DNA from: Candidatus Moraniibacteriota bacterium
GTDB taxonomy: Bacteria > Patescibacteriota > Minisyncoccia > Moranbacterales > UBA1568
Assembly: GCA_028688415.1 (NCBI GenBank)
Contig: JAQTYF010000001.1
Span: 530,627-575,894 of the forward strand
Length of the DNA: 45,268 bases
Reading direction: 5' to 3'
How positions within the stretch are numbered: position 1 is the stretch's first letter; each line of letters begins with the position of its first letter. The notes below the pieces were generated by a model. It was not told the origin of the DNA, ran no database searches, and worked only from the letters and a program-made list of their open reading frames with translations. The translations under genes and the position numbers were made by a program. Of this stretch, positions 1 to 45,268 are shown in pieces.

Positions 1-2
1 CA

Positions 3-2012
3 AGTCGCTACGAAGACTATTCGCACATCACGCCAATAGATTCTCTTGCATCCGACGCGAAATGTACCATAGAAGGAACAGTGCTCCATATCGAAGCTGG
101 ACAAACCTGGAAGAAGAAAATGTTTCTCACTGAAGTGACACTCGGAGACGAAAGTGGTCAGGTACGGCTCATCTGGTTCAATCAGCGTTTCGTCGCCCAG
201 ACACTGAGAGACGGTGCTCTTATCCGTGTTTCAGGAAAAGTCAGTATTGATAGCAAAGGTCTCGTCATGACCAACCCTGCATTCGAACGGGCCTCGCGTG
301 AAGCGACCCATACCGGACGCCTCGTCCCTATTTACCCAGAGACAGCAGGGCTCACTTCTCGATTTTTTCGTTGGCAACTCGCTGGTATTTTTCAGAAGCT
401 AGCTCTCTTTCCAGATCCGATACCAGAAGACATCCTCACAAAACTTCATCTCCCCTCTCTCAAACAGGCTCTTTTCTACATTCATTTTCCAAAAGATGAA
501 AATCAATCCCTCATCGCTTTAAAACGTTTTGCTTTTGATGAAATGTTCTTCATCCAACTCAAATCCCTCGAACTCAAAGCGCTCTTTGAAACGGCAAAAG
601 GAACACCTATTCCTTATGATGAATCCTCTCTCAAACAATTCATCGCATCATTTCCTTTCCGTCTCACGACAGCTCAAGAAAAAGCTTCTCAGGAAATCCT
701 TCTCGATCTCAGTAAAACACACCCAATGAACAGACTCCTCAATGGAGATGTGGGGAGTGGAAAAACAATCGTGGCAGCCATCGCTTCGTTTGTCACAACA
801 GAGGGTGGGTATCAGACTGCCATCCTCGCACCGACTGAGATATTGGCACGTCAGCATTTTGAGAGTCTCTCACGTATTTTCTCACATACTGGTCATACTC
901 TTGCGCTCTTGACGGGGAGCTATCACATACTCGGAAGAGAGACGGTCAAAAAGCAAACACTCATCCAAGCAATCCACGCAGGTATCCCCTCTCTTGTTAT
1001 TGGGACACACGCTATCCTCCAGCAAGACGTCGTCTTTCACAATCTCGCACTCATCGTCGTGGACGAACAACATCGATTTGGTGTGTCTCAGAGAGCACGT
1101 CTCCAGGAACTTTCTTTCAATAGTCATGATGGATCGACAGAACATATTCCGCATTTCCTTAGCATGACAGCTACTCCTATTCCTCGCACACTCACGTTGG
1201 CTTTTTTTGGCAATCTCGATCTCTCGCTTCTCGATGAACTTCCGAAAAATCGCAAACCAATTATCACCAAAATTGCTCGCACTGGAAGTGATCGAGAAAA
1301 AGTCTACACATTTGTACAGAGTGAAGTCATGAAGGGTCGTCAGGTATTTGTCATCTTTCCGCTTGTCGAAGAATCACTCGCTCTCAAAGATATCAAGGCG
1401 GCCGTCGCAGAGCACAAGCATCTTGCAGAAACTGTCTTCCCACATCTCTCTATCGGGCTCATCCATGGAAAACTCAAGGCCAAAGAGAAAGAAGAAATCA
1501 TGCAAGATTTTCATGAAAAGAAATATGATATATTGGTCGCTACAGCGGTGGTCGAAGTCGGTATCGATATTCCCAATGCGAGTGTTATCATCATTGAAGA
1601 AGCTGAACGATTCGGTCTTGCACAACTCCATCAATTCCGTGGACGTGTCGGTCGTGGAGAACATCAGTCTTACTGTTTTCTCTTTCCTCACGAGCAAGCG
1701 AGTTCTATCAGTGAACCTGCCCGAAACGCTTCGCTTAACGATGCGGGCGGGCGACTGAAAATACTCGAAAAATCGACGAGTGGATTCGAGATTGCTGAAG
1801 CCGATCTCGGTGTGCGCGGTCCTGGAGCTTTCTTTGGTACGCGTCAGTCAGGTCTCCCTGATATCACGATGGAGAGCCTCACGAATATCAAACTTATCAC
1901 CATCGCCCGTGATGAAGCACAAAATATCCTTTCCCAAGATCCGAAACTTGTTTCACATCCTCTTCTCAAAGAAGCTCTGAAAAAATTCGAAGAAAGAATT
2001 CATCTGGAATAA
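3..2012 (+). CDS. recG: ATP-dependent DNA helicase RecG, 5' end cut by window edge
   Basis: The frame is open from nt 3 (SRYEDYSHITPIDSL...), upstream of the track GTG at 81. Walker A GDVGSGKT, DEQH box VVDEQHRFG, and QLHQFRGRVGRG motif are present. Confidence 0.9.
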   Translation, partial: SRYEDYSHITPIDSLASDAKCTIEGTVLHIEAGQTWKKKMFLTEVTLGDESGQVRLIWFNQRFVAQTLRDGALIRVSGKVSIDSKGLVMTNPAFERASREATHTGRLVPIYPETAGLTSRFFRWQLAGIFQKLALFPDPIPEDILTKLHLPSLKQALFYIHFPKDENQSLIALKRFAFDEMFFIQLKSLELKALFETAKGTPIPYDESSLKQFIASFPFRLTTAQEKASQEILLDLSKTHPMNRLLNGDVGSGKTIVAAIASFVTTEGGYQTAILAPTEILARQHFESLSRIFSHTGHTLALLTGSYHILGRETVKKQTLIQAIHAGIPSLVIGTHAILQQDVVFHNLALIVVDEQHRFGVSQRARLQELSFNSHDGSTEHIPHFLSMTATPIPRTLTLAFFGNLDLSLLDELPKNRKPIITKIARTGSDREKVYTFVQSEVMKGRQVFVIFPLVEESLALKDIKAAVAEHKHLAETVFPHLSIGLIHGKLKAKEKEEIMQDFHEKKYDILVATAVVEVGIDIPNASVIIIEEAERFGLAQLHQFRGRVGRGEHQSYCFLFPHEQASSISEPARNASLNDAGGRLKILEKSTSGFEIAEADLGVRGPGAFFGTRQSGLPDITMESLTNIKLITIARDEAQNILSQDPKLVSHPLLKEALKKFEERIHLE

Positions 2013-2026
2013 CAGAGAAAACTGAA

Positions 2027-2061
2027 AAGATCTGATTGTTTTATTTAATCAGATCTTTATT
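2027..2061 (+). terminator. Intrinsic terminator after recG
   Basis: 11-bp stem AAGATCTGATT/AATCAGATCTT followed by a T-rich tail. Confidence 0.55.
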
Positions 2062-2182
2062 GCAACAGATTGCAAAACTATAAAATACATTCCTTCATTT
2101 CTAGCCACTCGATTTCAGACATTAATCATTTTACGAATATGAACTTCAAATTCTAAAGCGAAATTATGCATTTTTTCTTAAC

Positions 2183-2563
2183 TTAATTGCATAAATTTGC
2201 AGTTTTTCTAGGAATTACGACAGTATCGAATTGATTTCTAAACTCAGTAGTAAGATTTGCCGATTCATGGGCAAGATTGATAGCTTTTGAATATTCTCCA
2301 TCTTTAAACGCTTTTTCTGATTGATCATATATATCATTCGCTTGCATAAATTGACGACCGTCATTTAATTTTGCATATGTACTCACATCTAAACAACTTT
2401 TAAATTCATCAAGATAATCCTTTGTTACATCAATGAGATTGAACGTAGCATCAATGTTTGCACGAGCTTCAGTTTTTTGTTTTTGAATATATTGACTCCA
2501 CAAAAAACCAAACACACTAAAAACAATAAGTACAGAAAATATAATTATAAATATTTTTTTCAT
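2183..2563 (-). CDS. Hypothetical protein with N-terminal membrane anchor
   Basis: 126-aa ORF with a hydrophobic N-terminus (IFIIIFSVLIVFSVFGFLW). No recognisable domain. Confidence 0.55.
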   Translation of the reverse strand: MKKIFIIIFSVLIVFSVFGFLWSQYIQKQKTEARANIDATFNLIDVTKDYLDEFKSCLDVSTYAKLNDGRQFMQANDIYDQSEKAFKDGEYSKAINLAHESANLTTEFRNQFDTVVIPRKTANLCN

Positions 2564-2579
2564 AAATAAAATTAATTTT

Positions 2580-4289
2580 TTAATTCTTTCTCATTTTCTC
2601 CGTTACCCAAAACTCGCCAAAATATTTTCCAAGGAGAATACGTGTCTGTGAATCAATAGCTGGGAAAGCAGAAAGAAATCCGACAATCGGAATGAGTATC
2701 CACTGAAACAACATCAGGAAATAACGAGACCAATGATACCGTTTCGGCCTGGGCGGGAGAGAGAGAAGTGACATCGGGATAGAAATGCAGAGCCCCATCA
2801 TACCAAGTGTCATAAGTGTTTTGGTGATAAATGGCAGATTGTGAGCGAGAACACTTTCACGAAAGAGCGCCCCACCAAATACGAGAGGCAACCAACCAAG
2901 AAATGTCAGAATGAAAGAGGTTGTCGCCCATGAATAATGACCTTCGAGCATCTCAAATGTCACACGCATTTTCGTCCATACAGGAATGAGTTTGTCTGGC
3001 CAGATAGCACGCATCGTCACAGGAAAATTCTCGATACCATACGCCCAACGACGTTTCTGCTTGTACTGATTCACCAGTGTCTTCCAATATGTCTCAGCCA
3101 GCACTGCATCAAGAGAAATCGGAAGATGGATCGGTTGAACACGATAATCGCCATGGAAATATGCGAGACATTTCCAATAAATCACCGAGTCTTCACTGAT
3201 CATATTGACTGGCCAAAATCCTACTTTCACAAGAGTATCAAAAGGCTCTGAATGCGATGAGAATGTCACCATTTCCTGACGGGTGCTCTGATAGAGGTGC
3301 CAGAATGATGATCCTGTCACAACGAGACGGACAAACGCATTCGTATCCCAGAGATTGTTATGATACATCGGGAGTGGCTGATAAGCTCTCTGGAGACGCT
3401 TGGGATCGATGATATATTCGTATGTCAGAGCCGCAAAATATTCCGGATGAGCGACACTATCGCAATCAAAATTTGAGAAAATAACTTTCTTATAATCGAT
3501 ATTTCGTGCATCGAGATATTTCATCAGTTCCCTCGCTGCAAAACGCGCGTTTGATGCTTTGCATTTCATCTCACCGCCTTCGACAATATGCGTTGTTACA
3601 ATAAAATCACGGAAAATGCCATCGAATTTTTTCTTCAAATATTCCACTTTTGGCAGACGTGTCTCTGGATTTTCCCTTTCCTCTGTTGCAAGAAGTATGA
3701 TCATTTGTTCTTTCGGAAAGTTACTCTCCACGAGTGACTGTATGGCTGGCTCAATAATATCCGCAGGCTCCCCTGCTGTCGGTAAGAGCACGACATGGAG
3801 TACTTCTCGCCAATCCATTATCTGATCTGTGAGAGGAATAAGAGACTTCGTTTCTCTCAAGATTTTTTTGGTACGACGAATTTCTTTACGAACAATATGT
3901 CGCTCACGAATATGAAACAAAGATATCTCTTTCAAACTCTCGCGCAAATGTACAAGACGATCTTCGAGAAGAGTGACATATGCCTCTGGATGTTCGATAT
4001 TCTGACAACGCTCCCACCAATTGATACGTTTCCCCTCCACTACATCACGTTGTCCTGAAAGAGAAAAGATGGAGATATAGAACGCCTTGTGGATCCAATA
4101 GATATCAAAAACAATCACGGCAATAGCCGCCCAAATAGGAAGAAAAAATGAGAGTGCGACCATGCCGAGGAGAGTTGTCCATGTGAGAAGGCCTGGGATC
4201 ATTTCTATCGCTCGCTGGACTCGACGTTTTTTTGGATCCGTTGTTTTGGGATCAGGAAAAACAAACGTTGGAAAAGTTGTCTCTGACAT
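2580..4289 (-). CDS. Membrane-bound family 2 glycosyltransferase (processive, cellulose/chitin-synthase-like)
   Basis: 569 aa with flanking TM segments. GT2-like core (LLPTAGEP..., FDCDS) and a Q-x-x-RW motif (KQKRRWAYG). Confidence 0.7.
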   Translation of the reverse strand: MSETTFPTFVFPDPKTTDPKKRRVQRAIEMIPGLLTWTTLLGMVALSFFLPIWAAIAVIVFDIYWIHKAFYISIFSLSGQRDVVEGKRINWWERCQNIEHPEAYVTLLEDRLVHLRESLKEISLFHIRERHIVRKEIRRTKKILRETKSLIPLTDQIMDWREVLHVVLLPTAGEPADIIEPAIQSLVESNFPKEQMIILLATEERENPETRLPKVEYLKKKFDGIFRDFIVTTHIVEGGEMKCKASNARFAARELMKYLDARNIDYKKVIFSNFDCDSVAHPEYFAALTYEYIIDPKRLQRAYQPLPMYHNNLWDTNAFVRLVVTGSSFWHLYQSTRQEMVTFSSHSEPFDTLVKVGFWPVNMISEDSVIYWKCLAYFHGDYRVQPIHLPISLDAVLAETYWKTLVNQYKQKRRWAYGIENFPVTMRAIWPDKLIPVWTKMRVTFEMLEGHYSWATTSFILTFLGWLPLVFGGALFRESVLAHNLPFITKTLMTLGMMGLCISIPMSLLSLPPRPKRYHWSRYFLMLFQWILIPIVGFLSAFPAIDSQTRILLGKYFGEFWVTEKMRKN

Positions 4290-4474
4290 TGTTGTAATAG
4301 TTAATCAAATACTTTCTTTATAGTATAACACCTCTTCTCTCTTTCTGTGAGAAGTATGCTATACTACCAGAAACAAGCCATTCTGGCAATATTTAGATTC
4401 CTTTCTGAACATTCTTTCTCTTCTTGTTTTCTAGCTCTCATCACTTATCTTGCATCCATTATCATAATTTTCTT

Positions 4475-5746
4475 ATGACCAAACTCACTTTTCCATCAGG
4501 TTTTCTCTGGGGTGCATCTACCGCCTCTCATCAAGTGGAAGGAAACAATACCAATGACTGGTCCGAGTGGGAGAAAAAGAATGCTCATCGTCTTGTACAA
4601 GAATCGAGACAATCTTTCATCACTAACCCACATTGGAAACAATTCAAACAAGAAGCAATCAATCCGCAAAATTATATTTCAGGAACTGCCTGTGATCACT
4701 ACGCACGATTCGAAAGTGATTTCGATCTCATACAAGAGCTCGGTATGAATGCACATCGATTTTCTCTTGAATGGTCTCGTATCGAACCAAGTGAGGGTGT
4801 TTTTGATGAGCACGAGATAGAACATTACCGCACAGTACTTTCTGCCTTGCATAAACGAGGTATCACGCCTTTTGTCACGCTCTGGCACTGGACACTTCCT
4901 CTCTGGCTCGCCAAGCAAGGCGGGGTCGCCAATAAACGTTTTCCATTTTATTTTGCACGCTACACCAAGAAAATTATGCAGACACTTGGTGAGGATATCC
5001 CTTTTTGGATTACACTAAACGAACCAGATGTCGTCTCTGGGCACGCCTATCTGAAAGGCGCTTGGCCACCACAGAAAAAAAATCTCTTGTTATATTATCG
5101 TGTACTTCGTCATCTCGTCAGTGCTCATAAAGAAAGTTATACTCTTATCAAAAAATCTTTCCCTCATGCACAAGTTGGTATTGCCAAACACAATATTTGG
5201 TTTGAGGCAGTGGGCAATACATATATCAATCGTCTCCTCAAGAAAATTGCTGATTTCTTTTGGAATGATTGGTTTTTAAGGCAGATACAGAATGAACAAG
5301 ATTTCATCGGTCTCAATCATTACAATCACCATCGTATCAACAATGGTTTTAACAAAAATGAAAATAAAATTCAAACTGATTTCGGTTGGGAATTCTACCC
5401 CGAGTCCCTCTATCATGCAGTCATCGAACTCAAAAAATATTACAAACCAATCTATATCACCGAGCACGGCATCGCAGATAGCTCCGATATGCTCCGTCCA
5501 CGTTTTTTGAAGGAGTCTCTCACAGCTCTGCATCGTGCTATCGCAGACGGTGCTGATGTCAGAGGATACCTTCACTGGTCGCTCTTGGATAATTTTGAAT
5601 GGGACAAAGGCTACTGGCTCCGGTTTGGTCTCATCGCTGTCGATTTCACCACACAAATTCGTACGCCTCGTGAAAGTGCGATTCTCTATGCTGATATATG
5701 CAAGAGTAATACACTCGAAACCGAAATAACAAAAGAAGAAAATTAA
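4475..5746 (+). CDS. GH1 family beta-glucosidase
   Basis: FPSGFLWGASTASHQVEGN N-terminus, with TLNEP (acid/base Glu) and ITEHG (nucleophile Glu). The ATG at 4475 is preferred over the track TTG at 4424. Confidence 0.9.
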   Translation: MTKLTFPSGFLWGASTASHQVEGNNTNDWSEWEKKNAHRLVQESRQSFITNPHWKQFKQEAINPQNYISGTACDHYARFESDFDLIQELGMNAHRFSLEWSRIEPSEGVFDEHEIEHYRTVLSALHKRGITPFVTLWHWTLPLWLAKQGGVANKRFPFYFARYTKKIMQTLGEDIPFWITLNEPDVVSGHAYLKGAWPPQKKNLLLYYRVLRHLVSAHKESYTLIKKSFPHAQVGIAKHNIWFEAVGNTYINRLLKKIADFFWNDWFLRQIQNEQDFIGLNHYNHHRINNGFNKNENKIQTDFGWEFYPESLYHAVIELKKYYKPIYITEHGIADSSDMLRPRFLKESLTALHRAIADGADVRGYLHWSLLDNFEWDKGYWLRFGLIAVDFTTQIRTPRESAILYADICKSNTLETEITKEEN

Positions 5747-5790
5747 AATGAGGGACTTCCGAAGAAATACCCTCATTCATTGTGTTGCAT
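5747..5790. terminator. Bidirectional hairpin between convergent genes
   Basis: AATGAGGG...CCCTCATT stem located between the stop codons at 5746 (+) and 5797 (-). Confidence 0.5.
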
Positions 5791-5796
5791 TGCAAC

Positions 5797-6072
5797 TTAG
5801 ACTGATTCCAATGCCTGCTTGGACTGATCATTCGGTTGGGCTTTTTCTGCATCTATCTTGGACTGGGCAAGGCCGAGAGTTGTGAGTGAGAAACATTTTT
5901 CAGAATCTACCTTTACCAGACCAAAAGTGATCAATGTCTTCATATCACTGCCGATCAAACTTGGCGCATACCCCTTGTCGAAACGCTCGTTGAGCGCGTT
6001 TGTCAAAGGAACAACACTCATCGGTCTTTCGGACAAAAGAACCAGAATACGAAAACGGCGACTCGTTGACAT
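5797..6072 (-). CDS. Small winged-helix-like DNA-binding protein (hypothetical)
   Basis: Internal ATG at 6072 is preceded by AGAGG (MSTSRRFRILVLLSERPMSV...). The longer track ORF lacks an RBS. Domain call is weak. Confidence 0.5.
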   Translation of the reverse strand: MSTSRRFRILVLLSERPMSVVPLTNALNERFDKGYAPSLIGSDMKTLITFGLVKVDSEKCFSLTTLGLAQSKIDAEKAQPNDQSKQALESV

Positions 6073-6243
6073 CTTTATTACCTCTTTCTTGTGTAAAAAA
6101 ACTCCAATGTTTTCCGAAAAGAAAACTCTTACAGTATACAGAATATGCTTCTTTTTGCAAAAACTTGATTTTTTTGTGCTTTCTGATAGACTCTCTATGC
6201 AGGTTGACCTGCTTTTTCTTTGTTCCACAAAAATCGAGAATAT

Positions 6244-6278
6244 GGCCTCATCGTCTATCGGTTAGGACACCAGGTTTT
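6244..6278 (+). pseudogene. Duplicated 5' half of tRNA-Glu (acceptor 5' strand, D arm, 5' anticodon stem)
   Basis: 6241-6278 is identical to 6571-6608. After CCAGGTTTT it diverges into two small GC hairpins (CACCCAAAGGGTG, CCACCCTCTGGGTGG). No 3' half is present. Confidence 0.85.
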
Positions 6279-6329
6279 TCACCCAAAGGGTGACCACCCT
6301 CTGGGTGGCATCTTCACGAGATCAAACTT

Positions 6330-6569
6330 ATGTTCTATGTGTATGTTCTCAAAAGTACGCTAAAAGACTATCATTATATTGGTAGTACAACAGATTTACA
6401 AAAAAGAGTACAGGAACACAATCAAGGAAAGACGAAATCGATAAAACATCTTATTCCTTTTGAGCTTCAATACTAAGAAGCTTACAAGAGTAAGACTCTC
6501 GCAAGAAAAAGAGAGATAGAACTAAAGAACAACAGTTTCAAAAAGAAAGAATTATTCGACCGAATATAA
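6330..6569 (+). pseudogene. GIY-YIG (URI-domain) nuclease gene with in-frame TAA
   Basis: MFYVYVLKST..YHYIGSTTDLQKRVQEHNQGKTKSIKHLIPFELQY*EAYKSKTLARKREIELKN. The stop at 6474-6476 sits where family members have Tyr, and the frame continues to TAA at 6567. Confidence 0.75.
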
Positions 6570-6573
6570 TTAT

Positions 6574-6645
6574 GGCCTCATCGTCTATCGGTTAGGACAC
6601 CAGGTTTTCATCCTGGGAAGAGGGGTTCGACTCCCCTTGAGGCTA
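6574..6645 (+). tRNA. tRNA-Glu (anticodon UUC)
   Basis: Hand-folded cloverleaf: acceptor GGCCTCA/TGAGGCT, anticodon arm CCAGG-TTTTCAT-CCTGG, T arm AGGGG-TTCGACT-CCCCT. Confidence 0.9.
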
Positions 6646-6666
6646 CACATGTATCAATAAAAACGC

Positions 6667-6690
6667 CCTCCACAAGGAGTGGTGTTTTTT
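6667..6690 (+). terminator. Weak intrinsic terminator after tRNA-Glu
   Basis: CTCCAC..GTGGTG hairpin followed by TTTTTT. Confidence 0.4.
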
Positions 6691-6828
6691 GTTGGTATTT
6701 TTATCCAAGGGGAGGAGAAGGGCGTGAGTAGAAAATGAGCGAGCGTAATTTTCTGTGTGTAGCGCCCAGGCTTTTTGTCGGAGCAAAAAGGACCCCCTTT
6801 GGGCCTACTATCAAGAAACTCTCATTAT

Positions 6829-7431
6829 TTACGGTGAGAGTTTTTTCTTCTCTAGAATATCGAGAAGTTTTTTCTTGGATCGAGAAAGCCTACTCGCGAT
6901 GGTGTTTTCAGGGACAGCAAGAACATGACTCATCTCAGCATATGATTTTTCGAGATAATATCGGAGCTTGAGTAAACGTCGATCTTTTTCCGAAAGCATA
7001 TTGAGCGCCTGTCGGACCGCGATGCGTGCCTCATCTCTCATCAGTGTTTCAAATGGTGTTCCACTATCATCTACCATCTTGAGTCTATCTTGAGTATCGA
7101 CAAGGGATTCTTGGTCGATGAGATGAAGGTAGCTCTGTTTCCTCAAATAATTCATTGCTTCATTGTGGGCGATACGATACAACCACGGAGAGAGTTTTCG
7201 ATCCGCATCAAAATCTTCGAGATGAGCAAATGCTTTGGAAAAAATATTTTGGAGAAGGTCTGCGATCTCATCATTCTTTCCGATGAGGTATCGGAGATAC
7301 ACTAGAAGTTTTTTCTCATAACGAAGAACTATTTCCCCAAAATATTTCTTATCTCCATTCAATACAAACCTCACCAACTCTTCATCGGTTTTTTCTTCTT
7401 TTGATTTGTTCTGAGACTTGCGCTTTATCAT
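6829..7431 (-). CDS. ECF-type sigma-70 family RNA polymerase sigma factor
   Basis: Region 2 (SPWLYRIAHNEAMNYLRK) and region 4 (YYLEKSYAEMSHVLAVPENTIASRLSR). Start is taken at MIKRKSQ. Confidence 0.85.
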   Translation of the reverse strand: MIKRKSQNKSKEEKTDEELVRFVLNGDKKYFGEIVLRYEKKLLVYLRYLIGKNDEIADLLQNIFSKAFAHLEDFDADRKLSPWLYRIAHNEAMNYLRKQSYLHLIDQESLVDTQDRLKMVDDSGTPFETLMRDEARIAVRQALNMLSEKDRRLLKLRYYLEKSYAEMSHVLAVPENTIASRLSRSKKKLLDILEKKKLSP

Positions 7432-7471
7432 AGGCTTGATACAGTTATAGTATACTCTCATCAGAAATACT

Positions 7472-8662
7472 ATGCATATACTCAGTATTGAAACATCCTG
7501 CGACGATACGGCTGTCGCTCTTCTCGACTGGAATGGACGTGATGCAACAGTCCTCGCTCATACGGTCTCTTCGCAGATCGCTCTCCATACACAGTGGGGC
7601 GGAGTTGTTCCTGCTCTCGCATCGCGAGAACATATGAAAAATATTGTACCTGTCATTGAAGAAACCTTCAGTAAATCTCATCTGACAAAAAATGATATCG
7701 ATCTCATCGCTGTGACTGAAGGTCCTGGACTGATGCCGGCACTACTCATCGGTGTCAGTGCTGCCAAGACACTCGCTCTCGTCTGGAACAAACCCCTCAT
7801 CGGCATCCACCATATCGAGGGGCATATCTATGCGAATTTTTTGGGAAAAAATATCGCAATACCTAATACCAAATACCTAATATCTAATGAATCTCCAAAT
7901 TCTTCTCATTCTAAAAATCAAGCATCACTTATCAAGCATCAAGCATCCACTTTCCCTCTCATTGCGCTTGTGGTCTCTGGAGGACACACACAACTTGTAC
8001 TGATGCAGAAACATTTCGATTATACAATTCTCGGTGAGACAGAAGATGATGCTGCTGGCGAAGCCTTCGACAAGGTGGCCAGACTCCTCGGACTCCCTTA
8101 TCCCGGAGGTCCTGAAGTTTCTCGGAGGGCAGATACTTTCAGAAAAAGTCATACAAAGGAAGAGATAGAACCTCTCACAAAAAAATTTCCCCGACCGATG
8201 ATAACGGCAGACAATTTTGATTTTTCTTTTTCGGGACTGAAAACTGCGGTACTCTATTATGTAAAGAAGCATGAAACAGAAATGCGAAATGAATCATTCA
8301 TTGATGAAACTTGTCATGAATTTCAAGAAGCTGTCGTCGATGTCCTCGTTGCCAAGACAAAAAAAGCTCTCACAATGTATTCTCCCAAAACATTTGTTAT
8401 CGCTGGAGGTGTTTCTGCTAACGTCCGTCTCCGTGAACAACTTAAGCAAACCATCGATTCCATTAATTTAGCGGTTGAACCGCTAAGTGAAAAAATTACC
8501 TTTCTGACGCCAGAATTTGCTTATTCACTCGACAACGCCGTAATGATTGGTGTCGCTGCTGCCTTCCGTTATGAACGAATGAGTGATGAACAAAAAGAGG
8601 CACTCATCCACACCTCACTCACCCTTGATCCCGATGCCAATTTGCCTTTACGAAATCTATGA
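7472..8662 (+). CDS. tsaD: tRNA N6-adenosine threonylcarbamoyltransferase TsaD
   Basis: ILSIETSCDDTAVAL, HHIEGH, VVSGGHTQL and AGGVSAN motifs. Carries an extra low-complexity insert. Confidence 0.9.
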   Translation: MHILSIETSCDDTAVALLDWNGRDATVLAHTVSSQIALHTQWGGVVPALASREHMKNIVPVIEETFSKSHLTKNDIDLIAVTEGPGLMPALLIGVSAAKTLALVWNKPLIGIHHIEGHIYANFLGKNIAIPNTKYLISNESPNSSHSKNQASLIKHQASTFPLIALVVSGGHTQLVLMQKHFDYTILGETEDDAAGEAFDKVARLLGLPYPGGPEVSRRADTFRKSHTKEEIEPLTKKFPRPMITADNFDFSFSGLKTAVLYYVKKHETEMRNESFIDETCHEFQEAVVDVLVAKTKKALTMYSPKTFVIAGGVSANVRLREQLKQTIDSINLAVEPLSEKITFLTPEFAYSLDNAVMIGVAAAFRYERMSDEQKEALIHTSLTLDPDANLPLRNL

Positions 8663-9396
8663 TTATCACTCCCATCAGAACTGAGAAGATTCTTCCAAAA
8701 CAAATATCACTTATCGAACTTCTCGATAAAAATATCAAAAAATTTCCCGAGAATTCTCTTCTTGTGATTACTTCGAAAATAGTAGCGCTCTGTGAAGGAA
8801 GAACGCTGTCTCGAGAATCAATCGTTGATGAGACTCTACTTAGTAAAGAAGCTGATTACTATCTCCCGAAAAAAGAAAGTCGCTATGGCATTCCCCTCAC
8901 TATCAAAGACAATACCTTTATTGCAAGAGCGGGTATCGATGGTTCGAACACTGGTGATATGTATTCCCTCCTTCCACAGGATAGCTATCGTACCAGTCGG
9001 AAAATCCGTACCTATCTCTGTACACGGTTCGGAATAAAAAACGCCGGCGTAATCATCGTCGACAGTCATTCTACTCCACTCCGCCGTGGCACAACCGGAG
9101 TCGCTATCGGCTGGAGCGGTTTCCGTGGAATCAAAAATTATGAGAATACTCCTGATATATTCGGGAAACATTTCACGACACATGCGAATCACGTCGATGC
9201 TCTCGCCAGCGCTGCCGTACTCACTATGGGAGAGGGTAATGAACAGACTCCTCTGGCACTCATTGAGAAAATAGATTTTATAGATTTTCACAAAACTTCT
9301 CCAACAAAGAAAGAACTCATTTTCTTCAAGCCATCATTTGAGAATGATCTCTTTGCTCCACTCTTTCATTTCAAACGATTGAGGAAAGGAAAATAA
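8659..9396 (+). CDS. CofE-like gamma-glutamyl ligase family protein (F420-0:L-glutamate ligase fold)
   Basis: VITSKIVALCEGR, ARAGIDGSN, IIVDSHSTPLRRGTTGVAIG. ATGA overlap with the tsaD stop. Confidence 0.7.
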   Translation: MIITPIRTEKILPKQISLIELLDKNIKKFPENSLLVITSKIVALCEGRTLSRESIVDETLLSKEADYYLPKKESRYGIPLTIKDNTFIARAGIDGSNTGDMYSLLPQDSYRTSRKIRTYLCTRFGIKNAGVIIVDSHSTPLRRGTTGVAIGWSGFRGIKNYENTPDIFGKHFTTHANHVDALASAAVLTMGEGNEQTPLALIEKIDFIDFHKTSPTKKELIFFKPSFENDLFAPLFHFKRLRKGK

Positions 9397-9452
9397 AGAG
9401 CAAAAATATTTTGCTTGAAATAAAGGGAATAAGGTGATATTCTAGGGAGTAT

Positions 9453-12071
9453 ATGGAAGAAAAACAGATCTCTACAGCATACAATGCAAACGAATGGGAA
9501 AATAACCTCTACGCCCTCTGGGAAGAGAGTGGTTTTTTTCGGCCTGAGACCGATCAGCCTTTGACTGACAATCCTCATGCAGAGGAACGCTACTGCAATA
9601 TCCTTCCGCCACCCAATGCCAATGGAGAACTTCATCTCGGTCATGCTTCTGGTTATACCATCATGGACATTTTCGGACGTTTCGAGCGGATGAAAGGAAA
9701 AAGGGTATTACTTCTTCCAGGAAAAGATCATGCGGGTATCCAAACACAAGTCGTCTTCGAAAAAAAATTGAAGAACGAACAAAATATCACTCGCTATGAT
9801 CTCGGCCGAGAAAAATTTTATGAGGCTACCTATGATTTCTGTATTGATCGAGCAGACTATATGCGTTCTCAAGAAAAACGCATCGGCCTTTCTGCTGATT
9901 GGGAACGAGAAACATTTACTCTTGATAAAGAAGTATCCAAGCGAGCCACAGAAACATTCGTCCAAATGTATAATGATGGGATGATTTATCGCGGAGAACG
10001 CATCATCAATTGGTGTACTCGTTGTGCAACAGCACTCTCTGATGTCGAAGTCATCCACAAAGACATACCAGGAAAATTGTATTCTCTTAAATATCCCCTG
10101 AAAGATTCAAAGGAATATATTGTCGTCGCTACTACACGTCCAGAAACGATGCTCGGTGACACAGCTATTGCTGTCCATCCAGATGATACACGCTATAGTA
10201 CATTCGTAGGAAAAACTGTCCTCCTTCCTTTGGTAAATCGTGAGATTCCTATCGTTGCAAGTGCTCGTATTGATAAAGATTTTGGCACAGGCGCAGTAAA
10301 AATAACTCCTGCTCACGATCCTCTCGACTGGGAAATTGGTAAGGATCATTCACTAGACGTCTTGCAAGTCATCGATGAGAAAGCAACTATAACCAGTATT
10401 GGCGGAATATACGCTGGGCTCTCAGTAACAGAAGCACGTGTAAAAATTCTCTCAGACCTCAATGATCTTCATCTCCTCGAAGGTGAGCAAGACCATACTA
10501 TCAGTCTCTCTCAATGCGAACGTTGTAAGACATCTATTGAACCGCTCGTTTCCAAACAATGGTTTATCAATGTTGATGCTCCAAAGTATTCACTCAAGAA
10601 AGAATCTATCAAAGCGCTCAAAAGTAATACTATTGTTTTCCACCCAGAAAACATGAAGGATCAAATGATACATTGGCTCGAGAATCTCCATGACTGGTGT
10701 ATCTCTCGTCAACTCTGGTGGGGACATCGCATACCCGTCTGGTACAGGGGCACCGAGATATATTGTGGTGTGACTGCTCCGACAGAAGCAGGTTGGGAAC
10801 AAGATCCTGATACGCTCGATACATGGTTTTCATCAGGACAGTGGCCATATACGACACTCGGATATCCAGATACTCCTGATGCTACAAAATTTTATCCTAC
10901 CGATCTCATGGTAATGGGTCGCGATCTCCTCTTTTTCTGGGCAACAAGAATGGTAATGTTTGGTTTTTACAAAACACAGACCGCCCCATTCAAGCACCTC
11001 TACTTTACAGGGCTTGTTCGTGACAAAGAAGGTCAAAAAATGTCAAAATCTAAAGGTAATGGTGTTGATGTTCTCGAAATGATCGACCGTTTTGGCGCTG
11101 ACGCTGTTCGTCTCAGTCTCACTCTGGGGGCGACACCAGGACTTGATTTTCGTCTCTATGAAGAAAAAATAGCTACCTATCGAAATTTTGCCAACAAACT
11201 CTGGAATATTGGTCGCTACATAACGAGTACTCGTGACCACAATGAAAGAGCGGACACTGACAATTCAGAAGCAAAAACTGATGCAGATCGATGGATTCTC
11301 GGACGGCTCAATACGATTGTCGGAGAAGTCACATCTCTTCTGGAAAATTATCAACTCTCCCTCGCAGGAGAAAAATTGCGTGATTTTACATGGAACGAAT
11401 TTGCTGACTGGTACGTCGAGATTCATAAAATAGAAAAGAATGATGTCGTGCTTCTGTTCGTTTTTGAAACACTTTTGAAACTCTGGCATCCATTCATTCC
11501 TTATGTTACCGAAGCTATACATCAAACTTTTCATCCACAAGGAAAGACTTTTTTGATGGTTTCTCATTGGCCAACACCGGGTGAAAAATCTCACGAACCT
11601 GCAGATGGAAACACATTTGAGCTCGTGAAAAATCTCATTGTCGCTATCCGTAACACTCGCGCTACCTATCATATAGAGCCAGCGAAGAAAATAACTGTGA
11701 GCGTCAATGATACTTCAGAAAACATTATTCGTACCAATGAAGAAATGTTCAAACGACTCGCTCGTATAGAGGCTGTACAAAAAGCTGATGGAGAAAGTAC
11801 AAAAAATACTATCCTTGTTCAGTCGGGACCACTCCAGATATTCCTTCATCTCGATGGGATTATCGATATCACCAAAGAACGTGGGCGTTTCGAAAAAGAA
11901 AAATCCGAAAAAGAGAGATATGCATCTTCAATCGAAGCAAAATTGAACAATCAAAATTTCGTCAGTCATGCCAAGCCAGAAATCGTCGAAATTGAACGCA
12001 CGAAACTTGATGCAGTACAAAAAGAACTCGTTGAGATAGAACAACATCTCGCGTCCCTTCATTCCAATTAA
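9453..12071 (+). CDS. valS: Valine--tRNA ligase
   Basis: 872 aa with HIGH-type motif PNANGELHLGHA and KMSKSKGN, plus a C-terminal coiled coil. Confidence 0.95.
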   Translation: MEEKQISTAYNANEWENNLYALWEESGFFRPETDQPLTDNPHAEERYCNILPPPNANGELHLGHASGYTIMDIFGRFERMKGKRVLLLPGKDHAGIQTQVVFEKKLKNEQNITRYDLGREKFYEATYDFCIDRADYMRSQEKRIGLSADWERETFTLDKEVSKRATETFVQMYNDGMIYRGERIINWCTRCATALSDVEVIHKDIPGKLYSLKYPLKDSKEYIVVATTRPETMLGDTAIAVHPDDTRYSTFVGKTVLLPLVNREIPIVASARIDKDFGTGAVKITPAHDPLDWEIGKDHSLDVLQVIDEKATITSIGGIYAGLSVTEARVKILSDLNDLHLLEGEQDHTISLSQCERCKTSIEPLVSKQWFINVDAPKYSLKKESIKALKSNTIVFHPENMKDQMIHWLENLHDWCISRQLWWGHRIPVWYRGTEIYCGVTAPTEAGWEQDPDTLDTWFSSGQWPYTTLGYPDTPDATKFYPTDLMVMGRDLLFFWATRMVMFGFYKTQTAPFKHLYFTGLVRDKEGQKMSKSKGNGVDVLEMIDRFGADAVRLSLTLGATPGLDFRLYEEKIATYRNFANKLWNIGRYITSTRDHNERADTDNSEAKTDADRWILGRLNTIVGEVTSLLENYQLSLAGEKLRDFTWNEFADWYVEIHKIEKNDVVLLFVFETLLKLWHPFIPYVTEAIHQTFHPQGKTFLMVSHWPTPGEKSHEPADGNTFELVKNLIVAIRNTRATYHIEPAKKITVSVNDTSENIIRTNEEMFKRLARIEAVQKADGESTKNTILVQSGPLQIFLHLDGIIDITKERGRFEKEKSEKERYASSIEAKLNNQNFVSHAKPEIVEIERTKLDAVQKELVEIEQHLASLHSN

Positions 12072-12072
12072 T

Positions 12073-12567
12073 ATGCCTTTCATTCTTCTTATTTTTTTTG
12101 GCATTTTTGCTTCAGTCTGCGCCCTCATTCTTGAATTTTTTACACTGAGTATCTTCTCATCATTCTTGTTTCTCGAAACTGTTTTTTCTCTCAAAACATT
12201 TCTTTTCTTTCTCGTACTCGCTATCATTGAAGAAATATCAAAATACATTTTCCTCTTTCAATATAAGAAACGTACCTCTTTCGAGCATATTTCATTCTTC
12301 CGACTCATTTCTTATTCAGTATTCTTTGGAACAGGTTTTTCTCTTGTTGAATATATCCTTTCTCTTCCTTCTCTTTCTTTCATTTCCCCTATCCCTCTTG
12401 CATTTTTCCCGACATTCCTCCTCCATACCAGTCTGACTTTCTGTTTCATTTTTTTTCTCTCACGTTTTCATTCACAAGGGAAAACACTCACAAAAACGTC
12501 ATTTTCTGTTCTTTTCGGTACCATTATCATTCATTTTCTCTACAATGTTTTTGTCTTTCTCCATTGA
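12073..12567 (+). CDS. PrsW-like intramembrane protease family protein (short)
   Basis: Polytopic, with EExxK (IIEEISK), a conserved Glu (SLVEY) and HxxxN (HFLYN). Starts 1 nt after the valS stop. Confidence 0.5.
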   Translation: MPFILLIFFGIFASVCALILEFFTLSIFSSFLFLETVFSLKTFLFFLVLAIIEEISKYIFLFQYKKRTSFEHISFFRLISYSVFFGTGFSLVEYILSLPSLSFISPIPLAFFPTFLLHTSLTFCFIFFLSRFHSQGKTLTKTSFSVLFGTIIIHFLYNVFVFLH

Positions 12568-12663
12568 AATCCTCTGTTCTTCTTCAAACATTCTTTCTTG
12601 CAGATATTGGAGAAATCCTCTATACTGGAGATAATACTATTAAACTTTTTAAAGTTATTCTTT

Positions 12664-13200
12664 ATGACAAAACAAAAAAGTTCTTTCTTCGAAAGACTGA
12701 CTGGTGCAAAAAATATACAGGGTGATGAATATGGTGAACCACTTCCTGTATACACCGAAGAAAGGGAAGAAATTATTACCATGAGAGAGCCTTCTCCCGC
12801 TTTTGCTATACGCAACGAAGAATCATGGGAGCCTACCACACGTGAAGAAGTAGGCGAAAATGATAATGCTGAAGGACAACTCACTATCGATGTCTATCAG
12901 ACCGAAAACGATATCGTCATCAAATCTACTATCGCCGGTGTCAAACCAGAAGACCTCGATGTTTCTATCAATAATGATATGGTGACCATCAAAGGTGAGC
13001 GTAAAAATGAAGAAGATGTAGAAAATGGAAACTATTATTACCAGGAATGTTATTGGGGATCATTTTCTCGTTCTGTATTATTGCCTGTTGATGTCCTTCC
13101 AGAAAAAGTCGATGCCGCACTCAAAAATGGCATCCTCACCATTCGCTTACCAAAAGCCGATACGACAAAAACTAAAAAAATTCAAGTACGGGGTTTCTAA
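12664..13200 (+). CDS. Hsp20/alpha-crystallin family small heat-shock protein
   Basis: Alpha-crystallin domain (LTIDVYQTENDIVIKSTIAGV...GILTIRLPK). ATG at 12664 is preferred. A TTGCAG-17-TATACT promoter lies upstream. Confidence 0.85.
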   Translation: MTKQKSSFFERLTGAKNIQGDEYGEPLPVYTEEREEIITMREPSPAFAIRNEESWEPTTREEVGENDNAEGQLTIDVYQTENDIVIKSTIAGVKPEDLDVSINNDMVTIKGERKNEEDVENGNYYYQECYWGSFSRSVLLPVDVLPEKVDAALKNGILTIRLPKADTTKTKKIQVRGF

Positions 13201-13209
13201 TCCATTCGT

Positions 13210-14559
13210 ATGGATGGAGTACGTTTTTCCACGACTGATTCCATCCTCTTGGGATCAGTTTTGTTTTTTATGCAAATATATATCTACCCCATCTCCTCTA
13301 TTCCTTTCCGAAAGACACTTTCTGTCGTCTTGTTTTCTGGTATGATATTCTTCGCACCACAACAAGTATCAGCAATCACTCCTGATACGCTTACTGTACA
13401 GGCTGCTGATTATTCTGAAACAATCGACGCGTCCGCTCTCACAGCACTTCTCCATCTCGAGACACATCTCACCTATTTCCCTTCGTATACATCTGAGATA
13501 GAAGACACATCCTTCTGTCCTACCGAAGATTTCTTTTGTCAGTTTTCTCTCTCTCGTGCATTTTCTCACCATCTCAAGACAGAAACTACTTATACTCCTG
13601 ATACCGAAGCTTTGAAGAGATTTATCGCCCATCTGAGAGAAAAAGTAAATCAGGATCCTGTTGATGTGCGATTCACTGTCTCTGATGGACAAGTCATCGT
13701 AGCTGAATCAGAACGTACTGGACGACATTTGAATGAAGAAAAAAGTCTCATTCTTCTAAGAAACGCTCTCCAAAATACAACGAAAAAATCTGTCACAGTA
13801 ACACTCGAGACTACTATCACGGAACCCAAACTCGTCGCTACTGATCGTGAACGACTTGGACTCAAAGAACTGGTAGGAGAAGGAACAACCAATTTTTCAG
13901 GGTCTACCAAAAATCGTATTTATAATATCAAACGTGCGCTCGAACAATTCCAGAATATCGTTATCGCACCGAACGAAGAGTTTTCTTTTATCAAATATCT
14001 CGGTGAAGTCGACGGTGAACATGGATATCTCCCAGAGCTCGTTATCAAAAACAATCAAACGACACCAGAATTTGGTGGTGGCATCTGTCAGGTATCAAGT
14101 ACTGTTTTCCGTACCGCCATCTACAGCGGTATGAAAATAACCGCTCGTCGCAATCACGCCTATCCCGTACACTATTATGCTCCCTACGGTATGGATGCTA
14201 CTGTCTATATTCCCAAACCAGATCTGACTTTCGTCAACAATACGCCTGGTGCCATACTCGTTCAATCTTCCATCGAAGGAACGAAACTCACCTTTCGTTT
14301 CTATGGTACCAATGATAAGAGAAACGTTGTAGTTGACGGTCCTCATATCCTTGAGCACAATCCTGACGGAAGCATGAAAACCGTTTTTACCCAAGAAGTA
14401 AATACTGCTGAAGGAGAGAATTTTATTCGTGATAGTTTTTGGAGCAATTACAAATCTCCAAGTCTCTATCCTTTGCCAGGACAAGAACAGGTGCTTGTTA
14501 CCAAGCCAAATGGATGGTCAGAGAGAGAATGGACAGCCTACAAGAAAATACATCCTTAA
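13210..14559 (+). CDS. VanW family protein
   Basis: VanW core FSFIKYLGEV..GGGICQVSSTVFRTAIYSGMKITARRNHAYPVHYY. N-terminal signal/anchor; the start is uncertain (13210 or 13270). Confidence 0.8.
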   Translation: MDGVRFSTTDSILLGSVLFFMQIYIYPISSIPFRKTLSVVLFSGMIFFAPQQVSAITPDTLTVQAADYSETIDASALTALLHLETHLTYFPSYTSEIEDTSFCPTEDFFCQFSLSRAFSHHLKTETTYTPDTEALKRFIAHLREKVNQDPVDVRFTVSDGQVIVAESERTGRHLNEEKSLILLRNALQNTTKKSVTVTLETTITEPKLVATDRERLGLKELVGEGTTNFSGSTKNRIYNIKRALEQFQNIVIAPNEEFSFIKYLGEVDGEHGYLPELVIKNNQTTPEFGGGICQVSSTVFRTAIYSGMKITARRNHAYPVHYYAPYGMDATVYIPKPDLTFVNNTPGAILVQSSIEGTKLTFRFYGTNDKRNVVVDGPHILEHNPDGSMKTVFTQEVNTAEGENFIRDSFWSNYKSPSLYPLPGQEQVLVTKPNGWSEREWTAYKKIHP

Positions 14560-14583
14560 ATAACTTTTAACCATTCTTTTTCA

Positions 14584-14612
14584 TTGACGAGCCTCCCATA
14601 TTCTGATACGAT
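14584..14612 (+). promoter_or_regulatory. Candidate sigma-70 promoter of the tRNA cluster
   Basis: TTGACG-17 nt-TACGAT, about 40 nt upstream of tRNA-Lys. Confidence 0.4.
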
Positions 14613-14654
14613 GGCAATGCGTTTCTTTTTATCATAAACGCTTTTTGTTTCGTT

Positions 14655-14727
14655 GGGCGCATAGCTCAGTTGGTAGAGCAGTGGCCTCTTAAGCCAACGG
14701 TCGCAGGTTCGATCCCTGCTGCGCCCA
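14655..14727 (+). tRNA. tRNA-Lys (anticodon CUU)
   Basis: Cloverleaf: acceptor GGGCGCA/TGCGCCC, anticodon loop CTCTTAA, T arm GCAGG-TTCGATC-CCTGC. Confidence 0.9.
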
Positions 14728-14760
14728 CACAAAGAGACAAGTGTCGTGTTCCCGGGCCTC

Positions 14761-14833
14761 GCTCCGGTAGCTCAGTGGATAGAGCAGTAGCCTTCTAAGC
14801 TATTGGTCGCTGGTTCGATTCCAGCCCGGAGCA
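14761..14833 (+). tRNA. tRNA-Arg (anticodon UCU)
   Basis: Acceptor GCTCCGG/CCGGAGC, anticodon arm GTAGC-CTTCTAA-GCTAT, T arm GCTGG-TTCGATT-CCAGC. Confidence 0.9.
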
Positions 14834-14861
14834 CACAATTACATCAAAAAATGAATAAAGG

Positions 14862-14909
14862 GGTGGCCATCGTTCAATGGCAGGTCCGCCAGTTGGCGGA
14901 TTGTGGTAC
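14862..14909 (+). pseudogene. Partial 5' pseudo-copy of tRNA-His with a palindromic hairpin insert
   Basis: 14847-14884 matches 14918-14955 apart from one position in the 5' flank (a14851 versus g14922); this covers the 5' flank, acceptor 5' strand and D arm. TCCGCCAGTTGGCGGA then replaces ACAATGGT, TTGTGGTAC follows (matching 14964-14972), and no 3' half is present. Confidence 0.8.
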
Positions 14910-14932
14910 AAAATTTAAAAAGTGAATAAAGG

Positions 14933-15004
14933 GGTGGCCATCGTTCAATGGCAGGACAATGGTTTGTGGTACCATGAATCAGGGTTCGATTCCCTGTGGC
15001 CACC
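14933..15004 (+). tRNA. tRNA-His (anticodon GUG) with encoded G-1
   Basis: G-1 pairs with C73. Acceptor GTGGCCA/TGGCCAC, anticodon arm ATGGT-TTGTGGT-ACCAT, T arm CAGGG-TTCGATT-CCCTG. Confidence 0.85.
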
Positions 15005-15079
15005 CCTTTGAACACTTTTTAACAAATTCTCGGATCAGGGTTCCTTGTGTTCCATAGACCTTTTTTCTTTTCTTATCCA

Positions 15080-15109
15080 CTCCCATTTTTGGGAGTTTTT
15101 TGTTTTTTT
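15080..15109 (+). terminator. Intrinsic terminator of the tRNA cluster
   Basis: CTCCC-loop-GGGAG followed by TTTTTTGTTTTTTT. Confidence 0.6.
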
Positions 15110-15171
15110 CGAGCATCTTTTCTCGTCCAAAAACACTCCTTTCTTCTCTCTGTAGAGCTTTTTTCCATGTA

Positions 15172-15200
15172 TTGACAAAACACATAAAATGTGCTATTAT
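15172..15200 (+). promoter_or_regulatory. Sigma-70 promoter upstream of pilT
   Basis: TTGACA-17 nt-TATTAT with an extended -10 TGc. Confidence 0.6.
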
Positions 15201-15238
15201 AAACGGTTGCATTGATCTGATTTTTTATTTCTCAATCT

Positions 15239-16411
15239 ATGTACACTTCTCTTCAGACATCTCCAGTAAATACACAAACTCTTGATCAAGCAGTTGATAC
15301 GCTTCTTTCACGTATCGAAAAATCAGAAGAGGAAACCCCTACTCTTCAAATATTTGATCAAACAGCCTTTGAAGCGGTGCTTCTCCTGGCACAACAGGAA
15401 AATGCTTCTGATATTCATTTTTCTGGAAATAACCGTATAGCAATTCGAGTCAACGGATCTCTCGTTTTCTTGAATTATGATACGATTGATCCAAAAATAG
15501 CAGAAGAAATCATTCTTAGCCTCATATCAGATACTGCCGTTCGTGATCAATTTCTTCTTGAAAAAGAACACGACTTCTGCTTTACACACAAAAATGGAGT
15601 GAGTTACCGTTGTAATGCATACTATAAAAATGGGTATCCTTCGATTTCTATGCGTTGTATCAGTGGCAATGTGCCATCACTTGATCAGATCGGAGCACCT
15701 CAAAAGATAAAAAGTCTCATTCAGAAAAAACAAGGACTCATATTCATCTGTGGTCCTACTGGCCAAGGAAAGACAACAACGATGGCTGCGATGATAAACG
15801 AGATGAACAAGACACGAAGTGAGCATATACTGACACTCGAAGATCCTATTGAATATGTTTTCGAGAGTGAGAAATGTATGATCTCTCAACGTGAATTACA
15901 TACCGATACTCTCTCATTCGACAAATCTCTCCGAGCAGCGATGCGACAAGATCCAGACATCATCGTCATCGGTGAAGTACGTGATCGAGAAACCGCGGAA
16001 GCAGTATTCAAACTCGTAGCTACGGGCCACCTCGTCATCAGTACGGTTCACTCTACGAACACTGCTCAGACACTTTATCGTATCGTCCGCATGTTCACAC
16101 CAGGAGAACGAGACCTCGTATTGTCTCAAATGGCAGATTCTCTGCTTGGTATATTGAATCAGCGTCTCATCCCGACAATCGATGGTAATCGCACGGCAAT
16201 ATTCGAACTCCTCCTTGCGAACTGGGCTTCACGCAATGCTATTCGCAATGGAGATATAGCACAACTCGAAAATACTATTGCCTCATCTGCCGATGAAGGA
16301 ATGCTCACTTTCGAACAATCGCTCTCAGCACTCATTCGAGAAGGAAAAGTCAATTATTCTGATATTGCTTCTTCTCTCGAATTTGAACCGCATACTCACG
16401 TTTCTCTCTAA
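15239..16411 (+). CDS. pilT: Type IV pilus twitching-motility ATPase PilT family
   Basis: Walker A GPTGQGKTTT, EDPIEY, Walker B DPDIIVIGEVRD, His box STVHS. Confidence 0.85.
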   Translation: MYTSLQTSPVNTQTLDQAVDTLLSRIEKSEEETPTLQIFDQTAFEAVLLLAQQENASDIHFSGNNRIAIRVNGSLVFLNYDTIDPKIAEEIILSLISDTAVRDQFLLEKEHDFCFTHKNGVSYRCNAYYKNGYPSISMRCISGNVPSLDQIGAPQKIKSLIQKKQGLIFICGPTGQGKTTTMAAMINEMNKTRSEHILTLEDPIEYVFESEKCMISQRELHTDTLSFDKSLRAAMRQDPDIIVIGEVRDRETAEAVFKLVATGHLVISTVHSTNTAQTLYRIVRMFTPGERDLVLSQMADSLLGILNQRLIPTIDGNRTAIFELLLANWASRNAIRNGDIAQLENTIASSADEGMLTFEQSLSALIREGKVNYSDIASSLEFEPHTHVSL

Positions 16412-16426
16412 AAGAGAAATAATAAA

Positions 16427-16459
16427 ATACCACACTCCTTTCCGGGTGTGGTATTTTTG
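16427..16459. terminator. Bidirectional terminator between pilT and the SIMPL gene
   Basis: 9-bp stem ATACCACAC/GTGTGGTAT with an A-run before and a T-run after. Confidence 0.65.
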
Positions 16460-16482
16460 TAACGATGATTCCCTCAACAAAA

Positions 16483-17253
16483 CTATTGCACAATCTCGTA
16501 TGTCAGATTGACATGTACCGTATCAGATTGTGTACCTGGTTCGATAATCGGTGATGCAAAAGACTTTGCTTCCATCACACCATTTCCTCCTGCACCATAA
16601 CGAGGAGTATCAAGAGGAGAAGTGGGTATATCCTCATAAAGAGAAACAAGTTTCCCGACACGGAAATCGCCTGCGAGAGCAGTATCCTTGGCTTTTTTCT
16701 GAGCCTTTTTGATAGCTTCTGTACGAGCCACTTGACGTGCCTCAGTAGTATCGTCCACCGTAAAACTCACACCAGAAACAGTATTAGCACCACTACCGAC
16801 GACACCAGACAAAATATCTCCCAAGGATTCAAAGTCTCGCACCTTGATATCAAGTGACTGTGTCAGAGTATATCCAACAATCATCGGTGGAGGACAGATA
16901 TTTTTTCCGTTGCAATCAGCATAGCTATAGCGAGGATTGAGAGTATACTGACTCGTCTGCAAATCTTTTTTCTCTACACCTCGCTCTCCGAGAAACGTGT
17001 TGATCGTGTTCATTTTCTCTGTATTCTGTTTTTGAATAGCAGCAATATTTTTGTCACCCTCAGTGACAACACTCACGGTAAACGTTGCAATATCATTCGC
17101 TGTTTCCATCTTTGCTTCACCGTCGACAGAAAAAGTCTTGGTTGGGAATGTCTGATCAACTGATCGAGCATACTGATAGACATACGCTACTGCCGAAAAT
17201 GCAATTACGAGAAAGGCGATATTCTTTGCTTGTTTGATAAAATCTTCTGACAT
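16483..17253 (-). CDS. SIMPL domain (DUF541) protein, membrane anchored
   Basis: The ATG at 17253 gives MSEDFIKQAKNIAFLVIAF... The 295-aa track version runs into the tRNA-derived repeats. The rest resembles the SIMPL/26-kDa periplasmic protein family. Confidence 0.7.
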   Translation of the reverse strand: MSEDFIKQAKNIAFLVIAFSAVAYVYQYARSVDQTFPTKTFSVDGEAKMETANDIATFTVSVVTEGDKNIAAIQKQNTEKMNTINTFLGERGVEKKDLQTSQYTLNPRYSYADCNGKNICPPPMIVGYTLTQSLDIKVRDFESLGDILSGVVGSGANTVSGVSFTVDDTTEARQVARTEAIKKAQKKAKDTALAGDFRVGKLVSLYEDIPTSPLDTPRYGAGGNGVMEAKSFASPIIEPGTQSDTVHVNLTYEIVQ

Positions 17254-17302
17254 AAGAAAATAATTACGGATATAGATGAAGTATATCATATATCTGCAAA
17301 CG

Positions 17303-17325
17303 AAAAAACCACTCGAAGTGGTTTT
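17303..17325 (-). terminator. Intrinsic terminator ending the tRNA-Arg transcription unit
   Basis: On the minus strand, AACCACT-TCG-AGTGGTT followed by UUUUUU. Confidence 0.6.
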
Positions 17326-17330
17326 AAACT

Positions 17331-17754
17331 GTTCATTTGTGCGCTCGGCCCGCTTCGACCGATATCTCATCGAGGCGAGAGGGGATCTCCTTCGACTAAA
17401 CTTTTGAGGAGAATGGAATCGGTCACAGATAACTTATTCGCCGACGCTCATAAATTTCCGCGACCCCAGCTCGTGGTTTCGTGTACTCACGAAACATCAC
17501 TCCGCTTTTCTCTCCCCTACGCAAGCCAAGCAGTTGGCTTGCTCCGAGCGACTATTCACTTTGTTCATTTGTGCGCTCGGAGGGGATCTCCTTCGACTAA
17601 ACTTTTGTCGACACAAAAGTTTGTCTAGGCACCGTCTCACGATTTTGTCTGCTGACAAAATATCGTTCTGACGTTCGATCCCCTACGCAAGCCAAGCAGT
17701 TGGCTTGCTCCGAGCGACTATTCACTTTGTTCATTTGTGCGCTCGGAGGGGATC
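17331..17754 (-). repeat. Array of repeated and inverted copies of the tRNA-Arg 3' end plus flank
   Basis: Perfect 75-bp direct repeat at 17514-17588 and 17680-17754; the latter overlaps the last 17 nt of the tRNA. A third partial copy at 17331-17406 is split by a 31-nt hairpin (17349-17379). Confidence 0.85.
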
Positions 17755-17811
17755 GAACCCCCGACCCTCTGGTTCGAAGCCAGATGCTCTAATCCACTGA
17801 GCTACGAGCGC
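17738..17811 (-). tRNA. tRNA-Arg (anticodon UCG)
   Basis: Minus strand GCGCTCG TA GCTC..GAGC A TCTGG-CTTCGAA-CCAGA GGGTC GGGGG-TTCGATC-CCCTC CGAGCGC A. Confidence 0.9.
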
Positions 17812-17856
17812 ATATAATTCATACTTTAATTGTCCCGAGAGACTCCTTCTTCCATC

Positions 17857-17909
17857 CTCTCATCCACTGATCCGTCTTCGCCAGCTGGCGGATGGAACGG
17901 AACAAGCGC
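17857..17909 (-). pseudogene. Partial 5' pseudo-copy of tRNA-Arg interrupted by a palindromic hairpin
   Basis: Minus strand tatatGCGCT + 34-nt insert (contains CGCCAGCTGGCG) + TCAGTGGATGAGAG, compared with the real gene tatatGCGCTCGTAGCTCAGTGGATTAGAG. Confidence 0.65.
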
Positions 17910-17983
17910 ATATAGGAGAGAATACAAGAGTAACCGTACCGCAAAAAGGATACAAAGTCAATCAAATAAAAAATACTCTCTTT

Positions 17984-18508
17984 TTATTTGTTGTAATGTA
18001 CAATAAATTCACTGGGGTTTTCCCACCATTCTGGACGAGTACGCCTCTCACCTTCCTTCCAATATCCTGGTAAAACCTCCTTCTTCCATGGACCTGTATA
18101 AATAGCAAAATGGAGATGAGCCTTCCAGAAACCATTTTCTGGAGTAAAGCTTTCTCCAATGAAACCAAGCGGCTCACCAATTTCTACCTTGTCATCGATG
18201 CGTTTGAAACACGCTCCCAAATGAGCATACACAGAATAAAATACTCTCCTCGTTCTTGGTTGTTTATGTCGAATGATGAGAATATTTCCCCAATTTCCTT
18301 TTTCTGCTATTCCTGGATGGAGTGCAGCGTATACTACTTTGCCTCTCCCACAAGCACGCACATCAGTACCTGCCGGAGCTTCACAGTCTTCTCCGAGATG
18401 TATCCCCCACAGCACTCCATCATAGACAGAACGTTTTCCAAACGGCACACCGTTGACAGCATACTGATCTATAGGAAATACCAAAGATGGAGTAACGAGA
18501 TGTGCCAT
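17984..18508 (-). CDS. M23 family metallopeptidase (LytM-like)
   Basis: HLGEDCEAPAGTDV, YSVYAHL and AHLHFAIY motifs. Start is 18508 or 18529. Confidence 0.8.
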   Translation of the reverse strand: MAHLVTPSLVFPIDQYAVNGVPFGKRSVYDGVLWGIHLGEDCEAPAGTDVRACGRGKVVYAALHPGIAEKGNWGNILIIRHKQPRTRRVFYSVYAHLGACFKRIDDKVEIGEPLGFIGESFTPENGFWKAHLHFAIYTGPWKKEVLPGYWKEGERRTRPEWWENPSEFIVHYNK

Positions 18509-18604
18509 AGTATATACTTTATTATGCACATTTTATCATGAAAACCACCTCTCGTCAATAATCACTTCCCCAATACAAGCCAAAAAAATAATAAATATTT
18601 TCCC

Positions 18605-19135
18605 TTAATCATTTTCTCGTGTGACTCTATAACGCGTCCATGCAAATCGAACGGTAATAAAAACGCTTACACAAAAAAGAAAGAAGAAGCACAAGAGAGA
18701 CCAATCTGCTATCGAAAGACCAAAAATCGTGAAATCTCGCGAAACACAACTCCCGATACCTCCCAAGGCCAACATAACAGAATCAAAAAAGGAACCAAAA
18801 GGAACCACACATTTCGTTGCATCAGTCACAATGGAATACTGCTGTAACCACACTTGTCGTCCAGCGATTGCACCTCCGATAAGGGAAAGAAACATCATCA
18901 AAATACCGGAGAAATAAACACTTCTCTTTCTTGGCCAACCAAAAGAAGCGATAAGAGCAACAAGACCGATGAAAAAATAAAAAAAACGCTGCAAAATACA
19001 CAGAGGACAAGGAACCTGCGAAACAAAATATTGCAAGAAGAATGCAGACAAAAGCAAACCTCCACAAAAAAGAGCTACAAGACGGAAGATGGTTCTATTG
19101 TCAATTTGAAAAATATTCATCATTTCTTCCTTCAA
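18605..19135 (-). CDS. Disulfide bond formation protein DsbB/BdbC family
   Basis: Four TM segments, CPLCILQR (CxxC) and a second Cys pair in the distal loop. Confidence 0.75.
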   Translation of the reverse strand: MKEEMMNIFQIDNRTIFRLVALFCGGLLLSAFFLQYFVSQVPCPLCILQRFFYFFIGLVALIASFGWPRKRSVYFSGILMMFLSLIGGAIAGRQVWLQQYSIVTDATKCVVPFGSFFDSVMLALGGIGSCVSRDFTIFGLSIADWSLLCFFFLFCVSVFITVRFAWTRYRVTREND

Positions 19136-19149
19136 AAAAGTATTGTTTT

Positions 19150-19803
19150 TTATTGTTTTGGCATTTTGAGAACATCGATCACTTTTCCATTGATCACAAA
19201 ATTGTCCTCAGGTGTGAGAAAAATAGGCTTATGTGCTTTATCTGTCGATTCTGGGAGGAGAGCAATTGTCTTTCCATCGACAGAACGATAGGTCTTGACG
19301 GTTGCGAGACCATCGATGACGACCAAAACCCTGTCCCCATTATGATACTCTTTTGTCTGTGCGTCTACAAGAATGAAATCGCCACTCTGAATAGTTTTCC
19401 CATTCACTTTTGCTTTGTTCATCGATGTTCCTGATATTTGTACCGCAAAAACATTTCTATCCTTGACGAGACGCTTCGAAACACGCATATAGCCCTCGAT
19501 ATACTGATCAGCAAACATCGTCGCTGCACCAGCACTCGATGCTCCAAAAACTGGCACATTGATAAAAGTATCTGCATTCACTCCCTTGAGAAGTATTCCT
19601 CTATCCTCTGATGTGCGTTCTATATACCCCTTTTCTTCAAGAGCATTGAGATAAAGAAAAAAACTTCGAAGACTTTTCAGCTTGAGACCGAGTTTTCCTG
19701 TCTCAGTCTTGATTTCTCGTATGGTCGGCATTTCACCATTCTCTGTGAAATACGTTTTGATAGCCTGCAAGACAATTTTTTGCTTTTGTGTGAGAATTTG
19801 CAT
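19150..19803 (-). CDS. lexA: LexA repressor (S24 peptidase)
   Basis: N-terminal wHTH (LTQKQKIVLQAIKTYFTENGEMPTIREI), Ala-Gly site (SSAGAA), GTSM Ser motif, and a C-terminal Lys (NGKVIDVLK). Confidence 0.9.
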   Translation of the reverse strand: MQILTQKQKIVLQAIKTYFTENGEMPTIREIKTETGKLGLKLKSLRSFFLYLNALEEKGYIERTSEDRGILLKGVNADTFINVPVFGASSAGAATMFADQYIEGYMRVSKRLVKDRNVFAVQISGTSMNKAKVNGKTIQSGDFILVDAQTKEYHNGDRVLVVIDGLATVKTYRSVDGKTIALLPESTDKAHKPIFLTPEDNFVINGKVIDVLKMPKQ

Positions 19804-19832
19804 ATTTTTTGTTTACAATACTTACATACACT

Positions 19833-19862
19833 ATGATACACTATCTCTCATCATCTTGTCAA
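19833..19862 (-). promoter_or_regulatory. lexA promoter
   Basis: Minus strand TTGACA-18 nt-TATCAT. The leader downstream is near-identical to the toxin gene leader at 31615-31648. Confidence 0.6.
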
Positions 19863-19921
19863 CCTGTTACATAATAATAAAAATACTCCCTTTTGAGAGC
19901 ATTTTCATACACTATTCTATT

Positions 19922-22099
19922 TTACCAAAGTGTTGTCTCTTTCCAATTGAAATCACAATAACGTGTACCAGAAACACCGTTACAGTCGAGATTCACTGTT
20001 CCTCCACTACCATTATGACAATAAAGTTCTTGAGGAGAAGTTCCGCTTACAGTATTATGAGAACACACACCCGCTTGTTGCACACCACAATTGACTGTTT
20101 CATCACAGAGCACTTGTGCTGTCGTAAATACCGTCGGCAGAGGGAGGCTCGACTGAAACGTAATCCTTTCTCGTAATGTATCTCGTGTACCCAATGCTGA
20201 AGTAGACTTCACGACAAATACCGATGAAGAAGATCCTGTGGCCGGTTGTCGATTGATATCATTATCCAGAAGGTCTATGGCACTATCAGGAGTATCAGTA
20301 GCCTGCCACAATCCAGAAACAGAGATGTCTCCATTTCCTGAGCAATTTCCGATACCATAACACGCATAGAGAGTGACTGATGCGTTCGAAAAAGTCTGAT
20401 TCGTACGAGTCACTCCATTTCCATCACACGGTGTCGAACAGATATTCAATACTTTTGGTTGACACGTCTGACTAGCACTGTCATATCCATAACCCGCATT
20501 ACAAGAAAACTCGCAGACGACACCTGGTCTGTTTATTTCTGAAAAAACAGTGTCTCCGAATGCGATATCGCCTGGATAGAAAGAAGCATTTGTAGGAGGA
20601 TTTCCGTTACAATATGCTACCGTGACTCCTACAGGACGTCTATCAGAAGGAAATCCCATTGAATCAAAACACCTCAAATAGAATGTTGTGTCTCTATCAA
20701 CATATACCGTATCAGAACCTGCTAGGTTTGATCCAGATGTAGGTTTTACAGTCGGAATAAGTCCCCATCCTGCAACTTGTGGATCATTATTGTTTGAGTC
20801 AAGGGCTGCACCTTCACAATGCCCCCCCACAATGTTTGGATTTCCATTCGGCCACACACTCCAAGAGAGTAACACATTGCCAGGACCATTAATCTCGATG
20901 TCATTTCCAAGATATGATGATCCTTCCGGAGCGCCATCAAAATAAACAATTGGTTTGGGAGTCGCCTCTCTACAAACAGGACTATCGACACCTACAGGGT
21001 TTCCAGCACCAAGACATGTCCATCGGTACTCGCCCATGACATCAGCTGGATCTTCGGAACGGATACCTGATGAACATCCATGACTTTCTGGGTAACCAGC
21101 ATTGTATCCCCCAGGATGACAGACTCCGTCTTTTGTGCCCAATCTCGCATCGTGACAGGACACTCCTATACTCGATGTGGGTGCGCTAAATCCCGTACTG
21201 TTCCATGCGTGCATCCAGAACCTATACTGTCCGTCGAGAAATTGACCATTGATACGATAGGAGAGTTTTCCTGCCGGATCTCCTGAGGCATGAATCCCTA
21301 CTGGTGCTCCATCGTCGACAGCTCCGTTGCCGATTTGCATATCTGATCTATTTGCTGATGCTGGATATCTCACACGAAGAGGATAATTGATAGCTCCCTG
21401 TGATTCATACCATGAAACATCCATCCAGTATGATCCGGTGTTCATATTCGGTGTACACCGTACACTCACATTTGTCGGCGGACTCAGAGGCTTGGTTTCA
21501 GTACATTGTGCGTTTGTTCCTCCTCCTATGCCATTACACGACCATTGCCATTCTGTACCTGTCTCGCTCGGAGAAGCAGAATTTCCAGTAGTACAATTGT
21601 TATGAGTAGTCGCACAAGCACCATTAATAACAGATGTAACAGTATATGAAAGAGAGTGACTCTTATCTTGAACACCACTTATCCACTGACCAGAAGCGTG
21701 ATAATAATTAGACCAAGCCCATAATCCAAGAGAGTATGTCCCGGGCACAGACTCGGCAGTCTTTGTGACAATAGCAGATTCAGAAAACCACGGCCTAGGC
21801 GTGCCCGTACTAATCCCCCTCCAAAGATACGGAGGCAAGGGAGCATTTACAACAAAAAACTCTTTCACATACCACCATCCTTGATTTGCATCTGCCTTCA
21901 GACTTATTTTTATAGTTTCACCAGGTAAATAAATATCCTTATCTGTATATGCTGTGAACGATGCATATCTATGTGGATCATCGATATTACCAGTCAGTGA
22001 AAATTGTATCGAAGATGCATAAACAACTTCCTTTTGAAAAATAAGTCCCAAAAATATAAGACATACGGACATCAAAAATTTTATTACAATGCACCTCAT
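19922..22099 (-). CDS. Large secreted Cys-rich protein (hypothetical)
   Basis: 725 aa with a signal/anchor N-terminus and repeated Cys-containing modules with W-x-C-x-G signatures (EWQWSCNGIGGG..C; EYRWTCLGAGNP..C). Confidence 0.7.
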   Translation of the reverse strand: MRCIVIKFLMSVCLIFLGLIFQKEVVYASSIQFSLTGNIDDPHRYASFTAYTDKDIYLPGETIKISLKADANQGWWYVKEFFVVNAPLPPYLWRGISTGTPRPWFSESAIVTKTAESVPGTYSLGLWAWSNYYHASGQWISGVQDKSHSLSYTVTSVINGACATTHNNCTTGNSASPSETGTEWQWSCNGIGGGTNAQCTETKPLSPPTNVSVRCTPNMNTGSYWMDVSWYESQGAINYPLRVRYPASANRSDMQIGNGAVDDGAPVGIHASGDPAGKLSYRINGQFLDGQYRFWMHAWNSTGFSAPTSSIGVSCHDARLGTKDGVCHPGGYNAGYPESHGCSSGIRSEDPADVMGEYRWTCLGAGNPVGVDSPVCREATPKPIVYFDGAPEGSSYLGNDIEINGPGNVLLSWSVWPNGNPNIVGGHCEGAALDSNNNDPQVAGWGLIPTVKPTSGSNLAGSDTVYVDRDTTFYLRCFDSMGFPSDRRPVGVTVAYCNGNPPTNASFYPGDIAFGDTVFSEINRPGVVCEFSCNAGYGYDSASQTCQPKVLNICSTPCDGNGVTRTNQTFSNASVTLYACYGIGNCSGNGDISVSGLWQATDTPDSAIDLLDNDINRQPATGSSSSVFVVKSTSALGTRDTLRERITFQSSLPLPTVFTTAQVLCDETVNCGVQQAGVCSHNTVSGTSPQELYCHNGSGGTVNLDCNGVSGTRYCDFNWKETTLW

Positions 22100-22118
22100 A
22101 TTTTTTTATTGGAACTTC

Positions 22119-22643
22119 TCATAACTGCGGCTTTAACTCATCAGGAATAGGTATTTGAATTTGCACTTCTTTGGCAACAAACTCTGGCTGATTTTTTATA
22201 TTCTCCTGTGATGTCACCACTACTGTATTTCCAAGAGAGATCTCTATGAAAGGTACGGGTACTGAACCGGTCTCAGTAGCTCTGAGTACCTGAGTATTCT
22301 CATTTATAGTCACCGTATAATCATTTATGGCTGGTTCTCGAGAAAAAGGATCTCCAATTATTGATTCAGAATGTATTACAATACGATTTCCTTCTACAGA
22401 ATTCACAGTGCCTGCTATGAAACGAATATCGTCTAATTCTGTGTTGACAAATTCCCACAACCTACTCCCTTCAACAAGTTTTCGGGCGGCATGAAAACCA
22501 GCCTGATATGCAGGACTGTTTGTATCAATATTTGATTGAGAACTGTTTTTCAACGAATAAAAACGAACAGAAAGTAGACTGCCAGACACACAGCCGAGAA
22601 AAAACAAAACAATACCCAAAAGAATAAATATTTTCCAAGACAT
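22119..22643 (-). CDS. Hypothetical membrane-anchored protein
   Basis: 174 aa with an N-terminal TM. Lies immediately upstream of the 725-aa gene on the same strand. Confidence 0.6.
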   Translation of the reverse strand: MSWKIFILLGIVLFFLGCVSGSLLSVRFYSLKNSSQSNIDTNSPAYQAGFHAARKLVEGSRLWEFVNTELDDIRFIAGTVNSVEGNRIVIHSESIIGDPFSREPAINDYTVTINENTQVLRATETGSVPVPFIEISLGNTVVVTSQENIKNQPEFVAKEVQIQIPIPDELKPQL

Positions 22644-22795
22644 ATTTTTCTTTTTACGCTTTTAATTTTGCTTCTATTGTACTCCTACCTAATAAAATTG
22701 CCAAATGTTTTTTCTTTATAAAAAAAATCAAGGAACTTACTAGAAATTCCTCGACTTCGATTTTCTTACTACTTTTACTAGAAAAGATTTTTTTT

Positions 22796-24442
22796 CTACT
22801 CCTTTATTGAAGCATTGATAGTGATCAATGCATCTTGCGTACTTTCAAATACTCGTTCATTATCATGCAATATCACAAACCATTTTTCCTTTTTGAGAGA
22901 ATCATTAATAAGGCTTCCTACTGCTGTGATATAAACCTTCTTCCCCTTTGCTTCAAAAATATCGATTATCTCTTTGAGACCGGTCACGCCATCCATATCC
23001 ATAAAAAACAGATTGCGCAGACTAAGTACTGCGAACTGCGCTCCGCCATTCATTGCTTCCACTGTATTGATATGCGATTGAATATTGACATAGGTGAGCT
23101 GTCCTGCAAATCGATAAACAATCACATCACCATGATCTTTGATTTTGATTATTTTTGCAGCATTTACTCGTTTAATAATTTTTTTATCCTTATTAATGGT
23201 AATTTCTGCTTCAGATTTCGATGTCTTGTCAACAAAGATAAGAAGGGCAACAGCAGAACCGATCAAAAGCCCAGCCATCGGATCCATCACGATAGTGACG
23301 AGAGCAACCAGCATCGAGACAAAAAGAGCTGACTTATCGTTATTATAAATATGGATATAGTGTTTCTTCTCGACCATCTGGATTGCCACAAATACGAGTA
23401 CAGAACCAATCACTGGAAGAGGAAGAAAGGTAAAAACCGAGAGAAACAATATCGAGATAAGCAGAACGAAAATACTATTAATAGTTGCTGACATCTGATC
23501 ATTGGCACCACTCTTGATATTGAGAGCGGTGCGCGCGAGAGCAGCTGTCGCCGGGATACCTCCGAATACACCCGATGCGACATTAGCGAGACCGACACCA
23601 AGCACTTCTTTTCGTACATTGTGTTTTGTCTTGGTCATACCATCTGCGACTTTGGCAGAGAGAAGTGTCTCGAGAATAGCGACAAGACTGATAGCAAGGG
23701 CCCCGACGATCACATCTTCATTGATCACAAAAGATATCTTTGGTATAGACCAGAGACTTCCAGAAATATCACCGAACTTCGTAAACAACGTCTGAAAATG
23801 AATATTAAAAAGCATACTTTTCTGAGAAAGATACCCAAGGAAGATACCTACTGGAGCAAGTACGATCACGCCTGGTATGGTAGGATAAAACTTCTTCCAC
23901 ACAAACAAGAATGTGAGACCGACAGAGAACAAAATAAGTGCACTCATCTGGAACGCGTCGATATGAAGCAATGTTTCATGAATATTTTCGATCAGTTTTT
24001 CATGAGAAACAAGGTTCTCCAGTCCCAAAGCAAAATTCAACTGCCCGAGTCCAATAATAAACGCTACGCCAAGAGTAAATCCATGTACAACGTTAGAAGG
24101 AACGAAAATGATGTACCGTTCCCAATGAAAAAGAAAAACAAGAAGAATAAATACTCCGGAAAGGATAGCCATAAACGGTAAAATAGTGATACCATACGTC
24201 ATTCCATATACAATCAAGAGACCAGACAATGCTCCTGTTGGTCCGACGATATTGAATCTGCTCCCTCCGAAGAAAGAAGCAACGAGACCCGCCCAAATAG
24301 CCGTAATCACCCCCATAAGTGGTGTCGCCCCTGCCGCTACCGCGAGTGAGATAGAAAGTGGTACGGAAACAAAAGAAACAGTGAGACCCGATTTCCAATT
24401 TTGTTCAATTCTCTCTCGTATACTCATTTTTTTTCTATTCAT
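22796..24442 (-). CDS. SulP family anion transporter with C-terminal STAS domain
   Basis: Polytopic core (GPTGALSGLL, ALARTALNIKSGA) plus a STAS-like tail. Confidence 0.85.
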   Translation of the reverse strand: MNRKKMSIRERIEQNWKSGLTVSFVSVPLSISLAVAAGATPLMGVITAIWAGLVASFFGGSRFNIVGPTGALSGLLIVYGMTYGITILPFMAILSGVFILLVFLFHWERYIIFVPSNVVHGFTLGVAFIIGLGQLNFALGLENLVSHEKLIENIHETLLHIDAFQMSALILFSVGLTFLFVWKKFYPTIPGVIVLAPVGIFLGYLSQKSMLFNIHFQTLFTKFGDISGSLWSIPKISFVINEDVIVGALAISLVAILETLLSAKVADGMTKTKHNVRKEVLGVGLANVASGVFGGIPATAALARTALNIKSGANDQMSATINSIFVLLISILFLSVFTFLPLPVIGSVLVFVAIQMVEKKHYIHIYNNDKSALFVSMLVALVTIVMDPMAGLLIGSAVALLIFVDKTSKSEAEITINKDKKIIKRVNAAKIIKIKDHGDVIVYRFAGQLTYVNIQSHINTVEAMNGGAQFAVLSLRNLFFMDMDGVTGLKEIIDIFEAKGKKVYITAVGSLINDSLKKEKWFVILHDNERVFESTQDALITINASIKE

Positions 24443-24522
24443 AGAGAAAAAGTATTAAAAAAAATAAAACGGAGAAATATATATCTCTCCCCTTCCTTTA
24501 TTTGAACAGTATAACGTCCTCA

Positions 24523-24550
24523 ATTATACTCTCGCTCTATTCTTTGTCAA
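24523..24550 (-). promoter_or_regulatory. Promoter of the SulP gene
   Basis: Minus strand TTGACA-16 nt-TATAAT. Confidence 0.6.
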
Positions 24551-24575
24551 TCGTATCTTGAGACAGTCTGTGTGA

Positions 24576-25448
24576 TCATCCTAATACCTCTCCTGTCCAA
24601 TTCTCACTAATACTTGCAGTACCGTCTTTATGAAAAACAATGTACGAAGCATCGAAAGTTTTGACAAGAAGCTCATAATTCTCAACTGGAGCAAAAAACA
24701 ACCCAGAGGTCATACAATCAGCTGAAAAAGCACTTGATGCTACTGCTGTACAGCCAATGATATCGTCTACAGACTTCTTCTCTCGAACATCGATCAGATG
24801 ATGCCATTTCCCGAAACGACGGCGAAAGACATCCGATACTGCTATCCCTTGATTCCCGAGATGGACGATACTTGCTGCGGTATCTGGTTTCCCTGGATAT
24901 TCCACTGCTATTCGGAAAGGACTACCGTCAGCCTTTGTTGTTGCTACCATATCTCCACCACCTTCGACGAGAAAATATTCGTATCCGGCATGACGGAGAA
25001 TCGAAGCAACACCATCAATACAGTACCCCTTCCCTATACCTCCCAAATCAAAAGCAATCGGTCCATCAATACTCAGATTCTTCTCCACAAGCGACCAATG
25101 AGGAATACCACTTCCTTCTTTCCTTTTTAGAGGAGTAAATCCTTTTTTGGTACCATAACCAGCATCTTCAAGCAGTGTTGCTACAGCAGGATCATATCTG
25201 CTATTCGAGAGCATACGGAGACGATCCGCTGTTTTGAGAAGCAATAAAAAATCAGAGGAAAGCGTATACTCACCTGCCTCTGATTCTCGAAAAGCATTGA
25301 CTTCAGACTGTGGGAGAAATCGAGAGAAACGTTTCTCGAAAGTTTCCGTATAGTTCAAAATATCATTCTTCACTTCGGGACGAACAACATCTCCATCTAT
25401 CATTACAGACCATCCTGTGCCCAATCCAGAGAAAGAAAATGCTTCCAT
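24576..25448 (-). CDS. apbE: FAD:protein FMN transferase (ApbE family)
   Basis: AFDLGGIGKGYCIDG and VEGGGDM motifs, with family-typical length. Confidence 0.85.
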   Translation of the reverse strand: MEAFSFSGLGTGWSVMIDGDVVRPEVKNDILNYTETFEKRFSRFLPQSEVNAFRESEAGEYTLSSDFLLLLKTADRLRMLSNSRYDPAVATLLEDAGYGTKKGFTPLKRKEGSGIPHWSLVEKNLSIDGPIAFDLGGIGKGYCIDGVASILRHAGYEYFLVEGGGDMVATTKADGSPFRIAVEYPGKPDTAASIVHLGNQGIAVSDVFRRRFGKWHHLIDVREKKSVDDIIGCTAVASSAFSADCMTSGLFFAPVENYELLVKTFDASYIVFHKDGTASISENWTGEVLG

Positions 25449-25461
25449 TACAGAAATGTGT

Positions 25462-25902
25462 TTAAAGTTGTGCCTTCAAGATATCAATGACGCTATTGAA
25501 AGCATCGGTAGTATATGTCGAAGTACCAATCTTATCTACAGGACCAAGATCGCTCATTTTTTGTCCCTTGATAATCTTTACCAATCCTTCGTTGAAAGCC
25601 TTCTTCTTCTCAGGAACTTTTTTGGTTTCAGCATCCAATACGAGAACATCTGTAATTACTCCTTCTTTATCGACAGTGACAACAAACTGCAGTGTGTCTT
25701 CTTTGTCTTCCGTAGCCATGTACTTCTTGATAGCAGTGAGTTTCCTCGATTCCGGAACAGTGACACCCGAAAGAGGAACAGAAGCGCTGTCATCGGTATC
25801 AATTTTCACACCGAGGATTTGCGTCGCATACCAGTAGTAAATAAAGGCACTCAACACTACAGCACACAAAATCACTATCGTACTCTTTTTTATTTGTGAC
25901 AT
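25462..25902 (-). CDS. Membrane-anchored FMN-binding-domain-like protein (putative flavinylation substrate)
   Basis: N-terminal TM. The C-terminal DKIGTSTYTTDAF resembles the D-x-x-(S/T)GAT-x-(S/T) flavinylation motif. Adjacent to apbE. Confidence 0.55.
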   Translation of the reverse strand: MSQIKKSTIVILCAVVLSAFIYYWYATQILGVKIDTDDSASVPLSGVTVPESRKLTAIKKYMATEDKEDTLQFVVTVDKEGVITDVLVLDAETKKVPEKKKAFNEGLVKIIKGQKMSDLGPVDKIGTSTYTTDAFNSVIDILKAQL

Positions 25903-25998
25903 ATTTTTATTTTATAACAACACATTATTTTTTATTAGTATACACTTGTTCTGAAAAAAGAGAAAATGTTCTTCATTCTTCTCTTCGAAAAATATTTC

Positions 25999-26301
25999 TT
26001 ACGATCCGAGAAACTCGTACAGAAAAAAGAAGAGTATTGTGAGCCCACCAAAAACAATACTCCAAACGACAGTCCAAGCACCTTTCAAAACACTTTCCGA
26101 TTCTTCTCTCCTACTCAGAATGAAATAGGTCAGGAGAAATGTTGCGAGAGTAATGATTCCCTTGCTCGGCCAATGATGTCCTGTGAGACTCACAAGAAAT
26201 GATTTCAATGGAGCGGAAATCTCCGTGAGAATCGTCAATAATACGATGAGCCATATCGATACCGTTGTAGCACATGTCAGTGCTGTATTGTGTATTTTCA
26301 T
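25999..26301 (-). CDS. Small polytopic membrane protein
   Basis: 100 aa, about 3 TM. ATGA overlap with the upstream gene. Confidence 0.55.
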   Translation of the reverse strand: MKIHNTALTCATTVSIWLIVLLTILTEISAPLKSFLVSLTGHHWPSKGIITLATFLLTYFILSRREESESVLKGAWTVVWSIVFGGLTILFFFLYEFLGS

Positions 26302-26837
26302 AAGAATTTCATCTCAAGAGCGGCCCGGAACCCGCTCGAAATAAGAACTCCCATTCCGGCCATCGCAAATGCGAGGAGAACAACAAGAAACGAAGTGATG
26401 AGAATAGCTTTGCGTGCTTCGAGATTTTCTCTGAGCTCATCTCGGTATCGAGAGAGGAGGCCCCAGACGAGAAATGCGAGAAAAGGAATAAAAAGAAAAA
26501 TGTGCTCTTTGGTCTCAGTGATGACGATATGTGCCCACGGAAATGGCCCCGCCTTGATCACTGGTTTGACGGCAACCGCATAGTCCGTCAAATAGTGCCA
26601 TCCTCCTGCTATCCAGGCGAGGACGAGAAGCACAACACCAATCAATGCAGCCTGGCGAGCCCTCTTCACGCTTGCTTCAGAAGTATTGAGCACCTCTATA
26701 AAAACCCAGAGAAATGCCAGCGCTCCTGCTTCTCCTAAAAATGCGTGCAACCCTACAAGTGTATGCATATGTTTTTTCTCAAAAATAGAGAACGTATATT
26801 TTTGACCGTTCAATATATGTTCACCTCGATAATACAC
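26298..26837 (-). CDS. Polytopic membrane protein with conserved His residues (unknown family)
   Basis: 179 aa, 4-5 TM, with His in or near TM segments (HTLVGLHAF, GGWHYL, PWAHIV). Start uncertain. Confidence 0.5.
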   Translation of the reverse strand: MYYRGEHILNGQKYTFSIFEKKHMHTLVGLHAFLGEAGALAFLWVFIEVLNTSEASVKRARQAALIGVVLLVLAWIAGGWHYLTDYAVAVKPVIKAGPFPWAHIVITETKEHIFLFIPFLAFLVWGLLSRYRDELRENLEARKAILITSFLVVLLAFAMAGMGVLISSGFRAALEMKFL

Positions 26838-26917
26838 CTTTTTCAGAAAAACAAAAAGAGAGATTTTGTATTACCCCTCTTTTTTATGAGAATAAAAACT
26901 GCATCACTTTTATTTTT

Positions 26918-27817
26918 TTATCCACGGACGAGATACACTTTGACGAAACTACTTTTGAGTTCTGATGCTTTCGCTGGCAAAGCTTCGATATTTTTTTCTT
27001 GAGCCAGTTTGAAGATAGCTTCGAGGTTCGCTCGTATCGCTTGGATTTCTCCGTCATTTGCGATTTCTTCTACTGTCTGTAGTGCGATGTTTGCTTGCGG
27101 ATACGCAGATATCACGCCAACGGCATCTTTTGCATTGGCAGGATCGAGGACTTGCTCCATCAGATCATGAAAATCTACCAGCGCGATAGAAAGCATCGAG
27201 AAGCCATTTCTCTTAAACATCTCCTGGGTGATCGGTCGGATCTTCTCCAATGTCAGATGAGCGTTTTTTAGATTACCAGACTCGATTTCGGTACGGAGAC
27301 CAGAGATGAGAATCGCTACCGTATCGAGGTCCCCTACGAACTCTGTATCCCCACGCAGAGCAAATGGTCTGTATGTGGCATATTTCTCCTGAAACTGTGC
27401 GAAAGATGAAACGAGAGCGTCGTAATTCTTGATCGATTCTACTCGTTTCTCTTGTCCGGTTTCGAACAATGTTTGTTTGTAAAAAGCATTCATTGTATTG
27501 AAATCCTCAACAAAGAGTTTCTTGGTCAAGAAATGACTTGCATATCCTCCGCCAAATAATATAATAAGTAGAAATAGTGAAGTACCGATAAGAGACTTTC
27601 CTGTAAATGATGCGTTGTCCTTTGACCAATCGATACGAAGTACCGTATAGAGCGGACAAAATCCTATGAGAGCTGTCACAAGAAAGACAGACGCTATGAG
27701 AGCGAGTACGATACTCCACATCGTTGCGGTCCAGAAGAATGCTCCAAGAAACAATACCTCTGCTACCATTAAACGAAATACTCTCTCCTTTGTCCCTATA
27801 TTTTTTCGCATTTCCAT
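26918..27817 (-). CDS. DUF2892 (YgaP-like TM) domain protein with helical C-terminal domain
   Basis: N-terminus NIGTKERVFRL...GFCPLYTVLRI matches the DUF2892 pattern. A third TM and a roughly 190-aa helical domain follow. Confidence 0.6.
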   Translation of the reverse strand: MEMRKNIGTKERVFRLMVAEVLFLGAFFWTATMWSIVLALIASVFLVTALIGFCPLYTVLRIDWSKDNASFTGKSLIGTSLFLLIILFGGGYASHFLTKKLFVEDFNTMNAFYKQTLFETGQEKRVESIKNYDALVSSFAQFQEKYATYRPFALRGDTEFVGDLDTVAILISGLRTEIESGNLKNAHLTLEKIRPITQEMFKRNGFSMLSIALVDFHDLMEQVLDPANAKDAVGVISAYPQANIALQTVEEIANDGEIQAIRANLEAIFKLAQEKNIEALPAKASELKSSFVKVYLVRG

Positions 27818-27862
27818 AAAAAGAGTTTTTATTCTGAATTATTTTTTAAAGAGTACTCATCC

Positions 27863-28360
27863 TTACCGACCCATTCTCCATCCGCCATTCAGTGAATTTT
27901 GCTGTATATTCTCCCCTGGTATATACTGTCGCATCATACTCTTCATCGGACCTCGACGAGAGAGGACGTCATTCAGTCCTGTCATATCAAGTATCCAGCC
28001 AGAAACAATGATAGCGAGAATGAATCTGAGAACGATCATTCTCACATCTCTTTTATATGAAAAATCATATTGCTTGAGACACCAAATGCCAATTATGATA
28101 CCAAAAAAAGCGATGAAAAGCGCCCACCATGGGAAGCTCGTCGTCAGCTGTTCCCATCGATATTCTCCCATCGGACCGTGCGATCGGAGAGAAAATCGCA
28201 GCAAACTGAAAAGAAATATCGAAGTCAGTATCGATGCAACCAGTCCGACAAACGTCAGTATCGATCCCAGAACAAAATACGCCTTGGGACGCATCTTGAT
28301 ATGATCCGTATGGATTTTTTGCATCACAGATCCTGAGAGCGTTTCTAATTCTTTTGACAT
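27863..28360 (-). CDS. Membrane protein, putative anti-sigma partner
   Basis: Overlaps the sigma gene stop by 16 nt. 165 aa with several TM segments. The call rests on position only. Confidence 0.45.
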   Translation of the reverse strand: MSKELETLSGSVMQKIHTDHIKMRPKAYFVLGSILTFVGLVASILTSIFLFSLLRFSLRSHGPMGEYRWEQLTTSFPWWALFIAFFGIIIGIWCLKQYDFSYKRDVRMIVLRFILAIIVSGWILDMTGLNDVLSRRGPMKSMMRQYIPGENIQQNSLNGGWRMGR

Positions 28361-28887
28361 ACGCGTTTCATTACTATTTTAGCTCGATTGATACGAGTAG
28401 CGACGGTTCCGAGAGGGATGTGGAGTATATCACTGATTTCTTCGTATGATTTTTCTTCTATATATCGAAGTGCGAGTGGTTCCGAATAGAGTATCGGCAT
28501 TTTTTCGAGGCATTTTTTGACTGTCTCAGTGATTTCCTGCTGTTCGAAATCCTCTGCGATATTCTCATCACTCGGGAAATCAATATCATCGAGAATTGGC
28601 ATTTCTTTTCGATATTTCTTGATCACATTCATCGCTTCATTGTGGACGATACGATATATCCAGCTCGAGAACTTTTTCTTCGTATCAAAACTCTGAAGGT
28701 TGACGAACGCCTTGATAAAAGATTCTTGGACAATATCAAGAGACGCGTGTTCATCTCGGATCAGACTCATAGCATAGCGTAAAAGCTTTCCCTGATACCG
28801 ATCAACAATCACAACGTAGAGTTCCTGATCGAGAGATCTGACTTTTTCTACAATAACTTCATCGGTGAGATTTTCGTTTTCATCCAT
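28345..28887 (-). CDS. ECF-type sigma-70 family sigma factor
   Basis: Region 2 (FSSWIYRIVHNEAMNVIKK) and region 4 (RYIEEKSYEEISDILHIPLGTVATRINR). Start at MDENEN. Confidence 0.85.
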   Translation of the reverse strand: MDENENLTDEVIVEKVRSLDQELYVVIVDRYQGKLLRYAMSLIRDEHASLDIVQESFIKAFVNLQSFDTKKKFSSWIYRIVHNEAMNVIKKYRKEMPILDDIDFPSDENIAEDFEQQEITETVKKCLEKMPILYSEPLALRYIEEKSYEEISDILHIPLGTVATRINRAKIVMKRVCQKN

Positions 28888-28963
28888 AATGGAAGTATAA
28901 CAGAACAAGAGCCATTCTCCACAAAGCCCCGATTTCTCGGGGCCGTGTAGAAAACAGACTCTC

Positions 28964-29332
28964 TTAACGATTCATGCCTCTGCCCATTCCCATTCCTTGG
29001 CCAGAGCCGTTACGGAGTCCAAGTCCGAGTTCCTGACGAACCTTTTGTGCTTCAGCTGTTTTTCCATCTTCAGAAAGTTCATGCACTTCGGCAAACTTCG
29101 CAAAGTTATCCTGATTGATAACACGTGTCACGTTGCCTCTTCCCTGCATCAGATCTTTCCAAGCGTTATAATCCTTGTTCTCAAACGCTCTCTCCATCGC
29201 CTCATGACGTTCAGGAGTATAGTTCGGACCTTGAACATTCACATCTCCTCTATAGGCGAGTGCTGTGGCAGATATACCTGCTACACCCAAGAAGAGTGCG
29301 AGTGCTCCGAGTCCCAGTGTTGTTTTGTTCAT
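28964..29332 (-). CDS. Small secreted helical protein with Gly/Met-rich tail
   Basis: Signal peptide (LGALALFLGVAGISATALA) and C-terminal GSGQGMGMGRGM. Reminiscent of envelope-stress proteins, but not assigned. Confidence 0.6.
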   Translation of the reverse strand: MNKTTLGLGALALFLGVAGISATALAYRGDVNVQGPNYTPERHEAMERAFENKDYNAWKDLMQGRGNVTRVINQDNFAKFAEVHELSEDGKTAEAQKVRQELGLGLRNGSGQGMGMGRGMNR

Positions 29333-29442
29333 AGTATTCTGTATTATTTCCTTATTAAGAGAGATTTCGCGACATCTCTACTTCTACTACAATACAAGCC
29401 CCTCTTTTCTTTCATTATAAAAAATCAAATATGAACCAAAAC

Positions 29443-29740
29443 AAAAAAACACCACTTTGGCTTATCCAAGGGTGTTTTTGCAAAAAGACATATCAAAACT
29501 TTTGAGAGAGATGGAGGGGAACTGTTGGTTCCCCTCCACTCATATAGGTCAGCTCGATTGGTTGACGGACGTTGACACCCGCCATCGAGCCTTCCTCCAG
29601 CAATTGCCCCGAAGGTTTCTACATAAGATCCAACAAACCTCATTGCATCATTCTACCCCTGTAGCTAATGCACGATTGTTTCCGGGCCCGTCAGATTAGT
29701 ACCGATACTTTAACGTGGGGTCGTTTCCTCTTTCTCGTAA
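29443..29740 (-). ncRNA. Unassigned structured region (candidate ncRNA or long leader) ending in a strong terminator
   Basis: Bounded by the upstream gene terminator (29741-29777) and a hairpin plus U-run (29443-29476). Contains a 10-bp hairpin GGAGGGGAAC/GTTCCCCTCC (29513-29537) and a 7-bp GCTCGAT/ATCGAGC helix. Only short ORFs that look spurious. Confidence 0.4.
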
Positions 29741-29777
29741 AAAGAAAAAAGGCTACCAGGTTTAGAACCAAGTAGCC
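29741..29777 (-). terminator. Intrinsic terminator after the 325-aa gene
   Basis: Minus strand GGCTACTTGGTT..AACCTGGTAGCC followed by UUUUUUCUUUUU. Confidence 0.65.
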
Positions 29778-29798
29778 AATCGTGTACTCTTCGACGAG

Positions 29799-30776
29799 TC
29801 AAATGATTTCATTTTTTGCTCGCTTTTTGCTCGCTGCTTTTTCTTCGAGATACGCTTTATTTCGCCTATCGATCTCTCTGTTTTCAGCTTCACGTTTTTT
29901 CACAGCGATTTGATATTCTTTCTCTTCATTTCTCTCATCGTCAATGACGAAGATCCATCCCAACAAACACAAGACGCTGCAGATTCCTCCCATGAATACC
30001 TTCGTTAGATCAAACCGATGGAAATCATCAGTTAGTCCTGAAAGCAGGAATGACGCTGCTACAAAACTCAAAAAAAGCAGGAAGACATACACATGAGCCC
30101 TACTTGGGGGTGGAGTGACATCTGGCAATCGTTTGATCACGTTCTTGTCTTCAAACAGTGACGCAATGAAGCCTCCTACAACCACAACCGCGACAGCTCC
30201 GGCGGTAACACAAGCGATATCTCCCAAGCTCATGCTAGAAGCGCTTCCGGCATTGCTATTCGTGGATACGCCGGTACTTTTCCCAGATCGGGATTCTCGT
30301 ACACTCACAGCAGTACCACTCCTCTTACACACGGGGTCCGAGCTAGTGCCTCCTGAAGAATATCCGTAGCTTCCGCCACTACCCAAAGGGGTATTCAGTG
30401 AACTACCCGATGATAAGTCAGAACTGTGTGCATTGGAATCATTGCCAATAGCACTTTCCCTCGATACTGGGTCCCACCAGAGATTGAGGAGACCCGACTG
30501 CTGTAGCTCGTTAGTCTCTGGGTCGGTGCGGGTCATTTTTCCAGCATCATTGATGACTGGACTCCAACTCAAGCCGAGTAAGTCAGACTGCTCCTTTATG
30601 CCAGTATCAGGATTTCTCCGACTCATTCTTCCTGATTCATTCGTCACTGGACTATAGAAAAGTCCAAGCGCATCTGACTCTTCAAGAACTCCCGTTTTCG
30701 GATTTTCGCGAAACATTGACATCTCCTGTAAAGAACTCCCTTGAACTAGATTCTCAGAATAGTGCACTAAAGTCAA
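29799..30776 (-). CDS. Hypothetical membrane protein with three N-terminal ~30-aa repeats
   Basis: Repeats NP-x-TG-x-x-E-x-SD-x-LGL-x-x-SPV-x-N-x-x-G-x-M, a Ser/Gly linker, TM segments and a Lys/Glu-rich tail. Confidence 0.6.
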   Translation of the reverse strand: MTLVHYSENLVQGSSLQEMSMFRENPKTGVLEESDALGLFYSPVTNESGRMSRRNPDTGIKEQSDLLGLSWSPVINDAGKMTRTDPETNELQQSGLLNLWWDPVSRESAIGNDSNAHSSDLSSGSSLNTPLGSGGSYGYSSGGTSSDPVCKRSGTAVSVRESRSGKSTGVSTNSNAGSASSMSLGDIACVTAGAVAVVVVGGFIASLFEDKNVIKRLPDVTPPPSRAHVYVFLLFLSFVAASFLLSGLTDDFHRFDLTKVFMGGICSVLCLLGWIFVIDDERNEEKEYQIAVKKREAENREIDRRNKAYLEEKAASKKRAKNEII

Positions 30777-30965
30777 TACCCAAGTTTGAATACCATTCTA
30801 AGTGACAAAAAACAAGGCTTGTTACAGACTCTCCTCCTAGGTCATAATTACAGCGTATTATGTTCTGAAACACTGCAATTGGACAATACTCTCAATAGCC
30901 ATTTCAAACCGCTCGCGATAATCCTTATTAAACAGATTCAGTCTACTCTGGATACTTTCTCGTGT

Positions 30966-31116
30966 AAAAAAACAAGAAAACCCATCTTGCGACGAGTTTC
31001 AATGTCCCTCCACGGCGGATAAACCTGCCCGAAATGCTACGCCCGCCAGAAACGCTGTATCTACTGCGGGCTGGCATAACGTTGCAGATGGGCTTACAGC
31101 ACTTTCCTGAAGAAAA
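30966..31116 (-). repeat. Element E1 (5'-truncated copy with modules A then B on the plus strand) ending in a terminator
   Basis: Shares terminator, GACATTGAAAC and CTGTAAG blocks with E2 and E3. A is at 31007-31024 and B at 31025-31093. Terminator stem is 30981-30996. Confidence 0.8.
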
Positions 31117-31118
31117 TA

Positions 31119-31147
31119 TTGACAAAAATCAATTTTAGGTGTATACT
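31119..31147 (+). promoter_or_regulatory. Consensus sigma-70 promoter facing the toxin gene 3' end
   Basis: TTGACA (31119-31124), 17 nt, TATACT (31142-31147). Confidence 0.6.
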
Positions 31148-31153
31148 GTATCT

Positions 31154-31208
31154 ATTAGTGGCTTCGGCCTCCGAGGACTCATCTGTAAAGGTGGGTCCGA
31201 TTTTTTTT
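31154..31208 (+). ncRNA. Candidate ~55-nt small RNA convergent with the toxin gene
   Basis: Downstream of the consensus promoter. UUCG-capped hairpin, then a 7-bp stem (31175-31181/31192-31198) followed by GA + T8. The 3' end overlaps the toxin stop codon. Confidence 0.45.
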
Positions 31209-31614
31209 AGAAACAGTCTTTGAGTCGCTTCAATACTTCGATGAAACTTTCTTCTGAAATTACTCCAACTTTTCTGAGGATGCGTTTAGAGCTCCATAAT
31301 CGCAATTGAGAAAGATTCGCATACGATACTCCTTTTGAATGTGCAACCTTCACTATATAAGGATTTTCTTTCGCCTTTGAAGTAAGTGGAATTCCCCAAA
31401 ACATCAGTCCGTTAAACTTCTTCACAAGTAACACTGGTCGTTCAAAATCATTATTCTTTCCATCAATCTCTACACCAACATTGATCCCGATTGCACACCA
31501 CCACACTTCACGTTCGTGAATAAAGAGATCTCGATCAACAGATTTTTTGTCTGTTTGCTTTTTCTTTTCATTCCACTTATCAAAGTTTTTTATATATTCG
31601 ATAATGTGTTTCAT
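31207..31614 (-). CDS. MazF/PemK family endoribonuclease toxin (N-terminally extended subfamily)
   Basis: EREVWWCAIGINVGVEIDGK..RPVLLVKK...GIPLTSK and ANLSQLRLWSSKRILRKVGVIS match the MazF/PemK core. No adjacent antitoxin-sized ORF. Confidence 0.8.
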   Translation of the reverse strand: MKHIIEYIKNFDKWNEKKKQTDKKSVDRDLFIHEREVWWCAIGINVGVEIDGKNNDFERPVLLVKKFNGLMFWGIPLTSKAKENPYIVKVAHSKGVSYANLSQLRLWSSKRILRKVGVISEESFIEVLKRLKDCF

Positions 31615-31642
31615 ATTTTTGTTTACACTACTTACATATAGT

Positions 31643-31672
31643 ATAATACAACATTTCGAGAAAAAGTGTCAA
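31643..31672 (-). promoter_or_regulatory. Toxin gene promoter
   Basis: Minus strand TTGACA-18 nt-TATTAT. Same architecture and leader as lexA. Confidence 0.6.
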
Positions 31673-31690
31673 GAGAGAAAACATTTTTTG

Positions 31691-31880
31691 AAAAACAAGA
31701 AAACCCATCATAAGATGGGTTTCAATGTCCTGCCCGCAATGCTACGCCCGCCAGAAACGCTGTATCTACTGCGGGCTGGCATAACGTTGCAGGCGGGCCC
31801 TCCACGGCGGATAAACTTACAGTACTACTTGAAGAAATTCCCCTCCATAGGTGGACTCTATCTTGGGGTAGAGTGCGTCC
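31691..31880 (-). repeat. Element E2 (full copy, modules B then A on the plus strand, plus an extra A-like 15-mer)
   Basis: B at 31730-31798, A at 31799-31816, extra CCTCCATAGGTGGAC at 31842-31856. Terminator CCCATC-ATAA-GATGGG at 31704-31719. Confidence 0.8.
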
Positions 31881-32077
31881 AAATTATTTACAGAATTATT
31901 CTGTTCCTTAAGTGTGGAAATACCTAATTCTTAGACTTTAAACTATCCAAAACTTCCCTAAATAAACGAATTTACATACTATTGGAAATGGTGTCCTTTG
32001 ATGTTTTTTTACTATCTCCATGCAGAAACTCTACAATTTTATTATACACCCTCCCAATCAAAGCCACGAATCCATAT

Positions 32078-34459
32078 TTATTGATAAAAACTTTTTATAA
32101 GGCTGTTGTATTTATTGTTCAATTGATTTCGTGTAACAATTCTTGCATTGAATGCCTTTCTATCCTTTTCGAAAGCATTATATGCTTTTTTATACTTGGA
32201 GAAATAATCGATATAATCATCATAATTGTTCGGCGTAAGATTTTTTTCGAGTTTTTTTATCTTATTTATCATTCTGCTGATTTCTTGATCTTGACTCTCT
32301 AGGTCCCTATCCGAAGCATACAGTTCCCTGTCCATCCTTCGTATCGTAGAGAGGAGGTTGTCGATTTCTTTTTGCGTATTTACCGTATCGATGATTCCAG
32401 TATAGACAAGTCCATTTGTCTTATTCAAAACCTCAATCTTCCCGAGAGGACTTGATGCATCTTCGGTTGCATCCGTTCCGTAATCATTGAGTACAATTTC
32501 CGATGCAGCGATTCCTGACTCCTTTATGATGCTTGGTGTAGATCCGATTTTATTCCCCAAACTTGTAGTCTCCAGGAAGCAGTACCCTGAATCATAATTT
32601 GAGTATTCCTGAGGGCATTCTACTCCTACTGCTATATGTTTATCTTCAGGAAAAAGGAAAAAAGAAGTACCGAACCCTAACTCTCTCAAAAGTAAGTAGG
32701 CGAGATAGCTTTTATCCTGGCAGACGCCTTTGTTTTCATAGAGAACTTCATATGGATACGTTGGTCTTTCGCTTATGCCGTTCAATCCTGCTTCTCTATT
32801 ATTAAACTTCTCGAAATCGTACGGGATAGTTTGGACGAGTGAGGTGACAAGCTCAGCCAACTGATTGTCATTGAAGTTATTCTTGTCACCAATAGCTTTT
32901 AATGATTGTGCGAGATCTTTTATGGTTGCGTCTCCATTTACTTCTCTCAGATAGGCATCATTATTCTTTTCCCACCAACCGACTGCAGACTCTCCGTTAA
33001 AGAGAGCGCCACTCGGTGATGACTGATAAAAGTTATAGTATGAATCATATAAACTCAAATCTAAAGAGTAGTTTTTCCCCTTATACTTCCACGAAAATGG
33101 AACTACTTTTTCGCCTCCTGGATCTGGTAGAATTCGTCCATCTTCACCGCTTATAAACTCGAGCCCATTCACGATCCACTGATTCCTAGCCACACGAAGC
33201 ATAGATATATCGAAACCACTTCCCGTTCCACTTTGTTCTCTACCGATTGCTATATGAGCCGAAGAACCATCTACTGCTTTTTTTTGAATCTTTAAACCGT
33301 GAATCATTCCGTTCTTCTCTTCATTGATTCGGACTACCATCGTATTCACCCACTCCTCCAGATCGTTATTTGAAAATGAAGCAGAATTTGACACAACTAT
33401 CACTCCGTTGGTTATTTCAGACTGAATAGTGGCGGTACTCACGAGCTGACCACCGAAATAGATTGCGAGAGTGCTGCCTACATTTTCTTTCGTTACATCA
33501 CTCAATATCGCACTCCCCTCACTATCAAACTCCAACAGTATCGCCATTTCCTTATTTGAATAATCAACCTGTGCAGACTTGAGCAGTTTTCCTGTAAGCC
33601 CAGTTGGAATAAATATTTCGGCATTCTTAGCAACTTCCGAATTCTGTTTTTTAATCTCTAGAAATGAAGTATTGAAAGTCTTGAAAAGAGAGGCAACTGA
33701 TTGATCAGATGTTTCACCGAAAACTTTTGTAGTAACATCAGCGTGAAGATATTTCTCCACCTCAACAACGTTTTCCGAAACGATGGCTTTCTTTATTTGG
33801 TATAAAGTATATTCTGGAGTTCCTATGATGTAAAAGATCACGGCTACAGAAATGAGCACTATAACAATAACACTGCCGAAGATTACTTGTAACAATTTTA
33901 TCTTCCCTTCTCTCTCTTTGCTGACATATGTATATATGAGCGCAGATATAATAGGAATGAATATCCCTATTAAAGTCGCAATAGGGGTATTCAACTGTAA
34001 ACGCTTTGCTATCTTTCTACAGTAAGAAACGCTCAATATCCATAAAGAAAGAGCTGCTAAAATAAAAAAGGATATAACATCCTTCATTTCTGGCGAAGTC
34101 ACTTTCAGTAAATCTGATATTTTCGGTATGCCGATATTCCAAGAAAGTAATATTGCAACAATTGTTCCTATTGCCCAAAAAAACCACAGGAACGATTTCA
34201 CTCCAGCCATTCTCTTCTTTATTATTGAGAAGATGCTAAACCCTAGAGTCAGAAGCCCAAACACTATGACAACTCTCCAGATATTTATTACTTCTACAAA
34301 CGCTTTGGTTTCATCATTCAAGTTCTGAGCATTCATTAGCAAGGTTGAACAAAAGAGAAGAAACCCAACAGAAAACACAGACGCTATAATGAAGGCCTTC
34401 ACAATGTCTAATTTTTTACTCCAAAGAAGTTTTACGAACTGCAACATACCAATTCTCAT
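32078..34459 (-). CDS. Large polytopic membrane protein with transglutaminase-like Cys-protease core and C-terminal coiled coil
   Basis: N-terminal multi-TM region, KGVCQDKSYLAYLLLRELG (TGase-like Cys) followed by DKHIAVGV and CFLETT, and a coiled-coil tail. Confidence 0.6.
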   Translation of the reverse strand: MRIGMLQFVKLLWSKKLDIVKAFIIASVFSVGFLLFCSTLLMNAQNLNDETKAFVEVINIWRVVIVFGLLTLGFSIFSIIKKRMAGVKSFLWFFWAIGTIVAILLSWNIGIPKISDLLKVTSPEMKDVISFFILAALSLWILSVSYCRKIAKRLQLNTPIATLIGIFIPIISALIYTYVSKEREGKIKLLQVIFGSVIVIVLISVAVIFYIIGTPEYTLYQIKKAIVSENVVEVEKYLHADVTTKVFGETSDQSVASLFKTFNTSFLEIKKQNSEVAKNAEIFIPTGLTGKLLKSAQVDYSNKEMAILLEFDSEGSAILSDVTKENVGSTLAIYFGGQLVSTATIQSEITNGVIVVSNSASFSNNDLEEWVNTMVVRINEEKNGMIHGLKIQKKAVDGSSAHIAIGREQSGTGSGFDISMLRVARNQWIVNGLEFISGEDGRILPDPGGEKVVPFSWKYKGKNYSLDLSLYDSYYNFYQSSPSGALFNGESAVGWWEKNNDAYLREVNGDATIKDLAQSLKAIGDKNNFNDNQLAELVTSLVQTIPYDFEKFNNREAGLNGISERPTYPYEVLYENKGVCQDKSYLAYLLLRELGFGTSFFLFPEDKHIAVGVECPQEYSNYDSGYCFLETTSLGNKIGSTPSIIKESGIAASEIVLNDYGTDATEDASSPLGKIEVLNKTNGLVYTGIIDTVNTQKEIDNLLSTIRRMDRELYASDRDLESQDQEISRMINKIKKLEKNLTPNNYDDYIDYFSKYKKAYNAFEKDRKAFNARIVTRNQLNNKYNSLIKSFYQ

Positions 34460-34654
34460 TATTGACTATAAGCGTATGGCGTATTCTTTCTTATGACGTC
34501 TATCTCTACGCTGACCAGAAAAAATGACCTTCAGAATCTCCTTTCTACCCCACTGACGAATAATATTTTGGTAGCATTTTGATTCCGTAACATTAGCTAT
34601 CTTATTATACACCCGAAATACTTCTAAACTAGTATATATCAAATTTTCTTCCAG

Positions 34655-34741
34655 AAAACAAGAAAACCCGTCTTGCGACGAGTTTCAATGTCTTACAGTA
34701 CTACCCGAAGAAATTCCTTTATCTTGGGGTAGAATGCGTCC
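34655..34741 (-). repeat. Element E3 (module-free copy), downstream of 16S, ending in a terminator
   Basis: Minus strand GGACGCATTCTACCCC..GGGTAGTACTGTAAGACATTGAAAC + CTCGTC-GCAA-GACGGG + UUUUCUUGUUUU. Confidence 0.75.
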
Positions 34742-34919
34742 AAATTATAAACAATTCATAATCTTTTGCGGTTAGTCCTTTTCGTAAGGTCTCTAGTTTT
34801 ATTATGTTTCATTGCTAGAAATGCTCTCGCCTAAGCGTCGGCACTTAATTATACAATGAACGACCATAATGGTTGTGAACCTGATTTTGAGTCAGAATTC
34901 GTACACCTTTATCTCCCTA

Positions 34920-36418
<1,499 letters not shown>

Positions 36419-36830
36419 AAATTCAATCCAATTCTACCCGAAGGTAGAAAAAAAATTCAATTTAGTTGATAGCATCACTGCTATCGAATAGAGATTCTTC
36501 CGTGTAATTCACCACGCGATTTACCGAAGTAAATTTTGCGTGGCTTCTTACAATTATTTTCTCTCTTCTGAGAATTGAATCTCTGAAGAAAAGAAAACAA
36601 GGACTAACCACAAAAAATTGTGACTATATTGTTTATTGTTTTGTTTTACTTCCTTCACGAGGGTAAATGAAGTAAAACTCTTTGGCTCAATTGTTAAAGA
36701 AAATTTCACCCGTTTTATCATTGAGATCTACTCAATAAAAAAGTCAGCCCGAGGCTGATCCGCCAACTGGCGGAAAAAACAAAGAGAAACAAAAGCAAAC
36801 TTGAGCGTTTATCTCATAGGTTGCTTCACC

Positions 36831-36858
36831 AGTATAGCAACTTTTCAGGGTGTGTCAA
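36831..36858 (-). promoter_or_regulatory. Candidate 16S promoter
   Basis: Minus strand TTGACA-16 nt-TATACT, about 400 nt upstream of the mature 5' end. Confidence 0.5.
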
Positions 36859-36937
36859 GCCCCTGTCTTAGAGAAAGAGTTTACAGCATTTTTTCAACGG
36901 ATTATATTTGAAAAAACCCTATTATAAAGCAAAAAAC

Positions 36938-37465
36938 CTATTTCAAACGATTGTTGATAAACAGGAGTGAAAGGAGTGGCACAGCCATCCAGAAAATAAG
37001 TGCGATTGGTGAAGCAAAATAACTAAATGCCGTAGCAGAAATAAAGCCGAGAGCAACCTTATGTGGGAGAAAGGATAGTATCACACTGACGATCATCCCA
37101 GTCACAAGGATACTCGTCACAATAAGTCTCCAGAAAAAATCTGTTCCGACGTTGGAAAGATGTAGGTCAAAAAGACGTTTATCAATGGCGGTAAGAAAAA
37201 TAAGAAGCGCGAGAAAAACTCCCGCTTTCATATAGACGGATGGTGAGAAAAAACTTTCTGGAAGCACACCGACAAAAGCGAGTGAGATATACACATTGAT
37301 CAGTATATTGATCAGCTTGAATCGTCCAAAGACAAACCCGAGTGTCAGACTAAGACCGATAAAAGCAAACAGGAGAGAAACATCTCCTGCGATATTTTTT
37401 GGGAGTTGAAATGACGTCAAGAAATCAAAAAATTGTGACATAGGGAGTATTTTCTCACGAATCAT
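36938..37465 (-). CDS. Polytopic membrane protein (hypothetical)
   Basis: 5-6 TM segments. Start uncertain (37441, 37465 or 37561). Confidence 0.55.
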   Translation of the reverse strand: MIREKILPMSQFFDFLTSFQLPKNIAGDVSLLFAFIGLSLTLGFVFGRFKLINILINVYISLAFVGVLPESFFSPSVYMKAGVFLALLIFLTAIDKRLFDLHLSNVGTDFFWRLIVTSILVTGMIVSVILSFLPHKVALGFISATAFSYFASPIALIFWMAVPLLSLLFINNRLK

Positions 37466-37579
37466 TATCGTCTCAAGTGTACCCCGAGAGCAAGTCGCTG
37501 TCAAAAAGAAAAATACCTCTAGCTTCACAAAAAACCACTTTTGAGGGTATACTGAATACATACATAATATACACGCTCT

Positions 37580-39055
37580 ATGAACCGTTTTCGTCCACTT
37601 TTATTCTGGATTTTTGTTTTCATGTTCTTCTCTACTACGAGTAGCGTGCTTTTCTACACCTTTGGTTATCGATTCAATTTTGATCGAGGTATATTCATCT
37701 ACACTGGTTCCATCTCGATCAAAGCAGTGCCAGAGAAAGTAGATATCACTGTCGATGATGAATTCATTCCGGAGAAAAAACTCGGCATTCTCAATCGTTC
37801 TATCCATATCGGAGGCCTCATGCCAGGAGAACACTTCATCCGAGTATCTGCTCCGGGATACACCTCATGGACCAAGAAAGTCACTGTGCAAAGCGGACTT
37901 TCAGTAGAATTCTGGAATGTACTTCTCACAAAAGAAAATATCGTTCCCGAAAGAATACCTAGTACCGCATACGTCACAAAAATATTTCAATCACGTGAAA
38001 AAGGCATTTTTGCTCTCACCAAAAAACAAGGGGATATTTTTTCAGTAGATATCTTTGATACAGACACCAACACGAGCGAACAAGTCCTCTCGCTCGCTCA
38101 TACGACCCTCCCTCTCGACATCTCTCTCAATATCGAATGGTCACCGGATAATACGCACATTCTCGTTCCGACAGAGAAAGATGGCATCGTCACCTATCTC
38201 ATTGTCAATATCAAAACGAAACAAGTTGTGTCTCTCAATGATCTCACAGAGGGAGAAACGATTCATACTCTTCACAATCCTCGTTGGGATCCTGCTAATC
38301 GTGATTATATTCTTTACACCGAAGAGTTGTCACTTTATCGCGTAAATATCGCCACGACCGAAACCTTGCCACTTCTTATTCAAAAGGGTATCCGCGCATA
38401 CAATTTTTCTGGTCAAAATATCTATTATTTGAACAATGAGAACGGTATTATTTATCGTATATCGAGTAATCTCATTCCTACCGAACCACTTCAAATAACC
38501 ACTCTCTCACTCGATCTTCTTGATCAAAGCCCTTACACCCTCATTCTCTACGATGAAACAAGAATCGCTGTACAAGAGAACGCTACAGGAAAACTTTGGC
38601 TCTACAACACGATTCGTCCCGGCGAAACTTTTCTGAAAGAAATTGCTAAAAAAGATATTCGTGGAGTCCAGTTTTCTGACGATGGAAAGAAACTCCTTTT
38701 CTTCTCGGAGAATGAAATCGCTGTATATTTCGTACGTAACTGGGAAGTACAGCCAATACGGGAATACAATACTATTTTACAAATAGCACGCTTCTCAAAT
38801 CCAATACGCAATATTGTCTGGGGAGCAGATTATGAGCACGTTTTGTTCTCGCTTGGTAATACTGCCAAAATGATTGAACTCGATAATCGGGATCAAAGAA
38901 ACATCGCTGACATTATTACCTTCCCGACTCTCATACGTCAGATGCTTTCATATACTGAGGATAATTTTCTGTATTTTGTTTCAGATATCGATGGAAATAC
39001 AGAGACACTGAGCCGTATCCCAATCACAGAAAAAACAGGAATACTTGGGTTCTAA
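37580..39055 (+). CDS. PEGA domain protein with beta-propeller-like C-terminal region
   Basis: N-terminal TM and a PEGA-like segment (ISIKAVPEKVDITVDDEF..GEHFIRVSAPGYTSWTKKVTV). The rest is repetitive beta-rich sequence. Confidence 0.6.
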   Translation: MNRFRPLLFWIFVFMFFSTTSSVLFYTFGYRFNFDRGIFIYTGSISIKAVPEKVDITVDDEFIPEKKLGILNRSIHIGGLMPGEHFIRVSAPGYTSWTKKVTVQSGLSVEFWNVLLTKENIVPERIPSTAYVTKIFQSREKGIFALTKKQGDIFSVDIFDTDTNTSEQVLSLAHTTLPLDISLNIEWSPDNTHILVPTEKDGIVTYLIVNIKTKQVVSLNDLTEGETIHTLHNPRWDPANRDYILYTEELSLYRVNIATTETLPLLIQKGIRAYNFSGQNIYYLNNENGIIYRISSNLIPTEPLQITTLSLDLLDQSPYTLILYDETRIAVQENATGKLWLYNTIRPGETFLKEIAKKDIRGVQFSDDGKKLLFFSENEIAVYFVRNWEVQPIREYNTILQIARFSNPIRNIVWGADYEHVLFSLGNTAKMIELDNRDQRNIADIITFPTLIRQMLSYTEDNFLYFVSDIDGNTETLSRIPITEKTGILGF

Positions 39056-39087
39056 TCCATCCCTCATTAATATTTTTTCATACTCTT

Positions 39088-40206
39088 ATGGTTTTTCATG
39101 AACAACCCTCTCCAAAACCTCTCTCTCAAAAAGAAGGAAAGTCTCTCGAAGGGTCCCCTAATCCAGAACTTGCCGAGCAACAGCTCTGTTCCGGTTTTGA
39201 TACTATTTTAGAAAATTTGAAAAAGCATCCGGATCTCCTCCAAGCACAGATTGAGAGACTCAAATCTCTTCCTGATAACAACAATATTCTCGGAAAATTT
39301 ATTCCCTATTTCACAGAGGCACACTGGGAAACCACAGCCGTACTCGAAGCATATGACAAACCGACGTTCGATCATTCTCTTCGAGTCGCTTCTTTCGTCT
39401 ACAATCTGACGAGTGGTGGCGGTGAGACAGAAGCCTACATTAGAAATCGTGTCGATATGGAAGAGAGCTCTCTCGAAGAACTCTTCACTGCCGCCCTTTT
39501 CCATGATATCGGAAAAACAGCCATCCCTCATTCTCTCCTCCATGACAATCATTCGAGACGAGAATGGGCAAGAAGAGCGAATGAGTGGGCCAAAAAGAAT
39601 GATAGTGAACACTATTTTGATCCCCTGAAAGTAGAAGAATCAAGCGAAGTGGATCTGGATCATTATTTCATGCAAGTCTATACAGAAGACGCTCTTGATC
39701 CGATCAATATCGTTCCAATCGAAGAAGTATTCAATTCCGAAACTCTTACCGAACTCAGTCGCCACGGTATTTCTCTTCAAGATACTTTCCGTAAAGTCCT
39801 CGAATGTCATGAGAAGGCTACCAAGGCCATCCTACGACGTCAGAAGATGTATGTCGCGTCTGATATCGCTTCACATCATCATGATTACGAGAAGCGACCA
39901 ATCAGACTCGAACGCTATCAAACAGAAGTCTCTGCTGTCCGTCTCGGATTCGAGCTCTCTCTCCTCCGATCGATGGATCTTTTCGATGCTCTCACCTCAG
40001 ACGATCGATCCTACAAAAACCCTTACCACCCCCTCCTCGCTCTCGAAATCCTCATTCGAGAAGCAGAAGCGGAGTTCACCGAACCCGAACTCACGAAATA
40101 CGTCGTGCGTGATCTCTATGCAAAAATCCAATCTACAGAAAAAAACGAAACTCTTTCTCCTGCCGAAACGCGAGCTCAAGAAAAAATACAAACATTCATT
40201 GCTTAG
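39088..40206 (+). CDS. HD domain phosphohydrolase (HD-GYP-like, GYP motif not evident)
   Basis: FDHSLRVA, LFHDIGKTAIP, SHHHDYE. Confidence 0.6.
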   Translation: MVFHEQPSPKPLSQKEGKSLEGSPNPELAEQQLCSGFDTILENLKKHPDLLQAQIERLKSLPDNNNILGKFIPYFTEAHWETTAVLEAYDKPTFDHSLRVASFVYNLTSGGGETEAYIRNRVDMEESSLEELFTAALFHDIGKTAIPHSLLHDNHSRREWARRANEWAKKNDSEHYFDPLKVEESSEVDLDHYFMQVYTEDALDPINIVPIEEVFNSETLTELSRHGISLQDTFRKVLECHEKATKAILRRQKMYVASDIASHHHDYEKRPIRLERYQTEVSAVRLGFELSLLRSMDLFDALTSDDRSYKNPYHPLLALEILIREAEAEFTEPELTKYVVRDLYAKIQSTEKNETLSPAETRAQEKIQTFIA

Positions 40207-40270
40207 AAAAAGAAAAAACCGCGTAGTGAGTGTCTCACATACGCGGTCTCTATCATCCAGACAAATTGCT

Positions 40271-40756
40271 CTAGACGATGCGCCCGTTCCTTCGACACTC
40301 TTCGAAAAGCGTGTCAATAAACTTGGGCTGTGGGACGATTTCTGTGTCCCGGTGATCAATAAATCTATTGATCTTTAACGCCTGCAACCCTAGTGTGAGT
40401 TGTCTCGCATCGTGTCCTGCAATAAGGAACAGGACTGACGTCACGGGCCGGATAACCTGCTTGATCTCAGGAAACCAAGCAGGAGTGACCGCATGCTCCA
40501 ACGTTTTGAACGACTGAGCTATGATGTCATCATAACTCGTTTGGTATGCATGATGAGCTTCACATGCACGTTGGTGGAGATCTGAAATCTCCTCGTACGT
40601 ACATCCCCATCTGCCACAATGCACCGAAGAGAGTGCAATCGCAGCCGCAGCTATTTCCCCTACACCAAACTTTCCTCCCGTTGTCACGTGCAACAGGGAG
40701 AACGGAAACTGCCTGAAATGCCCCAACAGTTTCTGCTCTTTAATCTTTAACCTCAT
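40271..40756 (-). CDS. Hypothetical protein
   Basis: 161-aa ORF with no recognisable motif. Confidence 0.45.
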   Translation of the reverse strand: MRLKIKEQKLLGHFRQFPFSLLHVTTGGKFGVGEIAAAAIALSSVHCGRWGCTYEEISDLHQRACEAHHAYQTSYDDIIAQSFKTLEHAVTPAWFPEIKQVIRPVTSVLFLIAGHDARQLTLGLQALKINRFIDHRDTEIVPQPKFIDTLFEECRRNGRIV

Positions 40757-40939
40757 TGTTTCTCCTTTTTTTTAAAAACACACAAACCACAAAATTTGTG
40801 CACGAACTTTATTGATAGGATCATCAATAATTATGTATTATACACCTTTTTATCAATCAAGTCAATACTCCGACTGCTTGAAACACCTCAGATAAAGCAA
40901 AAAAATATAAATTTCTCTCAATTACAAGAGTCCTATTTC

Positions 40940-41015
40940 TGTCATCCCCGAGAAGTCGGTGGTCCAGGAATATAGTTTATAGAAAGTCTAGATTCCCGTC
41001 TTCACGGGAATGACA
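40940..41015. repeat. MITE-like inverted repeat pair
   Basis: TGTCATCCCCGAGAAGTCGGTGGTCCAGG and the reverse complement of TGTCATTCCCGTGAAGACGGGAATCTAG, separated by about 19 nt. Each arm is itself a hairpin. Confidence 0.6.
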
Positions 41016-41046
41016 ACTAAAAAAATTAATTCTTAGAAAGAAAAAA

Positions 41047-41075
41047 CCGCCCCGGAAAGGGCGGTATATATTCGA
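41047..41075 (-). terminator. Intrinsic terminator after rpsI
   Basis: Minus strand CCGCCC-TTTCCG-GGGCGG followed by UUUUUUU. Preceded by the palindrome GTCGCTCGCGAGCGAC. Confidence 0.7.
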
Positions 41076-41108
41076 TGGATTTACCACCGTCGCTCGCGAG
41101 CGACGTGG

Positions 41109-41639
41109 CTAGCGTTTTGCCCACTGTGGAGAACGACGAGCTTTCTTGAGTCCTGGTTTCTTACGTTCGACAGCACGAGCATCACGAGTGAGCATACCAG
41201 CAGATTTGAGCACCGCACGGAGCAAAATATCGTGTTTGATGAGGCAACGGGCCACACCGAGCTTGATCGCATCAGCCTGACCATGGAGACCTCCACCACG
41301 GACGACAACTGACATTCTGAAGGCAGTTTCGAGACCAGTCAGTTTCAGAGGAGAGAGGGCTATCGTTTCGAGAGCTGGAGTACCAAAATATTCACGAATC
41401 TTCTTATCATTGACGATGACAGATTCTGTCTCTGTGCTCGGATAGAGACGTACTTGTGCGATAGCTGTCTTGCGACGACCAACAGCATATACATAACGCT
41501 CTTCCGTAGTCTTCTTCTCCTTCACAACTTTTGGAACAGCTGGAACAGTAGCGACCTTTTTCTTGGCTACCACTTTTTTGACAACTTTTTTAGGAGCGTC
41601 TTTTTTCTCTTCTTTTGCAGTTGTTGCTTTCGTTACCAT
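41109..41639 (-). CDS. rpsI: 30S ribosomal protein S9 with Lys-rich N-terminal extension
   Basis: C-terminus ..KKARRSPQWAKR, core GRRKTAIAQVRLY, and a roughly 45-aa K/V/A-rich extension. Confidence 0.9.
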   Translation of the reverse strand: MVTKATTAKEEKKDAPKKVVKKVVAKKKVATVPAVPKVVKEKKTTEERYVYAVGRRKTAIAQVRLYPSTETESVIVNDKKIREYFGTPALETIALSPLKLTGLETAFRMSVVVRGGGLHGQADAIKLGVARCLIKHDILLRAVLKSAGMLTRDARAVERKKPGLKKARRSPQWAKR

Positions 41640-41645
41640 ATACGT

Positions 41646-42062
41646 TTATTCGTGAGTCACGTGAATAATCTTCTCTTCATGTTCGCCACCCTTGTTGATA
41701 TGGAGTCTGCGAAGCATTTTTCCTCGTAAAGCATTCTTCGGGAGCATATTGTACACTGCTTGCCAGAGAATTTTTCGAGAATCTTTTTTCATTTGGTCTT
41801 CGAAATTAATCGAAGTGATACCTCCAGGATATCCACTGAAACGATGGTACATCTTGTCAGTATTTTTCTTCCCCGTAACGACGAGACCATCGGAGTTGAT
41901 AATGATAACAAAATCTCCTCCATCGATATGTGGAGCGTACCCTACTTTGTGCTTGCCCATAAGCAGGCGAGCGATTTGCGTCGACAAACGACCGAGCACC
42001 TTGTCCTTTGCATCAAACAGGTGGTATTTACGATCAATCATTGTTCTTTTATTCTGTGCCAT
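41646..42062 (-). CDS. rplM: 50S ribosomal protein L13
   Basis: LFDAKDKVLGRLSTQIARLLMGKHK. Confidence 0.9.
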   Translation of the reverse strand: MAQNKRTMIDRKYHLFDAKDKVLGRLSTQIARLLMGKHKVGYAPHIDGGDFVIIINSDGLVVTGKKNTDKMYHRFSGYPGGITSINFEDQMKKDSRKILWQAVYNMLPKNALRGKMLRRLHINKGGEHEEKIIHVTHE

Positions 42063-42071
42063 ACGTTTCGT

Positions 42072-42437
42072 TTATACAAACTCAATAATTGCTATTTCTG
42101 CACTATCACTCTTGCGTCGCTCGAGCTTCACTACCCGAGTGTATCCACTGACGCGTTCTTCAAAACGAGCACTGAAATCACCGAGTAATTTCTTGGATGC
42201 CATCTCTGGAATAAGACCCTGGAACTCACGGATGATAGCTGTTCGACGAGCAGGATCACGTCGCCCTACTTTGGCTTTATTCACGATTTGGTCAATAAAA
42301 TTTTTGATTTCTTTGGCCTTCGCTTCTGTAGTAGTGATGCGTTCACGAAGAATAAGACTCCCTAACAAGGTCTTGATCAATGCTCTTCGTTGATTTCGTC
42401 CGCGACTGAGTACGCGTCCTGAATGTCTGTGTTTCAT
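42072..42437 (-). CDS. rplQ: 50S ribosomal protein L17
   Basis: MKHRHSGRVLSRGRNQRRALIKTLL..TTEAKAKE. Confidence 0.9.
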   Translation of the reverse strand: MKHRHSGRVLSRGRNQRRALIKTLLGSLILRERITTTEAKAKEIKNFIDQIVNKAKVGRRDPARRTAIIREFQGLIPEMASKKLLGDFSARFEERVSGYTRVVKLERRKSDSAEIAIIEFV

Positions 42438-42462
42438 AATTCTTTACTCACAAAGGGATCAT

Positions 42463-43245
42463 TTATGCTTCTTTCTCCTCTTTTTTCTTCTTGGATACCT
42501 TCTTTGCTTTCTTTTGAACAACTTCCTCTACGACAGCTTCTTTGATTTCCGGTACATCCCCTTCTGTTCCTGTCAGGGAAGAGAACTGGGAAACGAGAAT
42601 GGCAACACTTTTTTCGAAGGATTCCACTGGAGACATACTGCCGTCAGTAATGATTTCAATCGTTACTTTGTCATAATCTGTACGCTTACCGACACGCATG
42701 TTTTCTATTTCATAATTCACACGCTTTACAGGAGTGAAGATAGAATCAATAGCGATAACGCCGATTTCACGATCTTCTTGTTCACGATTTTCAGCAGGAA
42801 CATAACCAATACCGTTCTCGACTTCTATTTCCATATCGAGCTCGGTTTTCTTGTCAGTGATAGTAGCAATAATATGATCTCCATTTACTACTTCGACATC
42901 AGAAGTCGTCTTGAACTGTGATGCGGTGACAACACCTTCTCCTTTGGTTTTGAGACTGATTTTGACAGTCTCTGTGCCATGAAGACGAAAACGAATCTGT
43001 TTCAAATTCAAAATGATCTGTACAACATCTTCCATCACACCTGGAATTGTAGAAAATTCATGAGAAACACCCTTGATTTTCACAGATTTTGCAGCAGCAC
43101 CTTCCAAAGAAGAAAGGAGTACGCGACGAAGGGCATTACCAACAGTAGTACCATATCCAGGATAGCATCCGAGGATTTCAATCTTTCCATGATTGACTCC
43201 GATGGCTGTGTACTTCGGCTTTTGAGGGGAAGTGATGATTTGCAT
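42463..43245 (-). CDS. rpoA: DNA-directed RNA polymerase alpha subunit, N-terminal domain only
   Basis: NTD motifs GYGTTVGNALRRVLLSS. The 260-aa protein ends in a Lys-rich tail, with no sequence of alpha-CTD length or character. Confidence 0.85.
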   Translation of the reverse strand: MQIITSPQKPKYTAIGVNHGKIEILGCYPGYGTTVGNALRRVLLSSLEGAAAKSVKIKGVSHEFSTIPGVMEDVVQIILNLKQIRFRLHGTETVKISLKTKGEGVVTASQFKTTSDVEVVNGDHIIATITDKKTELDMEIEVENGIGYVPAENREQEDREIGVIAIDSIFTPVKRVNYEIENMRVGKRTDYDKVTIEIITDGSMSPVESFEKSVAILVSQFSSLTGTEGDVPEIKEAVVEEVVQKKAKKVSKKKKEEKEA

Positions 43246-43336
43246 ACGGCTTTGATGGTTTCGGATGGACTGTCGGACCTGATCGCTATGGACCGTTCAC
43301 CGGAAACACTAATGATTAGAAATAAATGAAAGAGAT

Positions 43337-43969
43337 TTACTTGGAATAATATTCGACGACCATCTGAGCATCGACACGGACACCGACATCTTGAGGTGAA
43401 GGCATCGAGATCATTTTTCCAGATTGCTTGGCAACATTGAGCTCCAACCAATGTGGAACATCTTTCTTATTTTTGAGAATTTCTTCCTGATTTTTGAAAA
43501 ATTGCTTTTCTTTCTTATTCTGCTTCAGTTCAATCATATCTCCTACGCGGACTTCGTATGAAGCAATATTGATACGTGTACCATTGACAGAAAACATTTT
43601 GTGACTGACGAGTTGTTTGGCTTGTGCACGAGAAGCAGCGAATCCGAGACGATACACGACATTGTCCAAACGACGTTCGAGTCGAGATACCAGCTGATCA
43701 CCAGTGATGCCAGGCGTGTTGCGAACTTCATCGAAATGATGTCGGAATTGTCGTTCCATTACACCGTACAAACGCTTGATTTTCTGTTTCATTGCCAACT
43801 GTTTTCCGAATTCGCTTCCGCCACGAGACGGGTTATGACCATGCACACCAGGAGCGTACGGACGACGTACCATCGCACATTTTGGCGACAAACAACGATC
43901 TCCTTTGAGAAAGAGTTTTTCGCCAGCACGGCGACAGAGTTTACACTTGGAATCAATATTATTTGGCAT
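43337..43969 (-). CDS. rpsD: 30S ribosomal protein S4
   Basis: KLCRRAGEKLFLKGDRC, with an S4 RNA-binding domain. Confidence 0.9.
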   Translation of the reverse strand: MPNNIDSKCKLCRRAGEKLFLKGDRCLSPKCAMVRRPYAPGVHGHNPSRGGSEFGKQLAMKQKIKRLYGVMERQFRHHFDEVRNTPGITGDQLVSRLERRLDNVVYRLGFAASRAQAKQLVSHKMFSVNGTRINIASYEVRVGDMIELKQNKKEKQFFKNQEEILKNKKDVPHWLELNVAKQSGKMISMPSPQDVGVRVDAQMVVEYYSK

Positions 43970-44000
43970 AGTTCATTTTCACTAACTTATACGAGACTAA

Positions 44001-44438
44001 CTAAATACGGCGAGGACGGCGAGGACGACAACCATTGTGAGGGATAGCAGTCAGATCTTTGATACCGACGAGATTGAAACCGTTGTTTGACAGAGCTCGG
44101 ATAGAAGCTTCTCGTCCACTTCCTACTCCTTTGACAAATACTTCCAGTTCTTGAATGCCATATTTCTTCACTTTTTCAGTCACATCTGCAACAACCTGTG
44201 TCGCTGCGTACGGAGTAGACTTCTTAGCACCTTTGAAACTCATATGTCCTGAGCTGGACCAACCCAAAACAGCACCGTTCAAATCAGAAATGGTAATAAT
44301 AGTATTGTTGTAGGTGCACTGGATATTGACTCGGCCTTTCAAAACTTGACGCTTTGATTTCTTGACCTTCTTTGCTGTTTCCACTTCTGTTTTTTCAGTA
44401 GAAACTCCAGTGTCTTCGATTTTCTTTACTTCTTCCAT
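44001..44438 (-). CDS. rpsK: 30S ribosomal protein S11
   Basis: NNTIITISD..GWSSSG..FKGAKKSTPYAA. Confidence 0.9.
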   Translation of the reverse strand: MEEVKKIEDTGVSTEKTEVETAKKVKKSKRQVLKGRVNIQCTYNNTIITISDLNGAVLGWSSSGHMSFKGAKKSTPYAATQVVADVTEKVKKYGIQELEVFVKGVGSGREASIRALSNNGFNLVGIKDLTAIPHNGCRPRRPRRI

Positions 44439-44485
44439 AATTATCTCTCTTGTAGGTTTTAGCTTATGAACTCACGGGGCAACTT

Positions 44486-44875
44486 TTATGTCTTGTCAGA
44501 TGATTTCTTGCGACCGCTACCCATTGTTTTACGGGTATTACCGCGTACGGTTCGGGTATTTGTCTTTGTTCGTTGACCGCGAGATGGCAATCCTTTTGTA
44601 TGTCGAGTGCCACGATAACAACCAATTTCTTTCAGACGTTTGATATTTCCTCTGACAACGTGACGAAGCTCACCTTCTACACGAAACTTTTTTTCGATTA
44701 CTTCTCGGAGACGATTGGCATCTTCGGAAGAAACGTCTTTGGTACGAGTATTCACATCAATTGAGAGTTCTTCGAGGATCTTCTGACTCGTAGAAAGACC
44801 TATACCGAAAACATACGTCAATGCGATTTCTATTCTTTTGTTATCTGGAATGTTGATTCCGGCAATTCTTATCAT
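44486..44875 (-). CDS. rpsM: 30S ribosomal protein S13
   Basis: MIRIAGINIP..KRIEIALTYVFGIG. Confidence 0.9.
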   Translation of the reverse strand: MIRIAGINIPDNKRIEIALTYVFGIGLSTSQKILEELSIDVNTRTKDVSSEDANRLREVIEKKFRVEGELRHVVRGNIKRLKEIGCYRGTRHTKGLPSRGQRTKTNTRTVRGNTRKTMGSGRKKSSDKT

Positions 44876-44961
44876 AGTACTCTCAGTTGTAGGTTTTTAG
44901 CTTATATGTCTTACGACGACTCGATACTTAATTTATCTTCTCTGCAAACTTGTCAAAAGAC

Positions 44962-45075
44962 TTATCCTTGGCGTTGTTTGTGTTTTGGAGTCACACAAAT
45001 AACGAACACCTTTCCTCGGCGTTTTACAATTTTGCAGTGAGCACAAATTTTTTTTACTGAAGCTCTTACTTTCAT
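44962..45075 (-). CDS. rpmJ: 50S ribosomal protein L36
   Basis: Not in the ORF track. Minus-strand translation is [37 protein letters not shown]. Confidence 0.9.
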
Positions 45076-45105
45076 AGATTCTTTTCAACTTTTTCAAAAA
45101 TACGA

Positions 45106-45268
45106 TTATTTATTGCGCAGTATGATTCTTCCTTTACTCAAATCATATGGGCTCATTTCGAGCGTAACACGATCACCTGGCAAAAGACGAATATAGTGGA
45201 CACGCATACGGCCAGAGATGTGGGCGAGGACTTCATGACCATTATCGAGGCGAACACGAAATGTCGTA
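45106..45268 (-). CDS. infA: Translation initiation factor IF-1, N-terminus beyond window
   Basis: Minus-strand translation is ..[51 protein letters not shown]. Confidence 0.85.

Follow-up and report, generated by a model that had tools for sequence, protein, structure and literature searches.

The window (the whole stretch of 45,268 nucleotides that was analysed, from a Candidatus Moraniibacteriota bacterium) contained a tRNA-Arg(TCG) gene on the minus strand, extending from 17737 or 17738 to 17811, which was called by ARAGORN and matched in Rfam with 71 bits. The gene was intact and had the same sequence as in the relative L130. Its neighbours were an M23 peptidase gene, whose stop lay at 17984, and a SIMPL-domain gene, which started at 17289 or 17253. 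A trailer of about 430 bp held two units, called E1 and E2, and the repeated "core" in it was the final 18 nt of the tRNA (nucleotides 56-73). Two copies of this 18-mer were present, versus 0.01 expected from shuffles; the 22-mer hairpin of the units also occurred twice, versus 0.00 expected.

Proceeding from the tRNA, the first core copy, R1 (17728-17754, minus strand, GATCCCCTCCGAGCGCACAAATGAACA), was 27 nt long and comprised tRNA nucleotides 56-73 and 10 nt of trailer. It adjoined unit E1 (17589-17727), to which no strand was assigned. The interior of E1 (17589-17672) contained a hairpin hp1 (17599-17622), a helix Pa and a hairpin hp2; hp1 was the palindrome AAACTTTTGTCGACACAAAAGTTT, one of the further palindromes that the earlier note had seen between the repeats. 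The rest of E1 consisted of S, which repeated the tRNA end in inverted orientation, and a spacer. The T part of S (GTTCGATCCCCT, 17673-17684) was followed by a linker AC, the hairpin HP (17687-17708) and a linker T, and its acceptor part (CCGAGCGA, 17710-17717) by the spacer at 17718-17727. The inverted 3'-end copy interrupted by a hairpin, as described earlier, was thereby recovered, and a second one, partly degenerate, surrounded the hairpin at 17521-17542. R2, the second 27-nt core copy (17562-17588, minus strand), formed the left arm of E1 and paired with its S copy.

Unit E2 (17407-17561), likewise with no strand assigned, began with a diverged left arm (AGGAGAATGGAATC, 17407-17420) and an interior whose first letters, from 17421, were GGTCACAG. 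Its right side consisted of a degenerate T part, the hairpin HP at 17521-17542, an acceptor part at 17544-17551 and a spacer at 17552-17561. The perfect direct repeat, earlier put at 75 bp, was found to be 76 bp long (17513-17588 and 17679-17754). A covariance model of the unit family matched E1 with 101.9 bits (17612-17718) and E2 with 99.4 bits (17446-17552), and it matched nothing else in the window.

Beyond E2 there was a 19-nt stub (TCCTTCGACTAAACTTTTG, 17388-17406, repeat family D3) equal to the opening 19 nt of an interior of the E1 type; it was the leftover of an older unit of that type. In the distal core copy R3 (17330-17348 and 17380-17387, minus strand), a hairpin-forming insert of about 31 nt (17349-17379) separated tRNA nucleotide 65 from nucleotide 66. 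This corresponded to the third repeat copy, split by a 31-nt hairpin, of the earlier note, whose pieces were found at 17330-17348 and 17379-17406 with about 31 nt between them (families D2 and D3). The array ended at an intrinsic-terminator-like hairpin with a T run (17305-17325, minus strand), which was the first such site 3' of the tRNA. Apart from this site, which read from 17325 to 17305 and agreed with the first terminator of the earlier note, the tRNA strand had nothing that resembled a terminator, and a scan of the array found no promoter-like site inside it. An array of this kind, having no internal terminator, would be co-transcribed with the tRNA.

On the tRNA strand, the parts of the observed architecture followed one another in this order: the tRNA, the 27-nt core, the 10-nt spacer, the antisense of acceptor nucleotides 73-66, the hairpin, the antisense of nucleotides 65-54, the structured interior, and the core again. 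The array in the window ran through this core-to-core pattern twice (E1 and E2) and closed with the 19-nt stub, the split distal core and the terminator.

On the other side of the tRNA, the 5' pseudo-copy reported earlier was located at 17854-17914 (minus strand, repeat families D4 and D7). It consisted of tRNA nucleotides 1-8 and about 13-29 with 5 nt of upstream flank, and the hairpin TCCGTTCCATCCGCCAGCTGGCGAAGACGGA was inserted in it at 17871-17901. It represented another type of small insertion, located on the 5' side, which was also present in L008 and L029 and was absent from L130 and L007. The tRNA-His of the window had a hairpin of the same type.

Distribution of the units

Presence and absence of the units were observed among close relatives of the locus. 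L130 (GCA_037441965.1) had the same order of M23 peptidase, tRNA-Arg(TCG) and SIMPL genes, with 158 nt from the tRNA to the SIMPL gene and zero units, and L131-L134 also had none. L008 and L029 possessed one E2-type unit each, which was a single-unit ortholog of E2. L007 had one E1-type unit, homologous to E1 with compensatory changes, together with stubs resembling 17388-17406 and a distal core that a 29-nt insert split at the same point as R3. By this distribution, the array of the window was a lineage-specific gain.

The 22-nt hairpin GCAAGCCAAGCAGTTGGCTTGC was found exactly in three species-representative genomes; two of these were syntenic tRNA-Arg(TCG) loci, and in the third, another Patescibacterium, the hairpin lay beside tRNA-Ala. 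The exact hairpin also occurred in at least 120 metagenome contigs, and it had no match in viral contigs. A covariance model built from 38 units yielded 157 matches in 0.65 Mb and 34 in another 0.18 Mb. About 30 of the matches had variant hairpins whose stems differed by compensatory changes. The units were about 130-230 bp long.

The association with tRNA genes was observed throughout the family. Among the matches listed, 92 of 134 hairpin copies had a convergent tRNA gene whose 3' end was no farther than 80 nt away, and about 100 of the 134 were either 5-65 nt from a tRNA or tmRNA 3' end or in arrays. Other copies were in arrays 190-410 nt from the tRNA or adjoined tmRNA. The tRNAs next to hairpin copies had at least 17 amino-acid identities. 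Of the remaining tRNA genes on the contigs that were examined, between about one quarter and one third carried a unit, a rough estimate since the strict regular expression for split copies had a sensitivity of only about 25%. Many units were set apart from their tRNA by a bidirectional terminator, which took the place of the spacer; in one locus this place was taken by 1.3 kb of cargo genes. It was also observed that units break assemblies at tRNA genes and can be wrongly called as ORFs.

Most hairpin contigs were of low to medium G+C and Patescibacteria-like, and the hosts were mostly Patescibacteria with at least one betaproteobacterium. The latter was L106, whose aspartate kinase was 86-88% identical to that of Betaproteobacteria metagenome-assembled genomes. 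L023 and L115 had units nearly identical to that of L106 and a G+C content of 59-60%, on account of which they were taken to be betaproteobacterial too. The identical hairpin lay beside tRNA-Ser in all three.

Several arrangements of the units pointed to mobility. Tandem arrays were present in L071, L083, L049 and L063 as well as in the window, and a unit was inserted within another in L010. Beside the tRNA-Glu of L011, two units flanked the 1.3-kb cargo, which comprised a gene for an S51 peptidase and a further ORF and was transcribed in the direction leading away from the tRNA. Within 3.5 kb on either side of 134 units, neither a recombinase nor a transposase nor a reverse transcriptase was linked to them, and no integrase or recombinase gene was present at the locus of the window or at L007, L008 or L130. 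All-against-all clustering of 727 neighbouring ORFs revealed no enriched protein family, only housekeeping genes. Among the loci with a distant or missing tRNA, L039 had a large serine recombinase island and L115 an AlpA-bearing island; these were elements separate from the units, with their own junction motif ..CCAAGTTAGAACC.

Arms and folding of the units

The right arm S was a sense copy of tRNA nucleotides from about 54 to 73 that carried a 25-nt insert (AC, the 9-bp hairpin and T). On the 5' side of the hairpin, the units copied the T loop and the 3' strand of the T stem of the adjoining tRNA; on its 3' side, they copied the 3' strand of the acceptor and the discriminator. Since the T arm was copied on the left and the acceptor on the right, the insert was placed exactly between tRNA nucleotides 65 and 66. 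The left arm was the antisense of nucleotides 56-73. Where units were tested against their tRNA, about half of them also had a direct copy of its end, 75-160 nt upstream. This upstream copy was the antisense of the last 17 nt of the tRNA and ended in the T loop, after which conserved starts followed, such as GGTCACAR or GGCYTCGRC.

The arms varied together with the tRNA. In a split-point search, the agreement of the hairpin flanks with the end of the cognate tRNA was 14.5 of 18 positions, versus 11.3 for non-cognate ends; the match of the flanks to the cognate tRNA was perfect in 13 of 83 cases, and no control scored above 16. Two units departed from their tRNA in an informative way. Namely, the S arm of L012 was the same as its left arm, but four positions differed from the tRNA, and L034 had a left arm of the tRNA-Leu(TAA) type though the unit adjoined tRNA-Leu(TAG). 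In view of these departures, the arms belong to the element. The spacer motif ATGAACRAAGTGAA was common to E2-type units in four genomes and was missing from the bare trailer of L130, so that this proximal trailer motif was borne by the element. We rejected a casposon-like target-site duplication: the left arm moves with the element (L012 and L034), and the element-borne ATGAACRAAGTGAA in four genomes also opposed it.

According to RNAalifold and pair counting, the modelled helices were Pa, hp2 and the hairpin HP, and hp1 was usual in the interiors. All 19 of the 19 modelled pairs, including the nine of the hairpin, showed compensatory double changes. Paired cells amounted to 96.3%, a percentage inflated because the covariance-model alignment was fitted to the structure; none of 500 shuffles reached it, and slid controls gave 24-48%. 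G·T and A·C pairs were rare and strand-symmetric (32 and 24 among 2180 cells). An independent count gave 21 G·T versus 31 A·C pairs, and wobble asymmetry, measured in three ways, had no strand bias. A functional RNA with a strand-neutral constraint restricted to Watson-Crick pairs is unusual. Because G·T pairs were rare and without strand bias, the modelled constraint favours DNA hairpins, in single-stranded DNA or as cruciforms, over RNA. The single-stranded DNA of E1 was predicted to fold into a three-way junction (z = -8.9), in which HP stood between an acceptor helix and a T-part helix that enclosed the interior.

Alternative explanations

On balance and with modest confidence, we consider that the trailer consists of E1, E2 and older stubs of non-autonomous integrative mini-cassettes that home to the 3' ends of tRNA and tmRNA genes. 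Four other explanations were weighed against the same evidence.

A structured RNA linked to the tRNA, for which any mobility would be secondary, was the strongest of them, and we regard it as unlikely. Such an RNA would arise by read-through from the promoter of the tRNA or by convergent transcription to a shared terminator. It would form a tRNA-like junction in the tRNA-sense strand, with an acceptor-like stem, a hairpin at the position of the D arm and a T-stem helix enclosing the interior, and RNase P together with RNase Z could cut the unit out. Alternatively, the trailer might sequester the T arm and the acceptor strand of the tRNA and thus modulate its maturation. The pairing of the trailer with these two parts, which had been anticipated in the earlier note, was indeed seen in silico: in its minimum-energy fold, the predicted co-transcript paired the 3' half of the tRNA with the trailer at -215.9 kcal/mol (z = -8.3), and no terminator interrupted the path from the tRNA to position 17325. 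The strong covariation of the helices also spoke for an RNA, as did the second hairpin at the T-arm position in R3 of both the window and L007, and the bidirectional terminators between unit and tRNA at many loci would fit a convergently transcribed RNA gene. However, G·U-type pairs made up only 1.5% of the cells and, whichever strand was considered, were not more frequent than A·C-type pairs, and the array lacked an internal promoter-like site. Moreover, when the window and 20 loci were compared with Rfam 15 at gathering and E-value thresholds, no family corresponded to the units; all matches came from the models for tRNA, tmRNA and group I introns and never fell on the units. Close relatives live without units, and units exist as truncated stubs and as nested copies, which also argued against a functional RNA.

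The second alternative, which we consider very unlikely, was a local growth of palindromes without mobility. In this case, template switching at a terminator hairpin would mirror the tRNA 3' end and tandem duplication would stack the products, so that the family likeness would come from a shared mutational mechanism rather than from a transposable unit. Compensatory changes in palindromes can come from template switching without any selection on structure, a point that also weighs against the mini-cassettes. The S arm usually followed the proximal tRNA end, and it was often contiguous with a perfect palindrome that included the trailer and the terminator. In addition, the 76-bp blocks of the window were 100% identical, therefore a recent conversion or duplication was suggested. 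Nevertheless, the identical 22-nt hairpin and homologous interiors were shared by unrelated tRNAs, by different phyla and by several tRNAs on a single contig. Both the position of the insert, 65|66, and the junction between left arm and interior, located in the T loop, were constant as well.

We give little credence to the third explanation, according to which the repeats were attL/attR scars of integrase-bearing islands or prophages that had since been deleted. Elements that integrate into tRNA genes are classically recognised by direct repeats of the tRNA 3' end, and the window had this signature. Other islands occupied tRNA or tmRNA genes in related loci (L039 and L115). On the other hand, a single architecture of 100-200 bp with covarying structure recurred more than 150 times at many tRNAs, had no linked integrase and was more uniform than expected from random deletion. 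The inverted hairpin-split copy was an intrinsic part of the unit family rather than an island scar, and we know of no att scars that contain one. The units had no matches in viral, phage or plasmid collections. The earlier suggestion of stacked att-site remnants was therefore upheld in part: the duplications of the tRNA 3' end were att-like and their number varied among relatives, but each repeat bounded a complete, gene-less structured unit of 130-230 bp rather than a remnant of a lost island. An ordinary scar with an adjacent island in relatives, which the note had named as the sign of simple integration, was not what we observed, since none of the relatives, whether they carried zero, one or two units, was found to have an integrase-bearing island at the tRNA-Arg locus.

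Finally, a mis-assembly had a negligible chance of explaining the array: although the source was a metagenome-assembled genome and Logan contigs of related strains broke off within the tRNA or next to it, the region was tiled across every junction by Logan unitigs of four runs from landfill metagenomes, the unitig of the 76-nt repeat had about twice the depth of its flanks (28.5 versus 11, 247.6 versus 117, and 15.8 versus about 9), and independent genomes had a matching architecture. Diverged paralogues of the array modules were found elsewhere in the source genome, on unitigs of the same depth. No excised circle or empty allele was seen in the source population among the unitigs of these four runs, and this absence, like that of a linked recombinase, speaks against the mini-cassettes.

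Known systems and the proposed mini-cassettes

The interpretation of the units as mini-cassettes was compared with several known systems. In integrons, a cassette and its attC run from a core through the cargo to an inverse core that bears an extrahelical feature, and then through a variable tip to another core. The units had the same linear order. Similar to those of attC sites, their inverted arms are imperfect, are predicted to give a bulged hairpin of variable tip when the DNA is single-stranded, and carry an extrahelical feature between two boxes; structure rather than sequence was conserved, units stacked at a fixed site, and cargo was absent or present. The analogy was one of topology only. 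The unit arms copied the target tRNA (18-20 bp, tRNA-specific) instead of a 7-bp GTTRRRY core, the extrahelical feature was a whole 9-bp hairpin, the hosts were mainly Patescibacteria, and the cargo of L011 was transcribed away from the tRNA. No IntI integrase gene or attI site lay beside the array, and the units contained neither the attC cores RYYYAAC/GTTRRRY, from which the T loop GTTCGAW departed at the fourth position, nor the G|TT junction of attC, the unit junction being at nucleotides 55|56.

The CTX phage uses the XerCD of its host, and its attP, a folded single strand, imitates the dif site of the chromosome. The units resembled it in having two inverted segments that pair into a duplex replica of the chromosomal target and in lacking a recombinase of their own. 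They differed in targeting the 3' ends of tRNAs rather than dif, in having many targets and in their size of 130-230 nt.

With CIMEs and satellites, which derive from tRNA-integrating elements and are non-autonomous, and with casposon or tycheposon arrays, the units shared direct tRNA 3'-end repeats that bounded the element (R1, R2 and R3, as in islands and prophages), tandem accretion at one tRNA, the use of tmRNA as an additional target and a presumed mobilisation in trans. Unlike these elements, they were one to two orders of magnitude smaller and had a conserved folded core and an internal, inverted, hairpin-split copy of the target, and a single family served at least 17 tRNA identities. 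The kilobase size with cargo of islands and prophages was approached only by the case with 1.3 kb of cargo. No autonomous parent element of the units was found.

REP/BIME elements, which depend on RAYT or IS200/IS605-type HUH enzymes, resembled the units in being short, gene-less and hairpin-reliant, with covariation restricted to Watson-Crick pairs and an enzyme presumed to be encoded elsewhere. The units differed from them in being restricted to the 3' ends of tRNAs instead of scattered between genes and in having target-derived arms; the GTAG/CGTC tetranucleotide of REPs was absent 5' of their hairpin, where only the dinucleotide AC was conserved. The units were not MITE-like, as their ends (GGTCACAR... 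and the spacer) were not inverted repeats and the duplication was 17-27 bp of tRNA sequence.

Split-guide RNAs, namely the IS110 bridge RNA, the tigRNA of TIGR-Tas and H/ACA pockets (PMC11208160, PMC12045711), also have two target-matching segments that flank a hairpin. In the units, however, both segments were of the same sense and abutted in the target, G·U pairs were scarce, and no gene for a guide-RNA partner protein adjoined them. An identity with TIGR-Tas was rejected, since TIGR arrays have 9-nt dual spacers directed to opposite strands and adjacent Tas genes and the units did not. More generally, a CRISPR, TIGR or bridge-RNA guide was rejected on the basis that no effector gene was adjacent and both hairpin flanks had the same sense. 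A tRNA-primed retroelement, suggested by the analogy to a primer-binding site, was discarded as well: there was no reverse transcriptase and no CCA at the junctions, and the hairpin lay inside the copy.

The units thus resembled several known systems but failed the tests that define guide-RNA systems, REPs, MITEs, integrons and integrase islands, and they were therefore classed among tRNA-targeting integrative elements. The mini-cassettes probably move as follows. We infer a single-stranded intermediate, in which the two arms of one DNA strand would pair and rebuild a duplex replica of the targeted tRNA segment, from which the hairpin would branch off at the side and whose variable tip would be the interior. 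A recombinase acting in trans and recognising this structure could then exchange strands with the resident tRNA 3' end. The newest unit would insert next to the tRNA and push the older units outward, and the tRNA gene would stay intact. Arms suited to at least 17 tRNA identities would require a mechanism of retargeting, which at present is purely hypothetical; the match of the arms to each new tRNA might be kept by hairpin-templated correction or gene conversion.

A more speculative extension, which we put forward tentatively and consider unlikely as a whole, though with a real chance of being true, is that the units form a new class of gene-less, target-templated cassettes that has spread across phyla (Patescibacteria and Betaproteobacteria). 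Here the hairpin at 65|66 would mark the point of exchange, a conserved enzyme acting in trans would read only structure, and the scaffold could be re-armed for any tRNA or tmRNA. If this were true, the units would constitute a naturally programmable, DNA-guided system of site-specific recombination.

We found no description of the unit family in the literature searched. Patescibacteria contain a sizeable set of conserved structured DNA that is absent from Rfam and from that literature. If the units move as proposed, their target specificity would be written in the arms of the element and not in a protein, which would bear on the origin of integrons and of Xer-exploiting elements and on programmable DNA insertion. 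If they act as RNA, they would point to a so far unrecognised level of biology at the 3' ends of tRNAs in minimal-genome organisms.

Partial tRNA copies on the 5' side of tRNA genes

The tRNA-His(GTG) locus (window 14846-15006) contained an upstream pseudo-copy of the gene in direct orientation (14846-14884, 97% identical). This pseudo-copy ran on into the hairpin TCCGCCAGTTGGCGGA, of the type found in the 5' pseudo-copy of tRNA-Arg(TCG) (17854-17914, minus strand), a partial gene copy with an inserted hairpin, and the hairpin was followed by the anticodon-loop sequence TTGTGGTAC. At three of the compared loci (L008, L053, and L077), tRNAs had comparable partial copies on their 5' side, in which the insert was a different one (TCCGCCTTCGCTC...). 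Together with the tRNA-His(GTG) pseudo-copy, these cases suggested a second family of tRNA-targeting mini-insertions, located on the 5' side.

Another partial copy was found at tRNA-Glu(TTC) (6574-6646), where the first 35 nt of the gene plus 3 nt of upstream flank were perfectly repeated 330 bp upstream (6241-6278). A small ORF between this copy and the gene matched the GIY-YIG nucleases (Pfam PF01541, E = 1.7e-14) and was interrupted by a stop codon in frame. This arrangement (6241-6646) looked like a decaying insertion of the homing-endonuclease type at the anticodon loop of tRNA-Glu(TTC).

Other islands and introns at tRNA and tmRNA genes

A different junction motif (...CTTTNNNCCAAGTTAGAACC...) followed the truncated acceptor end of a tRNA or tmRNA at loci L017, L052, L124, L108, L044, L039, and L089/L094. 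At L039, the motif was the start of a 5-kb island that ended in a frame-shifted large serine recombinase adjoining tRNA-Glu. The islands with this junction are a separate class at the same genes. Additionally, locus L022 had two group I intron matches (245-478 and 714-1004, 62 bits each), one on either side of tRNA-Met; one of them was in the cargo position, namely between the tRNA and a hairpin unit, one of the small gene-less folded elements at tRNA 3' ends.

Genomic setting of the tRNA-Arg segment

The 485-kb contig CAZTBI010000001.1 (L007) was labelled 'uncultured Bdellovibrionales'. Since it showed synteny to the window across LexA, M23 peptidase, tRNA-Arg, and the tRNA-His/Arg/Lys cluster, and looked like a Moranbacteria-type Patescibacterium, this label was probably wrong. 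Relative to the M23 peptidase gene, the tRNA-Arg segment (with its units and 5' pseudo-copy; window 17737-17984) had one orientation in the window and L130 and the opposite one in L007, L008, L131, L133, and L134. Its far-side neighbour differed by arrangement, being SIMPL in one and a membrane protein in the other.

Elsewhere in the window, the isolated 16S rRNA gene (34921-36417, minus strand) had several repeat families (26-71 nt, 61-96% identical) on its low-coordinate side, at 30968-31093, 31691-31798, 31816-31892, and 34654-34753.

An apparent second copy of the E1 module

Unitigs from landfill metagenome run X2 contained, at the same depth, a paralogue of E1 (one of the two units behind tRNA-Arg(TCG)) from elsewhere in the same genome. 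Over window positions 17600-17720, the two differed at 15 positions; all 10 of the differences listed were transitions, including the compensatory pairs 17640/17665 and 17646/17657. Connected to this paralogue were a tRNA-like segment that had diverged and another copy of the 5' pseudo-copy. Thus, the whole module (unit, tRNA-like segment, and 5' pseudo-copy) appeared to be duplicated at another locus of this genome.

Follow-up and report, generated by a model that had tools for sequence, protein, structure and literature searches.

How can two short sequence modules come to occupy the same position of two paralogous elements in opposite order? This question is raised by a 45,268-nucleotide stretch of DNA from Candidatus Moraniibacteriota bacterium (contig JAQTYF010000001.1; hereafter the window), a piece of bacterial chromosome that carries a 16S rRNA gene and tRNAs. 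Three elements in the window, denoted E1, E2, and E3, share a backbone and each ends in an intrinsic terminator on the minus strand. With slashes marking the borders, the plus strand reads ..TTTCAATGTC/CCTCCACGGCGGATAAAC/CTGCCCGAAATGC..CAGATGGGC/TTACAGCACT.. in E1, which is the order GTC/A/B/TTACAG, and ..TTTCAATGTC/CTGCCCGCAATGC..CAGGCGGGC/CCTCCACGGCGGATAAAC/TTACAGTACT.. in E2, which is the order GTC/B/A/TTACAG. In E3 it reads ..TTTCAATGTC/TTACAGTACT.. with an empty junction. Here A denotes the 18-nt segment CCTCCACGGCGGATAAAC and B a 69-nt GC-rich palindrome (Table 1). Read on the minus strand, the layout is R2-A'-B'-L2-(PemK + small RNA)-R1-B'-A'-L1, where L and R are the left and right halves of E1 and E2.

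Table 1. Positions of the elements, modules, and cassette genes within the window.
Feature	Position	Strand	Description
B-family copy, third, 36-nt arms-only	1716-1751	+	In frame in recG; encodes PARNASLNDAGG
E1 left half (L1)	30968-31006	-	Intrinsic terminator; 41/46 aligned positions match E3 over 30960-31006
A copy 1	31007-31024		Between E1 terminator half and B
B copy 1 (E1)	31025-31093		69-nt nested GC-rich palindrome; covariance-model match 31024-31092, 82.7 bits
E1 right half (R1)	31094-31117	-	About 22 nt of E likeness left
Promoter and small RNA	31119-31208	+	TTGACA-17-TATACT, followed by a small RNA (about 55 nt) that has a terminator of its own; convergent with toxin gene
PemK/MazF-family toxin gene	31207-31614	-	Between E2 and E1; Pfam PF02452; cassette cargo
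E2 left half (L2)	31691-31729	-	Intrinsic terminator; 37/46 aligned positions match E3 over 31683-31729
B copy 2 (E2)	31730-31798		Covariance-model match 31729-31797, 94 bits
A copy 2	31799-31816		Between B and E2 right half; identical to copy 1
E2 right half (R2)	31817-31900	-	63/69 aligned positions match E3 over 31817-31903, apart from 15-nt A-like insertion
A-like 15-nt insertion	31842-31856		CCTCCATAGGTGGAC, in E2 right half relative to E3; no B adjoining
E3, empty form	34650-34760	-	16S rRNA gene trailer; junction between 34692 and 34693

A preliminary description of this DNA had given the coordinates and sequences of the modules, their order (A-B, B-A, and empty), the identity of the two A copies, and the divergence of the two B copies at 3 of 69 positions, and all of these particulars stand. 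The three differences in B lie at 31032, 31088, and 31089. The A sequence matches the window twice (0.02 matches expected from shuffles), a 45-nt B core also twice (0 expected), and the empty junction TTTCAATGTC/TTACAGTACT once, at 34683-34702. Every joint between modules is C/C or C/T, so that the borders can slide by 1 nt; by the definition of the B family given below, B extends over 31024-31092 and 31729-31797. Both A and B are in direct orientation in E1 and E2, and inversion of a module was rejected as an origin of the swapped order since A and the B loop are directly oriented in both copies.

The repeat formed by B exceeds typical k-mers, and a repeated B that had been collapsed or mis-joined during assembly might in principle have produced the swapped order. 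However, independent Logan unitigs from two other read sets (SRR22315503 and SRR22315507) cross every joint between A and its flanks and between A and B with 100% identity to the window, reading ..GGGCAG/GTTTATCCGCCGTGGAGG/GACATTG in E1 and CTGTAA/GTTTATCCGCCGTGGAGG/GCCCGCC in E2. The probability of an assembly artefact is thus vanishingly small. We concur with the preliminary description on two points: plain duplication leaves the arrangement unexplained, and a small inserted element took part in it. We find this element to be B, a discrete repeat.

B is a module in its own right, present in multiple copies and widespread among ultra-small bacteria of the Candidate Phyla Radiation (CPR, or Patescibacteria). 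When the two stem halves of the B core were used alone as the query against 185,579 species genomes, at least 120 stretches matched. Among the matches listed, those in GC-rich genomes were chance matches with unrelated loops; 49 were in low-GC loci, and these are copies of the B family once one or two chance matches (L027 and probably L095) are set aside. The 14-nt loop AAACGCTGTATCTA, which was left unconstrained in the search, is almost invariant in the family, and a 17-nt variant also occurs. Shuffled sequence gave 0 matches. Hosts of the B family among the matches listed bear Patescibacteria, Kazan, Moran-, Collier-, Falkow-, Curtiss-, Nomura-, and Saccharibacteria labels, and often carry several copies per genome. 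Copies are about 85-97% identical across genomes labelled with different CPR candidate-phylum names, and the occurrence of nearly identical copies in hosts so far apart suggests that genes have flowed across the radiation. In the source genome (about 0.94 Mb), of which 62 kb were searched with a covariance model, counting further copies as the preliminary description had proposed yielded four members of the family: the two B copies, the 36-nt copy in recG, and a 36-nt copy outside the window in the D-loop of a duplicated 5' tRNA fragment.

The same data separate B from A. BLAST homology to the window starts and stops at the borders of B and never takes in A, and B has no A beside it in dozens of other genomes, nor at any other B-bearing locus among the matches listed; A adjoins B only in E1 and E2. 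The exact A 18-mer gave 15 matches in JGI metagenomes, all of them unrelated and at chance level.

The basic unit of B is a 36-nt imperfect palindrome (CCYGCC..GGCRGG), and its arms-only hairpin, CCTGCCCGCAATGCTTC-GC-ATAGCGATGCAGGCGGG, also occurs on its own. In the 69-nt form, a 33-nt hairpin that is similar to the outer unit lies inside the loop of the 36-nt unit in either orientation. Units measure 33-38 nt and the main lengths of the family are 36, 69, and 72 nt, with variants that include triple nesting, abutting copies (at locus L048 with zero spacing), arms-only forms, and a core outside its arms. The inner hairpin is preceded by GCTAC or followed by GTAGC in most, but not all, copies. 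In about one third of copies the outer arms are reverse-complemented relative to the core, the orientation of which is kept.

The B family demonstrably inserts into hairpin loops and beside or inside similar GC-rich motifs. For example, the copies in recG and in the tRNA D-loop both sit at the centers of palindromes, and they are among the 16% of copies that are abutted by inverted repeats of at least 5 nt (3% in controls). Abutting direct repeats of at least 5 nt were likewise found at 16% of copies (2% in controls); these are irregular, with lengths of 5-14 nt. Neither a constant target motif nor a target duplication of constant length was found around copies of the family, and clustering of the open reading frames in the 8-kb flanks of 43 copies identified no recurrent transposase or recombinase. 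In IMG/VR viral contigs, the B core yielded chance matches in GC-rich phages only. A search of the literature, covering open-access papers and with most subscription journals outside its scope, found no description of a CPR palindromic element or of the B sequence.

About one third of the sampled copies of the B family lie in frame inside long reading frames. Copies also lie between genes, and they occur in either orientation relative to genes. The host proteins named by Pfam comprise Cob adenosyltransferase, ArgRS, the ATP synthase epsilon subunit (AtpC), GyrB, UvrA, YchF, MnmA, peptide deformylase (Def), ThrRS, and TsaD, and several times the in-frame copy is within a domain. The peptide PARNASLNDAGG in RecG is inserted in a linker, at a position where RecG of 1GM5 and that of 9WM0 have a gap. 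In-frame copies use stop-free frames only, and in most cases the one whose product is small and polar, which fits translation and purifying selection. The conserved peptide reads PARNA(T/S)PARNAVSTAGW..AGG. If translated, these copies would give conserved enzymes an extra loop of 12-24 residues. A search of a protein database with the B-encoded peptide matched five short open reading frames only.

The preliminary description had offered, as one explanation of the swapped order, that A and B form a single structured RNA with a fold that withstands circular permutation, as in small self-cleaving ribozymes. Ribozymes with permuted topologies are known, and both A-B copies are in a transcribed-looking stretch shortly upstream of a terminator. 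Moreover, B alone folds better than shuffled sequences on the minus strand (z of -3.1 and -3.8 for the two copies). However, A and B together reach z values of just -1.4 to -2.3, and A is not conserved with B. Rfam 15 gave no relevant match and no ribozyme at the gathering threshold across the whole window, and no ribozyme family within 30800-32000 at E<=10; the best match was due to the terminator. A permutation of tRNA or tmRNA was also considered and rejected, as ARAGORN gave ordinary tRNAs only.

A test for covariation in B was likewise negative. In 24 distinct copies, 1 pair was changed on both sides versus 4.5 in shuffles, and 84.8% of positions were paired versus 88.2% in column shuffles. 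Mismatches of the outer arms are at fixed positions (3/67, 7/63, 12/58, and 17/53), and where the arms are flipped they are flipped as a block, with the mismatches kept. Because this flip turns U-G into C-A, pairing of the arms is not preserved by compensation. Copies of the family can also face either way and can form part of a reading frame. The likeness to permuted small ribozymes (hammerhead types I-III and twister P1/P3/P5) stops at the idea of two modules in either order; the modules studied here have no family match, no conserved association, and no covariation. B acts as DNA and not as RNA, and a permuted RNA, for which neither the Rfam search nor compensatory change nor a joint history of A and B offers support, is highly improbable. 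Collectively, these observations make it very probable that B is a mobile, non-coding, GC-rich palindromic DNA repeat of CPR and that A and B are not one RNA.

The site at which A and B meet belongs to the backbone. The junction of E on the minus strand is GTAA/GACA, 8 nt upstream of the terminator hairpin, and it is hypervariable. At locus L158, which is in another organism, the upstream E is empty and the downstream E has an A homologue, GTTTACCCGCCTGTGGAGG, directly before GACACGG and without B. At locus L157, the same junction of E holds a different insert of 37 nt that begins GTTTACCCG. Neither this insert nor the A homologue scored as a decayed member of the B family, in that the B covariance model gave no significant match on L157 and L158. 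Since homologues of E elsewhere show a variable junction and an A homologue without B, A is an optional 18-nt segment of E at GTAA/GACA that is independent of B, probably older than B, and not part of the B element. Between the copies in E1 and E2, A and B have diverged by 0% and 4%, respectively, versus about 16% for the left halves of E. B copy 2 equals the family consensus save for one substitution (ATAACG for ATAGCG), which is private to the two B copies and common to both; three changes in copy 1 relative to copy 2 weaken pairing. Judged from their sequences, the two B copies are sisters.

E is a terminator module that brackets a mobile PemK-toxin/small-RNA cassette, with E2 upstream and E1 downstream of the toxin gene. 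Toxin homologues that are 82-96% identical are found with the same small RNA in unrelated gene neighborhoods, and because homologous pairs of toxin and RNA occur in unrelated contexts, the cassette is mobile. At three other places, such a cassette lies between directly repeated terminator modules, which are of the E type at L157 and L158 and of another type at L165. We also observed that the PemK/MazF toxin is always accompanied by the conserved convergent small RNA and flanked by terminator repeats. The toxin gene and its convergent small RNA are a candidate RNA-antitoxin cassette. A neighboring gene of 793 amino acids has a best relative that is 60% identical and has no E or B nearby; relatives of this gene place it inside integrative elements.

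How, then, did the order come to be swapped? The account that we prefer, if tentatively and at a little short of an even chance, is a stepwise insertion of B at the edges of A, in a hot spot upstream of the E terminator. E1 and E2 would both have carried A at the junction first. B would then have entered one of these elements along one side of A, and a sister copy would have entered the other element along the opposite side. With A itself occupying the junction, both insertions would look as though they were at the same site and the order would look circularly permuted. B may move as hairpin DNA with a preference for the loops of hairpins and for the termini of similar GC-rich motifs, and the ends of A (CCTCC..GGCGG) resemble the termini of the B family. 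However, exact landing on both edges of an 18-nt segment needs a target preference, and copies of the family have no common flanking motif and no constant duplication; the lack of a transposase or recombinase that recurs within the 8-kb flanks also weighs against stepwise insertion. Moreover, the halves of the two elements are arranged with mirror symmetry around the toxin cassette, with outer halves that are E3-like and inner halves that have diverged, which a single rearrangement would fit too. A-B-A arrays or solitary copies of A may also exist elsewhere in the source genome, of which 62 kb were covered.

Such a rearrangement would have accompanied integration of the cassette, in a cross between an E3-like chromosomal site (R2..L1) and an E-like site on the cassette (R1..L2). 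It may have proceeded by recombination of B with B, with A-B-A on the chromosome and B on the cassette; by recombination of A with A, with B-A-B on the cassette; or by breaks that were staggered at the edges of the two central segments and then filled in. By any of these routes, A and B would be duplicated in mirror order. The outer halves L1 (41/46) and R2 (63/69) are indeed closer to E3 than are the inner halves L2 (37/46), in which the terminator stem carries compensatory changes, and R1 (about 22 nt). A cross at integration is also in keeping with the mobility of the cassette in unrelated contexts and with its bracketing by direct repeats of terminator modules at L157, L158, and L165. Direct repeats as long as 14 nt abut some B-family copies and make an A-B-A state plausible, and an identical A and a B that differs at 3 of 69 positions are compatible with equal age. 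However, each route needs an intermediate (A-B-A, B-A-B, or an E with only B at the exact junction) that was not observed, and no integrase gene is next to the cassette in the window. At L158, A is present in the downstream E alone and the upstream E has an empty junction, so simple integration left the central segment unduplicated there. We regard a single rearrangement as the main rival, but a rather unlikely one. Fewer events, namely two, would be needed if A and B formed an 87-nt unit that integrated twice at GTC/TTAC through a circular intermediate, opened once at the B/A and once at the A/B joint. Joints that are all C/C or C/T are consistent with such a circle, as is the lower divergence of A and B relative to the E backbone, which would make them younger than it, and IS200/IS605-type single-strand transposases, which recognize hairpins, use circular intermediates. 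Conversely, the association of A with B is confined to E1 and E2 among the matches listed, the exact A 18-mer is no more frequent than chance in metagenomes, and in another organism the corresponding junction holds an A homologue but no B. The circle-forming systems that we know of reopen the circle at one fixed joint. An A+B circle is accordingly quite improbable. Both a circular intermediate and an A-B-A ancestor had been put forward in the preliminary description, and both survive as rivals of stepwise insertion.

The permuted order is best read as a side effect of what happened to the DNA itself at a hot spot, located in the terminator module on either side of a mobile toxin/small-RNA cassette. 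A permuted ribozyme is thus replaced by an explanation at the level of DNA, and a selfish hairpin repeat is documented across many CPR-labelled genomes, including copies inside recG, gyrB, uvrA, argS, and def. To our knowledge, almost nothing is known of the mobile DNA of CPR genomes. Elements of the B type can mislead gene calling, binning, and the discovery of RNA motifs. A further-reaching possibility, which we consider unlikely, is that the B family is an undescribed, hairpin-targeting, CPR-specific selfish DNA that would copy itself into hairpin loops (its own included, which would give Russian-doll nesting in either orientation) and into the reading frames of essential genes, be moved by a mechanism acting on single-stranded or cruciform DNA, and be exchanged between phyla. 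In a bolder version of this possibility, in-frame copies would be removed or bypassed at the level of RNA or translation.

Several known systems resemble the B family in part. REP and BIME sequences are imperfectly palindromic, measure about 35 nt, have mismatches that are conserved and a GTAG/CTAC tetranucleotide, and form mosaics with short non-palindromic motifs. REPs are extragenic, usually species- or genus-specific, placed side by side, and linked to a RAYT (Y1 HUH) gene. The units of the B family (33-38 nt) are, like REPs, imperfect palindromes within the range of 20-40 nt that occur in many copies, and A beside B is mosaic-like; the GTAG/CTAC that often, but not always, abuts the inner hairpin may be a further parallel. 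However, B-family copies are nested, no RAYT-type gene was seen in the 8-kb flanks, and copies are found inside genes (those for RecG, ArgRS, UvrA, GyrB, YchF, Def, and MnmA), whereas REPs are strictly extragenic.

The GC clusters, double-hairpin elements, and 'byp' elements of fungal mitochondria are GC-rich mobile hairpins in AT-rich, compact genomes. They occupy spacers, variable regions of RNA genes, and protein genes, and some of them are bypassed in translation. These elements are organellar, and we know of no sequence relationship between them and the B family. The attC sites of integrons are likewise imperfect palindromes (57-141 nt, with strand-marking mismatches) that flank small promoterless or toxin cassettes, just as the B copies bracket a toxin cassette. 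However, on inspection B has no RYYYAAC/GTTRRRY core boxes at its ends, no integron integrase was seen in the flanks examined, and in-frame copies in housekeeping genes are ill-suited to the role of a cassette boundary. A MITE was also considered and set aside: the ends of the B family are inverted repeats, yet the flanking direct repeats are irregular and no target duplication has a constant length.

Rickettsia palindromic elements (RPE) are palindromic repeats of about 150 bp that are found between genes and in frame in unrelated housekeeping genes (PMC10969869). Like RPE, copies of the B family are short palindromic repeats in the reduced genomes of host-dependent bacteria, are found both between genes and in frame in unrelated conserved genes, where they add a conserved peptide. 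The main lengths of the B family are multiples of three. The likeness is behavioral: RPE are about 150 bp and confined to Rickettsia, whereas the B family consists of self-nesting elements of 36 or 69 nt that are GC-rich in AT-rich genomes under several CPR labels. In behavior, RPE are the closest known counterpart of the B family. The B family is thus of a known kind, that of small, mobile, palindromic repeats capable of in-frame insertion as well, and is unusual in its self-nesting and in its presence in many CPR lineages.

The PemK/MazF toxin gene bracketed by E2 and E1 is convergent with a small RNA of ~55 nt that features a promoter (TTGACA-17-TATACT), a UUCG hairpin, and a terminator. 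The toxin gene lacks an antitoxin ORF on its upstream side. At nine other loci (L157-L165), the small RNA is nearly invariant beside toxins of 82-96% identity, and its terminator stem shows one compensatory pair. The small RNA is a candidate RNA antitoxin. Together, the toxin gene and small RNA constitute a mobile cassette. In other organisms, the cassette likewise lies between directly repeated terminator modules, which are homologs of E (L157 and L158) or of another type (L165). This bracketing suggests that the cassette integrates at terminators or duplicates them.

Coordinates of features in the window and in other loci
Feature	Sequence	Positions	Strand
PemK/MazF toxin gene	window	31207-31614	-
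Small RNA with its promoter	window	31119-31208	+
793-aa gene	window	32078-34642	-
16S rRNA gene	window	34921-36417	-
25-nt inverted repeat	window	34756-34780 / 36599-36623	
tRNA-Glu 5' half, 38-nt copies	window	6241-6278, 6571-6608	
tRNA-His, 39-nt repeat	window	14846-14884, 14917-14955	
tRNA-Arg, 119-nt repeat	window	17470-17588, 17636-17754	
Locus of 36-nt B-family copy in tRNA 5' fragment	L140	2110-2175	
~265-nt indel	L140	7148-7413	
E homolog at cassette	L157	2160-2276	
E homologs around cassette	L158	262-372, 894-998	
Other terminator module around cassette	L165	1-130, 820-948	
GyrB gene	L081	3-2339	-

The 793-aa gene, which has a match to SecDF_P1_head, is adjoined on its upstream side by a 58-aa ORF, and DNA likeness to a relative (L155) extends ~120 nt beyond the start of the gene into this ORF. 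Relatives of the 793-aa gene neighbor an HTH_17 gene, a primase, an AAA_25 protein, and a large serine recombinase, and the stretch from E3 to E2 therefore looks like what is left of an integrative element. Downstream of the 16S rRNA gene lie E3 and protein genes instead of 23S. The inverted repeat on both sides of the 16S rRNA gene is 88% complementary and is probably a processing stem.

Several tRNA genes are associated with repeats. The 5' half of tRNA-Glu occurs in two identical copies, and the ~290 nt between them code for a 48-aa GIY-YIG fragment; the locus looks like an element carrying a replacement half that inserted at the anticodon loop. The tRNA-His repeat spans the upstream flank and 5' part of the gene. 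At the minus-strand tRNA-Arg gene, the 3' end is overlapped by a tandem repeat (86% identity). On the source contig outside the window (L140), a 36-nt B-family copy is located in the D-loop of a duplicated tRNA 5' fragment, with an intact tRNA ~60 nt downstream. An intergenic stretch of L140 that is present in the NCBI assembly is missing from L142, a contig that belongs to the same species and comes from SRR22315509, and this difference is a strain-level indel.

Among other CPR genomes, a GyrB gene harbors an intein plus a copy of the 69-nt element that lies in frame near the N terminus. In the flanks of B-family copies from different CPR genomes (L040, L053, L056, L067, L084, and L117), other short palindromes, of the form GTCATT(G/C)C..GCAATGAC or ATTCCCGCG..CGCGGGAAT, recur beside or around the copies. 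Their recurrence hints at more module families beyond B.

Follow-up and report, generated by a model that had tools for sequence, protein, structure and literature searches.

The window, i.e. the whole stretch of 45,268 nucleotides analysed here from a Candidatus Moraniibacteriota bacterium, carries a gene for a PemK/MazF-type toxin. A small RNA gene is predicted in convergent orientation, and the U-run of its terminator overlaps the toxin stop codon (31207–31209). The pair is bracketed by two copies of a repeat element, E1 downstream and E2 upstream of the toxin gene, and an empty copy (E3) is found near the 16S rRNA gene. Positions of these features, and of a lexA locus whose promoter resembles that of the toxin, are listed in Table 1.

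Table 1. Features of the toxin locus and related sequences in the window.
Feature	Position (nt)	Strand	Remarks
Toxin gene, PemK/MazF fold	31207–31614	minus	135 aa; Pfam PF02452 (PemK_toxin)
Toxin promoter	31643–31672	minus	TTGACA, 18-nt spacer, TATTAT; 11/12 consensus positions
Operator-like motif, toxin	31620–31636	minus	TGTAAGTAGTGTAAACA; directly after the toxin −10 box
lexA open reading frame	19150–19803		TIGR00498, 118 bits (cut-off 111)
Operator-like motif, lexA promoter	19810–19826	minus	after the lexA −10 box
Small RNA	31154–31206	plus	~53–55 nt; candidate RNA antitoxin, convergent with toxin
Small-RNA promoter	31119–31147	plus	TTGACA, 17-nt spacer, TATACT; 11/12 consensus positions
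E1, terminator T	30967–31005	minus	intrinsic; stem 31000–30977
E1, module B′	31006–31023	minus	100% identical to E2 copy
E1, element A	31024–31092	minus	between CTGTAAG and B′; model R2, 93 bits
E1, S2-like scaffold remnant	31093–31117	minus	directly abuts the small-RNA promoter
E2, terminator T	31690–31728	minus	10-bp stem (31723–31700), then T-run; z-score −5.2
E2, element A	31729–31797	minus	between B′ and terminator; model R2, 99 bits
E2, module B′	31798–31815	minus	TTTATCCGCCGTGGAGGG; 100% identical to E1 copy; local scaffold
E2, rest of scaffold	31816–31895	minus	S1, small B-like hairpin insert, S2; paralogous to 16S trailer
E3, empty scaffold copy	34654–34760	minus	S1-S2-T, without A and B; ~160 nt 3′ of 16S
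16S rRNA gene	34921–36417
Deleted copy of A in recG	1716–1751	plus	PARNASLNDAGG; 36 nt, internally deleted, in frame; R2, 26–28 bits

The toxin gene and its protein

The toxin amino acid sequence matches the Pfam PemK_toxin model at residues 35–133 (E-value = 5.5e-10, 39.9 bits with a cut-off of 23.1), its sole Pfam match, and 247 homologues were found. A search of the PDB by sequence alone gave no match. With the AlphaFold (AF2) model of the protein (pLDDT 74), Foldseek gives as best PDB structures MazF-mt1, E. coli MazF, S. aureus MazF and YdcE (probability 1.0, TM-scores 0.5–0.74), and the best 50 matches listed are all MazF-type proteins. The model thus predicts the SH3-like barrel of MazF/Kid. 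The protein is MazF-like, not ToxN-like.

Catalytic-type motifs are kept, ERPVLLV with R59-P60 and IPLTSK with T78, and their Arg and Thr presumably correspond to R29 and T52 of E. coli. In an alignment of 47 homologues R59-P60 and P76 are invariant and L77-T78 almost so. The protein is expected to be toxic. An N-terminal helix with the pattern FDxWNxKKK is specific to the clade of the window toxin. PADLOC models gave no match on the locus.

The earlier note on this DNA had described the gene as lacking an antitoxin open reading frame upstream, and this holds: among the open reading frames of the window there is no conserved one of antitoxin size upstream on the toxin strand, and none of the MazE/PemI, AbrB or RHH type beside the toxin. 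The 60 aa open reading frame on the other side (30943–31125), already suspected there to be spurious, is rejected as a gene since its frame is simply the one carried by element A (MPARSRYSVSGGRS...).

A convergent small RNA

The small RNA begins with AUUAGU, followed by a first hairpin (GGC-UUCG-GCC), a single-stranded UCCGAG and a terminator hairpin (31175–31198). Its −35/−10 pair lies at a fixed distance (7 nt) from the 5′ AUUAG in nearly all loci found, with a clear −35 missing at a few. The covariance model of the small RNA (R1) scores 76 bits here (E-value = 2e-21), its sole significant match in the window. The idea that the RNA mimics rRNA met only a weak R1 match (11.9 bits, E-value = 0.5), on the UUCG hairpin of 16S rRNA at 36012–36043.

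Across loci, 95% of cells are paired and compensatory double changes are seen in 8 of the 13 pairs. No shuffle out of 500 equals this covariation, and shifting the register collapses the signal. The stem of hairpin 1, for example, appears as GGC/GCC, GCC/GGC or AUCCC/GGGAU. The UUCG tetraloop and the T-run are present on the small-RNA strand only. The 5′ 25 nt are almost invariant whereas the toxin genes are 70–80% identical at the nucleotide level, and this segment appears to be under selection. Judged by these sequence features, the small RNA is a genuine transcript with a defined structure.

A small peptide encoded by the RNA was considered and rejected because the lengths of the terminator hairpin differ out of frame, i.e. 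by non-multiples of three, and the RNA is thus non-coding. A search of the toxin/repeat region against Rfam 15 gave no family at the gathering score; at E-values up to 10 there were weak, chance-level matches, none of them on the small RNA. Visual inspection shows no complementarity of the small RNA to the ribosome-binding site or 5′ UTR of the toxin. In some homologues the toxin open reading frame continues through the antisense of the whole small RNA, which gives C-terminal tails such as IGPRISAGSSEAEATN.

Co-occurrence of the small RNA and the toxin

Nine toxin homologues were chosen by protein sequence alone, with identities from 88% down to 50% and in unrelated genomic contexts. All nine have the small RNA in convergent position after the stop codon. 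An analogous unit follows the gene in five more distant homologues (35%–42% identity), two of them on viral contigs and three on Campylobacterota plasmids: a promoter in convergent orientation, then a hairpin at the 5′ end and another that forms the terminator. In the most distant of these, the small RNAs were recognised by eye and not by model R1; their architecture is kept and the UCCGAG sequence is lost.

The reverse search, with the exact 21-nt core of the RNA, yielded 20 genome stretches. In 13 of these the toxin is present in convergent position; one further match is a chance match within a coding region and one is truncated at the edge of its stretch. The remaining five display an intact small-RNA gene and no intact toxin, and one of these RNA genes lies beside a decayed toxin C-terminus. 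As the 13 toxin-linked loci were found via an exact 21-mer, invariance of the core in them is partly built in; the nine loci found by protein are the unbiased sample. A scan of viral contigs for the core gave no matches. No toxin lacking the small RNA was seen among the homologues examined. Survival of the RNA without the toxin, and not the converse, is the asymmetry expected of an antitoxin in an addiction pair. From these comparisons the convergent small RNA is the conserved RNA partner of the toxin. The earlier note had named this RNA only as an item for testing; its conservation across genomes, as well as the E3 copy, are new observations.

The pattern bears on two other explanations. One is that the protein is an ordinary type II toxin, its protein antitoxin being lost or encoded elsewhere, and that the small RNA is an unrelated regulator or a bidirectional terminator. 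The protein is a PF02452 member, with the fold, family and catalytic Arg and Thr motifs of MazEF, PemIK and Kid-Kis; annotation pipelines call all its homologues type II toxins, and a MazE-like antitoxin may be encoded outside the 45 kb of the genome seen. Unlike in MazEF and PemIK, however, a co-transcribed MazE/PemI gene is not found upstream at any of 14 independent homologous loci, where the upstream neighbours all differ and none is antitoxin-like, and the protein has an extra N-terminal helix. A bare terminator, moreover, needs no promoter at a fixed distance, no invariant 5′ segment and no covarying 5′ hairpin. Two loci in different contexts, L002 and L003, share a cassette that consists of only a terminator, the toxin, the small RNA and their promoters. 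This explanation is therefore improbable.

The other is that the protein is a dedicated RNase, with the small RNA as its substrate or cofactor in processing or defence signalling, and not a growth-arresting toxin. The very tight conservation of the RNA would agree with this, as would the location of several homologues within restriction-modification or defence islands. Retention of MazF catalytic-type residues, a strong insulated promoter with a candidate operator, and the addiction-pair pattern of orphan RNAs described above all speak against it, and it is considered highly improbable.

The repeat elements E1 and E2

The module order on the plus strand is B-A in E1 and A-B in E2, and the copies are in direct orientation, as the earlier note had it. 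The two A copies (31024–31093 and 31729–31798 as repeats) are 96% identical with an identical core of 47 nt, and the two B copies (31006–31024 and 31798–31816) are identical. No shuffle matches the module A repeat; the A and B repeats are real and far beyond chance.

On the minus strand, each element finishes with an intrinsic terminator. The tail of the E2 terminator stops some 18 nt short of the toxin −35 box, again in agreement with the earlier note; this terminator ends the upstream 793 aa gene and insulates the toxin promoter. On the toxin strand there is no terminator-like site between the stop codon and E1. The E1 terminator is thus the first available to the toxin transcript, where the earlier note had called it the only one, and read-through to E1 is plausible.

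The rest of the E2 scaffold (repeats D10 and D12) is 89%–92% identical to 34692–34753, within the E3 copy that follows the 16S rRNA gene and has no toxin beside it. Scaffolds separate single-gene units both in the window and in L002, and in L003 a B′-like module without A follows the toxin. E1 and E2 are duplicates of a 16S-trailer/terminator scaffold (S1-S2-B′-T) and not regulators of the toxin. The relatives of the 793 aa neighbour gene have no E-like sequences and therefore provide no syntenic empty site. Integron attC-like sites and a cassette array were also considered; no R′/R″ core sites are seen at the B/S2 junction by inspection and the idea is unproven. An integrase is not found among the open reading frames annotated in the window.

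Module A is a dispersed hairpin. It was detected in 31 metagenome stretches, as 23 distinct element sequences in unrelated contexts, with sharp common boundaries; most copies are exactly 69 nt and long contigs have several. The hairpin is maintained by compensatory changes. It is often found in frame within genes, namely def, ruvC, thrS, rpmE and a cobalamin adenosyltransferase gene (domains Pep_deformylase, RuvC, ThrRS, L31 and Cob_adeno_trans). The window itself has a shortened copy in recG, whose identity is backed by RecG Pfam domains. Three matches to a loose A-like pattern in viral contigs are probably due to chance.

The difference in module order has a simple explanation. The junction that A occupies in E2 is intact in E1 (GGAGGG|ACATTG), and the junction that it occupies in E1 is intact in E2 (GTAAG|TTTATCC). 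The permutation arose as A inserted twice, independently, on opposite sides of module B. Comparison of the filled sites with the empty paralogous junctions shows no duplicated bases, so that A lacks the target-site duplication of a classical MITE, and the window contains no mobilising enzyme for it. Circular permutation of a functional RNA, or a circular intermediate, was rejected as A is a discrete 69-nt unit that occurs without B and both empty junctions are present. Inversion of a palindrome was rejected as B and A are on the same strand in both copies. A riboswitch, a ribozyme (including permuted ones) or tmRNA in A/B was discarded, with nothing in Rfam at threshold and noise at E-values up to 10.

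The earlier note had proposed that the elements themselves regulate the toxin: E2, on the upstream side, would be a ToxI-like RNA, and E1 would serve as a regulatory 3′ UTR. In favour of this, the gene does lie between two directly oriented copies, each with a stable fold (z-scores −5.2 and −3.0), and E1 would belong to the toxin 3′ UTR. Nevertheless, the covariance model of A (R2) has no match at the 27 further toxin or small-RNA loci searched, and A is not found in the flanks of close toxin homologues. Conversely, R1 gives no significant match in 26 of the 31 A-bearing stretches, which were searched with it. An association of this MazF clade with the RNA elements, which the earlier note's model required, is therefore absent. 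The dispersal of A, its in-frame copies in housekeeping genes, the two insertions that account for the permutation, the empty scaffold after 16S with no toxin beside it and the lack of a tandem array likewise argue against regulation by E1/E2, which has next to no likelihood. E and A are unrelated to the toxin. Of the proposed RNA-controlled cassette, what stands is that the toxin looks RNA-controlled without a protein antitoxin; E1 and E2 are not the regulators. The suggestion that the direct repeats mark a mobile cassette was right to the extent that they reflect cassette-like or mobile DNA.

A promoter motif shared with lexA

The toxin promoter is also conserved in loci L002, L003, L006 and L016. 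In the window, the toxin and lexA promoter regions display 83% identity over 42 nt (repeat D9), and both have the operator-like motif TGTAA-N6-TAAACA. In the window and 75 loci (~0.5 Mb) this motif is found only before toxin and lexA genes. Three genomes have it after the lexA −10 box and five after the toxin −10 box. It displays no obvious palindrome, and it is missing from toxin loci L004 and L008/L029 and from distant clades.

A candidate operator common to both promoters suggests SOS control of the toxin. As the toxin promoter has the operator-like site of lexA in this sub-lineage, DNA damage probably derepresses the toxin there. The motif would be the first candidate SOS box for these lineages.

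Proposed mode of action

The reading that falls just on the probable side is that of a two-gene unit between terminators, in which the small RNA is the antitoxin of the convergent toxin gene and acts as a type I-like 3′ antisense RNA; possibly it is instead a protein-binding RNA. The antitoxin role, the mode of action and the control by LexA are proposed from sequence comparisons. The toxin transcript, having no terminator of its own, would run through the small-RNA gene to the E1 terminator, and its 3′ end would therefore be fully complementary to the small RNA. An abundant small RNA would pair with this 3′ region and keep toxin synthesis off, by duplex-triggered decay and/or transcriptional interference. 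The role of E1 and E2 would be to supply an insulating terminator upstream and a transcript-ending terminator downstream.

A cis-antisense RNA is complementary to its target whatever its sequence and needs no conservation for this. At least in part, therefore, the invariant UCCGAG and the covarying 5′ hairpin would reflect a further interaction, for example binding to a protein or processing, and the RNA may also, or instead, contact the toxin protein.

A type III-like mechanism would go further in this direction: the small RNA, folded into its two hairpins, would bind the MazF-like protein directly through the single-stranded UCCGAG as a pseudo-substrate or decoy and inhibit it, besides or instead of silencing the mRNA. 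The 5′ 25 nt stay near-invariant and hairpin 1 covaries while the toxins diverge to 50% protein identity, which favours protein contact because antisense pairing alone would not impose such conservation. The clade also has a conserved lysine-rich N-terminal helix that is missing from canonical MazF. The groove of the MazF dimer that MazE occupies also binds single-stranded RNA, and ToxN-type toxins, of related fold, are inhibited by RNA. As in ToxIN, CptIN and TenpIN, an RNA would neutralise an endoribonuclease related to Kid/MazF, with a terminator between the RNA and toxin units.

Unlike in these type III systems, the RNA is single-copy, downstream and convergent and not upstream of the toxin. 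A and B are single-copy per element, and Tandem Repeats Finder (TRF) gave nothing at 30700–32100, in agreement with the earlier note's statement that there is no tandem array. The toxin is a PF02452 protein with MazF, and not ToxN/AbiQ, CptN or TenpN, as best structures, and PADLOC detects no such system. The RNA 3′ end is locked to the toxin stop codon and at times lies deep within the open reading frame, which is the geometry of an antisense RNA, and the RNAs of distant homologues retain their architecture while UCCGAG is lost. A type III-like mechanism is thus possible though not probable, and the ToxIN-like layout put forward earlier, with A/B modules as its RNA, is not borne out.

More speculative, and rather doubtful, is a hybrid of types I and III: this MazF/PemK clade would have swapped MazE for a single, non-repetitive structured small RNA which both inhibits the enzyme and silences its mRNA, and in one sub-lineage the pair would be SOS-wired by a new LexA operator. 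Direct inhibition would be via UCCGAG beside the cUUCGg hairpin, possibly mimicking an rRNA target, and the antisense position would silence the toxin mRNA as well. Such a clade may span several phyla of the Candidate Phyla Radiation (CPR; ultra-small, uncultured bacteria), reaching viral contigs and Campylobacterota plasmids.

Comparison with known systems

Type I systems with a convergent antisense RNA that overlaps the 3′ end of the toxin gene are txpA/RatA, bsrG/SR4 and bsrE/SR5 of B. subtilis. By analogy, the window locus has separate convergent genes with their own promoters and a 3′-end overlap, and action by duplex formation is proposed. As in type I systems generally, a separately transcribed complementary RNA is indicated, with its own promoter and terminator and a 3′ overlap with the toxin stop codon, the transcript extents being predicted. 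The B. subtilis toxins are small hydrophobic membrane peptides, a trait that is typical of type I toxins, though not universal, whereas the window toxin is a 135 aa soluble RNase of MazF fold. In addition, the window RNA is far more conserved in sequence than cis-antisense pairing demands.

In E. coli symE/SymR and tisB/IstR-1, SOS-induced toxins are held by a constitutive small RNA, which is analogous to a possibly LexA-controlled toxin restrained by the small RNA described here. SymE is an RNA-cleaving protein and not a membrane peptide, with an AbrB/MazE-like fold. The geometry differs, as SymR overlaps the 5′ end of symE and the window RNA overlaps the toxin 3′ end; LexA control here is deduced from the shared motif.

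The closest parallel is on the Campylobacter jejuni plasmid pVir. Its toxin homologue pVir0047, of the PemK/MazF family (CDS 30634–31038, plus strand), has 35% identity to the window toxin (E-value = 2e-11). Dugar et al. 2013 (PMC3656092, Table S12) list a small RNA there, CJpv3 (31119–31043, minus strand), which dRNA-seq and Northern blotting confirmed. As in the window, the 77-nt CJpv3 is convergent; it ends 5 nt beyond the stop codon of the toxin gene, which likewise has no protein antitoxin next to it. Unlike in the window, the locus is on a Campylobacterota plasmid and not a CPR chromosome; the two small RNAs cannot be aligned, and CJpv3 is missed by R1. The plasmid also carries CjrA, a validated type I antitoxin RNA (PMC10470494, PMC7826846). 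It appears fairly probable that CjrA is CJpv3 and that CjpT is the PemK-like gene of pVir. The CjrA/CjpT type I system was reportedly described by Shen et al. (2016, Mol Microbiol 101:909). The likely precedent on pVir (CJpv3, perhaps CjrA/CjpT) would limit what is new here; a description of the present toxin clade with an RNA partner was not found in the literature searched.

Should the small RNA prove to be the antitoxin, MazF/PemK, a textbook type II family, would recurrently be governed by RNA rather than by MazE. Many MazF genes now taken for orphans, in CPR bacteria, on viral contigs or on plasmids of Campylobacter and Helicobacter, would then belong to complete two-part systems that escape protein-only annotation pipelines. 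The invariant RNA motif would offer direct access to what this uncharacterised MazF clade recognises.

Module A, finally, is like the Rickettsia palindromic elements (RPEs) and REP/MITE hairpins in being a short, dispersed, multi-copy hairpin, a likeness of features. As with RPEs, it inserts in frame into protein genes without breaking them. It differs from RPE and REP/MITE-type repeats in its size of 69 nt and in the absence of a target-site duplication at the two window copies. Its in-frame insertion into essential genes makes this 69-nt hairpin a parallel to the RPEs, apparently in other reduced genomes.

The toxin gene and the gene opposite it

The 135-aa open reading frame is a genuine PemK/MazF-family gene. 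There are 247 detectable homologues, several of them labelled as Peregrinibacteria or Paceibacterota proteins. The Arg-Pro and Pro-Leu-Thr motifs are kept at the positions of the MazF catalytic residues. The solved structures that best match the AlphaFold model (pLDDT 74) are MazF-mt1, E. coli MazF, S. aureus MazF and B. subtilis YdcE; the top 50 structure matches listed are MazF-type in every case and ToxN is absent among these. The toxin gave no sequence match in the PDB and none among the PADLOC defence models.

In every homologous toxin locus a small gene is found on the opposite strand just past the toxin stop codon. Across these loci its promoter reads TTGACA-N17-TAtAcT, and the RNA starts with AUUAGU, 7 nt beyond the promoter. 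It displays a 5′ hairpin of three pairs with a UUCG tetraloop, a single-stranded UCCGAG and then a terminator hairpin, the terminal U-run overlapping the toxin stop codon. In some homologues this stop codon is lost and the open reading frame continues through the antisense of the entire small RNA, giving C-terminal tails such as IGPRISAGSSEAEATN.

Location of features in the window
Feature	Position	Strand	Remarks
Toxin gene	31207-31614	minus	135 aa; Pfam PF02452, E 5.5e-10, above curated cut-off
Small-RNA promoter	31119-31147	plus	
Small RNA	31154-31206	plus	
Toxin -10 box and 5′ UTR	31616-31657		42 nt
lexA	19150-19803		TIGR00498, 118 bits, above cut-off
Equivalent lexA region	19806-19847		83% identical to the toxin region
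E1 (downstream repeat)			minus-strand reading S2-A-B′-T
E2 (upstream repeat)			minus-strand reading S1-(small hairpin)-S2-B′-A-T
E3 (third scaffold copy)	34654-34760	minus	minus-strand reading S1-S2-T; about 160 nt 3′ of 16S rRNA gene
16S rRNA gene	34921-36417		
793-aa membrane-protein gene	32078-34459		SecDF_P1_head domain
Module A, full copies	31024-31092; 31729-31797		
Module A, 36-nt copy	1716-1751		internally deleted; in frame inside recG
A, 69-nt module; B/B′, 18-19-nt module; S1 and S2, scaffold segments; T, terminator.

Co-occurrence of the toxin and the small RNA

Nine toxin homologues were picked by protein alone (88-50% identity, all in different neighbourhoods) and the small RNA is present at all nine. 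The architecture is kept, with different sequences, in two viral-contig homologues (39-42% identity) and in plasmid homologues of Nitratiruptor, Helicobacter suis and C. jejuni pVir (35-42%). Sampling was also done from the RNA side, and a 21-nt core yielded 20 genome stretches; the source MAGs carry labels such as Peregrinibacteria/Peribacteria, Moraniibacteriota, Saccharibacteria and Paceibacterota. A convergent toxin is present in 13 of these; one is a chance match in a coding region, one stretch is truncated, and five carry an intact small-RNA gene but no intact toxin, a decayed toxin C-terminus lying beside one of the five. Among the loci examined, a toxin lacking the small RNA was never found and the RNA sometimes occurs without the toxin, the asymmetry expected were the RNA the antidote. 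That the small RNA is the antitoxin is considered quite likely.

In the small-RNA alignment 95% of cells are paired, and compensatory changes are seen in 8 of 13 pairs. This covariation was matched by none of 500 shuffles, and register shifts collapse the signal. A coding sequence was ruled out, as the hairpin lengths vary out of frame. There is no Rfam match. In the window the covariance model of the small RNA (R1) gives a single significant hit (76 bits). A weak match (11.9 bits, E 0.5) falls on the UUCG hairpin of the 16S rRNA at 36012-36043 and is probably due to chance; rRNA can be targeted by MazF toxins.

One orphan small RNA (L018, 3315-4100) faces a 197-aa open reading frame with a PIN-like N-terminus (LLDTNVI) in place of the MazF-like gene. 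Several toxin/small-RNA modules (L004 and L008-L011) lie within restriction-modification or defence islands, the neighbours being HsdM, Fic/RhuM and AAA_15 in one context and SNF2 helicase, DUF4391, N6_N4 methyltransferase and ResIII in another. This setting is a hint that the modules may act in abortive infection or stabilise the islands.

Proposed mode of action

The toxin and small-RNA genes each have a near-consensus promoter, the two pointing towards each other, and the RNA ends where the toxin stop codon lies. On the toxin strand the interval from the stop codon to E1 holds no terminator-like site, and the toxin mRNA would run through the small-RNA gene, its 3′ end being complementary to the entire RNA. 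The small RNA may then repress the toxin through pairing and/or convergent transcription, as do the 3′-overlapping type I systems of B. subtilis. Whether it works mainly by antisense is about evenly balanced. The 5′ 25 nt of the small RNA are near-invariant, whereas the toxin genes are merely 70-80% identical at the nucleotide level. Such invariance exceeds what cis-antisense needs and points to a further contact that depends on sequence, the simplest partner being the toxin protein; this would be a type III-like property. A small RNA that works mainly by protein binding is a more tentative proposal.

Repeat elements E1, E2 and E3

The earlier note described an orphan toxin bracketed by two repeat elements, and this description holds: the PF02452 gene is genuine and both repeats are real. 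Module A (~70 nt) has two window copies that are 96% identical, module B (19 nt) has two identical copies, and the order is B-A in E1 and A-B in E2. Both elements end in a minus-strand intrinsic terminator. That of E2 lies close before the toxin promoter, as had been noted, with about 18 nt from its tail to the -35 box.

E1, E2 and E3 share a scaffold homologous to the 16S trailer. In a related contig (L003) the toxin cassette is directly 3′ of the 16S trailer. The 16S rRNA gene seems to be transcribed on its own and to end in its own terminator (34654-36417); no 23S rRNA, 5S rRNA or spacer tRNA was found across the 45-kb window.

The 793-aa gene lies between two scaffold copies (34654-34760 and 31690-31895), direct repeats of about 90% identity. 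Its relatives elsewhere adjoin primase, HTH_17 and DUF5659 genes, a typical mobile-element context, and the gene looks like a cassette inserted via recombination at the terminator scaffold. Another locus (L002) has several single genes with the same terminator repeat between them.

The E1/E2 modules had been proposed as regulators of the toxin. Module A is absent from 27 other toxin or small-RNA loci, ~190 kb in total (blastn and R2, the covariance model of A), and R1 found no small RNA in 26 A-bearing loci. This lack of association is the very outcome that the earlier note had named as refuting control by E1/E2, which are bystanders consisting of a duplicated terminator scaffold and a mobile hairpin. 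The wider proposal of an RNA-controlled toxin survives in part: the toxin is probably RNA-controlled, though by the convergent small RNA rather than by E1/E2.

Module A is a dispersed hairpin

A metagenome scan with a pattern made from the stems of A yielded 31 stretches. In these A is sharply bounded and almost always exactly 69 nt (CCCGCCTGCAACGCTATGCCAGCCCGCAGTAGATACAGCGTTTCTGGCGGGCGTAGCATTGCGGGCAGG). The flanks are unrelated to one another, long contigs hold several copies each, and A was never seen beside B. The sequence folds into a single long hairpin with compensatory changes at five pairs. It is frequently in frame inside real, essential genes: those for peptide deformylase (def), a cobalamin adenosyltransferase, ThrRS (thrS), RuvC (ruvC) and ribosomal protein L31 (rpmE), and, in the window, recG. 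It is translated as PARN...GG(R), in either orientation.

In E2, A separates GGAGGG from ACATTG, and this junction is uninterrupted in E1 and in L003; in E1 it sits between CTGTAAG and TTTATCC, a junction uninterrupted in E2. Because both empty junctions are intact in the paralogous copy, A was inserted twice independently, once on each side of B′, and this explains the E1/E2 permutation. Filled and empty junctions show no target-site duplication at either window insertion, and there is no transposase near A. A is an RPE/REP-like mobile hairpin that resembles the Rickettsia palindromic elements in being dispersed and in frame in genes.

Relationship to known systems

The earlier note had likened the layout to ToxIN-type III systems. 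This likeness fails on two points: the module displays no tandem array, which defines type III, and the toxin falls outside the ToxN family. Type II systems are defined by a protein antitoxin, and none adjoins the toxin in 14 loci. The geometry is that of type I, but here the toxin has a MazF fold.

The closest concrete precedent is C. jejuni pVir, where a toxin-homologous CDS (30634-31038, plus) and CJpv3 show the same arrangement as the window toxin and small RNA. CJpv3 is a small RNA on the pVir minus strand, 31119 to 31043, verified by Northern blot (Dugar et al. 2013, PMC3656092, Table S12). The same plasmid yielded CjrA, a validated type I antitoxin RNA, according to passages of PMC10470494 and PMC7826846 that cite Shen et al. 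2016. If CjpT, the published partner of CjrA, is the PemK-like pVir0047 and CjrA is CJpv3, the family would be one already characterised, established by experiment as type I, and the window module would be a distant new member; if CjpT is another gene, the module would instead be a novel variant within the RNA-controlled toxin-antitoxin systems. The module hangs together, can be tested and is widespread, and it probably has an experimental precedent. Four items appear to be undescribed in the literature searched: the family of structured small RNAs that spans CPR, the invariant motif of these RNAs, the tie between lexA and the toxin promoter, and the 69-nt in-frame hairpin element.

A lexA-like sequence at the toxin promoter

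The region over the toxin -10 box and 5′ UTR closely matches the equivalent lexA region. A core common to both, TGTAA-N6-TAAACA, lies just past the -10 box in front of lexA in three genomes and in front of the toxin gene in five; the sites outside the window include L026 (5362-5378) and L020 (814-830). It is found nowhere else in the window or the 75 fetched loci (~0.5 Mb), and is missing from other toxin sub-lineages. Since lexA is normally autoregulated, the core is a plausible candidate LexA (SOS) operator for this lineage. If so, the toxin would be SOS-inducible in this sub-lineage, and such a toxin with its small RNA would recall symE/SymR and tisB/IstR-1.

Other repeats in the window

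The 5′ part of tRNA-Glu is duplicated a short way upstream of the gene (6241-6278 and 6571-6608, 38 nt, 100%), as is that of the tRNA-His region (14846-14884 and 14917-14955, 39 nt, 97%). They may be traces left when DNA integrated at, or was excised from, tRNA genes. Beside tRNA-Arg (17737-17811), within 17379-17754, there are direct repeats with ~119-nt units of 86% identity and a 28-nt exact repeat, its copies 201 nt apart.
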